From positions 92,384 through 156,383 of IMG/VR virus record IMGVR_UViG_3300020463_002440: DNA of 64,000 nucleotides; one strand, given 5' to 3'. Numbering within the stretch: the stretch's first letter is position 1; every line of letters begins with the position of its first letter. Of the stretch, positions 1 through 64,000 are shown in pieces. This stretch comes from a virus. The notes beneath the pieces were generated by a model. That model saw only the letters and a program-made list of their open reading frames with translations, did no database searches and was not told the origin of the DNA. Made by a program: the position numbers and the translations under genes.

Positions 1-2666
1 TGACCGCCTATTTCAAATACTAAATTAGCAGTCCCTGAGTTAATTCTTTGTTGACTGTCAACTATAAATGCAGATACACCAGCAGTAACAAAATTGAGTT
101 CGTCGTTATCTGCACCAGGACTTGATTCGGCTTCAATAAATGTATCTTGGTCAACGTCCTTAACACCACCTAGTGATGCCCATGCATTTCCACTATAACC
201 TTCAAACACTCCGTCCGTTGTATTAAAACGAACCATACCTGCAGCTAATGAAGAAGGTCTATTTGCTGTTGTACCTACAGGAACTGTGATTGCTCCTGTT
301 GTATCAATAACTAATACTTCGTTATCACTATCAATTTTTGTTACGAATAATGTATTCCACTGAGAACCTGAAGCACCAAGATTATATGTTGCATCATCTT
401 TAGGTAATAAGTTTGAACTAAAGTCAGCAACTACATTAATTGAATCTACTGCTTGGTCACCTAATTGTAAATTACCTGCGATTGTTAAATCACCTGTAAA
501 TTCACCAGAACCAACGACTCTAAATAATGATCCATCCCAAGTAAATCCTGCATCGTCTGTTAGTGCACCTGAAGGACCTGCGAATACAACTCTTCCATCA
601 GTAAGTGATCCTACTGATAATACATCGGTTGTTTGATTATATGTTAATCCTGAATCACCTTCAATTGCTCCATTTGCTCCAGCAACAAATACTTGGCCTT
701 GTGAAACTGTTTCAAATGTAGGTGCTGTTCGGAATTCAGAGGTTGCATTAACAACCATATGACTACCGTCAAACTGAATATTATTATTTGATGATAACGC
801 ACCAGTATCTGATACGAACATCATTGTGTTCGCTTGTAAGTTACCTACTGATAAACTGTCGCCTGATAAACCACCTGATGTACTAAAGTCACCATCAACT
901 GTAATACCACCAACGATTGTTAAATTAGTTCCATCCCAGGCAAGGTTTGCTTGACCTTCTAATGTTCCACCTGATGATGTATATACAACAGACCCAGTAG
1001 GAATTTTTGAAACAGCAGCATCTGTAAATGTTGCCTTTTCACTAGAATAGTCAATTGTAATTCCGTTATTGGCGCCGAATGTTAAATCACCATCTTGGTC
1101 AATTTCCATTCTCTTAACGCCTGCGGTGAAGAATTCTAAATCATCACCGTCAGCACCTGGCGAGAGTTCAGCTCGAATAAAGGTATCTTTATCTACGTCT
1201 TTAACACTACCCGCTAACTCAGACCAAGCTGTCCCGTCATATCCTTCAAATCGGCTATCTGAAGTATTGTAACGAATCATACCAACCGCGGAGGTTGGAC
1301 GATCAGCAGTTCCACCTACTGGTAAAGTAAAGGCACCGGTTTCATCGATAGTAACTACACCACTATCAGATTTGATTGTAGGTGTAAATACTCTGTGCCA
1401 ATTTTTAGTAGGTGCTCCTAGGCTATACAAACCAGGTGCATCAGGAATAAGATCGGAAGTAAAATCTGCGACAACATTAATTGTATCAACTTGGTTATCA
1501 CCTAATGTAAGGTTACCACCAATTGTCACATTACCTGTAATATCAGCATCACCATCTACTGTGAATGTGGTTCCACTGAATGTTAATTTACTACTGTCTA
1601 TTAATTCGCCATCAAGACCTGAGAATACAACTCGTCCTGATGTTAAGTCAGTAACATTAACACTTCCTAATTCTGTTTGCCCAGGTACTCTAAGTATATC
1701 TAAAAATACACCACCTGTGGCTGTAATTGAAACTCCATCGAAAGATAAGTTAGCAGTATCAATTAATTCGCCGTTTGCTCCGGCATACATAATTCGACCT
1801 TCGGTCAAATCAATAATATTAACACTACCTAACGATGCTTGTCCAGGAACAGACATGTTATCCAAGAATACACCGCCTGTTGCGATAATACTTGTATCAT
1901 CAAATCTTAAATTGGCAGAGTCAATTAATTCTCCACCTGCTCCTGCATATACGATACGACCTTGTGTAAGGTCTGAAACGTTTAAACTATCTGTATCTGT
2001 TTGACCATCAACTTGTAATCCATCTAAGAATACCGCTCCTGTAGCTGTAAGAGAAGTACCGTCAAAGAATAGATTAGCACTATCAACAAATTCTCCGTTG
2101 GCTGCTATGAAAGGTATTCTTGTTGCTGTTAAATCTGAAACACTTAAACTATCAACATCAGCTTGACCGCTAACGTCTAATGTATTTGATGAAAGCGGAC
2201 CACCAATATCTAAACTTGTTAATCCAACAAGAGTATTAGTTGATTCACCTAGTGTAAGAGAGGTATTACCAATTGTGATATCATTAGAAGATATGATTGT
2301 TGAATTGGCAGAAAAGTTTAATGCGTTGAAACTTACATTCTCAAAATCTGTAATATGTCCAAAAGTATCAATGGAGATATTCTTTGGATAAGATAAATTT
2401 TGGTTTGTAGTACTAACAGCATTTGATGTGTCAGCATGGCCTATAACAACATTTGCTGCTTGATCGTTAACAGTTTGGGAAACAACAATTCCGTTAGCAG
2501 ATTCTATTTGCTGAACGTAATTACCAATTGTGTCGATACCGAGAACAACAGAATCAGGAACGATCTGTGGCTTTCTCTCAGCTGGTGCAACAATAGGAGT
2601 TGACTGACCTTGTTTTGGGACGGCCTTTATCGCACGGCCACCACCGATCTTGACCTTTATACTCAC
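1..2666 (-). CDS. Repeat-rich virion structural/fibre protein (3' end runs off window)
   Basis: Absent from the ORF track because it has no stop in the window. GTG at 2666 overlaps the TGA of the upstream gene (GTGA) with GGAGG at 2671-2675, and the frame is open where checked, including at position 1. Contains repeated DLTxGRIxYAGxxGELIDSANLxFDG units and two G(G/S)VKDVDxDTFIxAExSPGADxDxLxFxTAG units typical of marine T4-like virion proteins. Confidence 0.8.
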   Translation of the reverse strand, partial: MSIKVKIGGGRAIKAVPKQGQSTPIVAPAERKPQIVPDSVVLGIDTIGNYVQQIESANGIVVSQTVNDQAANVVIGHADTSNAVSTTNQNLSYPKNISIDTFGHITDFENVSFNALNFSANSTIISSNDITIGNTSLTLGESTNTLVGLTSLDIGGPLSSNTLDVSGQADVDSLSVSDLTATRIPFIAANGEFVDSANLFFDGTSLTATGAVFLDGLQVDGQTDTDSLNVSDLTQGRIVYAGAGGELIDSANLRFDDTSIIATGGVFLDNMSVPGQASLGSVNIIDLTEGRIMYAGANGELIDTANLSFDGVSITATGGVFLDILRVPGQTELGSVNVTDLTSGRVVFSGLDGELIDSSKLTFSGTTFTVDGDADITGNVTIGGNLTLGDNQVDTINVVADFTSDLIPDAPGLYSLGAPTKNWHRVFTPTIKSDSGVVTIDETGAFTLPVGGTADRPTSAVGMIRYNTSDSRFEGYDGTAWSELAGSVKDVDKDTFIRAELSPGADGDDLEFFTAGVKRMEIDQDGDLTFGANNGITIDYSSEKATFTDAAVSKIPTGSVVYTSSGGTLEGQANLAWDGTNLTIVGGITVDGDFSTSGGLSGDSLSVGNLQANTMMFVSDTGALSSNNNIQFDGSHMVVNATSEFRTAPTFETVSQGQVFVAGANGAIEGDSGLTYNQTTDVLSVGSLTDGRVVFAGPSGALTDDAGFTWDGSLFRVVGSGEFTGDLTIAGNLQLGDQAVDSINVVADFSSNLLPKDDATYNLGASGSQWNTLFVTKIDSDNEVLVIDTTGAITVPVGTTANRPSSLAAGMVRFNTTDGVFEGYSGNAWASLGGVKDVDQDTFIEAESSPGADNDELNFVTAGVSAFIVDSQQRINSGTANLVFEIGG

Positions 2667-3001
2667 GAAACCTCCGTAATAGTATCAACTACGATTGCTA
2701 AGCCTTCAACTATTTTGGTGAGTTCTCCTGTTTGTTTTTCCATCACTACGTCGTATTGGTATTTACCAGGAGCTAAAAGATCTGTCTGCTGGTCAGTTAA
2801 TACTAACGTAATATCGTTATTTGCGACTTCGATTGTAAAGTTAGTAGCTGCAGTACTTGAATATACTTTTCTTATGCTACTATAGAAATTATAAACAGAG
2901 ATAGTTGCGTCATCATATTCGACACCCTCATCATTAAACAGATTTAGCTCTGTTCTGAAGTCCAATCCTTTATCAATGTATATGTTAGCTCTTGATGCCA
3001 T
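2663..3001 (-). CDS. Small virion protein (fibre adaptor/BppU-N-like beta-sandwich)
   Basis: ANIYIDKGLDF...LTDQQTDLLAPGKYQYDVV...KIVEG pattern common before T4-like fibre genes; late promoter upstream. Confidence 0.6.
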   Translation of the reverse strand: MASRANIYIDKGLDFRTELNLFNDEGVEYDDATISVYNFYSSIRKVYSSTAATNFTIEVANNDITLVLTDQQTDLLAPGKYQYDVVMEKQTGELTKIVEGLAIVVDTITEVS

Positions 3002-3040
3002 GGCGATGAAACCTTTTTAAATTTTTATATATTATTACCT

Positions 3041-3048
3041 TATTTATA
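3041..3048 (-). promoter_or_regulatory. T4-type late promoter TATAAATA
   Basis: Exact TATAAATA about 40 nt upstream of the 3001 start. Confidence 0.75.
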
Positions 3049-3067
3049 AGATATGACGACTCAAATG

Positions 3068-3095
3068 AAAAAGGACATTGATTTAATGCCCTTTC
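3068..3095 (-). terminator. Putative rho-independent terminator after the collagen fibre gene
   Basis: Minus strand AAAGGGCATT-AAATC-AATGTCCTTT followed by further T residues. Confidence 0.55.
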
Positions 3096-3142
3096 ATAGA
3101 TAGTTATATGAACAGAGCAATTATACTCGACTCATAATATAA

Positions 3143-6100
3143 TTACTTCTTCAATTCGTCAATTTCTTTCTGCTGCTCTTTAATTGCTTCAATCAGTATA
3201 CCGACCAAGTTTCCATAAGATACAGTCTTAGTGCCATCATCTCTTTCGCTGACAACTTCAGGCATTACTTGCTCTACTTCCTGAGCAATTACACCGGTTG
3301 AAGCCTCACCGTTATCAATCCAATTAAACATAACACCACGTAATTTCATTACTTTATCAAGTGCATTTTCAATTGTTTCTACATTATCTTTTAGTGACTC
3401 ATCAGATGTTGTGTTAAAGTCACTTGCCGTAATATCACCTGTAGTAGTAATATTATATGACTGACCATCTAAGTTACCACCTAGTTGTGGAGTTGTATCT
3501 TCAACTATATTATTGAGGTTACCACTACCACCTCCACCTGAAGGCCACGTTGTAATTGTTGAACCGCCTAATGTAACTGATCCATCAATTGTTAAATTTT
3601 CTAATGTTAATTCGTCGTCATTAGCAGTGTAGAAGAAGTTCTGATCTCCACCTGGGTTAGGTGTTGTTGTTCCATATAATGGTCTTGAACCTGATCCACC
3701 TTGAGTCATGGTAATGAACATTGCTGTTCCTTGTAGACTACTTGTATGAATCGACGCTGTATCAGGGCTTCCTGTTGCTCCTGTTGTTCCTTGAGCACCA
3801 GTTTGACCGTCGTTACCTTGGAAACCAATTAATCCTTGAATACCTTGTAAGCCAGATCCTGTAATACCAGAAACACCTTGTGGTCCGGCTGGGCCAAGAG
3901 TTCCTTGGAAACCAGCAGAACCTTGTGCTCCTGGGTTTCCTGCTTCACCTTGAGTACCTTGAGCTCCTGCACCAAATGCTCCTTGGAAACCTAATGTACC
4001 TTGAACACCTTGAATACCTTGTGGTCCAATTGGGCCAGAAGGACCCTGCGTACCTGTCGCATCCTCACCTGTAGGACCTTGAGCTCCTGGAGGTCCTTGA
4101 ATACCACTTGACCCCGATCCCTCAAATCCTTGAATACCAGTAATACCTTGAATACCTTGGTTACCTATAGGACCTTGAGTACCTGCACCACCTGAACCAC
4201 CTTCGTTACCTTGAACACCTTGTGGTCCGACTCCACCTTGAATACCTTGTAAGCCAGATCCGTTTTCACCTTGAATACCTAAGTCACCTTGAATACCTTG
4301 AATACCTTGAGTACCTAATCCACCTAATTCTCCAGGAGGACCCTGAACTCCTTGTATTCCACCTGGGCCTTGAATACCAGGAGCACCTGTACCGTCTTGA
4401 CCTTGTAGTCCTTGGTTACCTTGCATTCCTTGGAAGCCTTGAGCGGATGCTCCACCAATAACTCCTTGTAAACCGATAAGACCTTGAATACCCTGTGGAC
4501 CGTTGGAACCTTGAACACCTTGAGGGCCAAGATCACCAGCTCCAGTTTCACCTTGTATACCTTGAGGTCCGCTCGGTCCTTGAATACCGGCACCATCAAT
4601 ACCTTGAGGTCCTGATTCACCTTGTAAACCTTGAATACCTTGTAAGCCTTGAACACCACTTCCTGTAACACCTGAAGTACCCTGTGGTCCTTGAACACCT
4701 TGGATACCTGAACCTGTTGTTCCTTGAGTACCTACCGCGCCTGGTCCTTGAACTCCTTGTATACCTTGAGAACCTGCTGCTCCTACTCCGGTTGTTCCTT
4801 GAATACCTTGAATACCTTGAGAACCTGCTCCAGTTGTACCTTGAGTACCTTGAGAACCTGCACCACCTGGCTGTCCATCTCCACCGTCAGCTCCTTGTAA
4901 ACCTTGAGCACCCGGTCCACCTTCTGGACCTTGAATACCTTGTGTACCTTGGAATCCGTCTGAACCGGTTCCACCAATACCTTGTGATCCTGTGACACCT
5001 TGAATACCTTGAATACCTTGCGCGCCTGCTCCTGAATCACCTTGAATACCTAATCCACCTTGTATTCCTGCATTACCTTGAGCACCTTGAATACCTACAG
5101 AACCAGTTGTTCCTTGTAATCCTTGTAAACCTTGAGGGCCTTGTAATCCTTGTGGTCCGGTTGAACCTTGAGCTCCTGCTCCAGTTGTTCCTTGTAATCC
5201 TAATAGACCTTGAGTTCCTTGTAATCCTTGTAAGCCTTGCGTACCTTGATTACCTACTGCTCCGATATCACCTGTTCTTGCGAATGTAATTGTAACATCT
5301 TCTTGATCTGCAAATGTACCGTTACCACTAACAAAAGCACAGGTAAGAATAAAGTATCCTGTTGGTTCTGCTAACGAACTGATTGTAAATATTTGGAAAA
5401 CTTCAGGTTGTGATTTCTTTGTAACCTTAAAGTGACCTTTAATAGGACTTGAAGAATCGTCTACTGTTCTAAGAAAAGGTTCAATATTAATAAAGTTATC
5501 ATCTCTATCATCAATATACAATGCAGTAGCTGATGAATAAGTAGCATTATTGAATTTTAATTTACCAATACCTGGATCGTTATTAATAGTAGATACGTCA
5601 AAAGTATAGTCGAATGTAATACCACCGAATGAACCTTCAGCGCCTTGTAAACCTGAATTACCTTGTAAACCTTGAGGTCCTTGAATACCTGCGCCTGTTA
5701 AACCTTGTAGTCCTTGAGTTCCTTGAGAACCTGTTGATCCTTGAATACCAGCTGGGCCACGAGGAATAAATGTAATAAGTGCGGCAGGACCGTGAACTGC
5801 ATTTACTGCCGTTTGCCAATTTGTTACATTACCATCAACATAGTTAACATCAAAGTAACCATAGTTCTTAGAACCTGAATCCCAAGTCCAATCTGTAATT
5901 TCGTAAACTAACCAATGATGTCCAGCAGGACCATTTCCATCGTCGTAATTACCTTCTTGTACTTTAAGATATCCTTTAACTGTTCCTGGCTGATTATCAA
6001 TAAAATCTAGGAAGTCATCAATCTCTTGTGTAAATTGGTCAGCAGGAATATCATCAAGTGTAATTAATGTAGCAAGAGCCGGATTTGAATTGTTAAATTT

Positions 6101-8152
6101 AAAATTGTTTGTACCAGGATCGGATCCGCCAATTGTATTATTAACAAAATTCCATATCCAAGTTAAACCACCGTATTGACCTTGCTCGCCTTGTAATCCT
6201 TGAATGCCTTGTATGCCAGTTGTTCCTTGAACACCTTGAGTACCCTGACCACCTTCTCTTCCTTGTAGTCCCTGTAGACCTTGTAATCCTTGGATTCCTG
6301 TAATACCTTGTATACCTTGCGACCCTTGTATTGCCTCGCCTTGAATCCCTTGTAGACCCTGTAAACCTTGAATACCTGTCGTTCCTTGAACTCCTTGTAA
6401 ACCTTGAACACCTTGTGGACCAAAGTTACCTTGTAATCCTTGGACACCTTGTAGACCTTGAATACCACGATCACCATTTCTTGAGAATGTTAAACGAATG
6501 TCTATACCGTTTGCGAAAGTACCTGCACCACTTATTTTCTCAACAGCATACTCCCAATAACCAGTCTTATCTGTTATTGTATCAATCTTAAATAATGCTT
6601 GATCGTAAATATCTACTGCATTAATAATTCTTACATAACCTTTAGGAGAACCAACAATTGAGTTAAGTTCAGCAGATAAGCCATCCATAACATTGTTAGC
6701 ACTTTGATCTTCATCATCAATCCATAGCTTAAGGTTAGAAGCTGTTAAATCAGTATCACTGAAACGAATCTTTCCTGTACCAGGATCTGCATCAGTTGTG
6801 TTATTGTCGTAATCGTAATCGTATGTTATTCCACCGAAGTCTCCGGTAGAACCTTGTAATCCTTGTAAGCCTTGAAGTCCTTGTGTACCCTGAACTCCTT
6901 GAACACCTTGTAAGCCTTGAGTACCTTGTGTTCCTGTATCACCTTGTATGCCAGTTGTTCCTTGGACGCCTTGAGTACCTTGAGGTCCAAGTAGTCCTTG
7001 AGTACCTTGAACTCCCTGAACACCTTGCGATCCTGTTATACCTTGAACACCTTGAGCACCACTTCTTACAAATGAAAGTATGAATGCAGGATCTGCAGCA
7101 ACGTTTGTTAATACTGCTCCTGTACTTCCTATATGATTAACAAGTATTGTGAACCAACCAGAGTTATCTGTTATTTGTGTAATTTCATATGTAATGAATT
7201 GTGATGTATCACTGATTCTTGTTGCTTGTATATAACCTTTAACAGGACCTGATACTTGGTCAATAGAATTTAGTAATGCTGATACATCTTTAGATTGTTT
7301 TGCTGTTGAGTCAATGAATAGTGCTGAAGCAGAGTTAGCCGCGGCTGAATTAATTGCGAACTTACCAACTGTAGGATCTTGAGCAACTGTTGTGAGATCA
7401 AAGTCAAACTCAAATGATACTCCACCATAAGAACCTACAAAACCTTGAATTCCATAAAATCCTTGTATACCAGTGATTCCTTGAACACCCTGTGGTCCTG
7501 CACGTCCTTGTGTTCCTTGGAAACCAAGATCACCTTGAATACCGGTAATACCTTGAACACCTTGTGGACCACGTCTTCCTTGTATACCTTGAATACCGTA
7601 TATTCCTTGCACACCCTGAACGCCTTGAATACCACGGAATCCTTGAACTCCACGATATCCTTGTTCACCTTGAATACCTTCTTGACCTAATGTTCCTTGA
7701 TTACCTTGTAATCCTTGAATTCCTTGAAATCCTTGTACACCACGGAAAGATCCAATATTTACCCAATTGGCTCCATCCCAAATCCATAGTTCATCATCAG
7801 CTTCATCAATAACACCTTCACCAATATTAGGCGAGGTAAATGCTGCGTTTAAAGTTGCTTGTGGATCTCCACCTGCATCAACATCTGCAACTGAACCAAT
7901 AATTGTAAAGCCAGGTCCGTAATTACCTTGGACACCTTGATTACCTTGAATGCCTGAGAAACCTTGTGTTCCTTGAGGTCCTGTTCCAAGTGGCTCCCAG
8001 GAAGTACCGTCGGAATATCTTAACTCTCCGTTATCGGCATAAACCACTGCACCTTCAAAAGGAGCAGGATCGAGAGTGATAGGAAAAGTTTGCGGAACAC
8101 CGTGTCCGATTAATTGGTTCTTTCCTGTCAATGTTCCGAATTTACTGGCCAT
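3143..8152 (-). CDS. Collagen-like (Gly-X-Gln) tail fibre with four interspersed globular domains and C-terminal peptidase S74 intramolecular chaperone
   Basis: Long G-x-Q runs; C-terminus TSDESLKDNV...GVIAQEVE...VSYGNLVGILIEAIKEQQ is the S74 signature. Confidence 0.85.
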   Translation of the reverse strand: MASKFGTLTGKNQLIGHGVPQTFPITLDPAPFEGAVVYADNGELRYSDGTSWEPLGTGPQGTQGFSGIQGNQGVQGNYGPGFTIIGSVADVDAGGDPQATLNAAFTSPNIGEGVIDEADDELWIWDGANWVNIGSFRGVQGFQGIQGLQGNQGTLGQEGIQGEQGYRGVQGFRGIQGVQGVQGIYGIQGIQGRRGPQGVQGITGIQGDLGFQGTQGRAGPQGVQGITGIQGFYGIQGFVGSYGGVSFEFDFDLTTVAQDPTVGKFAINSAAANSASALFIDSTAKQSKDVSALLNSIDQVSGPVKGYIQATRISDTSQFITYEITQITDNSGWFTILVNHIGSTGAVLTNVAADPAFILSFVRSGAQGVQGITGSQGVQGVQGTQGLLGPQGTQGVQGTTGIQGDTGTQGTQGLQGVQGVQGTQGLQGLQGLQGSTGDFGGITYDYDYDNNTTDADPGTGKIRFSDTDLTASNLKLWIDDEDQSANNVMDGLSAELNSIVGSPKGYVRIINAVDIYDQALFKIDTITDKTGYWEYAVEKISGAGTFANGIDIRLTFSRNGDRGIQGLQGVQGLQGNFGPQGVQGLQGVQGTTGIQGLQGLQGIQGEAIQGSQGIQGITGIQGLQGLQGLQGREGGQGTQGVQGTTGIQGIQGLQGEQGQYGGLTWIWNFVNNTIGGSDPGTNNFKFNNSNPALATLITLDDIPADQFTQEIDDFLDFIDNQPGTVKGYLKVQEGNYDDGNGPAGHHWLVYEITDWTWDSGSKNYGYFDVNYVDGNVTNWQTAVNAVHGPAALITFIPRGPAGIQGSTGSQGTQGLQGLTGAGIQGPQGLQGNSGLQGAEGSFGGITFDYTFDVSTINNDPGIGKLKFNNATYSSATALYIDDRDDNFINIEPFLRTVDDSSSPIKGHFKVTKKSQPEVFQIFTISSLAEPTGYFILTCAFVSGNGTFADQEDVTITFARTGDIGAVGNQGTQGLQGLQGTQGLLGLQGTTGAGAQGSTGPQGLQGPQGLQGLQGTTGSVGIQGAQGNAGIQGGLGIQGDSGAGAQGIQGIQGVTGSQGIGGTGSDGFQGTQGIQGPEGGPGAQGLQGADGGDGQPGGAGSQGTQGTTGAGSQGIQGIQGTTGVGAAGSQGIQGVQGPGAVGTQGTTGSGIQGVQGPQGTSGVTGSGVQGLQGIQGLQGESGPQGIDGAGIQGPSGPQGIQGETGAGDLGPQGVQGSNGPQGIQGLIGLQGVIGGASAQGFQGMQGNQGLQGQDGTGAPGIQGPGGIQGVQGPPGELGGLGTQGIQGIQGDLGIQGENGSGLQGIQGGVGPQGVQGNEGGSGGAGTQGPIGNQGIQGITGIQGFEGSGSSGIQGPPGAQGPTGEDATGTQGPSGPIGPQGIQGVQGTLGFQGAFGAGAQGTQGEAGNPGAQGSAGFQGTLGPAGPQGVSGITGSGLQGIQGLIGFQGNDGQTGAQGTTGATGSPDTASIHTSSLQGTAMFITMTQGGSGSRPLYGTTTPNPGGDQNFFYTANDDELTLENLTIDGSVTLGGSTITTWPSGGGGSGNLNNIVEDTTPQLGGNLDGQSYNITTTGDITASDFNTTSDESLKDNVETIENALDKVMKLRGVMFNWIDNGEASTGVIAQEVEQVMPEVVSERDDGTKTVSYGNLVGILIEAIKEQQKEIDELKK

Positions 8153-8191
8153 TTATTTTATTTCCTTAAAGTTCAAACCTTATTAATAATA

Positions 8192-8199
8192 TATTTATT
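8192..8199 (-). promoter_or_regulatory. Late promoter variant AATAAATA
   Basis: One mismatch to TATAAATA, intergenic, upstream of the fibre gene. Confidence 0.5.
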
Positions 8200-8203
8200 A
8201 TGT

Positions 8204-8629
8204 TTAAACAACATCGTCTTCTTCAGACTGACCTTGTGTAAACGATATTGTCGCATGAATAGCCAAATCGGCCGTTGCCTCGATTTTTAACTCATCTCCT
8301 GTTTTCAAAAACTGACCGTTCAATGGAATCGGTATCGTCTCATATGCTGGAATTGGCATGTTCTTAAGTATAAAGAATTCTGCGTTTTCTATATGCCTAT
8401 GAATTTGTAAATCAATATTAACAGTATTAGCTGTAACATTGCACAATACAAGAGGTGAGATAATTTCAGCAACACCTGGCTCAACGACGTTTGATCCACC
8501 AAAGACAAGCTCAGGTACATTATAGTTTGGACAATCCACAATCACACTCATATTGGTTGTAACAACCTTACTGACGGCAATTGGTTTAGCGTCAGGTGCT
8601 TGTGAGGTATCTATAGTAGTTATTGACAT
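8204..8629 (-). CDS. Hypothetical virion protein (beta-rich)
   Basis: 141-aa ORF with SD AGGA, in an operon with the giant protein. Confidence 0.6.
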   Translation of the reverse strand: MSITTIDTSQAPDAKPIAVSKVVTTNMSVIVDCPNYNVPELVFGGSNVVEPGVAEIISPLVLCNVTANTVNIDLQIHRHIENAEFFILKNMPIPAYETIPIPLNGQFLKTGDELKIEATADLAIHATISFTQGQSEEDDVV

Positions 8630-8644
8630 TTTTAATTTCCTATT

Positions 8645-11600
8645 TTAAATTACTGCTCTACTGTTTGAAGCTCTTCTTGCGAGTTTTCTTACAGAAGATG
8701 TAAATGGTCGACCTTCGATTCTACCTGTTCGACCGTTAATTCTTAGTCCTCTTGCGAAGTACTGGTTATTCAATTCATCAGCACCTGACCATCGGATTCT
8801 ACCACCGTCCTCATTAAGAACCGAAGCAACTGCTGATATAGCAGCACCTAAGTTTCTAAAGTTCAGAGGTAATGCATTTCTGTTAACACCTGCTGATGCA
8901 CCGTTAAACTGGTGAGCAATAGATTCAACCAATGATCCAAATACTAATGTATCAGGTTTAAGTACATTACTCTTCAGACAATTATCAAATAATGCTTGTA
9001 TCATTGCTGTATGATCTGAATCAGGAGATAGATTATTTACAAGATAATCTCTCATTCGATCCCACGATCCAGTAAATGCATCTAACAAGTCTGTATTGTT
9101 AGCACCTTCTAATACCCAAGTTGAACCATTCCAATAATATATATTACCTGCATACAGATTTGTTGTGAAATCAGTAGCAACAATATATGCCCAGTTTGGT
9201 TTCTGTCCTGTAATAGAACTTAACGCAGCCACATCAACAACTGATCCTTTATATTTCAATCCTTGCATTGTTGGATTGAATACTGGGAACACATGAGTAC
9301 CATCGTAATCAAAGAATGTTGCTGTAAATGTTCTTATTGCGTTCTGATTACCATTTGTTTGATAGCTTGGTCCTACTGCTTGTGTATCTACATATTTGAA
9401 ATCATTCTGTAAAGCAGTTAGTAAGTTTCTTGCATCACGTCTTGTTAGATTAATATCAAGGAAGTTATATGTAGCATTTACATATCTTACAGTATCTTTC
9501 TGTAATCCTTTTCTTCTTTGAGCAAGTATATCTTGAGCATCTGTAAATACTGCATCGCTGTAACTGTAATCAGGTTCAGTTTTAACAGGTAAGTACTTAG
9601 TATCATTATTTATTTGAGTTAAGAAGAATATATCTGCAAGATCTTTAACCTTCTTGCTTTCAACTGCAGTTCCTAATTCACCAAGTATCTTCTGACCTTC
9701 GTATTCACCAATTACAATATCTTTACAAATCTTACCTAATTGACGATATGCTTTTGCAGTTGGTTCTCGTTGATCTTCAGGTAATCTGTAAACTTGATTC
9801 CAGAAGTAGAAATCAGCATTCCATCTTGACGCGGTATTACCACCGAAGTTCAAGTCAAAGCTGAATGCATCAAGTAAGAAACCTGTATCTCTTCTACATT
9901 TATCTTTGTTGTAATCAAGTACAGTGAATTGATTGTTTATAAATTCAGTTACATCGGAAGCAAGTTCTTCAGTATTATCAACAAGTTTCTGAGCAGCATT
10001 ACTAAGTTCAGTTGTTGGGAAACTTGAAGTTGATACTGGTCTTGGCAATTCGTCATTATCATTAGATCTTATTGATTGTTCGATAATACCAACTAAGTTA
10101 GTAACCTCAGTACCTTCAGTTGAAGTAGCTGCTACACCCAATGTATTTTGCGGAGTTAAAGTATATGTACTTGCATTAGTTACTGGAGTTTCTTGAACTA
10201 CTTGAGACATTGCATTACCAAGCAACTGTAATATATCAGCGTATTGTCTTTGCTGATCTACTTTAAGTACTGATACTTCTTTCTCAAAGTAAATGCCTGC
10301 TGATTGTAATGATGCGAAGTTTGTTTCATATTGAACATCGTGTGATATAGCATCAATAGTATATCCTATATCTCTTCTACATCTTGCTCGAGGGAAACTC
10401 AATCCGTTATGATTAACTGATATATAACTGATAACACCTTCTGCGGCAGTATGAGATAGTCTTTCAACAAGCTCTTTAGCAGTTACATAGTTATCTCCCA
10501 TCCAAGTTTGATCCACATCAATTCTTTCAGGAATTGTAGATCTTACTTCATAAGAATCATCAACCGCATTGGCAATAAGTTCAACTAGCTTTCTTGTAGC
10601 AATACAAGTATTTGGATTTGCACCGTGTATCGAGAAGTCTTGAGCTTCTGTTGTTTGATACGAAGGTACGCCGTTCCAATATTCGTATTTAGTTACAATA
10701 TCACCAGTATAATATTTTCCTGTTCTTGGGAATAGTTTTGTTTCAATATCCTTAGCACCAACAACATGTTCTATAACTTTTGCCATGTGTAAGAATGCAT
10801 CTCTTGTTCCCATGTATTGTTCGATCTGTAATCCAGTATTTACTGTATTTTCAAAATACATTCCTGCAGTTTGAACTGAAGCCGCATTACCTCCATATTG
10901 AATGTCATGAGAAACTGCATCAATAATATATCCAGCATCTCTTCGACATTTCTCTTCACTGAATGGAAGTATATCATAATTTTCTGCAAGATAAGCAAGC
11001 AAGTCTTTAGCAACCGTTTCTTTAACTCCAAGTACTTCATTAAACGCTGTTTGATTAACTGCAGCATAATTTGATACTTTAGGCAATTCATAAGCAGGAT
11101 TCAAGAGTAAGGTTGCACTTGTAAGAGCATTTGCACAAAGATCAAATAAACCTTCCATTTCGGCGCCGAGTGGAGCACCACCTGAACCTGAACTGAAGTC
11201 TTGACTTAACGCATTATTTGCTGATTTTAAACCAGCAATATCAGTATCTTGGACAATTAAATCAACACAATCTCCAATATGTTTAAATAGCATAGCTGAA
11301 GGCTCAACTTGATTTGTAGGTAAGCCAACATTAACTCCCTTTTCAAAATAAAGTCGAGTAAAGTTTTGAGTAGCAAAGTTACCTTGATGTTGTCCGTCAA
11401 ATGAAACTGCATCAATCAAGTATCCTGTATCTCTTTCGCATTTAGCAACATCGTGAACATGGCTTGGATAATTTGCCTCAACCCATGCTGTTGCTTCAGC
11501 TATTAAGAATGCTTTGTTATTTTGTAATTGAGATCTACCATTTATTCGAGCAACACCTTGAGCATTTGTAGTAAAGTTGATTGCATCAGCAGCACTTCTA

Positions 11601-14600
11601 CCATTTGTCATAACATCAATTATTTCGTCAAATGCTTCTTCAACTTTAACCTTTAGTGCTGAATCAGTAACTGCTTTAACTGCCAAGCCTCTTGCAAATT
11701 TAATACCTTCAACTGTTTCAGTTAATTGTTCGTTAATTACTCTGTTTGTACTTACAGTGTCAATTCTGTAAGCAGTACCATTAAATACTGCATTATAGTT
11801 AGAACCGGTGAGTACATCAACCGCAACTGCATCAAGAAGTAAACCTATGTCTCTCTTACATCTATCTCCATCAAATGTATAATAACGATCTTTCAGATAA
11901 CCTTGTACTTCTTCAATAATAAAGTCTCTGTTTTGTTGTAATTGCTTTCTTGCTAATGTTCTATTCGGATCAAACGAAGCCTTAGTTAATGTTGGGAATT
12001 CATCATCTTCGATATTTACATCATCAACTAATTGAGCAATTGATTCAATTAAATCATGCAATCTTGTAGCTGTTGCTGTATCAGCTGCAGTTCCATCTGT
12101 ATTTTGATAAGGACCTGTACTAATTGCACCAGTATCGGCTGAAACAAATGAATGTGCATATTGACCTGAACCACCAGTACCAACATTCATTGTTATAGAT
12201 GTACTAGTAATTGATGTAATCTTAACTGCTTTTCTATAATGAGGATGATGTGCTTGTGGCTCGGTATGATTTTGTGGACCGCTACCCATATCACAACTGA
12301 ATGTAAATCCATTTGGTTTTAGATAAACTTTGTTTCCTACATCAAGTGTATGACTTCCAATTGTTGCTGTAAATACTCCAGTTGCTGGATCGTAAGTGGC
12401 ATCAGTTGGATTGAATGTTGTAAAGTTTGTAGTATGAGCAACTTCTTTCGCAATCTTTTCAGCAACATCTGCTAAGTGAGAGAATGCCTTTTTCGTTGGT
12501 TCTCGTTGTTCATAAGGTAATACATTAATTGATTCTCTTAATCCTGAAACATTAGCAGTATCTTCATAATCGGATAATACTTTAAACTGTCCTTTTACTT
12601 CAATAGGTAATACATTAGTTGATCTTAATTGTTCGTAATCAGCCGATGCAGAATTGAATCTTCTGAAGTAGTAATCAAATACTTCTAATGTATTTTCATT
12701 TCCACCGTATTCAATATCTCTTGATACTGCATCAACAATTAAACCAACATCTCTTTCACAAACCTCGGCAGCATAAGGTAATCCTTTATGTTCTTTTCTT
12801 AGGTAATCAATTACTGACAATGAAATATTTTCGGATATTCCATCAATTGCAGCACAAGCAGTTACCATTGCAGTTTCAACATTAGGTTCGATGTAATCAG
12901 GCAAATGATCTATTGTATCATCAGAGAGTGCTTGAGTTACAATATTAACTCTATCTCTTGCTAAGTTAGCAACCTCAATACCTCTATCAGTTCCTGTAAC
13001 ATCTTGTGTTACTGCATTTCCTGTGGAAGGTGTGATTGTTATATCTCTAACAATACTCCAAGCAACTTCAGCTATATGTTCCCAAACTTTAACAAATGGT
13101 TCTTTTTGAGATATAGGTAATACTGATTCTCCGTTTTCAAAATACAATCTTGCAAAGTTAACAGAACATGTATTTCCGCCAAACCTAACATCTTGTGCTA
13201 GTGAATCAACCAAGTAACCTGTATCTCTTGCACAATCAGCAGTATCATAAGAGTGGCTAGTATTCTGAGAAAGCCAAGCATTAGTTTCAGCAATAATAAA
13301 TGCTCTATTAGCAATTAATTGATTAGAAGCTTGTTTATGATCTTCTGTTAAAGCAGCTTCATCACCGTATGTTGTCACACCAGTATTGGCTGCACCATTT
13401 GATATGATATTAATAATTCTATCAAAGTGTTGATTTGCTCTTGTAAGTGCGGTTCCTGTAACATTAGGATCACCGGCAACTTCAGATTTTAAGTAATTAA
13501 TTGCACCTACTGTTTGTGTTAACTGATCGTTAATAACTTTGTTAGCACCTACTGAACCAGTTCTATAACCTAGTCCCATGAATTGAGAATTCCAAGTAGA
13601 GCCTGTAGCAATATCTCTTCTTACTGAATCAAGAATGAATCCTGAATCTCTTGTACATTTTTCACCGTTGAATACAAAGTATTCAGAATCTAAATAATTA
13701 TTAACTTCTTTTTGTAAGAACTCTCTGTTAGCTTGTATTTGTTCTCTTGCATATTGACCTTGAGAATTATAAGTAACTTTAGCTACTGAATCTTTAATGG
13801 CCGATACAAATGTATGAGTTCCACCTGAACTTGCAAGAAGCTGAACAGTAACATCATTACCATTAACGGCTGTGACAGCTGTTGGAGTATTATAAACTGC
13901 ATCACCTTTTCTTGGATACGAATGTTCAGTTGCATTACCGTCTTGTGTACATGTATAAGTAAATGAATATGGAGCAAACTGAACATAGTCATTTGTTGTT
14001 AAATCATGACCAGGAATTGTCATTACAGTAATTCCTGAGGTAGGATCGTAAGTAGATGTTGTTGGTGTATAATGTTTAACAACTGAAGCAGGATCTGTAA
14101 ATAATAATGCATCTGCATCTATACAGTTAACCTCTGCACTAACAAACGTATGAGCTCCACCAGGACCTGCTCCTACATTCATTGTAATTGTATCAGAAGT
14201 TGCTGAATCAATTCTTATAGGCTTCTTATAAGTAATACTATGATGTTCTTGAGGAACTGCATGATTGTAAACATTTCCATCCATTGTACATGTAAATACA
14301 AACGACCTAGGCTTAATTGTTATATAATCGCCTGCTTCTAAATTATGTTGTCCAATTGTGGCAGTCATTACACCGGTTGCTTCATTGTAAGTAGCAGTTC
14401 TTGGTGTATACGTAGATATGTAATTACGTGTCTTAATATTATTTGCTGTTGCTGATATAAATGTATGAGGAGATGTATCAGACGAAGTACCTGCATTAAT
14501 TGTAATCGTTGTGTTTGATGTAGCAGCTACTACCATTGGCTTCTTATAAGCAGGATGTTCTCTTGTTCCTTGAATGGCACCTGTAATAGCAGATACAAAT

Positions 14601-17600
14601 GTATGAGTACCTGATGCGTAATTTCCTCTTACCTTACCAACATTACATCCAATTACATTACCTTCAACTGAAGTAAGGGTAACTTCTTTTCTAAAGTTAG
14701 GATGGTGTTCTTCAGGTTCAGGATGACTTGTTTGATTATTATCTAACAGGCAAGACCATGTAATACCTCTTGTGGCAAATTTAATCTTATCGCCTACTCT
14801 TAATTTGTTAGTTCCAATATCAGCAGTAAACTCTCCAGTAGCAGGATCATAAGTAGCTGTACTTGGAGTAAAGTTTGTTACTGTCTTTGTTGGATACGAA
14901 TGCTGAGATGCATTACCATCCAAATCACAAGTATATGTTAAGCTCTCAGGAGCAATTAATATTTCTTGTCCGATTTGTAAATCGTGAGAACCAATTGTAA
15001 GTACGTTTAGACCTGTAATAGGATCGTAAGCAGAATCTGAAGTTGAATAAGTTTTACCTGTACTATTTAAAATACTTGTAATTTTATCGAATGCTTCGTC
15101 TGATCTGAACCCAGAAGCTTTATCATCAATTGCCTTAACATGTGAGATTGCATTGTTTGAAGCAGATACAAATGTATGAGGATTAGATCCACCGTACCCA
15201 ACAAACATTGTGATAGTTGTTGGTGTTGTAGATTCAATTGGACAAGGATGATTAAAGAAAGGATGTCCTGGATTTGGAACTGCATCGTTTGTAGGTCCAC
15301 TTCCTGTATCACAACTGAATGTAATACCATCTTCAGCAAACCTTACATAATCTCCTGCTTGTAATTTGTGACGACCGATAGTAGCAGTAAATATTCCAGA
15401 CTCAGGATTATATGATGCATCAGTTGGAGTAAATGACAATCCTTGATTCTTTGCAGGAGTAATTGCGTTTGCGACTGCAGATACAAATGTATGTTCTTGC
15501 TGTCCTGTTGATCCACCATAACCAGGATTCAATGTAATAGTTGTATTTGATACTCCTATGATTGGACAAGGAACGCCGTTTGCATATGGGTGATGCGCTT
15601 CAGGAACCGCATGGTTTGTAGGACCTGAACCAGTATCACAACTGAATGTAATACCTTGCATCGCAAATACAACAGTATCTCCAACAGCCAATGTATGAGC
15701 ACCAATAGTTGCTACCATGATTCCGGTAGAAGGATCGTAAGTTACGTCAGTAGGCTGGAATCCGCTTTCTGTCTGAAGTGTATTAACTCTTCTCTTAAGT
15801 TCGTTTATTGCACCTGTTGTTTGTACTAACTGATCGTTAATTACATTATCAGCTAACTCCGTACCTGCACGATAAGCAAGACCTGTTTGATATGCATTAT
15901 AATTTGAACCTGTTAGAAGATCTCTTTCAACTGCAGGTAAAATGTATTCTCTAACATCTCTTCTACATTTGGCAGAATCATATCTGAAATATGTTTCATC
16001 AAGATATCCATCAACGTAATCCATTAAGAATGTTCTGTTTCTTTGTAATTGCTTTCTTGCGTTTCTCTTATTAGCAGGAATGCTTGCACTATCAGACCAT
16101 TTGATAGTATCGCCTAGTACTGTAACTGCGCCTTGTGCAGCTTCGATGAATTGATACTCAAACGCAAATGGTTGTGTACCAACGTCAACTGTAATTTTAT
16201 GAGGTACTGCACCTAATACTTCGACTGGAGTTTCATCAGCAGGATAACCTGCTTTTGGATAATAGGCTCTTGTTGTATGATTATCTCTGCTACAAGTCAT
16301 GGTGAAACCACCTCTCTTAAGCAATACATAATCACCTATACTTAATCCGTGACCTGACTGAATAGCATTTGGAGTAGCAGAAACAAATGTATGTACTTGT
16401 TGACCAGTATCTCCACCATAACCAACATTCATTCTTATTTTATTTCTACTTACACCGATAATTGGACATGGCTTTTCGTAATAAGGGTGGTGAGGTTCAG
16501 GAACCGCATGATTTGTAGGACCTGATCCAGTATCACAAGACCAAGTAACACTCTCAGGATTAAACCAAACAAAATCTCCTACTTCTAATTCGTGAGCACC
16601 TATATTGGCCTCCATAATTCCAGTGGCAGGATCATAAGTTCCATCAGTCATTTGGTGAGCTTTTGAATTACCCATTGTGATAACGAATAAACCAGTTACT
16701 GGATCATAAGTTGCACCAGTAGGTGTATATTGTTTTCCTTTATTCTCAAGGATTTGTAAAATGTTATCGTAAGCATCATCAAGTCGTTGTGAAGCAAGAT
16801 AAGAATCACCATCTATTAATTCATTAGTTTGATCCTTTAATCTATTATAAGCAGCAACTGTTTCGTTATTTTGATTTTGTATAACTGCTTTTGCAGATTG
16901 CATATAATATGCTCGACCTGCAGTAAGTGAATTATAGTTAGTTTCAAATAACATGTCATTCTTAACGGCAGGAATAATATAATCAGAAACATCTCGACGA
17001 CAAGATTTACTATCGTATGCAAAGAACTCATCGTTGTTTTCAATCCAATCAATTAGCTCTTCAGTAACAAACTCTCTATTGTCCTGTAGTAGTGTTCTAG
17101 CTGCTGTTCGAGGCACAGAAGTATCTTGCCATATAATCGGGTTGATGTTCTCTTCACCGTATTCTAAGACATTTAGAAGTTCAGCAAAGGATGTATCAAT
17201 TCTTGGATTAATTTCATTATTTGCTGAAACAAAGATTTCTTTTGACCTGTCTCTTAAGTATTCGTTTGCACCTTTTGTTTCTTCAAGCTGTTCACCAGGA
17301 ACAACATAACTGATTGGAGACCTATAAGTAATACCAGCAAGTCTTCCCCAATAGTTTGTATCAAGTGCAACGTCATAACCTGTACCGTCAATTATAATAC
17401 CTGAATCTCTTAAACATTTTTCTGAATCGTATTCTTTATAACCTAATCCACCGTTTGCTGAATTTGCTGTTAGGTAATCAACTACATCATCAATAACATC
17501 GTCAGCCGCATTATCAATTGTATCAGCGAAGACTGTATTACCAATAATAAGATTAGAGTTTATACCTCTTGGAGCAAAGAATTCAGTTGTACCTTTTGCT

Positions 17601-19912
17601 CTCATTGATATATCACCGAACTGTGTACCTGAGTTGTTCAGCGTCATTTGACCACCGTTCAGTGCATAGAATGCACAACGAACAAATATTGATAATGAAC
17701 CAATACCGTTAACACCAGCACCGTCTCTAGCAACATATCCTAAACCGTTTTGTGTACGAGGTGTGAAACCAAAACATAATACATATGTATATAATGAATC
17801 AGTATCAAGTACTCTTCTATCTGCAAGTACACAACCACCACCACGACCAACTTCTCTATTTGGGAAATCGTCCATGCCGATTGATTGTATAACACCTGTA
17901 CCACCTGACTCACAAGTTACTGTATCTCCTACAGCAAATCCTTCGCCATTCTTCAGATTACGAACTCTGATAATACGATTTACTTCGATATCTTTATCGT
18001 TACCTTTTGTTACATCGTCAGTATCTTCCCACGATAGGAATCCTACAGCACCTGATGAGAATACAACTTCATCATCTTTTTGCCATAACTGTCTTGCTCC
18101 ACCGTTACCTGGGTAATTACCTAATGATCCATTTCCGCTATCAAATGTATGGCCCGGTGCCAATGTAAATGTTTGACCAAGGTCAGCAAGAGTACCTTTT
18201 GAGTTATAAGGATTAAGAGGTGGTTCAACATCTTGTCTTAAGAAGTTTGATAACTGAGTACTATCTCTAAGATATGGAGATCTTAATAGTTTAGCACCTG
18301 GTCGATATGCAATCGCAAATCCACCTTCTGGGAAATCAAAGTTATCAACTTTAAAGTTTTGATAACCGAAACCTTGAACATAACAACCAGAACCAACTAG
18401 GATTCCGTTATTGTTCTCGAATCCAGGAAGTAATTCAATTACTGTAGCATACTGACCTGCGGTTGAAGTACAGGAACAATCATCAGGTAACTGCAGATTA
18501 CCTTTTGTATAATAAGTTCCTGGTCCAACCGAAATATGAACAGCATTATTAATTGCGTTACGATTTAATTCGCCACCTGCTTTTTCTAAACAAAGTTCAA
18601 ATGCTCTCTCAAGAGTTTTAACAGGAGCTAACATTGTGCCAGGATTTTTATCATCACCTGATCCTGCATCAGCATGTACTTTTAATGCTTGAGCTGTTTT
18701 CTTAGATACTTCTTCGAATAATTGACCGAAGTTAATTTGTTCTGTATCACCTGTCTTTTCGTTACGGATTGCGAAATATGAATCATCATCTATAGGAGCT
18801 TCAAACTCTTTAGTAAGATCCATATCAAAGTCGGCAAGTCTTGATCTATCAATTGTACCGCCACTAAATACTGATCCTGAAAGTGCACCATTATCAAACG
18901 TTGAATTATTTGCTCCAAGACCATCGGCAGATGAACTACGGATTGTCATATCGGTTGCTACGACATTCTGCATTGTACCTTGGAAGTCAGTATTAGAAAT
19001 TGTTCCATCGGTGAATACTGAATCATCAATAGTTGAATTTGTTAATGTTACATTGTTTCCTGTACCATCGTTAAACTGAGAATTTGTTATGATAGTGTTA
19101 TTTGAAGTACTATCATTAAGTTGTGAACTTGTAAGAACAACATTATTACCTGTGGAATCTGTTATAACTCCATCATCAAATATTGAACTTGTAAGTGTAA
19201 CATTATTACCTGTGCCATCATTAAACACTGATTGTGTAATTGTTACATTGTTTGCTGTTGAGTCATTAAGAACAGAATTAGCAAGTCTTATGTTATCACC
19301 ATCAACATCTGACATTGTGCCAGTTGTAAACGACGAACTTGTTATTGTAATATTATTTGCTACAGAATCAGTAATTGTAGAATCATCAATTGTAGAATTA
19401 GTTAATACTACATTATTACCTGTGCCATCATCAAACGACGAATTAGTAATCGCAACATTGTTTGCTGTGCTATCGTTAAGTTCAGAATTTGTTAGAACAA
19501 CATTATTACCTGTACCATCATTAAACACCGATTGTGTAATTGTTACATTGTTGGCAGTTGAGTCAAATATTCCACCGTTCGTAAACGTAGACGATGTCAT
19601 TGTAATATTGTTAGCGGTAGAATCTGTTATGACTGTATCGTCAACAGTTCCACGAACAAAATTAGTATCTTCTATATCCGAATTATCAATTTTAACGTTA
19701 TCAAGTCTAGAATCTGACATGACAACACCGGAGATTGTACCTCCTGTAATAGTTATTCTTGAAAAGACCTCATACTGAATTGCTTCAACTAATTCTTTTC
19801 GAGTAATATTACTTGTGCCGTCATCACCTTGAACAAGGTTAACGATGACAAATAGGTCTTCTGACCTGGTATTGGCACCGGTAATCGGAGGTAATTCTGA
19901 AATTTTTGCCAT
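8645..19912 (-). CDS. Giant (3755 aa) multidomain virion protein: N-terminal beta-solenoid repeats, pectin-lyase-like segment, 11-12 helical C-x-R-D repeats, 9 His/Cys beta-domain repeats
   Basis: Single ORF with late promoter and SD. MAKISELP N-terminus is typical of fibre proteins; repeats are visible in the translation. Confidence 0.85.
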   Translation of the reverse strand: MAKISELPPITGANTRSEDLFVIVNLVQGDDGTSNITRKELVEAIQYEVFSRITITGGTISGVVMSDSRLDNVKIDNSDIEDTNFVRGTVDDTVITDSTANNITMTSSTFTNGGIFDSTANNVTITQSVFNDGTGNNVVLTNSELNDSTANNVAITNSSFDDGTGNNVVLTNSTIDDSTITDSVANNITITSSSFTTGTMSDVDGDNIRLANSVLNDSTANNVTITQSVFNDGTGNNVTLTSSIFDDGVITDSTGNNVVLTSSQLNDSTSNNTIITNSQFNDGTGNNVTLTNSTIDDSVFTDGTISNTDFQGTMQNVVATDMTIRSSSADGLGANNSTFDNGALSGSVFSGGTIDRSRLADFDMDLTKEFEAPIDDDSYFAIRNEKTGDTEQINFGQLFEEVSKKTAQALKVHADAGSGDDKNPGTMLAPVKTLERAFELCLEKAGGELNRNAINNAVHISVGPGTYYTKGNLQLPDDCSCTSTAGQYATVIELLPGFENNNGILVGSGCYVQGFGYQNFKVDNFDFPEGGFAIAYRPGAKLLRSPYLRDSTQLSNFLRQDVEPPLNPYNSKGTLADLGQTFTLAPGHTFDSGNGSLGNYPGNGGARQLWQKDDEVVFSSGAVGFLSWEDTDDVTKGNDKDIEVNRIIRVRNLKNGEGFAVGDTVTCESGGTGVIQSIGMDDFPNREVGRGGGCVLADRRVLDTDSLYTYVLCFGFTPRTQNGLGYVARDGAGVNGIGSLSIFVRCAFYALNGGQMTLNNSGTQFGDISMRAKGTTEFFAPRGINSNLIIGNTVFADTIDNAADDVIDDVVDYLTANSANGGLGYKEYDSEKCLRDSGIIIDGTGYDVALDTNYWGRLAGITYRSPISYVVPGEQLEETKGANEYLRDRSKEIFVSANNEINPRIDTSFAELLNVLEYGEENINPIIWQDTSVPRTAARTLLQDNREFVTEELIDWIENNDEFFAYDSKSCRRDVSDYIIPAVKNDMLFETNYNSLTAGRAYYMQSAKAVIQNQNNETVAAYNRLKDQTNELIDGDSYLASQRLDDAYDNILQILENKGKQYTPTGATYDPVTGLFVITMGNSKAHQMTDGTYDPATGIMEANIGAHELEVGDFVWFNPESVTWSCDTGSGPTNHAVPEPHHPYYEKPCPIIGVSRNKIRMNVGYGGDTGQQVHTFVSATPNAIQSGHGLSIGDYVLLKRGGFTMTCSRDNHTTRAYYPKAGYPADETPVEVLGAVPHKITVDVGTQPFAFEYQFIEAAQGAVTVLGDTIKWSDSASIPANKRNARKQLQRNRTFLMDYVDGYLDETYFRYDSAKCRRDVREYILPAVERDLLTGSNYNAYQTGLAYRAGTELADNVINDQLVQTTGAINELKRRVNTLQTESGFQPTDVTYDPSTGIMVATIGAHTLAVGDTVVFAMQGITFSCDTGSGPTNHAVPEAHHPYANGVPCPIIGVSNTTITLNPGYGGSTGQQEHTFVSAVANAITPAKNQGLSFTPTDASYNPESGIFTATIGRHKLQAGDYVRFAEDGITFSCDTGSGPTNDAVPNPGHPFFNHPCPIESTTPTTITMFVGYGGSNPHTFVSASNNAISHVKAIDDKASGFRSDEAFDKITSILNSTGKTYSTSDSAYDPITGLNVLTIGSHDLQIGQEILIAPESLTYTCDLDGNASQHSYPTKTVTNFTPSTATYDPATGEFTADIGTNKLRVGDKIKFATRGITWSCLLDNNQTSHPEPEEHHPNFRKEVTLTSVEGNVIGCNVGKVRGNYASGTHTFVSAITGAIQGTREHPAYKKPMVVAATSNTTITINAGTSSDTSPHTFISATANNIKTRNYISTYTPRTATYNEATGVMTATIGQHNLEAGDYITIKPRSFVFTCTMDGNVYNHAVPQEHHSITYKKPIRIDSATSDTITMNVGAGPGGAHTFVSAEVNCIDADALLFTDPASVVKHYTPTTSTYDPTSGITVMTIPGHDLTTNDYVQFAPYSFTYTCTQDGNATEHSYPRKGDAVYNTPTAVTAVNGNDVTVQLLASSGGTHTFVSAIKDSVAKVTYNSQGQYAREQIQANREFLQKEVNNYLDSEYFVFNGEKCTRDSGFILDSVRRDIATGSTWNSQFMGLGYRTGSVGANKVINDQLTQTVGAINYLKSEVAGDPNVTGTALTRANQHFDRIINIISNGAANTGVTTYGDEAALTEDHKQASNQLIANRAFIIAETNAWLSQNTSHSYDTADCARDTGYLVDSLAQDVRFGGNTCSVNFARLYFENGESVLPISQKEPFVKVWEHIAEVAWSIVRDITITPSTGNAVTQDVTGTDRGIEVANLARDRVNIVTQALSDDTIDHLPDYIEPNVETAMVTACAAIDGISENISLSVIDYLRKEHKGLPYAAEVCERDVGLIVDAVSRDIEYGGNENTLEVFDYYFRRFNSASADYEQLRSTNVLPIEVKGQFKVLSDYEDTANVSGLRESINVLPYEQREPTKKAFSHLADVAEKIAKEVAHTTNFTTFNPTDATYDPATGVFTATIGSHTLDVGNKVYLKPNGFTFSCDMGSGPQNHTEPQAHHPHYRKAVKITSITSTSITMNVGTGGSGQYAHSFVSADTGAISTGPYQNTDGTAADTATATRLHDLIESIAQLVDDVNIEDDEFPTLTKASFDPNRTLARKQLQQNRDFIIEEVQGYLKDRYYTFDGDRCKRDIGLLLDAVAVDVLTGSNYNAVFNGTAYRIDTVSTNRVINEQLTETVEGIKFARGLAVKAVTDSALKVKVEEAFDEIIDVMTNGRSAADAINFTTNAQGVARINGRSQLQNNKAFLIAEATAWVEANYPSHVHDVAKCERDTGYLIDAVSFDGQHQGNFATQNFTRLYFEKGVNVGLPTNQVEPSAMLFKHIGDCVDLIVQDTDIAGLKSANNALSQDFSSGSGGAPLGAEMEGLFDLCANALTSATLLLNPAYELPKVSNYAAVNQTAFNEVLGVKETVAKDLLAYLAENYDILPFSEEKCRRDAGYIIDAVSHDIQYGGNAASVQTAGMYFENTVNTGLQIEQYMGTRDAFLHMAKVIEHVVGAKDIETKLFPRTGKYYTGDIVTKYEYWNGVPSYQTTEAQDFSIHGANPNTCIATRKLVELIANAVDDSYEVRSTIPERIDVDQTWMGDNYVTAKELVERLSHTAAEGVISYISVNHNGLSFPRARCRRDIGYTIDAISHDVQYETNFASLQSAGIYFEKEVSVLKVDQQRQYADILQLLGNAMSQVVQETPVTNASTYTLTPQNTLGVAATSTEGTEVTNLVGIIEQSIRSNDNDELPRPVSTSSFPTTELSNAAQKLVDNTEELASDVTEFINNQFTVLDYNKDKCRRDTGFLLDAFSFDLNFGGNTASRWNADFYFWNQVYRLPEDQREPTAKAYRQLGKICKDIVIGEYEGQKILGELGTAVESKKVKDLADIFFLTQINNDTKYLPVKTEPDYSYSDAVFTDAQDILAQRRKGLQKDTVRYVNATYNFLDINLTRRDARNLLTALQNDFKYVDTQAVGPSYQTNGNQNAIRTFTATFFDYDGTHVFPVFNPTMQGLKYKGSVVDVAALSSITGQKPNWAYIVATDFTTNLYAGNIYYWNGSTWVLEGANNTDLLDAFTGSWDRMRDYLVNNLSPDSDHTAMIQALFDNCLKSNVLKPDTLVFGSLVESIAHQFNGASAGVNRNALPLNFRNLGAAISAVASVLNEDGGRIRWSGADELNNQYFARGLRINGRTGRIEGRPFTSSVRKLARRASNSRAVI

Positions 19913-19939
19913 TTAGCTATTTCCCTTTGGTATTACTTA

Positions 19940-19947
19940 TATTTATA
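19940..19947 (-). promoter_or_regulatory. T4-type late promoter TATAAATA
   Basis: Exact match 28 nt upstream of the giant gene start. Confidence 0.8.
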
Positions 19948-19961
19948 AGACCAATCTCAAA

Positions 19962-21203
19962 TTAACCTTTGTTTTCGAGAAGGTTTTCTAAAACATTTAC
20001 CTTTTCACTCAAATCCTTGATTGCTTCTATAAGCACCGGGACGATTTGTTGATATCTTACTGCCTTGTAAGTATCATCTTCCATACTAATATCATAAACT
20101 ACTTCTGGTAAAATATTTTCAATTTCCTGAGCAATTACACCAGGAAGTGTATCCTCAGGTCTGTCTTTATAATTAAACGTATATGTCTTAATCTTTTCTA
20201 TTTCTTTAAGTCCCTTTTTAAGAGGAACTATATTTTCTTTTAATCTTTCGTCTGAGAAGGATCCGTTTGTTGTTACATCACCTGTAAATATTGCTGAACC
20301 TGTTTGCGCAATTTGTGCTACAACGGCGTTACCACTATTCTTAATTTCTAATTCACCTTTTAAATTTAAATCTCCATTTAAATTTTGGTACCCTGTTACT
20401 TCTATTCCGTTAGGGAACCATCTAAGAACATCATAAGTTGTGCTTGACCAATCAACTGCAAGACTACCTGCTGGTATTCCGCTTGGTCTTGAACCGTCTA
20501 TGTAAGCCTTTTCAGCTCCACTTACTGAGCCTGTAGTAATAAACTCGTTACCTTGATAAGAATTTAATTCACCTTCTCCATCAAATGATATGGTTCCGTC
20601 TGTAGCAACATTAATACCGTCTCCGCCTGTAAACGCTGCCCTTGCTCTTGCATTAGTATAAAATAAGTTTGTAGTTCCTTCAGTGATATCATCTGAACTT
20701 AAACCTGATCCACCTGAACCTAATGCCAAACTATTTGCTGTTAATGATTCGGTGACAACAACATTAGGTACTGTTAATGTACCTGCGGCTGTTAATTGAA
20801 ACTTTGCTTGACCTGTGCCTGTATCAATAATAAAGGTATGGCCACCGCTAGAATCATGTCCTATGTCCCAAGCTATTGAACCATCAGTATATCTTGTTTG
20901 ACCACCTGTTCCTGAATATAGGAATGTTGCCGCAACTGATGTACCACTTGTTACTTGAATAGGATCTGAAAAATTAATTGTTGATGCAGATCTTGCACCA
21001 ATTGTATCTGATGTAAGTTGACTTGTGGCTACTAAACTACTTCCAGTAAAATTGCCTGTAATAACAGCATTGCCGTCAGCAGCTGAATCAGTTGCTCCAG
21101 TCGTAACTACATTGTTTCTAAACGCTGCAGCAATTTGATTAGTCTTATCTAACCATTGCTGAAATGTGTCGGTAGTATTTACATCGGTTATATTCTTGGC
21201 CAT
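19962..21203 (-). CDS. Short tail fibre-like protein with C-terminal peptidase S74 chaperone
   Basis: N-terminal TDTFQQWLDKTN attachment motif; C-terminal FSDERLKENI...GVIAQEIE...VRYQQIVPVLIEAIK. Confidence 0.8.
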   Translation of the reverse strand: MAKNITDVNTTDTFQQWLDKTNQIAAAFRNNVVTTGATDSAADGNAVITGNFTGSSLVATSQLTSDTIGARSASTINFSDPIQVTSGTSVAATFLYSGTGGQTRYTDGSIAWDIGHDSSGGHTFIIDTGTGQAKFQLTAAGTLTVPNVVVTESLTANSLALGSGGSGLSSDDITEGTTNLFYTNARARAAFTGGDGINVATDGTISFDGEGELNSYQGNEFITTGSVSGAEKAYIDGSRPSGIPAGSLAVDWSSTTYDVLRWFPNGIEVTGYQNLNGDLNLKGELEIKNSGNAVVAQIAQTGSAIFTGDVTTNGSFSDERLKENIVPLKKGLKEIEKIKTYTFNYKDRPEDTLPGVIAQEIENILPEVVYDISMEDDTYKAVRYQQIVPVLIEAIKDLSEKVNVLENLLENKG

Positions 21204-21388
21204 TAGTTATTTTCCAATTTTTCTATTCGTTCATAGATTTCAATTATGCTGCGTTTTATATCTACTAAGTCATTACATATTCTATCAACTTTACGATAAT
21301 AATTGCGTTCTAATTTATATTTATCGAGAGCGACAGCATCAGTACTTAATACTGCTCGTGATTTTTGATCTCTTTTAATATTACTCAT
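21203..21388 (-). CDS. Small coiled-coil protein conserved downstream of DUF4815 in T4-like phages
   Basis: RDxxSxAVLxTD...Y motif; translationally coupled to neighbours. Confidence 0.6.
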   Translation of the reverse strand: MSNIKRDQKSRAVLSTDAVALDKYKLERNYYRKVDRICNDLVDIKRSIIEIYERIEKLENN

Positions 21389-21398
21389 AACAAATACC

Positions 21399-24300
21399 TT
21401 ATGTTAATGCGATTCCGCGATAGTCTTTTAGTGTAGGTGCGTTATGAATATTTGGAGATAACATATCAATACGAATAGCAAATCTCTTAAATCCTTCGAA
21501 CACTCCTGAATTACTTGTGTATGTTAATGCGCTGCTTACAAATCCACCTGTCTTATTTGCATTAGCAACTCTATATTTAAATTCTCTGTAATCATTAATA
21601 TTTGAAACAGTAGAGAATACACCTACACCTTCAAATAGTTCAAGCTCAATCCAAGGAATAGAATCGAAGTCATCATTATCATAACCGTTTTGTGGTTTAA
21701 TATAAACTTTAATATCTGTTCCTGTTGGACGATAACCTGTTAATGTTAAATTGAAATCTTCAGCATCTAAACTTTCAGCAAGTTCAATTGTTTTTGAAAC
21801 ATATCTTGCGGTCGTATCTGCACTATTTGTTATTTTATATTGATACGCAATTAACTTAGAAGATTCAATGTCAACAAATGGAGTTGAAGTTACATTACTT
21901 CCATTTTCTAATCCAACATTAATCTTAAATGATTTTGAACCTGATGGGTCATTAGATTTAGAATATACAACAACACCTTCTTCTGAGAAATGATTATTGT
22001 CATTAAATCTCATTGGTTGATTATATGTTATATTAACGTTATCAATTGGTACGAATGTTCCACTCAACGAAGTTTTACTTGTTGAATCATTTGCTTTCAT
22101 AATCATTGGTTGAACATAACTTAAATTAATATTATCAACTGATGCTATATTTGCACTTGAACCAGAATCAAATCCATTCACAAGTGTTGATGCTACGAAT
22201 TGTTTTGATGAACTTACTGATGAACCTTCCAAATGCATTGAGAATGGATCTCTTATATCATAATAAGTTAAAGTACCTGTTACAACTGGTTCATGAGTTG
22301 CTGATCCAGAATCAGCAAATCCCCAAGCAGATGTTAATGTCAATTGACCTCCACTATCAACAGAAGCAATTTTAAATATACCTTTGTTGGCTCCTACTTT
22401 AATAAGTATCTTATCGTCATCGTTGTATATTGCATCAAGTCCTGAACCCGTTACAATTTTGGATCCTTGAGTAACACCCATGCTTGTACTAGGAGATGAA
22501 ACTATTTGATAAATTGTTTCACCTGGAGTAAATCTTCCTGTAAGATTGTTGACTGAAAGGAATTCATTGTCGTTATTTGTTAACGAGACGGAACCAGTTG
22601 AAGAATTAAAGTTATGTCTTCTTAATGTAAATTTAATATCTTCATCTTGATATGATTTCCAAGCCGAGTTGTTAGTTGATGTAAATAGAATACCATCACC
22701 CCAATCCTGAGTAATAGCAGAACCTTGAGTTGAGCCTGGTGTTAAATCAACTCCACCAACTTTAGAAGTATATATTAAGTAATTAGGATCTGATGCATCA
22801 GGTTGAACTACAACCGCATATTCTTTTTCAACATCTAATCTAACAGGTGCTTCAAATTCAAATGTTGTTGCTGATGAAGCATCTTCAGATACACTTACTG
22901 CTGCAGGCAATTTATGTACTGCAGAGAAAGGAATAATTTGATTTGTTGGATAACCGTTTGTTACTTCTCTTATTTGTACTGTTACACCGTTTAGTGCGGA
23001 ACTAGTATTATCGTTTGTCTCTGTTGTTGAAGGCTTACGTTTAAAGTAAACATCAATTTCTGATAGATAAACTGAATTGCTTCCTGCACCCATACCTTTC
23101 TTAATAAAGAATGTTTGTGCAAGTGGATCTCTACCTCGAATACGACGAGCAACATTTCTAACTGTTGTCGTTGTGTTAACATCAAAGTTTGGAGATCTTG
23201 TTGATGTTGTTAATGCCGTCTTTTCAACACTGAAGTTATATGCCCTGTAAGTAACAAATCCTTTTGATGTTGAAGCAGAATCAATACTACTATAAGTATT
23301 TACATCTACAATTTCTAAAATTCTATCGCCGACAAAGAATGTTTCAGGCGGTAAACTAAATATTGCTCTTAATACACCATTTGAATCTGTTGATATGGCA
23401 GTACCTTTATCGCCGTATCTTTCGACATCATCAATTGTATCTGCTGTAATTGATCCTGGAGCAACGTGTGAATTTACATCAACACCATCAAAGAAGAAGT
23501 AATGTCTTTGATTAGGTCTTAGTCCTGACATATAAACTTTGATATCTCTACCTGCCATATAAGGTTCAAATCTAAAGTCAGAAACAAACTCACCAACATT
23601 TTCAACTGTTACTGTACTTCCATCAATTACAACTTCACTTGAGGTTGTTGTTGTCGTTGTTGTTTGATTTCCTGCACCACGCCTTCCTGCTCGACCACGA
23701 TCTCTTTCAAAGATTACCTCTGAGGATACGTCAGTCATAGGAACAAATTCTTGAATTGCATCAATGAACTCTTCAAACGGCTGAGATAGATCTATATCAA
23801 TTGAAGCAGGATTAACTGTTGTATCATAAGCAGCATCATAAGGTGGAGAAATAATTCCATCTCCGACATACTTATAAAAGTTACTTACACAGTTTCTATA
23901 ATTTGAAGCATAAGGTTGAGATATAATATCAACATTACTATTCCTTCCAATTGTTGCTGCCTTTCCTAAACTAGAACTTGGGAAAACAGAAGCACCAGTT
24001 GATGAATCATATTTTAAGTCAAGTGGGAAAGTCTTCAGCGAAGGTTGTAGAATTTTTTTGTTAAATGGAACTGAGGCATTAAATTGTGGATTATCAACCG
24101 CAGCCAATTTTAAATCGTTAAATGGATCTACTACGAATCCATTCTTAAATCTGTTTTGACCGTTTTCATCACGTATAATCAAATTAGCAGTATCGGACTC
24201 TAATTGATTTAATGAAATATAATAAGCCATGTTATCAATCTTCTTCTCTAAAGAATGAAGATCTTTCATTGTATAATTTCTAACACCTGTACTCTTTGGC

Positions 24301-26768
24301 TTAATTGCGTAATCTTTCTTACGAAGAACATCGGATTGTTTCTTAGATAGTGCAGGATAACCGGGAATTTCAACATTAGCAATTGCTACTTCATCTGTTG
24401 AAACCTTAGGCGGTATTGCGTACCTATCTTCGGCTCCTTTTCTTAATGTTATTTCACCGTAAGAATCACAAACAATAGTATCTATTCTTGAAAGATAGAA
24501 TTCTATGTCTGTTGTAATTGCTTGTGATGCAGCAGGTAATAATGGTACTCCGAGATTATTAAAGGCAATCGTATTAGAACCTACAGGAGTTGTAAGTGTT
24601 GGAGCAGAGGCTGCAGAAGCATTATTATAATCTGCACTTGTGTCTTTATTTACATGAGGTCTGAAATCAAAACATTCTCTCAAATTAAATTCACGACCTG
24701 ATGAAGAAACATAAGTTGGAATTTCATATCTCTCTAATGTATTTGGGTAACTATTAATTGTAAAGAAGTATTCGCCTGTACTGTTTGATGCTTCAAATAC
24801 ACTCATTTGTATTGTCAAGACACCATTTCCTGGTTTTGGTCTACCTTCAATGTATTCAATATATGAAAGATCGTAATAAGTATCTTTCTGATTTGTTTTT
24901 AATCTAAAGCTATTTGAATAATCTTCGTCATTTGAATCTACAATACTCAAGATCTTATATACATCAGGAAATCCTAAACTGTATTTAGAAGTTGCTGCTG
25001 TATAATTAACTTTAACATAAGGAGTCCTAATAACTTTATTATAAGGATCAGTTCCACCTGAGGAACCAATTAATCTTTTATTAAAATATACAGTAACAGT
25101 TAGAGATGATGTATCAGCAATATTAATATCTAATTGTGAATTATTTAAACTTGTGGCTTTACTTACGACAGGATGTTGTGTACTTGTTGAATCTACAATA
25201 AGAATATCATTGTTATCGCAATTGAAATCTTCACCAGGATTTGCTGTAAGTGTTATTGTTCCTGAAGTTGAAGTACCTGCTACTTGAGTTCTTACAGGAA
25301 TAAGAGAATCATTAGTATTAAATAAACTATTAAGTCCTGTATCAAAAATTAATGCTCTTTTACTTGCTTCTTGAATTCTAGGTGTTACTGAAACATATCC
25401 ATTACCGTCTGTAATTCTATCAAGTAATGATATATCTGCAGCACCATTCATTCTTACCGCTGATAGATATACTCTCTCATTAGTTAAGTTTGAACAAATA
25501 GCGGTACCTAAGATATTGCTACTTGCATCTTGTAAAGTAACATCAGTGTGATCAAGGTCCAACCTTCCACTGAAACCTGTAATAGGAAGGTAATTGCCGT
25601 AGTCCATTGAAACACTTTGATTTTCAGTTTCTTCAGTACCTGAGATTTGGTCAATGACGAATGAACGTTCGCCTGAGTTTTCAACTCGATATCCTTTAAC
25701 ATAAGCAACTCCTGTTCCTACTAAAACATTTACATCGGATCCACGATCATCAGTACTTAAAGGGAAACTTTGTAAAATATAATTACCTGATTCTTCGTAT
25801 GTTCTTCGAGCCATTTCTTCACCAAGAACATTGAATTGAGAAACGTCTCTTACTGTAATTGCATTACCATTTTGATAACGAATTAAAGTAAAGAAGTCTG
25901 AGTTAGCGGTTGCTGTCGAAGTATCTTGTACTGTGAGAACAGGTTCTAGTTTTAATCTATCTGCACCAGGAGCATTTTCGTTTTTAGAACCATTTGCATT
26001 ATCAAATAGTGTATCGTCTTGTAATGAATTGATTAAGTTTTCATTAACAAGGTATCCTACAGACTTATCATTAGGAACATCAGAATATTTTTCAACAACT
26101 AAACGCTGTTGTTTTGTAAATATGAAATGACCTTTTTGGAATACGATACCAGGAGCGGCTTCAATACCGAATGCTTTACCTACATGCGGTGTTGATATAC
26201 CAGCTGATACTGAGATACCGGTTAGTACTTGTTTAGGATTCAATGCATCAGTTGTTGTACCGACCTTAAATCTATATTTGTTAATAACTAAAGCTTCACC
26301 AGCCTGAAACTGAGTTGCTGATGCGCCTGTATTTAAATAGTTAATATAGAAAGTGTTTAAATCTGGTGGTCTTGTTTGAAATCCGACCGAGGCTTGAACA
26401 ATCGTTGCTCTTAATCCTGAACTTTGTCCAACAAGTTCGTAAACCACATCAAGTTCAACTTCTTGATTTAGAACTGTTTCTGTTGTTGTTCTGCTAATAT
26501 ATGATTCAACATTAAGACCTATTTTGTCATTGATCTTAACATATTGTAAATCATCGAGTTCTGTAAAGTTACAACCTTTGACGATTGAACCTTCTTTGAA
26601 AATATTATCACCAAACGACTCAACCTGATTTTGAAGCATCGTTTGCAGTTGAGTAAGTTCTCTTGCCTGAACAGCGTACCCAGGCTTAAACATAACTCGA
26701 TAGAATTGCTTCTCAACATCGTAGTCATCGAAGTATGGTGCTTGGTTTAAATTTTTATTAATAGGCAT
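21399..26768 (-). CDS. DUF4815/VrlC-like large baseplate-associated virion protein
   Basis: NLNQAPYFDDY...FKPGYAVQARELTQLQ...IFKEGS N-terminus; NAPGADRLK, RRTYEESG, FKNGFVVDPF and DPLAQTF motifs. Confidence 0.85.
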   Translation of the reverse strand: MPINKNLNQAPYFDDYDVEKQFYRVMFKPGYAVQARELTQLQTMLQNQVESFGDNIFKEGSIVKGCNFTELDDLQYVKINDKIGLNVESYISRTTTETVLNQEVELDVVYELVGQSSGLRATIVQASVGFQTRPPDLNTFYINYLNTGASATQFQAGEALVINKYRFKVGTTTDALNPKQVLTGISVSAGISTPHVGKAFGIEAAPGIVFQKGHFIFTKQQRLVVEKYSDVPNDKSVGYLVNENLINSLQDDTLFDNANGSKNENAPGADRLKLEPVLTVQDTSTATANSDFFTLIRYQNGNAITVRDVSQFNVLGEEMARRTYEESGNYILQSFPLSTDDRGSDVNVLVGTGVAYVKGYRVENSGERSFVIDQISGTEETENQSVSMDYGNYLPITGFSGRLDLDHTDVTLQDASSNILGTAICSNLTNERVYLSAVRMNGAADISLLDRITDGNGYVSVTPRIQEASKRALIFDTGLNSLFNTNDSLIPVRTQVAGTSTSGTITLTANPGEDFNCDNNDILIVDSTSTQHPVVSKATSLNNSQLDINIADTSSLTVTVYFNKRLIGSSGGTDPYNKVIRTPYVKVNYTAATSKYSLGFPDVYKILSIVDSNDEDYSNSFRLKTNQKDTYYDLSYIEYIEGRPKPGNGVLTIQMSVFEASNSTGEYFFTINSYPNTLERYEIPTYVSSSGREFNLRECFDFRPHVNKDTSADYNNASAASAPTLTTPVGSNTIAFNNLGVPLLPAASQAITTDIEFYLSRIDTIVCDSYGEITLRKGAEDRYAIPPKVSTDEVAIANVEIPGYPALSKKQSDVLRKKDYAIKPKSTGVRNYTMKDLHSLEKKIDNMAYYISLNQLESDTANLIIRDENGQNRFKNGFVVDPFNDLKLAAVDNPQFNASVPFNKKILQPSLKTFPLDLKYDSSTGASVFPSSSLGKAATIGRNSNVDIISQPYASNYRNCVSNFYKYVGDGIISPPYDAAYDTTVNPASIDIDLSQPFEEFIDAIQEFVPMTDVSSEVIFERDRGRAGRRGAGNQTTTTTTTSSEVVIDGSTVTVENVGEFVSDFRFEPYMAGRDIKVYMSGLRPNQRHYFFFDGVDVNSHVAPGSITADTIDDVERYGDKGTAISTDSNGVLRAIFSLPPETFFVGDRILEIVDVNTYSSIDSASTSKGFVTYRAYNFSVEKTALTTSTRSPNFDVNTTTTVRNVARRIRGRDPLAQTFFIKKGMGAGSNSVYLSEIDVYFKRKPSTTETNDNTSSALNGVTVQIREVTNGYPTNQIIPFSAVHKLPAAVSVSEDASSATTFEFEAPVRLDVEKEYAVVVQPDASDPNYLIYTSKVGGVDLTPGSTQGSAITQDWGDGILFTSTNNSAWKSYQDEDIKFTLRRHNFNSSTGSVSLTNNDNEFLSVNNLTGRFTPGETIYQIVSSPSTSMGVTQGSKIVTGSGLDAIYNDDDKILIKVGANKGIFKIASVDSGGQLTLTSAWGFADSGSATHEPVVTGTLTYYDIRDPFSMHLEGSSVSSSKQFVASTLVNGFDSGSSANIASVDNINLSYVQPMIMKANDSTSKTSLSGTFVPIDNVNITYNQPMRFNDNNHFSEEGVVVYSKSNDPSGSKSFKINVGLENGSNVTSTPFVDIESSKLIAYQYKITNSADTTARYVSKTIELAESLDAEDFNLTLTGYRPTGTDIKVYIKPQNGYDNDDFDSIPWIELELFEGVGVFSTVSNINDYREFKYRVANANKTGGFVSSALTYTSNSGVFEGFKRFAIRIDMLSPNIHNAPTLKDYRGIALT

Positions 26769-26783
26769 CTTTACTTACGTTCC

Positions 26784-28736
26784 TTAAAATTCCAATACAA
26801 ACTTAAATTCCTCTCGGGAGAGGTCGGTTCTTGCGAGTGGGAAGAAGTTTTCCATGAAGTATACTTCGCCCGATCTTTGTATATAGTCTGAGTAAATTAT
26901 ATTATCTGCTACTGGATTATTTATTGTGATTGTCTGTCCTCCTTCTGATCTTATTGTCAAATTAGGATTAAAAGATGTATCTCCATTTCCAGCCAAACCA
27001 TTATTTACATTAGGTCCCATATATTCTGCTAAGTAAACTGTATTTGCGCTTGTATCAATTTCATGTACTTTTGCTGTAAATACTATCTCGTTACTTCCGT
27101 CAATTTGAGTGATTGTACTGTTTGCTGTTAGTTTACCGTAATCGTTTGTTACGATTGCGATTCTGTTATCAAAAACATCAGGTGTAGGTGCAGTGTTTGC
27201 TTGACCACTTCTCCATACTCCATTTCTAGGTGCAGTGTCTACATCTAGAAAATCCGGGCCTCTTATAATGCCAACCGCACCATAAGTATTTACATCACCA
27301 ATTTTTGTATTGTCTTCTGCTGTAATATATCCATACATTGAAAAATGCTTACAACCAAATTCATCAAATATATTATATCCATGTCCGCCTGCTGGTTCAA
27401 TAATAGGTCTTAAGACTGCTCTTACATCAGAGGTTGCATCATCCTCAGGATTAAATCCTACATTTGGATCAACAAGTGTGGATGTTGCATTTCGATATCC
27501 TGTACCACGATTTAGAATTGTAACTTTATTTACTTTTCCATTTGCTATATCAGGAATTGCGATTGCGCCTGTTCCATCTCCAACAATATCTATTCTTGGA
27601 AACAATTTAATATTTGAAGATGCTGAAACCCCAGAAACTTGTAAATCTTTATCTGCTTCAAATGTTCCTCCGCTTGTATAAGCTCCAAATGCAGATCCGT
27701 TAACCGCAGATGATGCAGCCGCATCAGTATATAACTCAAACGTATCAGCGTCTATTCTTTTTGCATAATAGAGTGGAGTACCATCGTTATTGACATCGTT
27801 AATATCTGTCATTCCTAATACATCTTTAAATGTTATTGGCTGATTTACTGCTGAGCTTAATCCATGAGCTGTTGAAGTTATCACAATTGGACTTGCCTGA
27901 GTTGCTCCTTCTACATTACCTTTTGTTGGATTTGATATTTCAGGACTTAAAATAAAATCAGCGTTTGTTGATGTTGGATTATAAGTATAACTTCTTATTT
28001 TGAATAAATTTGAAACATTATTAACATTGTTTGTTACATAAAGATATTGTCCTACATAAGAATCTGGAATTTGAAGCCAATCTGTTTCCTTTGGTGCGAT
28101 TGTCATTGTTGAAGTATTGAAATCAATATTTCTTGTAAAGCCTGTCTTTTCAAAATATCCGTTATTATCCAATGCATTTTCTACTTGAATATCAGACATA
28201 CCGCCACCTACAACTGGAGATGGGGAAGTATAAGCTCTATCAATAGGAATATAACCTAAAGCATTATATGCTTCAAATTCTAATGTTGATAGACGATACA
28301 TATATTTCCATACATAACCATCTGCAGTTTCATAAATCTGATTTAAATTTGCAGCATCATATGTAGGAGGGGATTCAACTGTCCCAGCTCTATTGTTATC
28401 TAGACATTTGTAAATTCTGTAATCACCGGTGTCATTATCATTAGGACCAACTACTGCATAGTATTTAAGTCCGTTTAGATCAATTGTATCATCATATTGA
28501 GAATATACTTGTCCTCTTTGCCAAGGATAGTATCTTATCATAAAATTAATATCGTCGTTATTAATTCTTTTTCCAAATAGTATATTCTCTAAGAATTCGT
28601 TTTGAGACACCGCAGAATCCACAGGATTAAAATTCCCAATTGTAGAGACAATCATATAATAATTCTGATTTGCCTCAGTATCAGTAACAAAGAGTTTATT
28701 TAGATCACTCTTGAAGTTATTTGTTAGAATTTCCAT
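26784..28736 (-). CDS. gp8: Baseplate wedge subunit gp8-like
   Basis: GKRI...W..G.VYSQYDD, YRIYKCLDN, TADGYVWKYMY, GGHG motifs; C-terminal SGEVYFMEN...R...EEFKFVLEF. Confidence 0.85.
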   Translation of the reverse strand: MEILTNNFKSDLNKLFVTDTEANQNYYMIVSTIGNFNPVDSAVSQNEFLENILFGKRINNDDINFMIRYYPWQRGQVYSQYDDTIDLNGLKYYAVVGPNDNDTGDYRIYKCLDNNRAGTVESPPTYDAANLNQIYETADGYVWKYMYRLSTLEFEAYNALGYIPIDRAYTSPSPVVGGGMSDIQVENALDNNGYFEKTGFTRNIDFNTSTMTIAPKETDWLQIPDSYVGQYLYVTNNVNNVSNLFKIRSYTYNPTSTNADFILSPEISNPTKGNVEGATQASPIVITSTAHGLSSAVNQPITFKDVLGMTDINDVNNDGTPLYYAKRIDADTFELYTDAAASSAVNGSAFGAYTSGGTFEADKDLQVSGVSASSNIKLFPRIDIVGDGTGAIAIPDIANGKVNKVTILNRGTGYRNATSTLVDPNVGFNPEDDATSDVRAVLRPIIEPAGGHGYNIFDEFGCKHFSMYGYITAEDNTKIGDVNTYGAVGIIRGPDFLDVDTAPRNGVWRSGQANTAPTPDVFDNRIAIVTNDYGKLTANSTITQIDGSNEIVFTAKVHEIDTSANTVYLAEYMGPNVNNGLAGNGDTSFNPNLTIRSEGGQTITINNPVADNIIYSDYIQRSGEVYFMENFFPLARTDLSREEFKFVLEF

Positions 28737-28785
28737 GTTTCTGCTTTCGCTCTTCTATATTATTAGTTTATTTATTACAAGTTAT

Positions 28786-31026
28786 CTAGGATGAGTACGA
28801 TACCTTTGGTCGAGGCCATGCTCTACCTGATAATGGTCTTCTTCCTTCGCTTGTTTGTTCTGAACCACCTGCGATATATTTACCGCTTCCCATACGTATT
28901 CCCCACGGAATATGTACTCTTAATGGAGGTGTTCCATATAGTTCTGTTAAATCTGCTCCACCGTTTTGATAATCATTATCGGAAATACGATTAACATTAG
29001 ATGATGAATATAATTTTGATGATGCAACATCGCTTGGAGGATAAACGTATGGAGGAGTAGCACGGCTTCCTGCTACATTAGAAAAATCAATACCGTCCAT
29101 TCCTTCACCAATTAAATTTGCCTTTGCGTGCTTTTTCATCAATGCTTTTAAATCTGCTATGCTTGGATATACTCCTCGTTGAGTAAAATACCAATCTAAG
29201 AATACAGTTGCACAACCTGCAGCGACAGGAGCTGCACAACTCGTTCCACTAAAGTATCCCCAATTTCCATCAGAATAAACACCTGCTGGATTGCTTGTCC
29301 AAGTATATGCTCCATAAGCAGCAAAATCAATCTGAGGTCCACGACTACTATAATCATCCATTAATCTATTTGTATCATCTTGTTGGCAAGCGGCAATTGT
29401 TAACTGATTATCTCCACCAGATATTTCCGTTCTTAAAGGATACAGAGTAACTTGAGATGTTTGAGTTGAAGTAGTAAAAACATTTCTGTCGTTAGTGATT
29501 GTATTTGTAACATAATCAGCACCAGCGTCAATTCTTACTGATGTATCAAATCTAGGATCTGATGGACTTGCACCAATATGTGCGTTATTACCTGCACTTG
29601 CAAAATGATATATTCCATTATAACTATTATACTGACCCATAACCGTATCAAAGAAAGAACCTCTTGTTTGGTCAGGTATCGAAATCATCCACTTATCAGT
29701 ACTATCTGCAGGATCATTAATGACCCTTGGAATAATTAAGTTATTAGCAAATGCTCTAAAGTCTCCTAGCCATCGAGTTGTATCTTTTGTGCAAGAAATA
29801 GTACCAGTCATACTTGAATGAAAATCACAAACATAATCATATATGACTGTTGAGTCAGGTAAAGTAAATGTAACAGTGCTTGTTCCTTGGCCTGTTACTC
29901 CTGCGACATTAGAACCGCTTTGTCTGATATATAACGGATGTCCACCTGAAGCTTGATTATTAATAATAACAGTATCACCTGGATGCGCAGTGATTCCTCT
30001 ATTATTAACACCAGCACTTGCATTTGTTCCTTCGTATATTCTATCTTCACCTGAAACAATATATGCAGACGAACCTGTGGCAGTCATTGTAATGTTCCAA
30101 GTTGCTGGTTGAGCATCACCACGATTTATTGTTGTTGAATTACCTTCTGCATCATAAGCTATGATTTGATTTACATCATCAATTTTATAAAACTTTTCGT
30201 GGTCAACGCCAACATAACCCCAAGCACCTGTTACGACCGTTGCATTACGAACTCCTGTGGATGGATTTACCGCTTTACTATTATGCCATTGAAGTACTGC
30301 ATAGTAAGCGTTAGTTGTACCATCAGCCAAATATATAACTCTTAGTGTTGACTTTTTACCCCAACCACAAAACTTACCACCTGCTGCACTTAATACTCCA
30401 ATTGCATGAGATGAGAACCAGTTTGTGTTATTATTTGTTACTTGATTATTTCTTGCGGATGTAACTGCACCATTTTGAGTTGACCAATCCATAGGAACGA
30501 ATTTAGAATTATTAGAATCCCATTCTTCAAAATCAACATGATCTTCATGACCTGCATTTCCTGAGGCAGGACTACCTGCTTCAATCGCAACAATATCTAC
30601 AAACTCTCCAAGGAAATTACTTTTAACTGTATCATCAAATTGATAATCGCCAAAATAACCTATTGGAGGAGATGCGTTTTGTGCAGGATCAAATTCACTT
30701 GTATAAAACATATTCATACCAGTATAATCTGCACCGTTAGAACCGCTTGTTGGATTATATCTTGTTCTATATGTTACTGAAGGACTTTCATATCTTGGTG
30801 TTGAAGTTGGATATGACATTTCCACAGTTGGTCTTTCTGGTAAACATTCTTTAACAAAAGAAACTCCTTGAAGTATTTCTCTTTCAGGATCTGTTAAATT
30901 CATACATATCATACCATCCCAAAGATCGAAGTTATTGAGAACTTCCATTCCTGCTGCTTCGTTTGAAAGAAAGGCAGCTTCATCTGTACCTGGTTCTAGA
31001 ATTACGTTATGAATTCGTTTACTCAT
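28786..31026 (-). CDS. Subtilisin-like (S8) serine peptidase with inserted cupredoxin-like domain
   Basis: SHAIGVLSAAGG (His), FASAGN (oxyanion Asn), FSGTSCAAPVAAG (Ser), YSSRGP; insert HPLYI...YVCDFHSSM. Confidence 0.85.
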   Translation of the reverse strand: MSKRIHNVILEPGTDEAAFLSNEAAGMEVLNNFDLWDGMICMNLTDPEREILQGVSFVKECLPERPTVEMSYPTSTPRYESPSVTYRTRYNPTSGSNGADYTGMNMFYTSEFDPAQNASPPIGYFGDYQFDDTVKSNFLGEFVDIVAIEAGSPASGNAGHEDHVDFEEWDSNNSKFVPMDWSTQNGAVTSARNNQVTNNNTNWFSSHAIGVLSAAGGKFCGWGKKSTLRVIYLADGTTNAYYAVLQWHNSKAVNPSTGVRNATVVTGAWGYVGVDHEKFYKIDDVNQIIAYDAEGNSTTINRGDAQPATWNITMTATGSSAYIVSGEDRIYEGTNASAGVNNRGITAHPGDTVIINNQASGGHPLYIRQSGSNVAGVTGQGTSTVTFTLPDSTVIYDYVCDFHSSMTGTISCTKDTTRWLGDFRAFANNLIIPRVINDPADSTDKWMISIPDQTRGSFFDTVMGQYNSYNGIYHFASAGNNAHIGASPSDPRFDTSVRIDAGADYVTNTITNDRNVFTTSTQTSQVTLYPLRTEISGGDNQLTIAACQQDDTNRLMDDYSSRGPQIDFAAYGAYTWTSNPAGVYSDGNWGYFSGTSCAAPVAAGCATVFLDWYFTQRGVYPSIADLKALMKKHAKANLIGEGMDGIDFSNVAGSRATPPYVYPPSDVASSKLYSSSNVNRISDNDYQNGGADLTELYGTPPLRVHIPWGIRMGSGKYIAGGSEQTSEGRRPLSGRAWPRPKVSYSS

Positions 31027-31029
31027 TTA

Positions 31030-32910
31030 TTAGCTCTCGAGTTTTAATGCGTCGATGGTACAAGTAACTGTACTGGTAGATCCAGAATTATTTTGTATTG
31101 CTACTGGAACTTCGGTTTCACTGTCGTCTAACCATCCGAAGATGGCAGGAGTAATTTTAAACTCCTGAGTACCTGCAGTTGTTGAAATAAATTCTGCAAG
31201 AACACCTGATCCATCTGCAGGATCTGTTCCTTGAGTCCTTCCTGCATCAGCAGTTCTTGAAGATGTATCAGAATATATTCTTACCCAACATTGCTTATCA
31301 ACTGTAACTTTTTGTAACGCAAACGATTTGCCTAATGTTGCATATGCAACTGAACCTGAAGCACCATCTGCAATTGACCCAGTTGTTTCTGCTTCTTGAA
31401 CTCTTGCAGCTCCACCGCCACCTGAAGAAGGATCTGAAATTACAATATCACCAATCATATTTGAATGGGCTTGACACTTATACTTATAAGTACCGCTTAT
31501 ATTTCCTGGTACTTTCCAATATAATGTTCCTTCGTATTTAGCTTGTGCGTTTGTACCTGTTGTTTTAGTACCGTCGTTTGCATAATGAACAAGACCTGTA
31601 TTATATTGAGTTGAACCATTACCTTCTAAAATTAAGAATGGGTGTGATGATGTTGCACCGTTTAATTCAAATCCAACTGTTTGACCAGCTTGTACATATA
31701 CTGTTGGGTTATCACCAGGAAGTTGATCCATTGTATATTTTGAACTGTCAGGAGCTACAACATAATAAGTCGTTACTGCAGTTGCAGCCATGTCGTGAAT
31801 ATCAAGATCGGCTGTATCGACTTCAGTTAATGCGGCAAGAGTAGAAGAACCACCTCCACCAGTTGCATCTGCAACCCAAGCAAAATCAGAACCTGTCCAA
31901 CTTAATATCTGATCTGCACTTGCACTGCCTGTATTTAAATGAGTATCAACATCAGAGTTTGAATATTGCGTAATGTCGTTTGATAGTTGACCTGAAGAAG
32001 CAGATAATCCTGTTCCTGCGAGCATAGCAACAAAGTCTGTTACTGTTTCTTTCTTTGTATCACCTGAATCATCTGCATCAATAAATGCAATACTATCTGC
32101 AGTGACGTTGAGAATAGCCGAGTCAACACTATTTAAATTAACACTGTTTGAACCACCGCCGCCGCCTGATGCAGCGATTGTTATTGTATCACTTACAGAG
32201 TTAGCAGATAAAGTAACATTAGCACCTGCGACAAAATTTAATGTATCAGTACCTGATGCTTGAATGTTAACACCACCGACTGCGATAGTTGTAAACGAAT
32301 CTCCACCGCCTCCGCCACTTGCGGCAGCCCAAGTATAATCTGAACCATCCCATTGTAAGAATTCGTTAGTACTTGCACCTGAAACATTTAAATGAGTATC
32401 AACATCAGAGTTTGAATAAGAGCTGTTAGAACCTCCGCCTCCGCCGCCGCCAGATACTTGAACCCAGCTGTAACTTCCGTTTGCACTTGTTCCAAGAACA
32501 TAACCATCTACTTCACTATTTAATATATTGGCCGAATATACAAATGAATTAAGTGGATCTGCATAACTTGGTATTGTACCTTCTGATGTATCAGCAAGTA
32601 ATCTTCTCCAACCTGCATGTGCGTAATACAAGGACCCAGTATTGTGGGCATGTCCTATTGATCCATGATAAGTACTTGCGTCTACCGCAAAGAGATCTGT
32701 ATCTGTATCATATAAGAATGAAATCTTATTTGCTTTTGATGGGTAATCAATATTACCGTTTACGTCAAATATTCCAATTGGATTAGTTGAACTACCTAAA
32801 GCAAGGTAGAGCTCATTAAAGTTATCGTTTGATTTATCAAATGCATTACGTAACGGATCACCTGTCCCGTCATTTGCGGATGCACCTATATTAATTGTTT
32901 GCTTGGCCAT
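31030..32910 (-). CDS. gp9/gp10-like baseplate-fibre connector with Gly-rich linkers and cupredoxin-like domain
   Basis: N-terminus MAKQTINIGASANDGTGDPLRNAFDKSNDNFNELY is the gp9/gp10 N-terminal motif; HPFLI...YKCQAHSNM. Confidence 0.75.
   Translation of the reverse strand: MAKQTINIGASANDGTGDPLRNAFDKSNDNFNELYLALGSSTNPIGIFDVNGNIDYPSKANKISFLYDTDTDLFAVDASTYHGSIGHAHNTGSLYYAHAGWRRLLADTSEGTIPSYADPLNSFVYSANILNSEVDGYVLGTSANGSYSWVQVSGGGGGGGSNSSYSNSDVDTHLNVSGASTNEFLQWDGSDYTWAAASGGGGGDSFTTIAVGGVNIQASGTDTLNFVAGANVTLSANSVSDTITIAASGGGGGSNSVNLNSVDSAILNVTADSIAFIDADDSGDTKKETVTDFVAMLAGTGLSASSGQLSNDITQYSNSDVDTHLNTGSASADQILSWTGSDFAWVADATGGGGSSTLAALTEVDTADLDIHDMAATAVTTYYVVAPDSSKYTMDQLPGDNPTVYVQAGQTVGFELNGATSSHPFLILEGNGSTQYNTGLVHYANDGTKTTGTNAQAKYEGTLYWKVPGNISGTYKYKCQAHSNMIGDIVISDPSSGGGGAARVQEAETTGSIADGASGSVAYATLGKSFALQKVTVDKQCWVRIYSDTSSRTADAGRTQGTDPADGSGVLAEFISTTAGTQEFKITPAIFGWLDDSETEVPVAIQNNSGSTSTVTCTIDALKLES
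31933..32418. repeat. 33-bp exact direct repeat (31933-31965 and 32386-32418) encoding YSNSDVDTHLN
   Basis: ATTTAAATGAGTATCAACATCAGAGTTTGAATA occurs twice. Confidence 0.85.
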
Positions 32911-32948
32911 AGCGTTTTCCTAAAATATGTATTTTTTTATATTTATTA

Positions 32949-35900
32949 CTAATATGTTATACTATAATTATTTTCCAGGTATTTATTGATGAGGTTTCGA
33001 TGGTCAGCAGAAGTTGTATGTCCTACTGCATCGTTCAAAAATATAACATCTCCGTAGTCAACGAGGAACGAGCTCGTTCCATATGATGTACCGTTTGATT
33101 GGCTACCTGAAAATCCTTGTGCTTGAGCAAACGCAAATGCACTATTTGGAGCGCTCAAGTGAGTCATACCTGTAAAGTTAGCACCACCGTTATATGGAAT
33201 TACTGTATCGTTTGTTCCATTGAATTGTACTATTTTTCTTTGAGGTATTGGGTTTTTAATTGTATCATATCCATCGTTAGCATATGCATTACCTGTAAGT
33301 TCTTCATCTGCTGGATAATAGAAATAACCACCTCTGTATTGGTCGTCATTAGTTTGTGATCCTCCACATACAATAACATCAACTGCCGGGTCAGTTATTT
33401 CTACAGCAGCTCTTAGTGCAAGTGCTCCACCGTTTGAGAATCCTAAAATTCTAAACTTGGTTGTATCAACATTATTATAAAGTTTCAGTTTAGTAATTAA
33501 ATCATTTAACATTTCAATATCAGGACCGTTACTCGGCTCGTTTGAAATATTCCATGTATCATTATAACCGTCTACTGCAACTAATACGTGTCCTGGTAAT
33601 ACGGAAGTATATCCACTAATCATACCTGCACCATTACCACCTGCTCCGTGTAATAGAATAGCAACTGGATAAGGAGCTGATCCTGATGAAGGCATTTGTA
33701 CTGTTACTTCATAATCAAAGAAGCCTTGGCTCCAATTTTTTGTTATGTTTAAATTTGAATTTGCACTTAAGGTCAGACCGCCCGTTCCACCAGGTTCGTG
33801 GTCAGCCGAAACAAATGTACTATCTGAAGTAAAGTTTGTAACTGATGCTCGTAATGTTGCTATATCAGCAAGGTCTAATGGCGAACCAACACCCTGATCA
33901 TTAAACATTCTTAAGAATCTTGGTTTAATTGTTGGACTTACTTCAGCTTTAAATATAAAGTCACCAAACAGTTTTGAACCTGCCATGTGAACATTTTCTT
34001 TTAATAAATCTTCGTATTCTTGTAATGGTAAAGTTGATTTAATTTGATATGAATACTCTTGGAAGAAGTTACTATCTTGAATTCTTACTCCAGAATCATA
34101 ATAATCTAATGTATTGTTTGCGCTGTCAATTGGTTTATAACCACTTAAATGCGAATTTTCACCAGCCCAGTAACCTGCTGTTATACCTTGAGTACTTGCT
34201 TGAATTACTCCTTGTACTATAATTTCGTTATTTGCTCCTCTTAACTCGCCTATACCAGTTTCAAATGTTCCTTCGCCTGGTTCTACTTCAATTCCAGATT
34301 TTGTATAATCAACATATCCGAATCCTGACTGTAATATAGCAACTTCTTCAACAACACCTGTGGCAAAGGAAGTATCAGTAGAAATAATAGCGTTCTCTCC
34401 AAATGCATCTGATTCACTATAATCTCTTTCAACTGCTGAAACATTAAACACTTCAGTTGCTGTACCTTCAATAAAAATATTCTGTCCACTAAATCCGTAA
34501 TAATCAAATGGAGTGATTATAATATTTCCTGCGTCTGTATTTACATTTTTAACAAGACCTTTAATGCCTGAAGATTGTTCTTGTACTCGGTCTCCTATTG
34601 AAAAACTACCTGCATCACCTGAATCTGTAAACACTATAACTTGATTCTTACGATCATATATTGTAAATGAATTATCTTCAGCAATTGCATATACATCATT
34701 TATATATTGACTTCCTGGATTAATATTATCAAATCCATCAATAGAACCAATAGTTAAACTTTGAATATCAAAAGCTTGATTGAGAGGAGTGTTAATATTA
34801 ACAGGACTTGCTGTTCCTGACATTGGAGTACCTGCTCCGTAATCAGCCGCATTAAGGAAGACTCCTGTATATGGAGTTATGACATCGGCAATAACTAAAG
34901 CAGTAGATGTATCTGAAAGTGAAGATACTTTAACATCATCGACATCAGCCGTGTCTGGAAAAAGTTCTCCTGGTGAGGTATCGTTTCTTGCCGTTACTTG
35001 ATTACCTCCAGTATTAACTACAACTGAAAATTCGTTTCCACCTCTTTGTGTTGTTATAACACTTGAGACTGTAAATGCGTCTGCGTCTGAAGTTGCGTCT
35101 GACCCATCCATCTTGAAACCAACGGAACTAAAGTTTTGTCCCATGACACGTCCTGAGTTACCTAATTGGTCTGCAACTGTTTCTCCTGGAACAAAACTTA
35201 AAAGCGCATTATCAAAAATAAGAGATTGATTTGAAACTAATAGTCGAGTATTTTCTAGAGTATATCCATATCCTCCATCAGCTACTTTATATCTTATTCT
35301 TCCTGTTAAATCATTTGTTACTTTTGTTACAATTGCTTTACCGGCATAACCGTCTTTTTGTGCAATATCATACACATCTCCAATCTTTGCTCCTGTCGCA
35401 TATTCAACTGGATAACTTGAACCACCTGCTTGTGTTAACTCTCCTGTTGTGTCGACAACAAATCCTGATAGTGATCCATTTACTGTACCAAATCCAATTG
35501 AGTCTCCGCTTATCTTTGTTATAACGCTTTCGTATTTTTCAAAGTTGCCTTTAATATTATCAAGATAAATGACTGGAGTTTTAATACCATTTAAGATAAA
35601 GAAGTTAACTGAACGAACCGCTGCGATTGCACCTGACTTACTACCTTTTACATTACGAGACAATAAATCGTAATAAGTATATTCAGTTCCATCGTCTGCT
35701 TGAAACCTTCCGTTATTTGAAAACATCTGTAGGTATACACCTTGTTTCCATTCTGAATCAGAAATCTTTGCCATCTTTGTAGATGGATAAACTATTTCAA
35801 TATCGAACTCTTGATAAAATATAGCAAAAAATAATTCTATACCACGTGCAGTACCTTTTGAACGATATAGGTCAAGAATATTTTTAATAATAAACTTAAT

Positions 35901-36155
35901 AATATCGGATTTAAGTGGAAGATCAGCAAGAAACTTTTTCTTGAAGAATATTATCATACTCTCTAATGTAGTATCAATATCCTTATTCTCAAAGTATCTT
36001 CTTTGTTGATAGATATGCTGATCTGATTGAGTTTCAGAAAATTTGTAATACTCTTCGACTAATTTAACAAGCTCAGGACCGTCCTCACGATATATCGCAG
36101 GAAATTGTTGCCTTATAAAAAGCGAGATGTTTTTTTCAATTTCACCCTGAGGCAT
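32949..36155 (-). CDS. gp7: Baseplate wedge initiator gp7-like protein fused to C-terminal alpha/beta-hydrolase (esterase)
   Basis: QQFPAIYRED...YYKF...DLYRSKGT N-terminus and IQDSNFFQEYSYQIKS...HMAG motifs; C-terminal LLHGAGG, GFSNGG, GTNDTVIPYNGG, GHT. Confidence 0.8.
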   Translation of the reverse strand: MPQGEIEKNISLFIRQQFPAIYREDGPELVKLVEEYYKFSETQSDQHIYQQRRYFENKDIDTTLESMIIFFKKKFLADLPLKSDIIKFIIKNILDLYRSKGTARGIELFFAIFYQEFDIEIVYPSTKMAKISDSEWKQGVYLQMFSNNGRFQADDGTEYTYYDLLSRNVKGSKSGAIAAVRSVNFFILNGIKTPVIYLDNIKGNFEKYESVITKISGDSIGFGTVNGSLSGFVVDTTGELTQAGGSSYPVEYATGAKIGDVYDIAQKDGYAGKAIVTKVTNDLTGRIRYKVADGGYGYTLENTRLLVSNQSLIFDNALLSFVPGETVADQLGNSGRVMGQNFSSVGFKMDGSDATSDADAFTVSSVITTQRGGNEFSVVVNTGGNQVTARNDTSPGELFPDTADVDDVKVSSLSDTSTALVIADVITPYTGVFLNAADYGAGTPMSGTASPVNINTPLNQAFDIQSLTIGSIDGFDNINPGSQYINDVYAIAEDNSFTIYDRKNQVIVFTDSGDAGSFSIGDRVQEQSSGIKGLVKNVNTDAGNIIITPFDYYGFSGQNIFIEGTATEVFNVSAVERDYSESDAFGENAIISTDTSFATGVVEEVAILQSGFGYVDYTKSGIEVEPGEGTFETGIGELRGANNEIIVQGVIQASTQGITAGYWAGENSHLSGYKPIDSANNTLDYYDSGVRIQDSNFFQEYSYQIKSTLPLQEYEDLLKENVHMAGSKLFGDFIFKAEVSPTIKPRFLRMFNDQGVGSPLDLADIATLRASVTNFTSDSTFVSADHEPGGTGGLTLSANSNLNITKNWSQGFFDYEVTVQMPSSGSAPYPVAILLHGAGGNGAGMISGYTSVLPGHVLVAVDGYNDTWNISNEPSNGPDIEMLNDLITKLKLYNNVDTTKFRILGFSNGGALALRAAVEITDPAVDVIVCGGSQTNDDQYRGGYFYYPADEELTGNAYANDGYDTIKNPIPQRKIVQFNGTNDTVIPYNGGANFTGMTHLSAPNSAFAFAQAQGFSGSQSNGTSYGTSSFLVDYGDVIFLNDAVGHTTSADHRNLINKYLENNYSITY

Positions 36156-36170
36156 TATTCTTCTCTCTTA

Positions 36171-38081
36171 TTAATATGATGACGATGAACCAGATGAAGC
36201 AGTCGATGTTGTGTTAGGCGGATTCGTCGCTGATTGCGTTGCTATTGGCCTTGTGAATTCCTGGAGATCCATAACAGTTTTAACATCGGTATCTCTTAAT
36301 ATAAACACACGTCCTTTTGGAGCCTTAACATCATTTTCTTTTGTCTTTGCTGTAAACTTAATTGCTGAACCAGTATAACTTTCTACTTTAAATTTAATAA
36401 GCTTAACTTCCCCAGTTATATAATTTACTGTACCTGCTGTAGGGTTAATGATTTGTGGATTTGTTATTTCATCTGTGATTAACATTATATTACCTTGTCC
36501 ATCGTCTTGTAAAAATACACAAGTACCATCAACATCAAATGGTGTTGACTTAATCGCAGGTTTATAATCTACAAATCCATTTGCTGCCTTGTAAGGATAA
36601 GGTTTAGTAAGTTCAGATTCAAATTTAAATGAAGGATTTGTAACAAAGTTAACAACTGGAGAATATTCAATAATAGGTAGAATAGAAATTTCATTACTTT
36701 CAATACCTGCATCTAGGTTATCAATAATACCTGAAAGTTTTGATACTCTTAATGTCTTATTAAAATCTTCAAGGTTATCATCAGAATATTTAGCAATTGC
36801 ATTTCTTACTAATAGTTCAAGTTCAGCTGCAGTCTTTTCTGTATTCTTTTTACTATACTTAACATTTACATTCATATCTCCGTAAACAAACTCAGTCTGA
36901 ACAAAGATAGGTTCAATACCTAAAGGTGATCTTTCATTTAAATATGATACATACGAATTAGATAACGTTGATGAAACAATTTCAGTATCATCATTTAAGA
37001 AAACTGATATAGCAACTCTTCCATATTGAGGTGGATCTAACTGTTCACCGCCGTATGCTGATACTGCTTTAATTTCTGGAAATGCTTGTTGTAATAAAAC
37101 TTCGTAGTCAGATGTTGTGACCGCACGTTCTTGAATTTGTAATGACTTAGGAGCAAAGTATCGAATAGACTCCATTGATTCACGTTCGGCTCCACCTGAA
37201 GCTGATGTTGTTGTATCACAATCAATTGTTGCGCCTTCAATAAATGTTGCAGAGAATTTTGCATTTGCTCCTGCACCGTTTGGTTCTATACCTGAACAGA
37301 TTCTATATCTTACTCTTACATCTTCAAATTCTTCGGGTTGTAAACCAAACTGATTCTTACCAAAATAAATTGCATACTTATCATCAAGATATGGTTCTAA
37401 ATAAAATACTTTATCTGTAGGCCTTACACCAAAAATAGTATTGGCTCTTGTAAATACATTTTGGTCATCAGTTTGTTCAGCATCAACAAACACAACAATA
37501 GAATCAGTATCTACTTCGTTGTTTGTTAAATTAACTCTTAATACTCCATCAGCATCTACAATAAATCCTTCTCTTTGGAAACTTTGTAGTATTTCTCCTT
37601 CAAATATTTCAACGCCTTCGGCAACATAATCATTACTTGGGTTACCACTTACATTGGAAACACGTCTTGCTACATACGCTTGATCTGTAATAAAGTTATA
37701 ACTTTCTCCTTCATGAGAAACAGCAAAAGGTGCATATTTTGGAATAGTAATTGTTGATGATGTTTCTGTTGTACTTGTAATTGTAACTTTAACAACAGCC
37801 TTTGCTGATTTACGTGAACGAGGAATATAGTTTAATTCTTTTGCATGTGAAACGATTGAGTTCTTGAGGACGGCAGAGTCAAGAAACATTTCGTTAAGTG
37901 CCATGTTAGTGTAGAAATTATTTTGATAACTATTAAACGCAAGAACATCCAACAGGACATTCATATTTGAGCCTTCAAAGTTATAGTCTTTAAATTGTGT
38001 TTGTGTTTGTAAAAATGTTTTGAGTTGACTCTTTGTTGAGTCAAAGTCAAGATTTGTAATTGGTGTTTTTGGATTTGCCAT
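36171..38081 (-). CDS. gp6: Baseplate wedge subunit gp6
   Basis: LDFD...FKDYNFEGSNMNVLLDVLAFN...NEMFLDSA; QERAVTTSDY; AYGGE. Confidence 0.92.
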   Translation of the reverse strand: MANPKTPITNLDFDSTKSQLKTFLQTQTQFKDYNFEGSNMNVLLDVLAFNSYQNNFYTNMALNEMFLDSAVLKNSIVSHAKELNYIPRSRKSAKAVVKVTITSTTETSSTITIPKYAPFAVSHEGESYNFITDQAYVARRVSNVSGNPSNDYVAEGVEIFEGEILQSFQREGFIVDADGVLRVNLTNNEVDTDSIVVFVDAEQTDDQNVFTRANTIFGVRPTDKVFYLEPYLDDKYAIYFGKNQFGLQPEEFEDVRVRYRICSGIEPNGAGANAKFSATFIEGATIDCDTTTSASGGAERESMESIRYFAPKSLQIQERAVTTSDYEVLLQQAFPEIKAVSAYGGEQLDPPQYGRVAISVFLNDDTEIVSSTLSNSYVSYLNERSPLGIEPIFVQTEFVYGDMNVNVKYSKKNTEKTAAELELLVRNAIAKYSDDNLEDFNKTLRVSKLSGIIDNLDAGIESNEISILPIIEYSPVVNFVTNPSFKFESELTKPYPYKAANGFVDYKPAIKSTPFDVDGTCVFLQDDGQGNIMLITDEITNPQIINPTAGTVNYITGEVKLIKFKVESYTGSAIKFTAKTKENDVKAPKGRVFILRDTDVKTVMDLQEFTRPIATQSATNPPNTTSTASSGSSSSY

Positions 38082-38083
38082 CT

Positions 38084-38503
38084 CTATCTATTCCTTTGTA
38101 ATATAATGTCTAACTGTATTGGTTGCTCAGCATTACGAACGTAAAAAAGAATTTTTACTGCAACATTGTCACTATCTAAATTACCTGCCACTTCAACATC
38201 TAATAATTCAGCTCTTGGCTCAAACGTTTCGACTGTACTTACAATTCTTTCTTTTATTAGTTTCAGAGTACCTGGTGTCATATTTTCAAAAAGCATTGCT
38301 CTTATATTGCCACCAATATCTGGTTGCATTAATCTTTCACCACGATCTGTTAATATTAAATTTTTAATTGAATCTTTAACTGCTGCTTCATCTTTAAGCA
38401 ATGCAATATCTTTTGACACTGGGCTTGTTCTAAGATCCTTATGAAAATCAGAATTTAAACTGATCTTCTTTTTTGTCGGTGATACATATTCTGCAATTGC
38501 CAT
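38084..38503 (-). CDS. gp25: Baseplate wedge subunit gp25
   Basis: AVKDSIKNLILTDRGERLMQPDIG...FEPRAEL. Confidence 0.92.
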   Translation of the reverse strand: MAIAEYVSPTKKKISLNSDFHKDLRTSPVSKDIALLKDEAAVKDSIKNLILTDRGERLMQPDIGGNIRAMLFENMTPGTLKLIKERIVSTVETFEPRAELLDVEVAGNLDSDNVAVKILFYVRNAEQPIQLDIILQRNR

Positions 38504-40050
38504 TAAACTATTTCTCTTATATCTAAATGAATGAATTTATCATATTCTTTAATAAACTTAAACCCAGCTTTTCGAGCCTCTTCAGTAAACTTTTCAATAT
38601 CAGATATACCATCTTTTGATATATCAACAACAAGGCCGCTTAAATGACTATTTTGTTCATCGAACTTCATTTTGCTGTTATAGGCCTTACTTACCCAGCC
38701 GTTGGTAATTATCAGCTTAGTACCTATAGCAGCCTGTAACCGCATTAAATAAACCTTAACGTCAAGGTCTACTCTTGTATAACCATATATTCCAACACCT
38801 TCTTTTTCATCAAAGGATTCACCTTCGACTCCGAAGATATTTGAACTGCCACTAAATACATGTCCACATCTTGGTAAATTCTTATATTCTTCTGCGGTTG
38901 GTTGTTTTACATTTACAGGTTGCTTCCCTGTATTTGTTATAACATTGCCATCAGGCTCAGTCCATCTACCTTGTAATCTATTTATCACTGATTGCCTGGT
39001 TGATGGAGAATACCTTATAGCTCCAGCTCTTACAGCTGTAGACTTATTAATGTTAGAAATTGTTTGTAGTCGATTTACAATCTTTGAGTACCTATTTGAA
39101 TAATCATCAAGTGGTTTATTAATATCATTCATTAGTGCTTCGATGTTAGCAGCAAACGAACAAATTCTTGCGATTAAAAATTGAATCTCTTCTAAACCTG
39201 GACTTTCAAACAGACTTACAGCATACTTAATTAAATTTGTTACTTTATCTTTTAAACTCTTTTTATTTGCATCAGTAAAGAACGCACACATTTGTTCTCT
39301 TGTTGTCATAATACCTTTTGTTACTGACTTATCTAAAAATGTTTCAAATCCACTTGTAATTTGAGACGGATCAAAATTGTCTATCTTATCCTGTACTTCT
39401 TTAAAGATTTTATCTATTACATCAGTAATCTTTTCTATAACTTCATCAATTAACTTTTTAATTAATCCTTGTGCTGTTAAATCCTGTATGCCTTGATATG
39501 TTCTTATTTTATTTACAAGACTTGTTATATCGGCAATTAGATTTTCTACAGAATCAACCAAATCAAAAAATGCATCAATAGAGGCAAACACAGATTGGAA
39601 TCCATTACAAAATCCTCCAAGTATACTTGTACTAAAATCATTTTTATAATAGGAATCTAAATTACGAGCAAGTCTTTGATAATCATTGGCTCCAAGAAAT
39701 CCTGCCGGAGTATAATTGTATGCTTTAAGAAAGTCTGCCATTTCAAGATTTGAAATATTTCCTTTCTCCCATCTCGACTGTAAGTCTGGATAATTTTCTG
39801 TAGATCCAATTAATTGTCTTAATAGACCATTTAAATAATCGGTTGCTTTATATACATCATCACCGTATTTGTTTACGGCAACCATAAGAGGATTTGTTTC
39901 TGCGTCTTTTAAAATATTATTTGTAAGTTCTTGAGCCGCTGAATCAATTTGTGCAAGAGTAAATCTACCTGCACCGTCAGTTAAGGCGGCAGAAGATAAC
40001 GCTAATTGATTTTGCGTTAATTGATCGTTTGTGTCAATACAATCAGTCAT
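38503..40050 (-). CDS. Helical baseplate-associated protein with C-terminal peptidase M15-like (D-Ala-D-Ala carboxypeptidase fold) domain
   Basis: C-terminal IITNGWVS...NSHLSGLVVDI...FIHLDIR keeps the H-x6-D and distal HxD zinc ligands. Confidence 0.7.
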   Translation of the reverse strand: MTDCIDTNDQLTQNQLALSSAALTDGAGRFTLAQIDSAAQELTNNILKDAETNPLMVAVNKYGDDVYKATDYLNGLLRQLIGSTENYPDLQSRWEKGNISNLEMADFLKAYNYTPAGFLGANDYQRLARNLDSYYKNDFSTSILGGFCNGFQSVFASIDAFFDLVDSVENLIADITSLVNKIRTYQGIQDLTAQGLIKKLIDEVIEKITDVIDKIFKEVQDKIDNFDPSQITSGFETFLDKSVTKGIMTTREQMCAFFTDANKKSLKDKVTNLIKYAVSLFESPGLEEIQFLIARICSFAANIEALMNDINKPLDDYSNRYSKIVNRLQTISNINKSTAVRAGAIRYSPSTRQSVINRLQGRWTEPDGNVITNTGKQPVNVKQPTAEEYKNLPRCGHVFSGSSNIFGVEGESFDEKEGVGIYGYTRVDLDVKVYLMRLQAAIGTKLIITNGWVSKAYNSKMKFDEQNSHLSGLVVDISKDGISDIEKFTEEARKAGFKFIKEYDKFIHLDIREIV

Positions 40051-41648
40051 TAATTTCCGTCCTTGGCTGTGTCATCTGTTGGTGCAAGATATCCTAATGC
40101 ATATCCTAATGAAAAGTAACCTCTTTCCATAATCGATGTATTCTTTGATGGTGGCTCTGGCATTTTTGCTCTACCTGAACCATCGTTAGGTAATGCAAAT
40201 CCTAATATAGGAACACTCGTCGCAGGAGCAGTAATCAAAGGCAATGTTGGTATGGAAATTGTAGGAGGTGGAACAACAGCAGCTGTACTTCCAATAGGTC
40301 CTGTATATGCAGCGGCAAGTAAGACTGCAGCTGATGCAGTTCCAAACACTCCTGTTGTTGCACTCATACCTGTTGCGTTTAATGTTGTAAAGTTTCCAGT
40401 TGTTCCAGTTACAATTGCACCATTTAATGTACCTGCGTTCCAAATACCACTAAAGCTACCTGTTGCTGATAATATATGCATAGCAGGTGCTGTAATACTA
40501 AATCCTACTCCTGCTGGGTTTGCCGCACCATTAAGTGGATTAGGTGGTACTAATCCAGTTGATGTAAATATATGATTACTTGCTTGACAATGGAAATCCA
40601 ATAAAGTAGTAATCTTCATACTCTTTGTTGCATATAATTGAAAATCTAATAAAGAAGTAATATTTACATTTTGAGCTTTTGCTTGTATTTGAGCTCCACC
40701 TTCGATTCTTACTTCCTTCTCTGCGTGTAAAGAAGCAGTACCAACATTTGCATCAACAACTACATCAGCTCCACGGATTTGTACTTGATCTCCACCATTT
40801 ATATTAAATTGACCACCTACACCGTATTCGGCATTACCGTGAACTATTTGTTTATAGTCTCCTTCAATTTCTTCTGTCTTATTACCTTTAACATAAACAT
40901 GAGCGTTTCCGTTAATCGTAACAACAGAGTGACCTGATGATTCGTGTTTTGTTCCAATGTTGACTTCATAGCGGTCTCCTTGTGCTCTTTCAGCGACTGT
41001 GCCTTTACTATCAATTTCAATATAGGAACCTGCTCTATGGTGAATCGTAATTCTTTCTGCACCTGGAGAATCGTCCAACTCAATACTATGATTGGCAGTT
41101 TTAATAACTCTATTATATGGATATTTGGCTGCATAAGATGGTCCTGGCTCTGACCAAGTATCTTCTTCACCACCAATCTTTTGATCGTGAACTTTATTTG
41201 CTGCCATTGAAAGCAAGTATGTTTCTAATAAATCTTCAGCTCTTGATAATCTATCAGGACCACCACTTGCATTAAAATCTCTGGGAGAATAACCTTGTGC
41301 TAACAAATCTCCATTCTCTTCAGCAATAACTCCGTATCCATCAACGATAGGATTTAATTCTTTATTATACATTCCTGGTATTAAACCAAGTATTAATGGA
41401 TGCTGTGCCATTCTTCCATCTAAGAACATTCCATAAACAAAAGAATTAAGAGGAGGTGGTGGATTGTTTGGATCATAACTACCTGACGCACAAATAGCCC
41501 AAGGCAAATCTTGTGTTGCGATATCGGAATGTGTTCCGTGTACGCCAAACGCTCTTACTTGTATTTTTCCTTCGTGTGTTTTATCTACATTGTTTTCAAC
41601 AACACCAATAAAAAATTGAGGAGATGAAATTCCACTATCGCCTATCAT
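40050..41648 (-). CDS. gp5: Baseplate hub/central spike gp5 (OB-fold plus beta-helix, no lysozyme domain)
   Basis: FFIGVVEN...GKIQVRAFGVH...LPWA; YPYNRV...HSIELDDSPGAERI..HHRAGSYIEI. Confidence 0.88.
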   Translation of the reverse strand: MIGDSGISSPQFFIGVVENNVDKTHEGKIQVRAFGVHGTHSDIATQDLPWAICASGSYDPNNPPPPLNSFVYGMFLDGRMAQHPLILGLIPGMYNKELNPIVDGYGVIAEENGDLLAQGYSPRDFNASGGPDRLSRAEDLLETYLLSMAANKVHDQKIGGEEDTWSEPGPSYAAKYPYNRVIKTANHSIELDDSPGAERITIHHRAGSYIEIDSKGTVAERAQGDRYEVNIGTKHESSGHSVVTINGNAHVYVKGNKTEEIEGDYKQIVHGNAEYGVGGQFNINGGDQVQIRGADVVVDANVGTASLHAEKEVRIEGGAQIQAKAQNVNITSLLDFQLYATKSMKITTLLDFHCQASNHIFTSTGLVPPNPLNGAANPAGVGFSITAPAMHILSATGSFSGIWNAGTLNGAIVTGTTGNFTTLNATGMSATTGVFGTASAAVLLAAAYTGPIGSTAAVVPPPTISIPTLPLITAPATSVPILGFALPNDGSGRAKMPEPPSKNTSIMERGYFSLGYALGYLAPTDDTAKDGN

Positions 41649-42979
41649 ACTATACCTCTATCCCAATCATATTTAACTAATTCCATTTTACATATAAGTT
41701 CATTCATATCGAGTTCGTGTGTTGTCGACATAATTAACCATTTACCTTGTAATCTTTTATTTTGTTCAGGACTTAATGCAACACTTGGTTCTAAAGTTGA
41801 GAGATCAATTACTTCACCTGGTTTAATATCTATCCTTCCTTTCATCCCAGCTGATACCTTAGTATTTTGTAAATGATAATTATATGCCATTCTATTCGAT
41901 ATAATTTCTCTCATATTTTGTTGTGGCCGATTTATTGCTTCAGGTACATCACCCATTCCGTCAGGAGCCCAATCACGAAGAATAACTCTTTGTGTTTGAT
42001 TGCGCTTAAATGTTTTTTCTATAAATTCGTTTGTATGTTTAGCACCTTTAGGGGATCCACCACTCATGCCTTTGTATTTCTTTTGCGCTTTTTTGTAATC
42101 GTAATTATATGTCTTTTTCCAATGTTGTATTAAATCAATTTCCATAACACTATTATAATAACCACCACCTGACATATCGTCAGAAGTATTAACGTGAGCT
42201 GAATGATTAAAATATTCTAATGTTTCAACAATACGTTCAGCTTGTCGAGGATCTCTTGAAATTGTATCACCAGGAGTATAATATAAATTCTTTACTGCTT
42301 GATTTTCTTTTGCATATTGTAATAACCATTCATCAGTTACAAAATTATAACCTTCTATTGTTTCAAAGAATCTGTATGTTGAAGATATATTTTTACTATT
42401 ATATGCCTTGGCTGCTAAAAATTGCATTGCTTGCGCAGGAGCATAATCAGGAATCGTAACTCTCATAGTATTTGTCGAATCCTGCATTTTAACTTTTCTT
42501 CCATCTTTAAACTTATAAATGACACCATCTTCAAACGAGCCTTCAGCTGTTAATTGTCCATAGTTCTTTTTAAATAATTGCGTAGCACAATAAGAAGCGG
42601 TATGATTTCTAAATGAAGTAATAATCTTTTCCTGAGCAGCTTTAAAAGTTGAAGTAGAAACACAAGAACATGTATATAATAATTTTTCTCCTTGTATAGC
42701 AACATCACTTACTGAGTATAAAGAAAGATCTAAAATAATAACAGTTTGTAAATCATGACTTCTCATTTGTAGTTTAAGAGTTTCTTCACCACGAATTGGA
42801 AAGTTATGTATTAAAGCAATTGTATCTAATATAGTTACATCAACCATATACCCAGACAGATTTAAATCTTGATCTATTTTAACATGACTAATCATTGTAG
42901 TAATGTCAACCTTCCTTTTATCAAAAGAAGTTAGAGTTGCACCTTCGATTGTGCAATATCCGGGGTTAAAGGTTTCCAT
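41645..42979 (-). CDS. Baseplate hub protein (gp27-like)
   Basis: Position between gp53 and gp5; FPIRGEE, YRFFET, G...IKPGEVI...GKWLI....H motifs. Confidence 0.65.
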   Translation of the reverse strand: METFNPGYCTIEGATLTSFDKRKVDITTMISHVKIDQDLNLSGYMVDVTILDTIALIHNFPIRGEETLKLQMRSHDLQTVIILDLSLYSVSDVAIQGEKLLYTCSCVSTSTFKAAQEKIITSFRNHTASYCATQLFKKNYGQLTAEGSFEDGVIYKFKDGRKVKMQDSTNTMRVTIPDYAPAQAMQFLAAKAYNSKNISSTYRFFETIEGYNFVTDEWLLQYAKENQAVKNLYYTPGDTISRDPRQAERIVETLEYFNHSAHVNTSDDMSGGGYYNSVMEIDLIQHWKKTYNYDYKKAQKKYKGMSGGSPKGAKHTNEFIEKTFKRNQTQRVILRDWAPDGMGDVPEAINRPQQNMREIISNRMAYNYHLQNTKVSAGMKGRIDIKPGEVIDLSTLEPSVALSPEQNKRLQGKWLIMSTTHELDMNELICKMELVKYDWDRGIV

Positions 42980-43236
42980 TAATCTGTACTAACTGATTGT
43001 TTAAATTCATTTGTTAACTGATTGAGAAACGCATTATCAAAGAGAAAGATTTCTTTCTTATTGTTATTAATCAATTGTTCATGTTCGTAAATACGATAAG
43101 GTGTCCAATCATCTGGAATGATTCTCTTAATAATAATTTTTTGTCCTCGTTCAGTACGCATAATGACACGGTCCTCGCGTCGAAGATATATTGTTCTGAA
43201 TGATTCTGGTGCTAATATGATATTGTCAACTGCCAT
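42979..43236 (-). CDS. C-terminal moiety of split baseplate wedge protein gp53
   Basis: IYEHEQLINNNKKEIFLF...FLNQLTNEF resembles the gp53 C-terminal YE...NE.KR.I.LL motif. Confidence 0.6.
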   Translation of the reverse strand: MAVDNIILAPESFRTIYLRREDRVIMRTERGQKIIIKRIIPDDWTPYRIYEHEQLINNNKKEIFLFDNAFLNQLTNEFKQSVSTD

Positions 43237-43245
43237 TTGCTATTC

Positions 43246-43626
43246 CTAAACTGTTTTAATATAATATAAAATATTTTCGTCTATGTTTGGGTTCTTTGTC
43301 CAATCAATTACGTCTTCGCCAATTTCTCCAGACTGATCTGTGTATTTTGCTACAAGATAATCGTTAAACGTTTGTCCGTCCATAGGCCACTCGTAATATG
43401 GATCTATGATATTATTTGCCATGTAAACTAACCAAACATAATCAACCGAACCATAATACTTATGTGCAATATCTTCAGCTCTTTCGTTTTCTTTAACTGT
43501 ATAAGGATAATATACGTAAGGGTTAGTTGATACTGCTCTTACAAAGGATGCACGTCTAGAAATGTCTCTGACCTTTCTTCCTTGATATTCTATAACAGGA
43601 AAGTTTTCAAAATATTTAGTTGCCAT
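43246..43626 (-). CDS. gp53: Baseplate wedge protein gp53 (N-terminal LysM-like moiety)
   Basis: YFENFP...ERAEDIAHKYYGS....WLV...NNIIDPYYEWPM. Confidence 0.85.
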   Translation of the reverse strand: MATKYFENFPVIEYQGRKVRDISRRASFVRAVSTNPYVYYPYTVKENERAEDIAHKYYGSVDYVWLVYMANNIIDPYYEWPMDGQTFNDYLVAKYTDQSGEIGEDVIDWTKNPNIDENILYYIKTV

Positions 43627-44630
43627 TATTCTTCTGCTCCTCCATCACCCAGATCATCATCAGGATAATCTGCAGCGGTTTGTATTTCTATTTCTTGAAG
43701 TGCTAAAGTAAGTTTAACTGAAGCAGGTACACCACCTTGTGCAATCGTAGGTAATCCTTCTCCTGCATAATCTATGTTTACACTTGATACCATACACGGT
43801 TTAAATTTAAGAAAATGACTTTCATCAACACCAAGTAAATTAATAAAACAAACTGCAGGATATCTTAAGAATGCTCTAGTTGCTGCTGCGCCGCCAATAT
43901 CTGCTAGTGTCGAATCAGCTGGTCCCATGCTTTGAGTTTCAGGTAAAGTATTTCTTTTAATTGCATTCGCAATCTTTCTTATAGTTTGTGCTTCAGCTGC
44001 AGACTCTGGTCTCATTTGAAAATCAAACTGAAAGCTTCTTAAATCAACACCTGAGAAAAATAGTGTTGCTTGTGGATTAGATACAGATCCAGTCATTGCT
44101 CCAAGCGATGCGGTTGAAATTCCTAAAGCCTCAATTGTACCTTTTCCCATCTCTGCAAGAGCACGACCTATTACATCTGCGTTTATACCTACTGCATCGC
44201 TAAATGACTTACGTTGAGCTTGTGCTGCAGCCGAATTACCAAATAAGCTCGCGGCAGATGCACCTAATCCTTGTAATGCGGATGCTATTTTATTTGAAGC
44301 GGCTCTTGGATTATCTACTATACCACTTAATGTCTTTGATATTAGAACTTCCGCAACCGATCTTTCGTTTGCTGAAATACCGATTGACGTTGCATCTGCT
44401 AATTGTGCAGGCATTGGTAGTTCAATTACAGTTTCTTTTTCAGTTGTTGCTTTTTTTCTGTTTACAAAAGCGTTTTCAAATCTGCTACCAGCAGGATCTG
44501 CAATAAATTCGTTATAATTATACTGTTTAAATATAAGCTGAATGCTGTGAGGTAGCGGCCTTGAAGGATAAGTGAGCCGTGTAAAAGATTCCTTATCTGC
44601 GGCTTCCATATGCATCATTGGTCTTGTCAT
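43626..44630 (-). CDS. gp48: Baseplate tail tube cap gp48-like
   Basis: IELPMP; NPQATLFFSGVDLRSFQFDF..RPES..EA; FLRYP; FKPC....NIDY; LTLALQEIE. Confidence 0.8.
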   Translation of the reverse strand: MTRPMMHMEAADKESFTRLTYPSRPLPHSIQLIFKQYNYNEFIADPAGSRFENAFVNRKKATTEKETVIELPMPAQLADATSIGISANERSVAEVLISKTLSGIVDNPRAASNKIASALQGLGASAASLFGNSAAAQAQRKSFSDAVGINADVIGRALAEMGKGTIEALGISTASLGAMTGSVSNPQATLFFSGVDLRSFQFDFQMRPESAAEAQTIRKIANAIKRNTLPETQSMGPADSTLADIGGAAATRAFLRYPAVCFINLLGVDESHFLKFKPCMVSSVNIDYAGEGLPTIAQGGVPASVKLTLALQEIEIQTAADYPDDDLGDGGAEE

Positions 44631-44662
44631 TGTTATTCCTTTGAGTAACTCCGGTTAATTCT

Positions 44663-44696
44663 AATAAATATGTTAACGGATTTGTAGTTATTTATA
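44663..44696. promoter_or_regulatory. Pair of opposed late promoters (AATAAATA + strand 44663-44670; TATAAATA - strand 44689-44696)
   Basis: Both lie in the intergenic gap at the strand switch between gp48 and gp4. Confidence 0.7.
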
Positions 44697-44716
44697 CAGA
44701 AAGCGAGAAATACATC

Positions 44717-45178
44717 ATGGCATATAAAGGTCGATTTCGTCCTAAGAACCCCAGTAAGTATAAAGGGGACCCAACTAAGATTATTTATAGGTCTTTATGG
44801 GAGTTTAAAGTTTTTAGATGGGTTGATACACACCCTGATGTTATTTGGTGGCAATCAGAAGAAGTGATTGTTCCTTATAGATCTCCGCTTGATAGTAGAA
44901 TACACAGATATTTTCCGGATGTTATTGTACATAAAAAGGATAATCTAGGAAATGTTCAAACTATTATGATTGAAATTAAACCAAGTTCACAATGTGTACC
45001 GCCAAATCCAGCAAATAAAAACAAAACAAAGACAGGTAGAGTATCAAGAAGATATTTAAATGAAGTAAAACGATACGGTATTAACGAAGCGAAATGGAAA
45101 GCTGCAAGATCCTTTTGCGCTGACCGCGGATGGTTATTTACAATTATGACAGAAAAACATATACCAGGGGCAAGGTAA
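44717..45178 (+). CDS. gp4: Head completion nuclease gp4
   Basis: MAYKGRFRPKNPSKYKGDP..IIYRSLWE; HRYFPD; IEIKP; NEAKWKAA. Confidence 0.93.
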   Translation: MAYKGRFRPKNPSKYKGDPTKIIYRSLWEFKVFRWVDTHPDVIWWQSEEVIVPYRSPLDSRIHRYFPDVIVHKKDNLGNVQTIMIEIKPSSQCVPPNPANKNKTKTGRVSRRYLNEVKRYGINEAKWKAARSFCADRGWLFTIMTEKHIPGAR

Positions 45179-45787
45179 GTGGCACAAATCTTTTCAGATA
45201 TATTAGCAAAAGGTGTAAGGCGTGGAGAAATGCCTGCTCGTACTCAGACTGCGAGAGATTGGTATCGTAATGCTGCCAAAGGTATGACAATGGTTACGGC
45301 CGAACAAATCATAAGTGATACAAAGAAAAAGAATACAAGAGCATCAGTATCTAACGAAGGTCAGATTGGGCAAATGATGTTATTTCAATACGAAGCAAAA
45401 TATAAAGACACATTACCTTATTATGATCGCTTCCCTCTTATATTCCCAATAAATATAGTTAAAGGAGGATTCATGGGTATAAACATGCATTACTTACCTC
45501 CAAAACTAAGGGCACAATTAATGGATGCATTATATACAGTTTCTTCAAATAAAAGATATGATGAAAAGACTATACTAAATTTATCTTACGATATATTAAA
45601 TGGAGCATCAAAGTTTAGATTGTTTAAACCAACAATAAAGAAATACTTAACAAGACAGGTAAGATCTAGATTTATAAAGATAGAAGCAAGTGAATGGGAT
45701 ATTGCTTTGTTCTTACCACTTCAGAATTTTGTTGGAGCTTCAAGTCAAAAAGTATATGCAGATTCAAGAAAGATTATAAGAGGATAA
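45179..45787 (+). CDS. gp2: DNA end protector gp2
   Basis: YEAKYKDTLPYYDRFPLIF...GINMHYLPPKLR...EWDIALFLP. Confidence 0.92.
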   Translation: MAQIFSDILAKGVRRGEMPARTQTARDWYRNAAKGMTMVTAEQIISDTKKKNTRASVSNEGQIGQMMLFQYEAKYKDTLPYYDRFPLIFPINIVKGGFMGINMHYLPPKLRAQLMDALYTVSSNKRYDEKTILNLSYDILNGASKFRLFKPTIKKYLTRQVRSRFIKIEASEWDIALFLPLQNFVGASSQKVYADSRKIIRG

Positions 45788-45790
45788 TAG

Positions 45791-46564
45791 ATGTCATTTA
45801 ATGTTTCAAAATTTAAGTCATCATTTGAAAGAATGGGTGGTCCTGCTCGAGCAAATTTATTTGAAGTAACAAGATCAACAAATTCTGAGATTCCTGTTAA
45901 TCCATTCTTTGGTATCAACGAATTTAAATATTTTTGTACTGGAATAACATTTCCTGGAATAGCAGTAAATACAGCAAGTGTAGATTATATAGGACAGTTA
46001 ACAAAATTATATCCAACAGGTGTGACTAACCCAGGACCAGTTACTGCAAAATTCTTAGTAGATTCAGATCATAATGTTTTAACTTTCTTTCACAATTGGA
46101 TGAGAGCAGTTGTTAACTTTAGTAAAACAGACGGAGCTGCAGCAGAGTTTAAAGAAAAGCTTCCACATGAAGTTGGATTCAAAGATGATTATTGTTGTGA
46201 TTTAATTATTAAACATTTTACAACAGATAGTTTTCCAAATTCATTTTATGAGGCAACATTATTAAGAGCGTATCCAATTGAAGTATCAGGTTTAGAATTA
46301 GGATGGGCACAGAATGATTCGTTCTTAGAAATAGATGTAAAGTTTGCACTTGATGATTTTAAATTCTCAGGTGATAAAACAGGAAATACCGCAGACCGCT
46401 CAAAGAGAGGTGGTGGCCTGTTAGATATACTTGGAGATGTAGCAGGATTTGCTGATACAGTAAGAGGTACAATTAAATCAGGAAGACCTAGAACAATTCA
46501 AGATGCAGTAAACAGATTAAACAGATTAAGTAATTCCTTTGGAAACTTGAGTGACAATATTTAA
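45791..46564 (+). CDS. gp54: Tail tube initiator gp54/gp19-like
   Basis: GGPARANLFEV...C....FPG; FFHNW; AYPIEVS.LEL.W. Confidence 0.7.
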   Translation: MSFNVSKFKSSFERMGGPARANLFEVTRSTNSEIPVNPFFGINEFKYFCTGITFPGIAVNTASVDYIGQLTKLYPTGVTNPGPVTAKFLVDSDHNVLTFFHNWMRAVVNFSKTDGAAAEFKEKLPHEVGFKDDYCCDLIIKHFTTDSFPNSFYEATLLRAYPIEVSGLELGWAQNDSFLEIDVKFALDDFKFSGDKTGNTADRSKRGGGLLDILGDVAGFADTVRGTIKSGRPRTIQDAVNRLNRLSNSFGNLSDNI

Positions 46565-46579
46565 AATTAGGAGTATATA

Positions 46580-47281
46580 ATGGCACTACCAAAAATTGAC
46601 TTACCTTTAGAGGAAATTATAATTCCATCGACTGGTAAGAAAGTAAAGTTAAGACCCTTTACGGTAAAAGAAGAAAAGATATTATTAGTTGCGGCGGAAT
46701 CAGGAGATGCAGTAAATGAACTGCTATCAGTTAAGCAAGTAATTAATAATTGTTTAGTAGATTCTACAGTTGATGAAATGTCAATGGTAGATTTAGAATA
46801 TGTGTTTTTAAATCTACGAACACGTTCAGTAGATAATATAGCAACTTTTAGTATCACTGATCCTGATACTGATGAAAAGGTTAATTTAGAAATTGACTTT
46901 AAAGATGTTAAATTAATAGAAGACGAGGAGCATGATAATAAAGTAAAAATTAATGAAGAGTATACATTATTTTTAAAGCATCCAACGATTGCACAATTTG
47001 AATATGTGTTATCATTAGATGCAAAAGATCCTTTAATGAATTATTTTATTATGACATCATGTTTAGATAAATTGGCTTCGGAAGATGAAGTACATAATTT
47101 TGCAGATTATAGTAATGAAGAAATAGATGATTTTATGAACAGCTTAGATGGTAATTCAATTAAGCAAGTTTCTAAATTCTTTGAAACACTTCCTAAGTTG
47201 AGACATGAAGTAAAATATACAAATATGAATGGAGATGAAAAGACATTTGTGATTGAGGGCATGCGAAGTTTTTTTATCTAG
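46580..47281 (+). CDS. gp26: Baseplate hub assembly chaperone gp26
   Basis: MALPKI..P......PSTGKKVKLRPFTVKEEKILL; DLEYVFLNLRTRSV; FFETLPKL; EGMRSFF. Confidence 0.9.
   Translation: MALPKIDLPLEEIIIPSTGKKVKLRPFTVKEEKILLVAAESGDAVNELLSVKQVINNCLVDSTVDEMSMVDLEYVFLNLRTRSVDNIATFSITDPDTDEKVNLEIDFKDVKLIEDEEHDNKVKINEEYTLFLKHPTIAQFEYVLSLDAKDPLMNYFIMTSCLDKLASEDEVHNFADYSNEEIDDFMNSLDGNSIKQVSKFFETLPKLRHEVKYTNMNGDEKTFVIEGMRSFFI
47255..47275 (+). promoter_or_regulatory. Putative -1 programmed ribosomal frameshift signal (internal SD GAGGG plus slippery T TTT TTT)
   Basis: T7 run at 47269-47275 is phased as X XXY YYZ in gp26, and the -1 frame is open into gp51. Confidence 0.6.
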
Positions 47282-47292
47282 GGCTAAGTCAT

Positions 47293-47454
47293 ATGACACT
47301 TAGCCATTATTACAATATGATCTTTTCGCTTTGTCAACATCATAAGTATTCTATATCTGATGTTGAAGGATTAATACCGTATGAAAGAGATTTATTCTTT
47401 CAGATGTTAATTGAGTATCTTGAAAGACAAAAAGAAGAACGAGCAAATAGGTAA
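47293..47454 (+). CDS. gp51: Baseplate hub assembly catalyst gp51 (53 aa, below ORF-track cutoff)
   Basis: MTLSHYYNMIFSLCQHHKYSISDVEGLIPYERDLFFQMLIEYLERQKEERANR*; the YY...F.L.QHHKYS..E...P.ER motif is characteristic. Confidence 0.88.
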   Translation: MTLSHYYNMIFSLCQHHKYSISDVEGLIPYERDLFFQMLIEYLERQKEERANR

Positions 47455-47461
47455 ATATTAA

Positions 47462-49282
47462 ATGGCAGACTTAAGCGCAGAAACACAAGCTATTATCAGC
47501 GAACTTGATAAACAAGGAAAGCTGTTACGCAATGACGGACGAACAAATTCAATTAAGATGGTTAGACAAGATCTAGCAAAGTTTGAACCAATCTTTATTA
47601 GTATTAATAAAGGTATCGGAAGCATGGCTGAAAAAATCAATTCTATGGTTTCTTTATCTGCTACCGAATCAGAGGGTGCAAGTAGAATTGCGACCGACGA
47701 TCTTGATGATGAGTATGTTGGATTACAAAAAGAAGCTGCTGAGCTTACAATTAAAAACGCTAATCAAAGAGAAAAGCTTGAAGCTGAACAAATGGCAAGA
47801 GATGAAGTTGCTCGTAAACAAAAAGAAAAGGATGATAGAAAAGCTGAAACAGAAAAAAACAAAATAATGTCTCAAGGTCTTATATCAATGGCAAGAGATA
47901 ATAAGATGGGAATGTTTAAAGGTGTTTTAAAATACGGTTTACTTGGATTTGCTGGATTTAATATAATAAAAGGTGCAGTAGATCAAATGTTCGATGGTGC
48001 TGCCTCTGAGTTTTTAAATAATGTTGATTGGACTTCGTTATCCGAAGGGTTTAATCGTATGACAAGTTGGATTACTTCTGATATTTGGAAAACATTAGCA
48101 ACTGGTCTTGCGGCATGGGGTGCATTAGAATTTGGTTTACCGTTTATGGTTAACACTGCTGGTGAACTTATTAAACTATCTGCGTTTAAGAGTGCACTAT
48201 CAGGAATAACATCTGATAATATTAAAAATACTGGAGGCTTTCCTGGTTTAAGAGTAGGTATAGCAGGTGCGTTAGGAGCTGCATTGGCGATGGGTATGCC
48301 AGCAATTAAAACTTTTATAAGAGAAAGTATGATGGGAATGACACCAGCTGAATTAGAAAAGGCTCAAGCTGATCCTGGTATATTAGATGCCGCAGGTTAT
48401 GCAGCAATTGGTGGAACTCTAGGATTTATGTTTGGCCCGACCGGTGCTTTGGCAGGGGCAGTACTTGGATTCGCTGTTGGTCTTGGTTCAATGTTAATTG
48501 ATAATTTAAAAGATGATGTTAAAAAGGCTGGAGCAAACGAAGAAGTAGAGGATCTAGCAATAACACTCAGAAATCTTCAGGATAAACAAAAAGAACTGGA
48601 AACATATAGAAAGAACATGAAAGCTGACGGAATGTCAGACGATGAAATAGATAAAGCAATTGCTAAGTTTGGCAAAGAGTATTTAAATTTAGATACGGCC
48701 ATTATTACGGCAGAAGAAGATTTAGCTGCAGCAGTTGAGAGATATAACACATCAAATGCTTTAGCTGCTGAAGAAGTAAAAAATAAGGAAATTTCTGATA
48801 CTAAATTGGTACCAAGAGTCTCCACTTTTGGTATGGCCATGCCGTATGAAGAGCAAAAAACGCTTGAAGAGTTTAATAATGATATAAAGGCAAGAGATCA
48901 GCAGGTTGAACAAATATTAGGCAAGAGCGATGATAATTTACAATTGGCTGCTTCACTTATAGATTTAGAGACGGTAAACGCAAGAATCGCAAAACGTGAA
49001 AAAAAGAATAATGAAACCTACAATAATATGTTCAGTCCTTTTAATTGGGATACATACCAATTTAATTTATCCGATGAAACTATTACAGCTTTACTAAATC
49101 TGACTGAGTCTTCTGAACAGCTTGGATCACTACAAAGAACGGAGTACTTTACTTTACAATCAAATAATAAAGGAGGGGATGTAAATGTTTATTCAACCTC
49201 TGGTGATACTCATCATAATAGAACAGTTAATGGTTTTATTGGGCAAGGTAATGGAATGTTATCGCCTGTAGGAACAAATTAA
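47462..49282 (+). CDS. Tape measure-like baseplate hub protein (gp29-like)
   Basis: Follows gp26/gp51; 606 aa, coiled-coil plus Gly/Ala-rich hydrophobic segments. Confidence 0.6.
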   Translation: MADLSAETQAIISELDKQGKLLRNDGRTNSIKMVRQDLAKFEPIFISINKGIGSMAEKINSMVSLSATESEGASRIATDDLDDEYVGLQKEAAELTIKNANQREKLEAEQMARDEVARKQKEKDDRKAETEKNKIMSQGLISMARDNKMGMFKGVLKYGLLGFAGFNIIKGAVDQMFDGAASEFLNNVDWTSLSEGFNRMTSWITSDIWKTLATGLAAWGALEFGLPFMVNTAGELIKLSAFKSALSGITSDNIKNTGGFPGLRVGIAGALGAALAMGMPAIKTFIRESMMGMTPAELEKAQADPGILDAAGYAAIGGTLGFMFGPTGALAGAVLGFAVGLGSMLIDNLKDDVKKAGANEEVEDLAITLRNLQDKQKELETYRKNMKADGMSDDEIDKAIAKFGKEYLNLDTAIITAEEDLAAAVERYNTSNALAAEEVKNKEISDTKLVPRVSTFGMAMPYEEQKTLEEFNNDIKARDQQVEQILGKSDDNLQLAASLIDLETVNARIAKREKKNNETYNNMFSPFNWDTYQFNLSDETITALLNLTESSEQLGSLQRTEYFTLQSNNKGGDVNVYSTSGDTHHNRTVNGFIGQGNGMLSPVGTN

Positions 49283-49303
49283 AAAGGAACCTCGAAAGGT
49301 CCC
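49281..49303 (-). terminator. Rho-independent terminator with UUCG tetraloop
   Basis: Minus strand GGGACCT-TTCG-AGGTTCC-TTTTT at the convergence of two transcription units. Confidence 0.85.
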
Positions 49304-49312
49304 TCGTTTAAT

Positions 49313-49825
49313 TTATTTACCTTTTAAATAGGCAAGTACATTTTCAGGAGCGGTTTCTCCATACGGATCTGATTGACAATCGTCCATCATTCCTGGTTCA
49401 GTAAATAATCTTTCAACTTTACCATTGTCTACGACCATAGCATATCTCCAAGATCTTCTTCCGAAACCAAGATTGTCTTTTACGACTAACATATCCATAC
49501 CAGCAGTGAATTCACAAGATCCATCAGGAATGAATTTTACATTCTTAACTCTTAGATCTTCAGCCCATGCATTCATAACGAAAGTATCATTACAAGATAC
49601 ACAATAAACTTCATCAATTCCATGCTCAACAATCTGATCATATAGAACATCAAATCCTGGGACTTGATTATTTGAACAGGTTGGTGTAAAAGCGCCAGGT
49701 AGTGAAAATACTACTACTCTTTTTCCATCAAAATAATCTGCTGTAGTTGGATGGGTCCAATCGAACTCACCGGTTTCTACATTTCTACTTCTTACTTTGA
49801 AAGTTATATTAGGTACAGTTTTCAT
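49313..49825 (-). CDS. Peroxiredoxin (Prx5 subfamily)
   Basis: VVFSLPGAFTPTCS; VYCVSCNDTFVMNAW; GFGRRSWRYAMVV. Confidence 0.93.
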   Translation of the reverse strand: MKTVPNITFKVRSRNVETGEFDWTHPTTADYFDGKRVVVFSLPGAFTPTCSNNQVPGFDVLYDQIVEHGIDEVYCVSCNDTFVMNAWAEDLRVKNVKFIPDGSCEFTAGMDMLVVKDNLGFGRRSWRYAMVVDNGKVERLFTEPGMMDDCQSDPYGETAPENVLAYLKGK

Positions 49826-49846
49826 TATATAGTTTCCTTATCAGTT

Positions 49847-49867
49847 GGGAGGCCATTGCGACCTCCC
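49847..49867 (-). other. GC-rich hairpin between hsp20 and prx without a U-tract
   Basis: Minus strand GGGAGGTC-GCAAT-GGCCTCCC; possibly an mRNA-stabilising or processing structure. Confidence 0.5.
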
Positions 49868-49880
49868 GGATTAAAACAAA

Positions 49881-50333
49881 TTAACCTTTTAGAAATTCTT
49901 TCTTAGTGTCAATTTTAATTTTACGTGCCTTTTTTGCCTCAGGAATTATTCGTTCCAATGCGACAGTTAAAAGACCGTTTTTGAAGTTGGCTCCGATTAC
50001 TTCAATATCGTCTGCAAGAGTAAAACTTCTTGTAAACTTTTTGAAAGAAATACCGCGATGAACATAGTCACCTCCGCCATTGAAGTATTCTCCTGCTTCA
50101 TCCCAAACGGAACGAACAGTTAATACATCTTCTTTTACTTCTATTTCAACATCTTTAATATCAAGACCTGCTAACGCAAGATCAATAAAGAACTTTTCGC
50201 CTTTGTCGGTTCTGATATTGTAAGGCGGAAAGCCTTGTGGTTGATGTTGGTGAGGGAATTCCACCAATCTGTCAAAGACTCTATCAAAGCCTACGGCAAA
50301 AGGGTGAAGTTGGTTTATATTTAATCCAGTCAT
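49881..50333 (-). CDS. hsp20: Small heat shock protein (IbpA/Hsp20)
   Basis: GFDRVF...FPPYNI...LALAG...HRGIS...F.RSFTLAD....A.FKNGLL.V.LER.IPE.KK.RKIKI. Confidence 0.95.
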   Translation of the reverse strand: MTGLNINQLHPFAVGFDRVFDRLVEFPHQHQPQGFPPYNIRTDKGEKFFIDLALAGLDIKDVEIEVKEDVLTVRSVWDEAGEYFNGGGDYVHRGISFKKFTRSFTLADDIEVIGANFKNGLLTVALERIIPEAKKARKIKIDTKKEFLKG

Positions 50334-50415
50334 GTTTATCTCCTATTAAGCAAGATTAATTAAATTTGATGGTATTACCCATCGGTTATTGTAAGACCCT
50401 TACGGCGCCCTACAA
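50331..50415 (-). promoter_or_regulatory. ROSE-like RNA thermometer in hsp20 5' UTR
   Basis: Three hairpins; the last is TCTTGCT-TAAT-AGGAGA, where U(U/C)GCU with a bulged G pairs to the SD. Confidence 0.7.
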
Positions 50416-50418
50416 ATT

Positions 50419-50426
50419 TATTTATA
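50419..50426 (-). promoter_or_regulatory. Late promoter TATAAATA overlapping the dUTPase stop codon
   Basis: Exact match directly upstream of the structured hsp20 leader. Confidence 0.7.
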
Positions 50427-50928
50427 CACCAGTTGACCCAACACCACCTTTTCGGTCAGTTTTTTGAGTCGGTTGCGTATTTGTTTCTTTTATTTTTATT
50501 TGGTTTACTTCAGCTAATCTACATTGTGCCAATCTTTCACCATCATGTACATTGACTAAACTATCTGATATATTATGTACAATAATATGCGTTTCGTCAA
50601 CATAATCAGAATCAATTATACCAACACTATTTACTAATGTCAATCCTCTTTTCGTTGCTACACTTGAACGAATAAACATTTCCATTACATGATTGTCTGG
50701 AATGTCGAAGATTAATCCGGTTGGTATAAGTACTCTTGTTTCAGGCGGAACCTGAATTGTTGGTTTACCATTTTTTAATTTAATTAAAATTGGTATTTCT
50801 TTATTCCAAGCATCGTATCCTTTAATGCGCTCGCCTACTGTTAAACAAACTTTTATATCAAAGCATGCTGAACCTTTGGTTGCGTATTCAGGAAGTGTTG
50901 CGTTATCTCGTACTTTATATACATTCAT
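50422..50928 (-). CDS. dut: Trimeric dUTPase
   Basis: GSACFDI, IPTGL, IRSS, NSVGIIDSDY, GERLAQ, RKGGVGSTG (motifs I-V). Confidence 0.95.
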   Translation of the reverse strand: MNVYKVRDNATLPEYATKGSACFDIKVCLTVGERIKGYDAWNKEIPILIKLKNGKPTIQVPPETRVLIPTGLIFDIPDNHVMEMFIRSSVATKRGLTLVNSVGIIDSDYVDETHIIVHNISDSLVNVHDGERLAQCRLAEVNQIKIKETNTQPTQKTDRKGGVGSTGV

Positions 50929-50954
50929 AATATACTCTCTTTCTATTTTATTGT

Positions 50955-50983
50955 ATTATACAACAGTTCTTTAGAAATGTCAA
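50955..50983 (-). promoter_or_regulatory. Sigma70 consensus early promoter
   Basis: CTATTGACA-N17-TATAAT upstream of dut. Confidence 0.85.
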
Positions 50984-50987
50984 TAGT

Positions 50988-51392
50988 TTATTTTTTTCCG
51001 ATATTATATTTAACAGTCAGTTCCCAATCGTTCTTTTCTTTAAATGAAATGATTTTTATTTGGTTTAGAGAAGCAACTGGATCTTTAGTTTTTGAAGGAT
51101 CCACTATTTTAACAAGTTCCCATTCTTCTAATAAATTCACAATCGTATTACGACGTGATATATCTTCTTCTGTTAACGTGTTATGCTTTCCATCCAATAT
51201 AAACAATTCTTTAAAATGAAGAATGGAATACCTACCTTTCTTATGTAGGATATGACATGATTGATATAACTTCTTTTCCTTTCTTGAGGAAATTCCGATT
51301 CGTGTTAGAGTTTCTTTGATTTTGAGAAAACTATCCGGAGTAGGTAATGCTACTTCAGCACCGACTCCTTTGAAAATATCTGTGTTGTCCAT
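50988..51392 (-). CDS. regA: Translational repressor RegA
   Basis: FLKIKETLTRIGI...KLYQSCHILHKKGRY.I.HFKELF.LDG...RRNTI..LL.EW. Confidence 0.96.
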   Translation of the reverse strand: MDNTDIFKGVGAEVALPTPDSFLKIKETLTRIGISSRKEKKLYQSCHILHKKGRYSILHFKELFILDGKHNTLTEEDISRRNTIVNLLEEWELVKIVDPSKTKDPVASLNQIKIISFKEKNDWELTVKYNIGKK

Positions 51393-51451
51393 GATTTATA
51401 TTCACCTTGTAAATTATTATTAGTGGCAATGGTATATAACCATATAACATT

Positions 51452-51459
51452 TATTTATA
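51452..51459 (-). promoter_or_regulatory. Late-type promoter TATAAATA upstream of regA
   Basis: Exact match in the gp62-regA gap. Confidence 0.55.
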
Positions 51460-51470
51460 ATATACATATC

Positions 51471-51866
51471 TCAACCACCTTCTGTGAGGCGGTCATGGAC
51501 AGTTTCAAGTTGTTCTTTGTTCAATACTTTAAGATATTGTTTCGCAACTGTTCTATTACATTGATATACTTCTTGGATTGCATCAAGATCTTTATCTTTA
51601 TCAGCCTTCGGCCATTTTGAAAATCTTTTACGCTTTCTTAGGACAGAACGATAATAATCAAACTGAGCTCCACCAAATAAATCATGTCTCATATTCATTT
51701 CGTTTGCATGTAATATTGTATCTTCAAAATTAGTAAAGCCACGGTTCACGATAAACGCGTTATACATCTTTTCTGTATGTTCAGGTATATCACTATTGCG
51801 AATAAGATCCTCCTTTGAAAAGGACGCAGCATTCATAAAATCAAATGGTGTTAGGTCTTTCATCAA
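51471..51866 (-). CDS. gp62: Clamp loader small subunit gp62
   Basis: YNAFIVNRGF...DTILHANEMN...QFDYY...RKRKRFSKW. Confidence 0.92.
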   Translation of the reverse strand: MMKDLTPFDFMNAASFSKEDLIRNSDIPEHTEKMYNAFIVNRGFTNFEDTILHANEMNMRHDLFGGAQFDYYRSVLRKRKRFSKWPKADKDKDLDAIQEVYQCNRTVAKQYLKVLNKEQLETVHDRLTEGG

Positions 51867-52023
51867 GAACCTCCTGTAATTGCTTTGCTAATTCATCGAA
51901 CTCTTTACCGCACGAGTCACAAAGAATTACTTTATGTTTACCTTCGGCAGTATTCATTTCAACTGTAAATGCTTTTTTCTTTGTTGTTGTAGCATTACAA
52001 TAAAAACATCTTGTCTTTATCAT
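51841..52023 (-). CDS. Small zinc-finger protein
   Basis: CFYC...CDSC; ATG overlaps the gp44 stop. Confidence 0.65.
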   Translation of the reverse strand: MIKTRCFYCNATTTKKKAFTVEMNTAEGKHKVILCDSCGKEFDELAKQLQEVLDERPNTI

Positions 52024-52976
52024 TATGCATACTCACACTCAATCATTACTTCAGTTAAGAAAGCAACCATATTAATTTCTTGGTCAGCAACTAATCCTGA
52101 CTTATACATATAATCTGCAAGAGTTACAATAAAGCCAGCTTGACTATTAAGTGTAACCTTTTCAGATGCTGCATCGTATAGCCTACGAAACATTTCATTC
52201 ATATCTTGATCTGAATTCTTGGCAACCCATTTACGCATATCGGTAAATTGTTTTGTCTTTAGCATTTTAAATAATTCATCAATAGATTCTTCTTTTAAAT
52301 TAACAAAGATACCTTCATCAATTTTACCGCTTGCGGCATATGATTGTAATTCAGTTAATACTCTACGAAAATCAGGAAAGTGTTTTTCAATTACTTTAGC
52401 AACTACTTGCTTGTTATATTCAACACTTTCTTGCTCAAGTATTCCCATAACACGTTTGAAGAACTCCATTGCCATTTGTGGACGATCATCAGTATCAATT
52501 GTAAAGTCAACTTCGGAAAGTCGAGATCTCAATGGACTAATAATACGATTCTTGAAATTACAAGTAAAGATAAATCCACAGTTAGAAGAATATTCTTCAA
52601 TGAAGTTACGAAGAGCAGGCTGAACATTTGCTGCATTCAAATAATCTGCTTCGTCAAAAATTACATACTTACGACCTGTACCTGTTAGAGAAACAGCAGA
52701 AGCGAAAGTAGAGATGTCGTATCTGAGGGTATCAATATTAACATTAAGAGAACCATTCTTTACGATATAATCGCAACCGAGTTCTTCAAGCATTGCCTTT
52801 GCGATTGTAGTTTTACCTACACCAGGACCACCTGTTAATAATAGATTTGGAACACTTCCGTCGGATACGAACTTACGGAAGGTTTGTTTTGTCTGTTCAG
52901 GAAGAATAGTATCAGCAACAATTTGCGGACGATATTTTTCAACCCATAAGACTTCGTTTGATTTTGCATCAATCAT
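52023..52976 (-). CDS. gp44: Clamp loader ATPase gp44
   Basis: LWVEKYRP, GGPGVGKTT, IFDEAD, LRSRL, FPDFRR. Confidence 0.96.
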   Translation of the reverse strand: MIDAKSNEVLWVEKYRPQIVADTILPEQTKQTFRKFVSDGSVPNLLLTGGPGVGKTTIAKAMLEELGCDYIVKNGSLNVNIDTLRYDISTFASAVSLTGTGRKYVIFDEADYLNAANVQPALRNFIEEYSSNCGFIFTCNFKNRIISPLRSRLSEVDFTIDTDDRPQMAMEFFKRVMGILEQESVEYNKQVVAKVIEKHFPDFRRVLTELQSYAASGKIDEGIFVNLKEESIDELFKMLKTKQFTDMRKWVAKNSDQDMNEMFRRLYDAASEKVTLNSQAGFIVTLADYMYKSGLVADQEINMVAFLTEVMIECEYA

Positions 52977-53009
52977 AGATCACCATAAACATAATAAAAA
53001 TAATAAAAG

Positions 53010-53053
53010 TCGAGAATCGAACGTAGGGGGCCTTTCGGCTCCCCACTTCTCGA
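53010..53053 (-). terminator. Long hairpin with GAAA tetraloop followed by U-rich tract, upstream of gp44
   Basis: Minus strand TCGAGAA-GTGGGGAGCC-GAAA-GGCCCCCTAC-GTTCGA-TTCTCGA then CTTTTATTATTTTT. Confidence 0.6.
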
Positions 53054-53072
53054 GAATAGGTAAAGCTACTGA

Positions 53073-53357
53073 TTAACTATCAACAACTTTGTCAGCTAAA
53101 GGAGCATCTCCACCAGCCATAACATCAACACCAGTTTCAGCAACACTATTGTCTTGCTGTTGTGGAGCATTCTGTCTTAGGAATGTTTCTACTTTATTTC
53201 GTAACATTCCGACGCCGGCAAGTTCTTGCCCTTGGAACCCACCACGTTGCGCACAGATATCAATTATCTGTAGTAACGTAGAAAGGTCACCAAGGTTGAT
53301 CTCAACCTTTTGCTCTTGGCCTTGTTGGCCAAAATTACCTTGTACTGCTTCATTCAT
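53073..53357 (-). CDS. Conserved T4-like hypothetical protein
   Basis: INLGDL..L.QIIDIC..RG.F...EL..VG; ATG at 53357 preceded by AGGTGA. Confidence 0.7.
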   Translation of the reverse strand: MNEAVQGNFGQQGQEQKVEINLGDLSTLLQIIDICAQRGGFQGQELAGVGMLRNKVETFLRQNAPQQQDNSVAETGVDVMAGGDAPLADKVVDS

Positions 53358-53362
53358 ATGAA

Positions 53363-54025
53363 TCACCTTTTATTATAAGTCGACTTTGAATCAATTGCCA
53401 CATAATATGTGACGCCTTCTCCTTTAAATTCTGAGATACCTTTTGAACAAAGAGTAACCTCATAATCTAAAGGCATTAATTTCAAGTTATCGGTCTTAAT
53501 GATAATCTTGAATTCATCGTCAGTGTCGCCGATTTCAACGCCAAAGTCATCTGCGTTATCGTTAGCACTGTCGATTGCTTTCAGATAGCATTTGCCGCTT
53601 TCGCCTACAAACGCAACTTCTGAAAATTGTAATACCCCTGCTGCCTTCAATACAGAAGACAAATCTCCATTAGATACACTTACTACAACATCTGCTTCAG
53701 GAATTGTTATATCCTTCTCAGGTGGTGTATGTATCATGGATAGATCAGCATAAACGTATTTAGTCCTACGCTTACCTTCTGAGATAATAAAATATTTATC
53801 AAAGAATTCAACGTCGGGATCATTATATAGAGATAAAATTGATAAAAATCTTGATAGGTCATAAACACATGCATCTGATGGAATTACATCAGGTATGTTT
53901 GCTATCGCAATCAATGTTTTCTCTGGAGTTATTGTCTTAAGAACACTACCTTCTTTCATCAAGATTGACTTGTTGATAGCGGTAAAGCTTTTAAGAACTG
54001 TCAAGGTTTCGTTAGAAAATTTCAT
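53363..54025 (-). CDS. gp45: Sliding clamp gp45
   Basis: MKFSNETLTVLKSF..IN.SI....G; YDLSRFL; KTDNLKL...DY.V; YYVA. Confidence 0.95.
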   Translation of the reverse strand: MKFSNETLTVLKSFTAINKSILMKEGSVLKTITPEKTLIAIANIPDVIPSDACVYDLSRFLSILSLYNDPDVEFFDKYFIISEGKRRTKYVYADLSMIHTPPEKDITIPEADVVVSVSNGDLSSVLKAAGVLQFSEVAFVGESGKCYLKAIDSANDNADDFGVEIGDTDDEFKIIIKTDNLKLMPLDYEVTLCSKGISEFKGEGVTYYVAIDSKSTYNKR

Positions 54026-54060
54026 AATATATAGATTCTCCGTTTATTATATTGTGGTAT

Positions 54061-54089
54061 ATTATATACCAATTACTTGGACTTGTCAA
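54061..54089 (-). promoter_or_regulatory. Sigma70 consensus early promoter
   Basis: CTATTGACA-N17-TATAAT; the -35 box lies in the last codons of the upstream gene. Confidence 0.85.
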
Positions 54090-54942
54090 TAGGGTTATAA
54101 GCTTTCTTTTTAGATTTATCATCCGCAGTAGCCGTTACTCCTAATTGACCTAGACTTCCCATATCGCCTTTAAAGATATAAGAACCGACATGGTTAATTT
54201 TCATCCAAGGACACATCGTTACTGATAGGCCTGCTTTACGAGCCATCTTACAGAAGAAGTAATCTTCGGATAGATACCTTTTTGATTCTTCGTCTATGAC
54301 GCAATCAAAGAAGGCATGTATTTCTCGAGAGCCATCAAAATTGTCGTTACGAATATGGTCAGGTACATATGACAATTCAGGATAAGCTTCTTTATACTTT
54401 TCTAAAGCCTCTCTTGTAATTAACATAAAACCAGTTCCACCTTCGGCAACTTCAACAGGCTCCGAGAGTTTAAATTGTTTTAGTCCTTTAACAGGATTAA
54501 AGACAAAATCTGATGTAAACTTTTCAAGGTCAAAAGGATTGTCTGTACCAATACCTTGTTGTGCAGCTACTGCAACCTTTTCCCAAGCAATTGTTTTCTT
54601 TGGATATGGACCACAAACGATATCATATTTGTCTGGGTCTGAAATTTGTAATGCAAGTAATGCCAACGCATCTCTTGGATCAAATCCAATATCCGAATCA
54701 ATAAACAATAAATGAGAACAGTCCGAACGAAGAAATTCATCTACGATATAATTCCTTGCTCTTTGAACTAGACTCTCATTAAATAAAAAATAGTATTTCA
54801 TTGGAATCTTATGGGCTGAACATAACATACTTAAATCATTTGTTGATTTTGTATATATGCCTGCACACTGACCACCATACATAGGTGTACCAATGAATAG
54901 TCGTTGTTTTGCTAAATCTTCTGTTTTTACTTCAAGCTTCAT
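54073..54942 (-). CDS. GT-A fold glycosyltransferase-like protein
   Basis: IGTPMYGG, NESLVQRARN, LLFIDSDI (DxD), GTGFMLI, YLSEDYFFC. Confidence 0.75.
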   Translation of the reverse strand: MKLEVKTEDLAKQRLFIGTPMYGGQCAGIYTKSTNDLSMLCSAHKIPMKYYFLFNESLVQRARNYIVDEFLRSDCSHLLFIDSDIGFDPRDALALLALQISDPDKYDIVCGPYPKKTIAWEKVAVAAQQGIGTDNPFDLEKFTSDFVFNPVKGLKQFKLSEPVEVAEGGTGFMLITREALEKYKEAYPELSYVPDHIRNDNFDGSREIHAFFDCVIDEESKRYLSEDYFFCKMARKAGLSVTMCPWMKINHVGSYIFKGDMGSLGQLGVTATADDKSKKKAYNPIDKSK

Positions 54943-55577
54943 ACTCTTATTTGCCCCATATCATTTTCAGCTCTTACAATACTTTGTAATCTCATTACAT
55001 CTGCAAGTATATCCCATGAACTGTCGTGTGCTTTAAATACTGAATCCCATTTCTCGTCGTTTTCACAAGGAGCGAATCCATTCTTCTTTAATTCAAAATT
55101 GAACTTTGCATCAATATATGTTCTTGTATCTCTTACAGACCAATACTTAAGATGCTGTTCCATGTGTTGTAATTTGTTTTGTGATTGAAATAGTCGAGAC
55201 AATATCATAGGATCAAAAGTATTTGACCTAGACCACCAGTATTTGATAGTAGGTGCCTCAATTAAAAAATCAGTAAATTGTTTTACAAAATCTTCAACTG
55301 TCAAATCAGAACTTTTCGGAGCAATGTTTCTTTTTACTTCTTTAGGTTGCTCGTTCCAAAATGCCAATGTGTTGGAATCTATTTCCCAACCATATTTTTG
55401 TACTTGTTCTTTGATGTTTAGTTTGAACTTACGACACTTGCTTATATCAGCTAATGTGTAAGGATCGTTAGATACCATCTTGTCCCAATTGAATACCATT
55501 GCTGATATATCAATGACAGCACATTTATTTACGTCCTGTCCCATTGTTTCGAAGTCGATGATTAGATCATTTCTCAT
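54939..55577 (-). CDS. dexA: DexA-like 3'-5' exonuclease (DEDDh)
   Basis: LIIDFET, TL.FW..Q, WSR...FD, W.VRDTRT, HDS..D...D. Confidence 0.85.
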   Translation of the reverse strand: MRNDLIIDFETMGQDVNKCAVIDISAMVFNWDKMVSNDPYTLADISKCRKFKLNIKEQVQKYGWEIDSNTLAFWNEQPKEVKRNIAPKSSDLTVEDFVKQFTDFLIEAPTIKYWWSRSNTFDPMILSRLFQSQNKLQHMEQHLKYWSVRDTRTYIDAKFNFELKKNGFAPCENDEKWDSVFKAHDSSWDILADVMRLQSIVRAENDMGQIRV

Positions 55578-55600
55578 ATATTTTTCCTATTCAATGTACC

Positions 55601-55629
55601 ATTATACAACAATACGGACTGAATGTCAA
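55601..55629 (-). promoter_or_regulatory. Sigma70 consensus early promoter
   Basis: CTATTGACA-N17-TATAAT upstream of dexA. Confidence 0.85.
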
Positions 55630-55633
55630 TAGT

Positions 55634-56857
55634 TTATGCAAAGAATTCTTCAAGGTTTGGAGTTGTGTCTGTTCCGTTTGGATCATGCTCCATAAGTTGT
55701 TTTAAATTATTCTGTCTTAAATAAGTTGTTTCAGACAAATCAAGTTCTCCGTTGAGAAACTTACCAATTTCCAAATGCATATCTCTTGAAGTTGGTACAG
55801 GGCAATTCTGAGCAATATGATTCATCTTCTTTAATCCATCAAGTAACTCAAAGTCTTCTGGGAATCCCATCATATGTAATGCTTCACGAATTGTTAATGA
55901 TCTTTCTTCTTTTGGATGAATTGTATCAACCATATTACGACCAATCACTGCATTCATATATTCACCAAAGACGTGAACTGAACCATCCCATACTCCTTTA
56001 CCGTCTGCATACTTTTTAATTGCATGGTCGGAATACTTAATACCTTTTTCATGTCCTGTTTTATGAAACCATTCGTTAGCTTCTTTCATCCAACCTTTTT
56101 TGTTTACATAATTTAAAGTTGTCTTAACTCCTTCTTCAACCATTAACTCACGAATATCGCGATTTGTTTTTGTTTTAATAAAATTATAGTAAGGTTCTTC
56201 AGGTACATTCTTATTAATAATAATGTCTTGATGTAAAGCATCTGCAGGTATTTCTTGAAGATATTCGGCAAAGTCTTTTCTATCACGATTATAATAATTC
56301 ATAACAGGTGATGATTCTGATTTCCAACCAATCGCAAAACATCTGTCACGACCTTGTGGAACTCCATGAAATCTTGTTGATGTTTTAAATAGGGTTAATG
56401 AATATCCTCGTTCTTTACAAATTTCATAAAGGTTGTTTGCGACAGGTCGACCTTTGTTTGTAAATAGTGCAGGAGCGTTTTCAACAATAACTACCTTTGC
56501 TCCAAGAATATCAATACCATCTCTAAAGACCATATACATAAAATCGTTCTTTGCACATTTAGCGCCTTTTGATTCTTCACTTAATCCAGTATTTAACTGA
56601 GATAGAGCAGCACAAGGTGGAGTACCTGTTACCACATCAACCTTTTTAATTTTAGGATTATCTGAATCTAATAGGACATAAGGAATATCACGTCCTTTTG
56701 TATTTTGTTGATAATTGACATAATGCCCATCATTAGCTTCAAATCCACCATAAGAGTAGATTGCTTCAGGTGGTTTACCAAATGCCTTCTCTGCTCCTAA
56801 ACCTTGTCCACCGATAAGTGGAATCAGTGGTGCCCATGTTATTTCTTTTTTACTCAT
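55634..56857 (-). CDS. DNA cytosine-C5 methyltransferase-like protein with atypical motif I and C-terminal clamp-binding tail
   Basis: TPPCAALS (IV), VENAP (VI), GVPQGRDRCF (VIII), RSLTIRE..MGFP (IX); motif I region reads IPLIGGQGLG; ends NLEEFFA. Confidence 0.8.
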   Translation of the reverse strand: MSKKEITWAPLIPLIGGQGLGAEKAFGKPPEAIYSYGGFEANDGHYVNYQQNTKGRDIPYVLLDSDNPKIKKVDVVTGTPPCAALSQLNTGLSEESKGAKCAKNDFMYMVFRDGIDILGAKVVIVENAPALFTNKGRPVANNLYEICKERGYSLTLFKTSTRFHGVPQGRDRCFAIGWKSESSPVMNYYNRDRKDFAEYLQEIPADALHQDIIINKNVPEEPYYNFIKTKTNRDIRELMVEEGVKTTLNYVNKKGWMKEANEWFHKTGHEKGIKYSDHAIKKYADGKGVWDGSVHVFGEYMNAVIGRNMVDTIHPKEERSLTIREALHMMGFPEDFELLDGLKKMNHIAQNCPVPTSRDMHLEIGKFLNGELDLSETTYLRQNNLKQLMEHDPNGTDTTPNLEEFFA

Positions 56858-58113
56858 CCGAAAAAGTCCTCAAGTGTAGCAGCCGTTTTCTTTTCGTATT
56901 GAGATACATCAGGAGCGACATAATCTTCATCAATGGCTGTCATAATTTTATTATTCAAAAAAGTACCATCATAATATTCAGGCTTACATATTAATTTACG
57001 CAATCCTTTTATTACTTGTTGATACTCTCCTTCGTTATCTAATAACCTTTGCATTCTTTCTTTAAATTCTGCAGGTGTCTTAGGTCTTAAAAAATCTGGT
57101 ATAGGTAAATGATTTTGCTCATCATAAGATGGATGCAAGAATGGTATCACACCAGCATGTACCATTTCAATATACTTTGAAGTTACCCAACCTTTTGCGA
57201 TTGGAATAATAAAAGTAAATTTAACATTGTTCATTTTTTCCATTACATCATCAAGATGAATAGATCCTTTAAATCGTGAATCGGTTGTAGTATTATCATG
57301 ATCCCATTTGCCGTAAATCTCAACATCATCGAAATCATCGAGTACCCATTCTTTTAATAAGTTATATCTTGAAGGCTTTGCTTCATTTAATATAACCATG
57401 AATGGTACACTACGCATTATATTAAATGCTTCTTTATACGGATAGTTTACGCAAAAGCAAGTTTCCATACCTTCATAGGTTGATTTTACTTTTCTTTCGT
57501 ATCTGTGTTGATCTTCATAATCTTTAATACTACTTACTTCGTATTCGTAATCGTATTGACCTAATGATTTATTTGGTAAATGAAATATGTCTCTTGATTG
57601 ATTCATTACATATCTTGGATCATTTACAATTTCAACATAAGGTGGCTGAACTTCGTTTAACCAAATTGAAATGGGTGATGTATAATTCTTAGTCATATCA
57701 ATCACAGAAGCTGGTTTACCATCAGTGATACCTTCTTTCAAATGTTTTACTTGAGTAATCTTTCCAGGAATTGTAACTGTTCCTACTTGACCTACCATCA
57801 TTATTGTATAGTCTAACTGAAATCCTTTTTGATTAAAGTAATCTATCACATGACGATAAAAGTTGTCATCATCATTGTTTTTAATGCCTTTCCAAATATC
57901 AATTACATTGTCATACGGAAACAAATCCAATACTTCAGATTCATTTAGAGTACTGAAGTCAGAGCGACCTATAATATAAAAGGTCTTATCAGGGTTATTA
58001 TTTGCTAAAGATATTAGAACTGTAGATGGTTCGTTGTCTCCACCAATAGGAGAGAATCGAGTGCGTTTGAATTTGACCGACTTACCGATCTTTGCGAATC
58101 CAATGTTTTTCAT
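56854..58113 (-). CDS. GT-B-like glycosyltransferase, candidate DNA (hmC) transferase
   Basis: N-terminal GGD, EIYGKW and WVTSKYIE...GVIPF (GT-B nucleotide-binding half); ends TLEDFFG; near gp42. Confidence 0.65.
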   Translation of the reverse strand: MKNIGFAKIGKSVKFKRTRFSPIGGDNEPSTVLISLANNNPDKTFYIIGRSDFSTLNESEVLDLFPYDNVIDIWKGIKNNDDDNFYRHVIDYFNQKGFQLDYTIMMVGQVGTVTIPGKITQVKHLKEGITDGKPASVIDMTKNYTSPISIWLNEVQPPYVEIVNDPRYVMNQSRDIFHLPNKSLGQYDYEYEVSSIKDYEDQHRYERKVKSTYEGMETCFCVNYPYKEAFNIMRSVPFMVILNEAKPSRYNLLKEWVLDDFDDVEIYGKWDHDNTTTDSRFKGSIHLDDVMEKMNNVKFTFIIPIAKGWVTSKYIEMVHAGVIPFLHPSYDEQNHLPIPDFLRPKTPAEFKERMQRLLDNEGEYQQVIKGLRKLICKPEYYDGTFLNNKIMTAIDEDYVAPDVSQYEKKTAATLEDFFG

Positions 58114-58136
58114 AATATAAAATATCCGTGTTATTT

Positions 58137-58571
58137 TTATTTATCAGAACTGACTACACGCTGTCTAAGCTCTGTTGAACTAAAGGAATGTCTTCTTCTG
58201 TTATAATGAACAGGACAAAGACCTTTACCTGTATGTTCTTGATCTTTATATTCTTCTCCAACAATACGAATGTCAGGATTAATTGTTAATATCATATCAA
58301 CGATTTCTTGTTCAGTTGTAAAAGGTATAACCTCATCTACATATTTACAAGATGATACCTGTATGTATCTTTCAAAAGGTGTTTGTATCGGCTTGTTCTT
58401 TGCATCAGGACGATCTACGGTTGGGTCTATTAATAAACCACAAATCAAATAATCACAAAGAGTCTTTGCTTCTTGTAACATAACGATATGCCCTGCGTGA
58501 AATAAATCAAACGTAGAACATGTAAATCCGACTTTATAATCGGATGGTAGTTTCTTTCTATCTAAAAACAT
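58137..58571 (-). CDS. Cytidylyltransferase (TagD/glycerol-3-phosphate CT-like)
   Basis: STFDLFHAGH (HxGH), CDYLICGL, YVDEV, RRHSFSST. Confidence 0.88.
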   Translation of the reverse strand: MFLDRKKLPSDYKVGFTCSTFDLFHAGHIVMLQEAKTLCDYLICGLLIDPTVDRPDAKNKPIQTPFERYIQVSSCKYVDEVIPFTTEQEIVDMILTINPDIRIVGEEYKDQEHTGKGLCPVHYNRRRHSFSSTELRQRVVSSDK

Positions 58572-58581
58572 ATTTTCTCCA

Positions 58582-59613
58582 TTACATAATCTCTGCCATT
58601 ACATCGTTTACACACTGTATAATAAAATCTTTATCAGGATGATACTTATATACTCTTACAATTTCAGAAGCGACGGTTGTCCATACTTCTTTGTCATTTA
58701 AGTTGTTATATAAACATAATACCTTTAGAGATTCATTTTGTAATTCTACAGGATAACGATTAATGATTAAACTTGCTACGAATTTGGATATATCTAATTG
58801 TGTATTTCCAAACGCTGATGGGATAGGGTCAATTAAGTGCATGTTACAGTCATTAAATAACATATTCTTAACACCAAAATCTCCATGTGAAAAGGACGGT
58901 GATTGATGTGGTAATTCTACAAGACGATCAACGATATCTTCAAAAGCAGAAACACCTGTTGGTTTAACGTGTTTTACAATTCTTCCAATATAATCATCCC
59001 ATACTAAATCCACAGGAGGATTCGCAATATGCTTCATTGATTCTAATGCTTGTTGAATTAAACCAAAAGCCATATAACGATTTTGTAATAAGTAATCTTC
59101 TTGATGCTCGATGTACTCCATTGTAATTGTATCACCAACAACACGATCTATTCTTGGAGTATTAAGTAAACCTTTTGTATATTCAAACCAAGCCGCAGCT
59201 TCATGAGCATTACTTGCTGTCTTATGAACAAGTTTACCGTCAGTGTAAATATCAGAACCAGATAGACCGCCCTCTAACTCTCTTATATTGGCCTCTAAAA
59301 ATAACTCAGGTGTAATACCTTTGTCATCAATGTAATAGGCACCAAGAGGCTTATCGAAACTCAGAACTCCATATTGAACACCATTCTGTTTAAGCCAGTC
59401 TTCAATTTGTGGACGATACTTTTTATCAGCATCTTCTCGAGTTTTACAAGAAATGGATCCGCGAGCAGTAAAAATATCTACTTGCCATCCTGCGTCAAAT
59501 AATGAATTACACTTTTCTATTAACGCCGTGTTAGGCTTTGCATTTGCCCAATCACGATTTGACGTGTATGCAAGTGTATCATCAAAATCTAAAATGATTC
59601 TTTTATTATACAT
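58582..59613 (-). CDS. HAD phosphatase (EcbF-like) fused to APH/choline-kinase-like domain
   Basis: LDFDDTL, FTARG, KP..YYIDDK; C-terminal HGDFGVKNMLF and LIDP. Confidence 0.8.
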   Translation of the reverse strand: MYNKRIILDFDDTLAYTSNRDWANAKPNTALIEKCNSLFDAGWQVDIFTARGSISCKTREDADKKYRPQIEDWLKQNGVQYGVLSFDKPLGAYYIDDKGITPELFLEANIRELEGGLSGSDIYTDGKLVHKTASNAHEAAAWFEYTKGLLNTPRIDRVVGDTITMEYIEHQEDYLLQNRYMAFGLIQQALESMKHIANPPVDLVWDDYIGRIVKHVKPTGVSAFEDIVDRLVELPHQSPSFSHGDFGVKNMLFNDCNMHLIDPIPSAFGNTQLDISKFVASLIINRYPVELQNESLKVLCLYNNLNDKEVWTTVASEIVRVYKYHPDKDFIIQCVNDVMAEIM

Positions 59614-59626
59614 TGTTTCTTAAATT

Positions 59627-59833
59627 TTACTTTTTAAATAGAATTGATCTTGTTAAGCTACCAAAGGCCCAACAAAAATATGCAAACAGTGGAGCGGCAA
59701 TCATTAATTTAATAGTATCATCCATTAAACCAACAAGCTTCATAAATCCAATGAGAATTGCCATTGTGCATGCGATAGCTCCTACTGCTAGGATTCCGAA
59801 TAAAACGTCTTTTGCGATTTCTTTCAAGTTCAT
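59627..59833 (-). CDS. Small two-helix membrane protein
   Basis: Two hydrophobic segments; SD AAGGA; early promoter upstream. Confidence 0.65.
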   Translation of the reverse strand: MNLKEIAKDVLFGILAVGAIACTMAILIGFMKLVGLMDDTIKLMIAAPLFAYFCWAFGSLTRSILFKK

Positions 59834-59860
59834 AATATAGTCCTTCTAATTTTAAATACT

Positions 59861-59889
59861 ATTATAACACAGTTAGGAGTCTTTGTCAA
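59861..59889 (-). promoter_or_regulatory. Sigma70 consensus early promoter
   Basis: CTATTGACA-N17-TATAAT. Confidence 0.85.
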
Positions 59890-60631
59890 TAGCAAATCCT
59901 GATTCTACGTCATAATGTGGTATATCTATTTCTTCCACCCAGTTAACTTGTTTATTATATGGTCTCCATTTATCTCTAACGAAATAATCTTCCATACATA
60001 TTAGTTCTCCTGGATATAATTTATATAGCCATTTCATTCGTTCGTAATTGTCTCTTATTTGATTAATACAATTTGGAACAGTGACTACACCCATTCCTCC
60101 ATTTAAGAATGGATCATTAGGATCTACTTCAACAATATGTTTTTCATCCTTTCCTAATAAACCTAGGTGTTGTTCTCTAATTCTTTCGTATGTAAAGTTA
60201 TTACTTTGATATTTAAATCCTGTTTTACCAAAGTCTCCCCATCTTCGAACGGCAATCCAACTTTTACAAGTTGCTTCAAAATCTCTACGATACAAATAAT
60301 AGATCTTATCTACTGATTCTAAGATCTGTTTTATAATATAATCGTCTCTTACTTGCCAAGGCATAATCTTAAAACAGAGTTGTGTTGAAGGATTTCTTAA
60401 CTCAGTCATTAGATTAGCATCACTCTGTATAAGATCAAGTATCTCATACTGCATTATCTGATATGACTGTTGTAGTTCTATACGAGACGGTATAGATCCA
60501 ACTCTTTGTGCCTTTTCATGACTAAACGCTTCACCACCATAAGGTAAGTCGTATTCCTCAGCCTTCATTAATGTAAAAGTAGTAGAAGCAGTTCTATAAT
60601 TACATACAATTGCTATTTTATTAGTGTTCAC
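59873..60631 (-). CDS. Sulfotransferase-like (Stf0-type) protein
   Basis: YRTASTTF (5'-PSB loop-like), CFKIMP, YLYRRD......SW (3'-PB-like). GTG at 60631 is preferred over the track start at 60667. Confidence 0.6.
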   Translation of the reverse strand: MNTNKIAIVCNYRTASTTFTLMKAEEYDLPYGGEAFSHEKAQRVGSIPSRIELQQSYQIMQYEILDLIQSDANLMTELRNPSTQLCFKIMPWQVRDDYIIKQILESVDKIYYLYRRDFEATCKSWIAVRRWGDFGKTGFKYQSNNFTYERIREQHLGLLGKDEKHIVEVDPNDPFLNGGMGVVTVPNCINQIRDNYERMKWLYKLYPGELICMEDYFVRDKWRPYNKQVNWVEEIDIPHYDVESGFAIDKDS

Positions 60632-61073
60632 GTTCTTTAAGAAACTCCGTATGTACTCCGGCCTCAATAAACATTTTATTAGATTTATGAAATGACTCTA
60701 ACCACTTTTGCGGTATATCATCAGCAGCCATAACAATTTTATTTATGCCCACTTGAATAATTCCTCTTGCACAATTGTGGCAAACTGGTAAACCCCAAAC
60801 ATACATCGTTGCTCCTTTTAATGATATTCCATTATATGTAGCATTATATATGCAATTCATTTCGGCATGAACAACCAAGTCGTATTTAACACTCTTATTT
60901 TCATAACGATAAGCAGCATCTTCAATACCTTTAGGAAATCCATTATAACCAGTTGCGAGTATACGACGTTCAGAATTAACTGCCACCGCTCCTATTTGCG
61001 TTGAAGGATCTTTACTCCAAGTTGAGATTTCTCGAGCAAGTCTAATAAATCTTTTATCCCACTTTTCTATCAT
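60621..61073 (-). CDS. cd: dCMP deaminase
   Basis: WSKDPSTQIGA, TGYNGFP, VHAEMN, PVCHNC; ATG at 61073 with GAGGA SD. Confidence 0.93.
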   Translation of the reverse strand: MIEKWDKRFIRLAREISTWSKDPSTQIGAVAVNSERRILATGYNGFPKGIEDAAYRYENKSVKYDLVVHAEMNCIYNATYNGISLKGATMYVWGLPVCHNCARGIIQVGINKIVMAADDIPQKWLESFHKSNKMFIEAGVHTEFLKEREH

Positions 61074-61728
61074 TAATAAGTTCCTCAATAAAGTTGAAGT
61101 GCCTTTCGTAAACATGAAAGTTTGATGCTGTCCAAATGAGATCACCTGTACTTACATCAAGATCGGCAGCCAACTTTTCTTGAACATATTTAGCCCAAGC
61201 ATAATCGTTATTATAACCAAAGACTGCGTCGTTAGAACGCATTAAGTAATGTGAATGTAGTAAACCATCGCGAATATAAAAAGTATTTGCATAGGTACAC
61301 ATAAAGTCATTCATACCATCTCTTGTCATATCAACATGCATTGTTGGTCTATTATAAATCATAGTTGCTCTTCGAGAGTTTGGATTGTTTCTCAACTCTT
61401 TTTCAACATGAGCGTACTGACTACCATTGTCTTCAGAAAAAATACACCAACCATAATTAGAATTGATTTCACCTTCGGTTGAAGCAATGTCTTTCCAAAT
61501 TTGTGGAGTTTCTCCAGGAATATCATTTACATTCAATGATTCAGATTCATACCATTGTAATTCACGTTTAATATATTCATATGCAGGTTTACGGACAATA
61601 TGATCTTCTTCAGCAAGAAATGTTGCACCAATGATTTCAATTGTTTTTGCACCTGTCCTATCAATAACAAAATCTTCATCAAGATATTTGTCAATAATAA
61701 GTTGTCTGATATTTCCTACTGTTAACAT
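61054..61728 (-). CDS. gp42: dCMP hydroxymethyltransferase (T4 gp42-like thymidylate synthase homologue)
   Basis: INSNYGW, DFMCT and MRSNDAVFGYNNDYAW: Asp sits at the position equivalent to ThyA Asn177, the cytosine-specifying residue as in T4 gp42. Confidence 0.9.
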   Translation of the reverse strand: MLTVGNIRQLIIDKYLDEDFVIDRTGAKTIEIIGATFLAEEDHIVRKPAYEYIKRELQWYESESLNVNDIPGETPQIWKDIASTEGEINSNYGWCIFSEDNGSQYAHVEKELRNNPNSRRATMIYNRPTMHVDMTRDGMNDFMCTYANTFYIRDGLLHSHYLMRSNDAVFGYNNDYAWAKYVQEKLAADLDVSTGDLIWTASNFHVYERHFNFIEELINDRKVG

Positions 61729-61982
61729 TATATTGTTTCCATTAAAGCTTCTATGTCTGATACTTCAGCAACTAGGTCTGAAACATTTTGATTATGAAAG
61801 GCTCTTGCGGTCTTTCTTAGTATTGATTTTGGAATCTGTACTTCTTCGGCCAAAGAATTAATTGCTTCTTTTTGAAAATCACGTTCTGATTCCATTCTTG
61901 TAAATGAATTACTCATTTCTTCCATGCATCCGCGGATACGCTTTTTGTCTTCGTCACTTGAAGGTAATATTACATTACTCAT
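61728..61982 (-). CDS. dsbA: DsbA-like dsDNA-binding protein
   Basis: E.S....R.E.E.D..KE......E...PK....K.A...H.QN pattern of the T4 DsbA family. Confidence 0.7.
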   Translation of the reverse strand: MSNVILPSSDEDKKRIRGCMEEMSNSFTRMESERDFQKEAINSLAEEVQIPKSILRKTARAFHNQNVSDLVAEVSDIEALMETI

Positions 61983-62325
61983 TATCTATTCTCCTGTTAA
62001 AAATATCATTTTTGGTATTCTGACCTTCTATACCTTGGCGGCAGTATGCCACAAAGAATGATGTATAGTTGATTAGATCTTTGGCTGAATCCTCAAGAGA
62101 TTCAAAATTTGGTTCGTAATCATCACCTTGCATTGCTTCCATTACAGATTTCATACGTAGCATTTTTGCATGCATGATATCGTGAATAGTAATTACACCA
62201 TTAGGATAATAGTCTGCTTGGTGAACAGTGCTGTTTGGATTTTGATAATCTCGAGATTTTTTCAATTGAAGGTCAACGCATTCTTGTAATACATTAACAC
62301 TTTCTTTAGTTGGCTTTTCTGCCAT
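61975..62325 (-). CDS. All-alpha nucleotide-modification-associated protein (DUF1599/Nmad1-like, MazG superfamily)
   Basis: LQLKKSRDY...K..R...ESLEDS.KDLINY. Confidence 0.7.
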   Translation of the reverse strand: MAEKPTKESVNVLQECVDLQLKKSRDYQNPNSTVHQADYYPNGVITIHDIMHAKMLRMKSVMEAMQGDDYEPNFESLEDSAKDLINYTSFFVAYCRQGIEGQNTKNDIFNRRIDNE

Positions 62326-62350
62326 AAGGATACCTCATAATAAAAATTAT

Positions 62351-62379
62351 ATTATAACAAAATTGACACTGATTGTCAA
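62351..62379 (-). promoter_or_regulatory. Sigma70 consensus early promoter
   Basis: CTATTGACA-N17-TATAAT. Confidence 0.85.
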
Positions 62380-62855
62380 TAGTCAATTTCATATTTTAAA
62401 AATAACTCCGTAGCTTCAACACATTTGCTATCAGTTGAGTTGTAACTTGCTGACCAACGAATATTGTCAGGACAATTACCTTTTGAATTTGGAGTGTCTA
62501 AAAACGCAAACATATCATCATGAGGAATCATAGATATACGATACTTATTTTCCTCTAACGAAGAGGCATCTACCAATGCAAACCAATCACAGCCACTTCT
62601 CTTACACATTAAACTCCAAGCACCTAGTTTGCCTTCGGTTGGTTTGTTTGCTGTTTTTACTTCGATTCGACCAGGATATCTTGTTTTACCAAGAACGTCA
62701 AATTTACCGTTTACTGATTCACCTTCAGTGAGACTGACGATTTGTGATTCTCCTATAGATCCTACAAGTGATTTATACAAATCGTCAGTTCCACATAATT
62801 TGCCATCTCTATGAAGACTCATTGCTTCGTTGAGCAATTTGGTCAAATTATTCAT
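62376..62855 (-). CDS. PD-(D/E)xK-family nuclease-like protein
   Basis: G.IGE...FDV......RIEVKT. Confidence 0.6.
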   Translation of the reverse strand: MNNLTKLLNEAMSLHRDGKLCGTDDLYKSLVGSIGESQIVSLTEGESVNGKFDVLGKTRYPGRIEVKTANKPTEGKLGAWSLMCKRSGCDWFALVDASSLEENKYRISMIPHDDMFAFLDTPNSKGNCPDNIRWSASYNSTDSKCVEATELFLKYEIDY

Positions 62856-62888
62856 AATGTAATGTCCATTAATTTAATTTATAGATCT

Positions 62889-62917
62889 ATTATAATCTAT
62901 ATCATAAAGAATGTCAA
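62889..62917 (-). promoter_or_regulatory. Sigma70 consensus early promoter with inverted repeat around the -10 box
   Basis: CTATTGACA-N17-TATAAT; TATAGAT/ATCTATA arms at 62880-62886 and 62895-62901. Confidence 0.85.
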
Positions 62918-62920
62918 TAG

Positions 62921-63007
62921 TTATTTAAGAACTTTGTTCCAAATATATTGCACTCTACAAGATTTCATCATCTTATGAAATTGCTTGAAACTTGAAAAAT
63001 ATTTCAT
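62921..63007 (-). CDS. 28-aa basic peptide MKYFSSFKQFHKMMKSCRVQYIWNKVLK
   Basis: ATG with AGGA SD; sits downstream of a TATAAATA promoter and a structured leader; fills an otherwise empty gap. Confidence 0.55.
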   Translation of the reverse strand: MKYFSSFKQFHKMMKSCRVQYIWNKVLK

Positions 63008-63121
63008 ATTGTTTTCCTGCTGTATTTTGCGAGCAAAGAATCAACACTACTATAGTAATGTCTTCTTTGTTTTTGAATGTAACACTTGTGAAACTGTAAT
63101 GTTACAGTCGTGTTACAAAAT

Positions 63122-63129
63122 TATTTATA
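63122..63129 (-). promoter_or_regulatory. Late promoter TATAAATA
   Basis: Exact match, intergenic. Confidence 0.65.
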
Positions 63130-63154
63130 CAGAGAATTCTATAAAGAGATGAAT

Positions 63155-63382
63155 TTATACTACTTTTGGTGGAATTACAGCAGCAAATTGTTTGACAGAA
63201 TGTAATTTACCTTCTGCTTCCTCTAATTTCGCTACTTCTGTATCAATAGTCTCAAGCATGCCTGGATGATCAGCTACACCGACTCCATTTTCTAAAAATA
63301 AAGTAATGTTTGCTCTTGCCTCAGCAGACTGTGCTTCGTACTTTGAGATTAATGCGTTTACTAATACGTCTTTAAGTGCCAT
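63155..63382 (-). CDS. Conserved hypothetical protein of marine T4-like phages
   Basis: A.ANI..FL.N.VGV..H...LE.I..E pattern; SD AGGAG. Confidence 0.7.
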   Translation of the reverse strand: MALKDVLVNALISKYEAQSAEARANITLFLENGVGVADHPGMLETIDTEVAKLEEAEGKLHSVKQFAAVIPPKVV

Positions 63383-63797
63383 AGTATTCTCCTTTTAATG
63401 TTGGCAGGATACCATGATTACCTTCATGAGATGGAGCTGTCCATCCTTCAGGTTTCATTAAGTCAGGTAGTCCTAGTGGATTTGGCCGTGCTTCCTTTAT
63501 ACCAGGTTCTTTGGCCATGTTTGCTTTGAGAACTGAATCCCAAGCTTTATAGGGATCGACTCCGAAGGCATCGAGAGTACCGATTGCCACTACACAAAGG
63601 TCAACTAAACCATCAACGATTTCCTCGGAGTCGATAACTTTTTGAGCAGTTCTTGTTTCTTCAAGTTCTTCTTGTAGGAAGTCTACTCGAAAACGCAAGA
63701 ACGCTTTCAATTGATTTATATCTGCATTTTCAATCCAATCATGTGTTTTATATTTGGATTGCATTTCGTTAATATCTTTTACCCAGTCTTTGCTCAT
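63372..63797 (-). CDS. MazG-like/PRA-PH-like NTP pyrophosphohydrolase (candidate dCTPase/dUTPase)
   Basis: FLQEELEE...EIVDGLVDL..V..G...V..ANMAK...KPEGW..P. Confidence 0.8.
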   Translation of the reverse strand: MSKDWVKDINEMQSKYKTHDWIENADINQLKAFLRFRVDFLQEELEETRTAQKVIDSEEIVDGLVDLCVVAIGTLDAFGVDPYKAWDSVLKANMAKEPGIKEARPNPLGLPDLMKPEGWTAPSHEGNHGILPTLKGEYYGT

Positions 63798-64000
63798 CTT
63801 ACATTTCCTCTTAAAGCAAAATAAAGACCACCTACATATAAACTAACATGTAAATAATCATTATATATAACATCCCATAAACTTTGTGGACTTAACATCC
63901 ATATTACACCAGTAGCTATACAAGTCATTGTAATACCACTGAATCTTGTAATTATATCACCAGCTTCTTCTGTAAACAATCTGAAGTTTGGATAACTTCT
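63794..64000 (-). CDS. Membrane protein, 5' end outside window
   Basis: Frame is open from 64000 to the TGA at 63794; hydrophobic segments. Confidence 0.55.
   Translation of the reverse strand, partial: RSYPNFRLFTEEAGDIITRFSGITMTCIATGVIWMLSPQSLWDVIYNDYLHVSLYVGGLYFALRGNVR

Follow-up and report, generated by a model that had tools for sequence, protein, structure and literature searches.

Phage T4 relies on host UDP-glucose as the sugar donor for its modified DNA and carries no donor-synthesis genes. A gene cluster in a marine T4-like phage, uncultured and known from metagenomes alone, raises the question of whether the same route to 5-hydroxymethylcytosine (5hmC) can be coupled to a sugar that the phage activates itself. 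The cluster occupies positions 54073-63797 on the minus strand. It lies at one end of an IMG/VR phage contig of 156 kb, estimated to be 73% complete; a complete relative measures 201 kb. Positions are those of the window, i.e., the whole 64,000-nucleotide stretch that was analyzed. The reading favored here, with a probability of about 0.68, is an early cytosine hypermodification pathway in which 5hmC made by a gp42-type enzyme would receive a self-activated sugar, most likely a heptose, from a GT-B glycosyltransferase. The expected gain would be phage DNA shielded from restriction enzymes and CRISPR nucleases.

An Early, Conserved Gene Cluster

All of the genes listed in a preliminary description of this DNA were found, co-oriented on the minus strand (Table 1), although support is weak for the GT-A-like gene and modest for the sulfotransferase-like gene. 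Perfect TTGACA-17-TATAAT sites, i.e., sigma-70 promoters, occur seven times in the window against 0.07 expected, and they are intergenic and on the coding strand. One of them precedes an operon containing the HAD-kinase, cytidylyltransferase, GT-B, and C5-methyltransferase (MTase)-like genes. The first open reading frame of this operon is weakly conserved (39-60% identity) in relatives, where it directly precedes the HAD-kinase gene. The 159-aa protein encoded near the other end of the cluster has no match in Pfam, PHROG, or NCBIfam and no P-loop.

Table 1 Features of the cluster and the evidence for each
Feature	Coordinates	Strand	Evidence or remark
GT-A-like protein	54073..54942	-	phrog_1574 3e-57; Pfam E 1.5e-3, below cut-off; atlas lead
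DexA-like 3'-5' exonuclease	54939..55577	-	PF16473 1.5e-19; 31% identity to T4 DexA
Perfect early promoter	55601..55629	-	Serves DexA and GT-A-like genes
C5-cytosine-methyltransferase-like enzyme, 407 aa, NLEEFFA tail	55634..56857	-	PF00145 85 bits
Predicted GT-B DNA glycosyltransferase, beta-GT-like, 419 aa, C-terminal TLEDFFG tail	56854..58113	-	AF2 and fold match
Cytidylyltransferase-family nucleotidyltransferase, 144 aa	58137..58571	-	PF01467 7e-15; TIGR02199 rfaE_dom_II 1.3e-20; TagD 3e-13
HAD phosphatase (residues 1-110) and APH-like sugar-phosphate kinase (about 115-343)	58582..59613	-	PDB 9iqw 2e-10, 1xpj 5e-9; TIGR01689
Hydrophobic, membrane-like ORF, 68 aa, first of operon	59627..59833	-	Sequence
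Perfect early promoter, donor/transferase operon	59861..59889	-	Sigma-70 site
Accessory sulfotransferase-like protein, 252 aa from GTG start	59873..60631	-	Modest support
dCMP deaminase (cd), ~150 aa from internal ATG	60621..61073 (ORF to 61145)	-	PF00383 6e-20
gp42-type dCMP hydroxymethylase, TS homologue, 224 aa	61054..61728	-	PDB 1b49 E 1.4e-71
DsbA-like DNA-binding protein (T4 type), 84 aa, weak	61728..61982	-	PF11126 E 4.3e-4, below cut-off
Second MazG-like all-alpha pyrophosphohydrolase (MazG2), 116 aa	61975..62325	-	phrog_18404 5.4e-13, PHROG only
Perfect early promoter	62351..62379	-	Serves MazG2, DsbA-like, gp42, cd, and sulfotransferase-like genes
159-aa protein, function not assigned	62376..62855	-	Own perfect promoter at 62889-62917
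MazG/PRA-PH-type NTP pyrophosphohydrolase, 141 aa	63372..63797	-	PF01503 1.8e-9; phrog_671 4e-21

The grouping of these genes is not due to chance. The sugar module and gp42-type genes are found together in more than 100 viral contigs, and further contigs keep the same gene set at 35-40% HAD-kinase identity. Among related contigs with sufficient flanking sequence, the MTase-like gene directly follows the GT-B gene in 45 of 45 loci, the gp42-type gene lies upstream in 19 of 19, and a HAD gene does so in 47 of 49. Co-occurrence with gp42 in relatives, which the preliminary description had named as a check on its proposal, is therefore borne out.

Proposed Synthesis of the Modified Base

The thymidylate synthase (TS) homologue is ~52% identical to T4 dCMP hydroxymethylase (1b49), with the catalytic Cys and the DFMC and RSNDAVFGYNND motifs aligned. 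In its RSND...ND motif, residues 169 and 177 (ThyA numbering) are both Asp, the same as in T4. Asp at position 169 is found in the window, in T4, and in the TS homologues of all 29 relatives, while RB69 gp48 has Asn (RSQN), the mark of 5hodCMP synthases (PMC13326640). Asp169 and the T4-like motif rule out an RB69-type 5-hydroxy-dCMP synthase, and on sequence grounds the protein is a true T4 gp42-type dCMP hydroxymethylase. The expectation that this phage makes 5hmC through such an enzyme thus has the support of homology and of aligned catalytic and cytosine-specifying residues.

Strong homology suggests how the surrounding enzymes would contribute. The MazG-type pyrophosphatases and dCMP deaminase would reshape the dC pool, and the gp42-type enzyme would convert dCMP to 5-hydroxymethyl-dCMP for incorporation instead of C. 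The deaminase likely starts at 61073; its orthologue in L030 also has 150 aa. The 141-aa MazG/PRA-PH protein matches the N-terminal half of a tandem MazG profile, and the phrog_18404 match of the 116-aa protein corresponds to the C-terminal half. The former is a candidate for clearing dCTP, as a functional analogue rather than a homologue of T4 gp56. Homologues of gp56 dCTPase and of T4 gp1 or thymidylate-kinase-type nucleotide kinases were not found in the 73%-complete contig or in the complete 201-kb relative, and the lack of such a kinase leaves a gap between hm-dCMP and hm-dCTP that counts against the favored reading.

Proposed Activation and Transfer of a Sugar

The preliminary description proposed that the phage activates its own donor, and the kinase, phosphatase, and nucleotidyltransferase needed are all encoded. 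The HAD-kinase fusion is 33% identical to RB69 gp51. Its HAD domain has an intact DxDxT motif and resembles the AfhF-type phosphatase, and its APH-like kinase domain, with the motif HGDFGVKN, shows homology to the C-terminal domains of AfhE-type proteins (hhalign 94%, E 1e-7). The nucleotidyltransferase has HxGH and SST motifs. Its sequence matches in the PDB (3elb 5e-22, 1coz 8e-14) favor phospho-alcohol cytidylyltransferases, and its top NCBIfam match is heptose-1-phosphate adenylyltransferase.

By sequence, the GT-B protein scores below the Pfam threshold, does not match the Pfam family of T4 beta-GT, and has no BLAST match to the T4 alpha- or beta-GT. Its AF2 model (pLDDT 96.3) nevertheless finds T4 BGT as the top match by both Foldseek (3.5e-9) and VIA (Z 23.4, rmsd 3.4, 312 residues aligned). 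In VIA the next family scores Z 19.6, placing T4 BGT ~4 Z units above other GT-B families.

An order of events can be proposed from homology, together with the published reconstitution of the same enzyme trio. A host sugar phosphate would first be phosphorylated at its anomeric carbon by the APH-like kinase domain and then lose its distal phosphate through the HAD domain of the same protein; the cytidylyltransferase-family enzyme would next form an NDP-sugar, in the manner of ADP-heptose synthesis. The beta-GT-like enzyme would move the sugar onto 5hmC in DNA. The phage encodes no sugar isomerase of the SIS type, and the sugar phosphate must therefore be host supplied. Given donor-activation enzymes of its own and a DNA-type GT-B, the adduct should differ from plain glucose derived from UDP-glucose. 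Sister phages whose GT-B is 61-63% identical carry a MurU-like, RB69-like nucleotidyltransferase in place of the cytidylyltransferase, which leaves the nucleotide carrier, and perhaps the sugar too, uncertain.

An Atypical Methyltransferase-Like Partner

The C5-MTase-like gene is predicted to be translationally coupled to GT-B, given a 4-nt overlap between its start and the stop of GT-B. The enzyme retains the cysteine that attacks cytosine, but its cofactor motif has changed. PPC, ENAP, and QxRxR are invariant. It is possible, if doubtful, that this is an ordinary SAM-dependent cytosine methylase acting on residual C, or serving another role such as sequence-specific protection, with only a loose link to the sugar pathway. 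The Pfam score of 85 bits is far over threshold, catalytic motifs IV, VI, VIII, IX, and X are recognizable, and motif I retains GG. Yet motif I (IPLIGG here) is [IV]PLIGG in all members, even those at 30% identity, motifs II and III show no conservation of their acidic residues, and the Pfam alignment leaves out the N-terminal cofactor region. Where 5hmC replaces C, moreover, the C5 position is already occupied. Strict adjacency to GT-B, the stop/start overlap, and a common tail also argue against an independent methylase, as does the absence of the gene from one TET-route phage with the same donor genes.

That tail offers a view of where the two proteins might act. Among 180 ORFs, an L[ED][EDQ]FFx C terminus is found only in GT-B and the MTase-like protein. 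DNA polymerases of relatives end in T[IL]E[DS]FF[SM], and T4 gp43 ends in SLDFLFG. Judged by this resemblance, both are probably polymerase-like sliding-clamp tails, with which the two enzymes would ride the gp45 clamp behind the replication fork.

Accessory Genes

The sulfotransferase-like protein has conserved NxRTxST and YLYRRDF..KS motifs, and its AF2 model (pLDDT 91.5) best matches Stf0 sulfotransferase (Z 10.1); an atlas lead agrees. The gene occurs in only 8 of 56 relatives. A further suggestion, that the GT-A-like protein extends the adduct, is unlikely to hold because the gene is conserved beside gp45/gp46 in phages without a gp42-type gene. Orthologues are found in phiM12, DLP_6, and Caulobacter phage Cr30, the last of which has no gp42-type TS. 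The GT-A-like gene probably lies outside the modification pathway.

Alternative Adducts

Heptose is the most likely sugar by analogy, and the alternative within the same pathway is a pentofuranose, such as D-arabinofuranose from host arabinose-5-phosphate as in the Afh systems of RB69, DLP3, and HY126, giving arabinosyl-5hmC rather than heptosyl-5hmC. The HAD domain matches 9iqw ("capsule biosynthesis protein"), a code in the 9iq/9ir series that includes HY126 glycosyltransferase entries, as well as RB69 gp51, and the kinase relationship to AfhE points the same way. Sister phages L036 and XG4 and Enterococcus phage 9183 also pair an orthologous GT-B with an AfhE-like nucleotidyltransferase-kinase and a separate HAD protein. 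This outcome is nonetheless rather unlikely: arabinose-5-phosphate isomerase is absent from the contig and complete relatives, the nucleotidyltransferase comes from another family, with a heptose enzyme as its best curated match, and the sole reconstituted HAD-APH/cytidylyltransferase/GT-B trio yielded heptose. That same product weighs against a CDP-activated polyol or amino-alcohol phosphate, which would place a phospho-group on 5hmC. The best PDB matches of the nucleotidyltransferase are ethanolamine-phosphate and glycerol-3-phosphate cytidylyltransferases, and the kinase fold is common to choline and ethanolamine kinases. However, the fused HAD phosphatase makes sense only with a bis-phosphorylated sugar intermediate, and homology to the AfhF/AfhE sugar-phosphate enzymes with a transferase that is beta-GT-like, not TagF-like, makes a polyol-phosphate very unlikely. 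Of the nonglucose groups proposed for transfer to 5hmC, a sugar is thus more likely than a polyol-phosphate.

A target other than DNA must also be considered. On this view the donor enzymes and glycosyltransferases would modify host lipopolysaccharide or virion proteins. In marine T4-like phages of SAR11 (pelagimyophages), rfaE and glycosyltransferase genes have been classed as lipopolysaccharide related (Zaragoza-Solas et al. 2020, PMC7029224), and the cytidylyltransferase family is also present in many phages without the cluster. Such a target is very unlikely here. The genes sit in an early operon amid replication genes and keep company with gp42 as described above, and the GT-B, besides most resembling T4 beta-GT, is translationally coupled to a DNA cytosine enzyme and has the same polymerase-like tail as that enzyme. 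In one other phage, the same donor pair lies beside TET and a TET-associated GT.

Relationship to Known Systems

The favored pathway, 5hmC carrying a self-activated sugar, draws together features of several known systems. With T4 glucosyl-hmC it shares a gp42 orthologue, dCMP deaminase, DexA, the beta-GT fold, and early replication-gene surroundings. Unlike the window, T4 has no C5-MTase-like partner; the window lacks gp1 and gp56 homologues, and sequence comparison does not link its GT-B to the T4 transferases.

The Afh arabinosyl-5-hydroxycytosine pathway of RB69, DLP3, and HY126 (Lee et al. 2026, PMC13326640) follows the same sugar-5-P to sugar-1,5-bisP to sugar-1-P to NDP-sugar logic, with a homologous HAD phosphatase and APH-like kinase. 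There, however, a D169N flavin enzyme produces 5-hydroxy-C as the base, whereas the window retains Asp169. Afh also has arabinose-5-phosphate isomerase and a MurU-like nucleotidyltransferase fused to the kinase. Both are missing from the window, where the kinase is instead joined to the HAD domain and the nucleotidyltransferase comes from the HldE/TagD family. The glycosyltransferases have no detectable sequence similarity. ADP-heptose biosynthesis (GmhA, HldE, GmhB) uses a kinase, HAD phosphatase, and cytidylyltransferase-fold adenylyltransferase in the same order, and the window nucleotidyltransferase scores best with HldE domain II, every score being below curated equivalog cut-offs. Here, in contrast, the kinase is APH-like rather than ribokinase-like and there is no GmhA-type SIS isomerase.

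The closest precedent is contig 53 (subclass III) of Pyle, Lund, O'Toole, and Saleh (2023, bioRxiv 10.1101/2023.12.21.572611), where a HAD-APH fusion, a cytidylyltransferase, and a GT-B were all needed for mono- and diheptosyl-5hmC in E. coli. The same study reported that GT-B clusters often accompany TS homologues, dCMP deaminase, gp45 clamp, MTase, and APH genes. The window has the same HAD-like/APH-like, cytidylyltransferase, and T4 beta-GT-architecture GT-B set, an equivalence drawn from domain architecture alone. In contig 53, 5hmC arises postreplicatively through a methyltransferase and a TET-type dioxygenase, whereas the window has the prereplicative route through a gp42-type hydroxymethylase and no TET. 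The pathway had been put forward as novel, and for the sugar module it is not, given the 2023 reconstitution. What differs here is the coupling to gp42, the sulfotransferase-like gene, and the atypical MTase-like partner.

Phage context and transcription

The cluster is a real, conserved and early-expressed cytosine hypermodification system, and all eleven genes named in the preliminary description are present and co-oriented on the minus strand. The window is the terminal 64 kb of a linear IMG/VR viral contig of 156,383 bp (GC 35.6%; completeness 73% by CheckV). Homologues of RegA, gp62, gp44 and gp45 lie just downstream of the cluster, which identifies the phage as T4-like. A MazG gene sits at the contig end, and in relatives the DNA polymerase gene comes next; gp43, gp41 and uvsX are missing because the contig stops after MazG and these core genes lie beyond its end. 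Megablast against 50,697 phage records found no near-identical phage genome for the region. Marine pelagimyophages carry curli genes, two thymidylate synthases with a dCMP deaminase, and 'rfaE' (PMC7029224). A SAR11-type host is possible for the window phage, and a literature search for pelagimyophages combined with a hydroxymethylase found nothing. A few kilobases upstream of the cluster, relatives carry genes for a beta-ketoacyl synthase and a PstS phosphate-binding protein, auxiliary metabolic genes typical for marine phages.

The window has seven perfect TTGACA-17-TATAAT promoters where chance predicts 0.07; all are on the coding strand and between genes at 50.6-62.9 kb, in the early replication region. 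This placement suggests that early transcription in the phage relies on textbook sigma-70 promoters. The 97-aa ORF between gp45 and gp44 recurs in 30 related loci, and Caulobacter phage Cr30 has an equivalent at the same site.

Coordinates of the cluster genes, promoters, transcription units and loci in related phages
Feature	Record	Positions	Strand	Remark
MazG	window	63372-63797	minus	contig end
Promoter	window	62889-62917	minus	TTGACA-17-TATAAT
Promoter P62379	window	62351-62379	minus	TTGACA-17-TATAAT
MazG2	window	61975-62325	minus	unit P62379
DsbA-like	window			unit P62379
gp42-type TS homologue	window	61054-61728	minus	unit P62379
dCMP deaminase (cd)	window		minus	unit P62379
Sulfotransferase-like	window	59873-60631	minus	unit P62379
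Promoter P59889	window	59861-59889	minus	TTGACA-17-TATAAT
68-aa ORF	window			unit P59889
HAD-kinase	window	58582-59613	minus	unit P59889
Cytidylyltransferase	window	58137-58571	minus	unit P59889
GT-B	window	56854-58113	minus	unit P59889; overlaps MTase-like by 4 nt
MTase-like	window	55634-56857	minus	unit P59889
Promoter P55629	window	55601-55629	minus	TTGACA-17-TATAAT
DexA	window		minus	unit P55629
GT-A-like	window	54073-54942	minus	unit P55629
Promoter P54089	window	54061-54089	minus	TTGACA-17-TATAAT
gp45	window			unit P54089; gene at 53363-54025
97-aa ORF	window	53073-53366		between gp45 and gp44
Promoter	window	50955-50983	minus	TTGACA-17-TATAAT
Promoter	window	50615-50643	minus	TTGACA-17-TATAAT
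Group-B-type cluster	Enterococcus phage 9183 (MT939241.1)	L002:5263-11794
MTase-like to ThyA region	Cyanophage S-TIM54 (OP053362.1)	L067:4063-8152
Donor pair beside TET/JBP	IMGVR_UViG_3300020383_000006	L098:5769-10207
Second glycosyltransferase-like	Pseudoalteromonas phage XG4	L001:4238-5344
Second glycosyltransferase-like	group-B subgroup	L052:11254-12381
222-aa NPPY protein	complete 201-kb relative	L036:7544-8212
Beta-ketoacyl synthase and PstS	related phages	L052:2808-4031 and L036:2235-3278

Predicted synthesis of the modified base

The thymidylate synthase (TS) homologue matches T4 dCMP hydroxymethylase (1b49) with an E value of 1.4e-71, and both the catalytic Cys (DFMC) and RSNDAVFGYNND align. 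The signature of a 5hmdCMP synthase is a catalytic Cys, Asp177, an acidic residue at 143 and Asp rather than Asn at 169 (ThyA numbering; PMC13326640), and the alignment to 1b49 places this T4 gp42-type signature in the window's enzyme. RB69-type enzymes, with Asn at ThyA position 169, produce 5-hydroxy-dCMP (Lee et al. 2026, PMC13326640). In the same register RB69 gp48 reads RSQN, whereas T4, the window, phage XG4 and all 29 related contigs compared read RSND or RSCD. These residues make 5hm-dCMP the expected base precursor.

In the T4-type pre-replicative hmC pathway, hm-dCMP is phosphorylated by a gp1-type dNMP kinase; neither T4 gp1 nor Pfam thymidylate kinase had a match in the 73%-complete contig or a complete relative. 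A divergent kinase may take its place. No gp56 dCTPase homologue was found in the contig or the complete relative. Two MazG-type pyrophosphohydrolases are present and may replace gp56.

Donor enzymes and the probable identity of the sugar

The HAD-kinase is a fusion of 343 aa. Its HAD domain has an intact DxDxT motif and matches 1xpj and 9iqw, the latter titled in the PDB only as 'capsule biosynthesis protein'. The C-terminal two-thirds carries the HGDxxxxN loop of APH/choline-kinase-fold enzymes. The cytidylyltransferase (144 aa, PF01467 family) has HxGH and SST motifs; its top curated match is HldE domain II, a heptose-1-phosphate adenylyltransferase, and its closest PDB sequences are ethanolamine-phosphate and glycerol-3-phosphate cytidylyltransferases. 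Neither the contig nor the complete relatives contain a SIS domain. Since no sugar isomerase is encoded, the sugar phosphate must be supplied by the host.

Heptose is a well-founded guess at the sugar, and not a result, by analogy of domain architecture with contig 53, a contig described by Pyle et al. (2023). The alternative is an Afh-like pentofuranose, as in the arabinosyl-5-hydroxycytosine (5hoC) pathway of RB69, DLP3 and HY126. The structural match given for the RB69 and DLP3 phosphatases is likewise 1xpj (Lee et al. 2026, PMC13326640), the HAD-kinase is 33% identical to RB69 gp51, and its C-terminal part matches AfhE-like kinase domains with an hhalign probability of 94%. The window nevertheless differs from the Afh pathway at each diagnostic step. 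The D169N 5hodCMP synthase of that pathway stands against an Asp169 kept here, its arabinose-5-phosphate isomerase has no SIS-domain counterpart in the window, and its MurU-like NTase-kinase fusion is replaced by a PF01467 NTase and a kinase fused to a HAD domain. Nothing on Afh beyond Lee et al. 2026 was found in the literature.

The donor pair that would activate the sugar is a cassette common to both 5hmC routes. In a marine phage (L098), a HAD-kinase and a cytidylyltransferase 50% and 70% identical to the window's directly follow a TET/JBP oxygenase and a TET-associated glycosyltransferase rather than a gp42-type gene, which was absent within 8 kb on either side; the genome has no MTase-like gene. 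The cytidylyltransferase alone was rejected as a pathway marker because the copies in Acinetobacter phage Ab1-TPeters and Vibrio phage Va1 lack HAD-kinase, GT-B and TS neighbours.

The GT-B transferase

Pfam gives only sub-threshold matches for the GT-B (419 aa), and T4-Gluco-transf (PF09198) has no match in the genome. AF2 modelling, based on 88 aligned relatives out of a family that forms 451 clusters at 50% identity, gave a pLDDT of 96.3. As in a GT63-like enzyme, the fold is nearest to T4 beta-glucosyltransferase (BGT) by both Foldseek (E 3.5e-9) and VIA (Z 23.4, rmsd 3.4 A over 312 residues), at 10-14% identity in the structural alignments. The VIA runners-up are GT4 enzymes (Z 19.6), T4 alpha-GT (18.3) and the HY126 glycosyltransferase (17.4). 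Distant homologues (P0193 and P0257) lie on unannotated or very short contigs with uninformative neighbourhoods. In XG4 and one group-B subgroup (defined below), a second glycosyltransferase-like gene lies between the GT-B and MTase-like genes, which hints at a disaccharide in those phages.

Conservation and two sister lineages

The GT-B occurs at 61-90% identity in 56 IMG/VR loci, and neighbours were counted among those with sufficient flanks. Following it are the MTase-like gene (45/45), DexA (39/41) and a phrog_1574 gene (32/32); a HAD gene precedes it in 47 of 49. A gp42-type gene lies upstream in all 19 loci with enough flank, bearing out the conserved neighbourhood that the preliminary description had looked for. 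The window belongs to group A, in which 29 of 30 loci combine the HAD-kinase fusion with the cytidylyltransferase. In group B the HAD gene stands alone and the kinase is joined to a MurU-like NTase, as in RB69/AfhE; the cytidylyltransferase never occurs there (0/23). Group B includes a complete 201-kb genome. The cultured Pseudoalteromonas phage vB_Psh_XG4 (PP712099) is arranged in the same way, with a gp42-type gene, the GT-B and the MTase-like gene beside RB69-like donor enzymes, whereas the cytidylyltransferase version of the cluster is not known from any isolate. The two groups are sister lineages that swapped the nucleotidyltransferase and kept the transferase. With the HAD-kinase fusion as query, 60 loci were found, and those at 35-55% identity still keep the cytidylyltransferase, gp42-type TS, cd, MazG, a GT-B relative and the MTase-like gene.

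The group-B arrangement is also found in Enterococcus phage 9183, with a TS homologue carrying Asp169 and a GT-B 30% identical to the window's. Its locus comprises a thymidylate kinase, the TS homologue (Asp169 and Asp177), a dUTPase, HAD, the NTase-kinase fusion and GT-B. In this cultured Gram-positive phage it looks like an hmC-sugar cluster, so far unstudied.

A methyltransferase-like partner with a polymerase-like tail

The MTase-like enzyme matches Pfam DNA_methylase at 85 bits. Motifs IV (the PC Cys), VI (ENV) and VIII (QxRxR) of C5-methyltransferases are present as GTPPCAALS, VENAP and PQGRDR. These stretches (containing PPC, ENAP and QxRxR), like RSLTxRE..GFP and IAQNxP, show no variation among 21 family members and persist in members only 30-38% identical. 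Motif I, by contrast, reads [IV]PLIGG in all family members in place of the SAM-binding FxGxG, conservation does not extend to the acidic residues of motifs II and III, and the Pfam alignment begins past motif I. In DNA built with 5hmC, C5 would already bear a substituent.

S-TIM5-like cyanophages carry this subfamily as well, its gene lying two genes away from that of a ThyA homologue with Asp177. Cyanophage S-TIM54 has IPLVGG, PPC and ENAP in its MTase-like protein, Asp at positions 169 and 177 of its 'ThyA' (RSNDMATGVPLD), and between the two genes a 560-aa protein without a Pfam match. Because of this neighbour, and because the gene is missing from the TET-route phage that carries the same donor genes, the MTase-like gene tracks cytosine-specific TS homologues and not TET. 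These cultured cyanophages may have an unrecognised cytosine modification; no data on DNA modification were found in the literature on S-TIM5.

The C-terminal pattern L[ED][EDQ]FFx occurs in just two of the contig's 180 ORFs, GT-B (…TLEDFFG) and the MTase-like protein (…NLEEFFA), and both tails are kept in all related loci. Relatives' DNA polymerases end in …TIEDFFS or …TLESFFS, and T4 gp43 ends in …SLDFLFG, the tail with which it binds the gp45 clamp. The two tails change jointly in two distant lineages (KSFIK with GKFIKK, KKLF with KSLF). From these tails we infer that GT-B and the MTase-like protein both dock on the sliding clamp; a predicted complex between the final 42 residues of GT-B and a gp45 trimer scored 0.46, against 0.37 for a control, a difference that speaks neither for nor against docking.

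A bolder reading, which we consider improbable, is that the MTase-like protein is no methylase. Tethered to the clamp, it would use the classical cysteine attack at C6 for a reaction on 5hmC or glycosyl-5hmC that dispenses with SAM or uses another cofactor, and in some phages the sulfotransferase-like protein would sulfate the DNA-bound sugar. If true, this would be a DNA base chemistry so far undescribed.

Peripheral genes

The GT-A-like gene belongs to phrog_1574 and has orthologues of 43-56% identity between gp46 and gp45 in Cr30, Sinorhizobium phage phiM12 and Stenotrophomonas phage DLP_6. Given this position, and since the only TS of Cr30 is a distant ordinary one, the gene probably falls outside the pathway, and its suggested role in extending the adduct is withdrawn.

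The sulfotransferase-like gene is accessory (8/56 loci). The protein has no Pfam match, and its model (pLDDT 91.5) had no Foldseek match below 1e-3 in the PDB. VIA ranked the sugar sulfotransferase Stf0 first of 48,161 chains (Z 10.1), with kinases modestly lower at 8.5, and conserved NxRTxST and RRDF..KS resemble the 5'-PSB and 3'-PB PAPS-binding motifs. What occupies the slot between cd and the donor genes varies. In the complete 201-kb relative it is a 222-aa protein with an NPPY motif (adenine or N4-cytosine methylase-like), which at 17% identity is unrelated to the sulfotransferase-like protein.

Comparison with known pathways and significance

By coating their cytosines with sugar, phages evade restriction enzymes and CRISPR nucleases; the coated bases also disrupt standard sequencing and cloning. 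A heptose-type donor module hitherto shown only in a rebuilt TET-route pathway is placed here in abundant uncultured marine T4-like phages with the gp42 route; if so, metagenomes may under-count or mis-call a share of the viral DNA in the sea. The MTase-like partner, always adjoining the transferase and bearing a polymerase-like tail, is a candidate for new DNA-modifying chemistry and enzyme tools.

In contig 53, a GT-B of T4-beta-GT architecture is encoded together with a cytidylyltransferase and a HAD-like/APH-like bifunctional enzyme, and E. coli needed all three to make mono- and di-heptosyl-5hmC (Pyle et al. 2023, bioRxiv 10.1101/2023.12.21.572611). Metavirome GT-B clusters have thymidylate-synthase homologues as partners more often than TET and are often near dCMP deaminase, clamp, MTase and APH genes (bioRxiv 10.1101/2023.12.21.572611). 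Like contig 53, the window has a HAD-APH enzyme, a cytidylyltransferase and a beta-GT-like GT-B, adjacent in one operon. The core of what had been proposed as a novel pathway thus has a bench-tested counterpart, the trio reconstituted in E. coli, from which the window differs in its source of 5hmC. With contig 53, 5hmC arises after replication through a methyltransferase and a 5mYOX/TET enzyme, whereas the window has a gp42-type enzyme instead, with no Tet_JBP domain in the contig or complete relatives. What is new here is a contig-53-type donor and transfer module joined to a T4-type pre-replicative route, with the MTase-like partner and the optional sulfotransferase-like gene as further additions.
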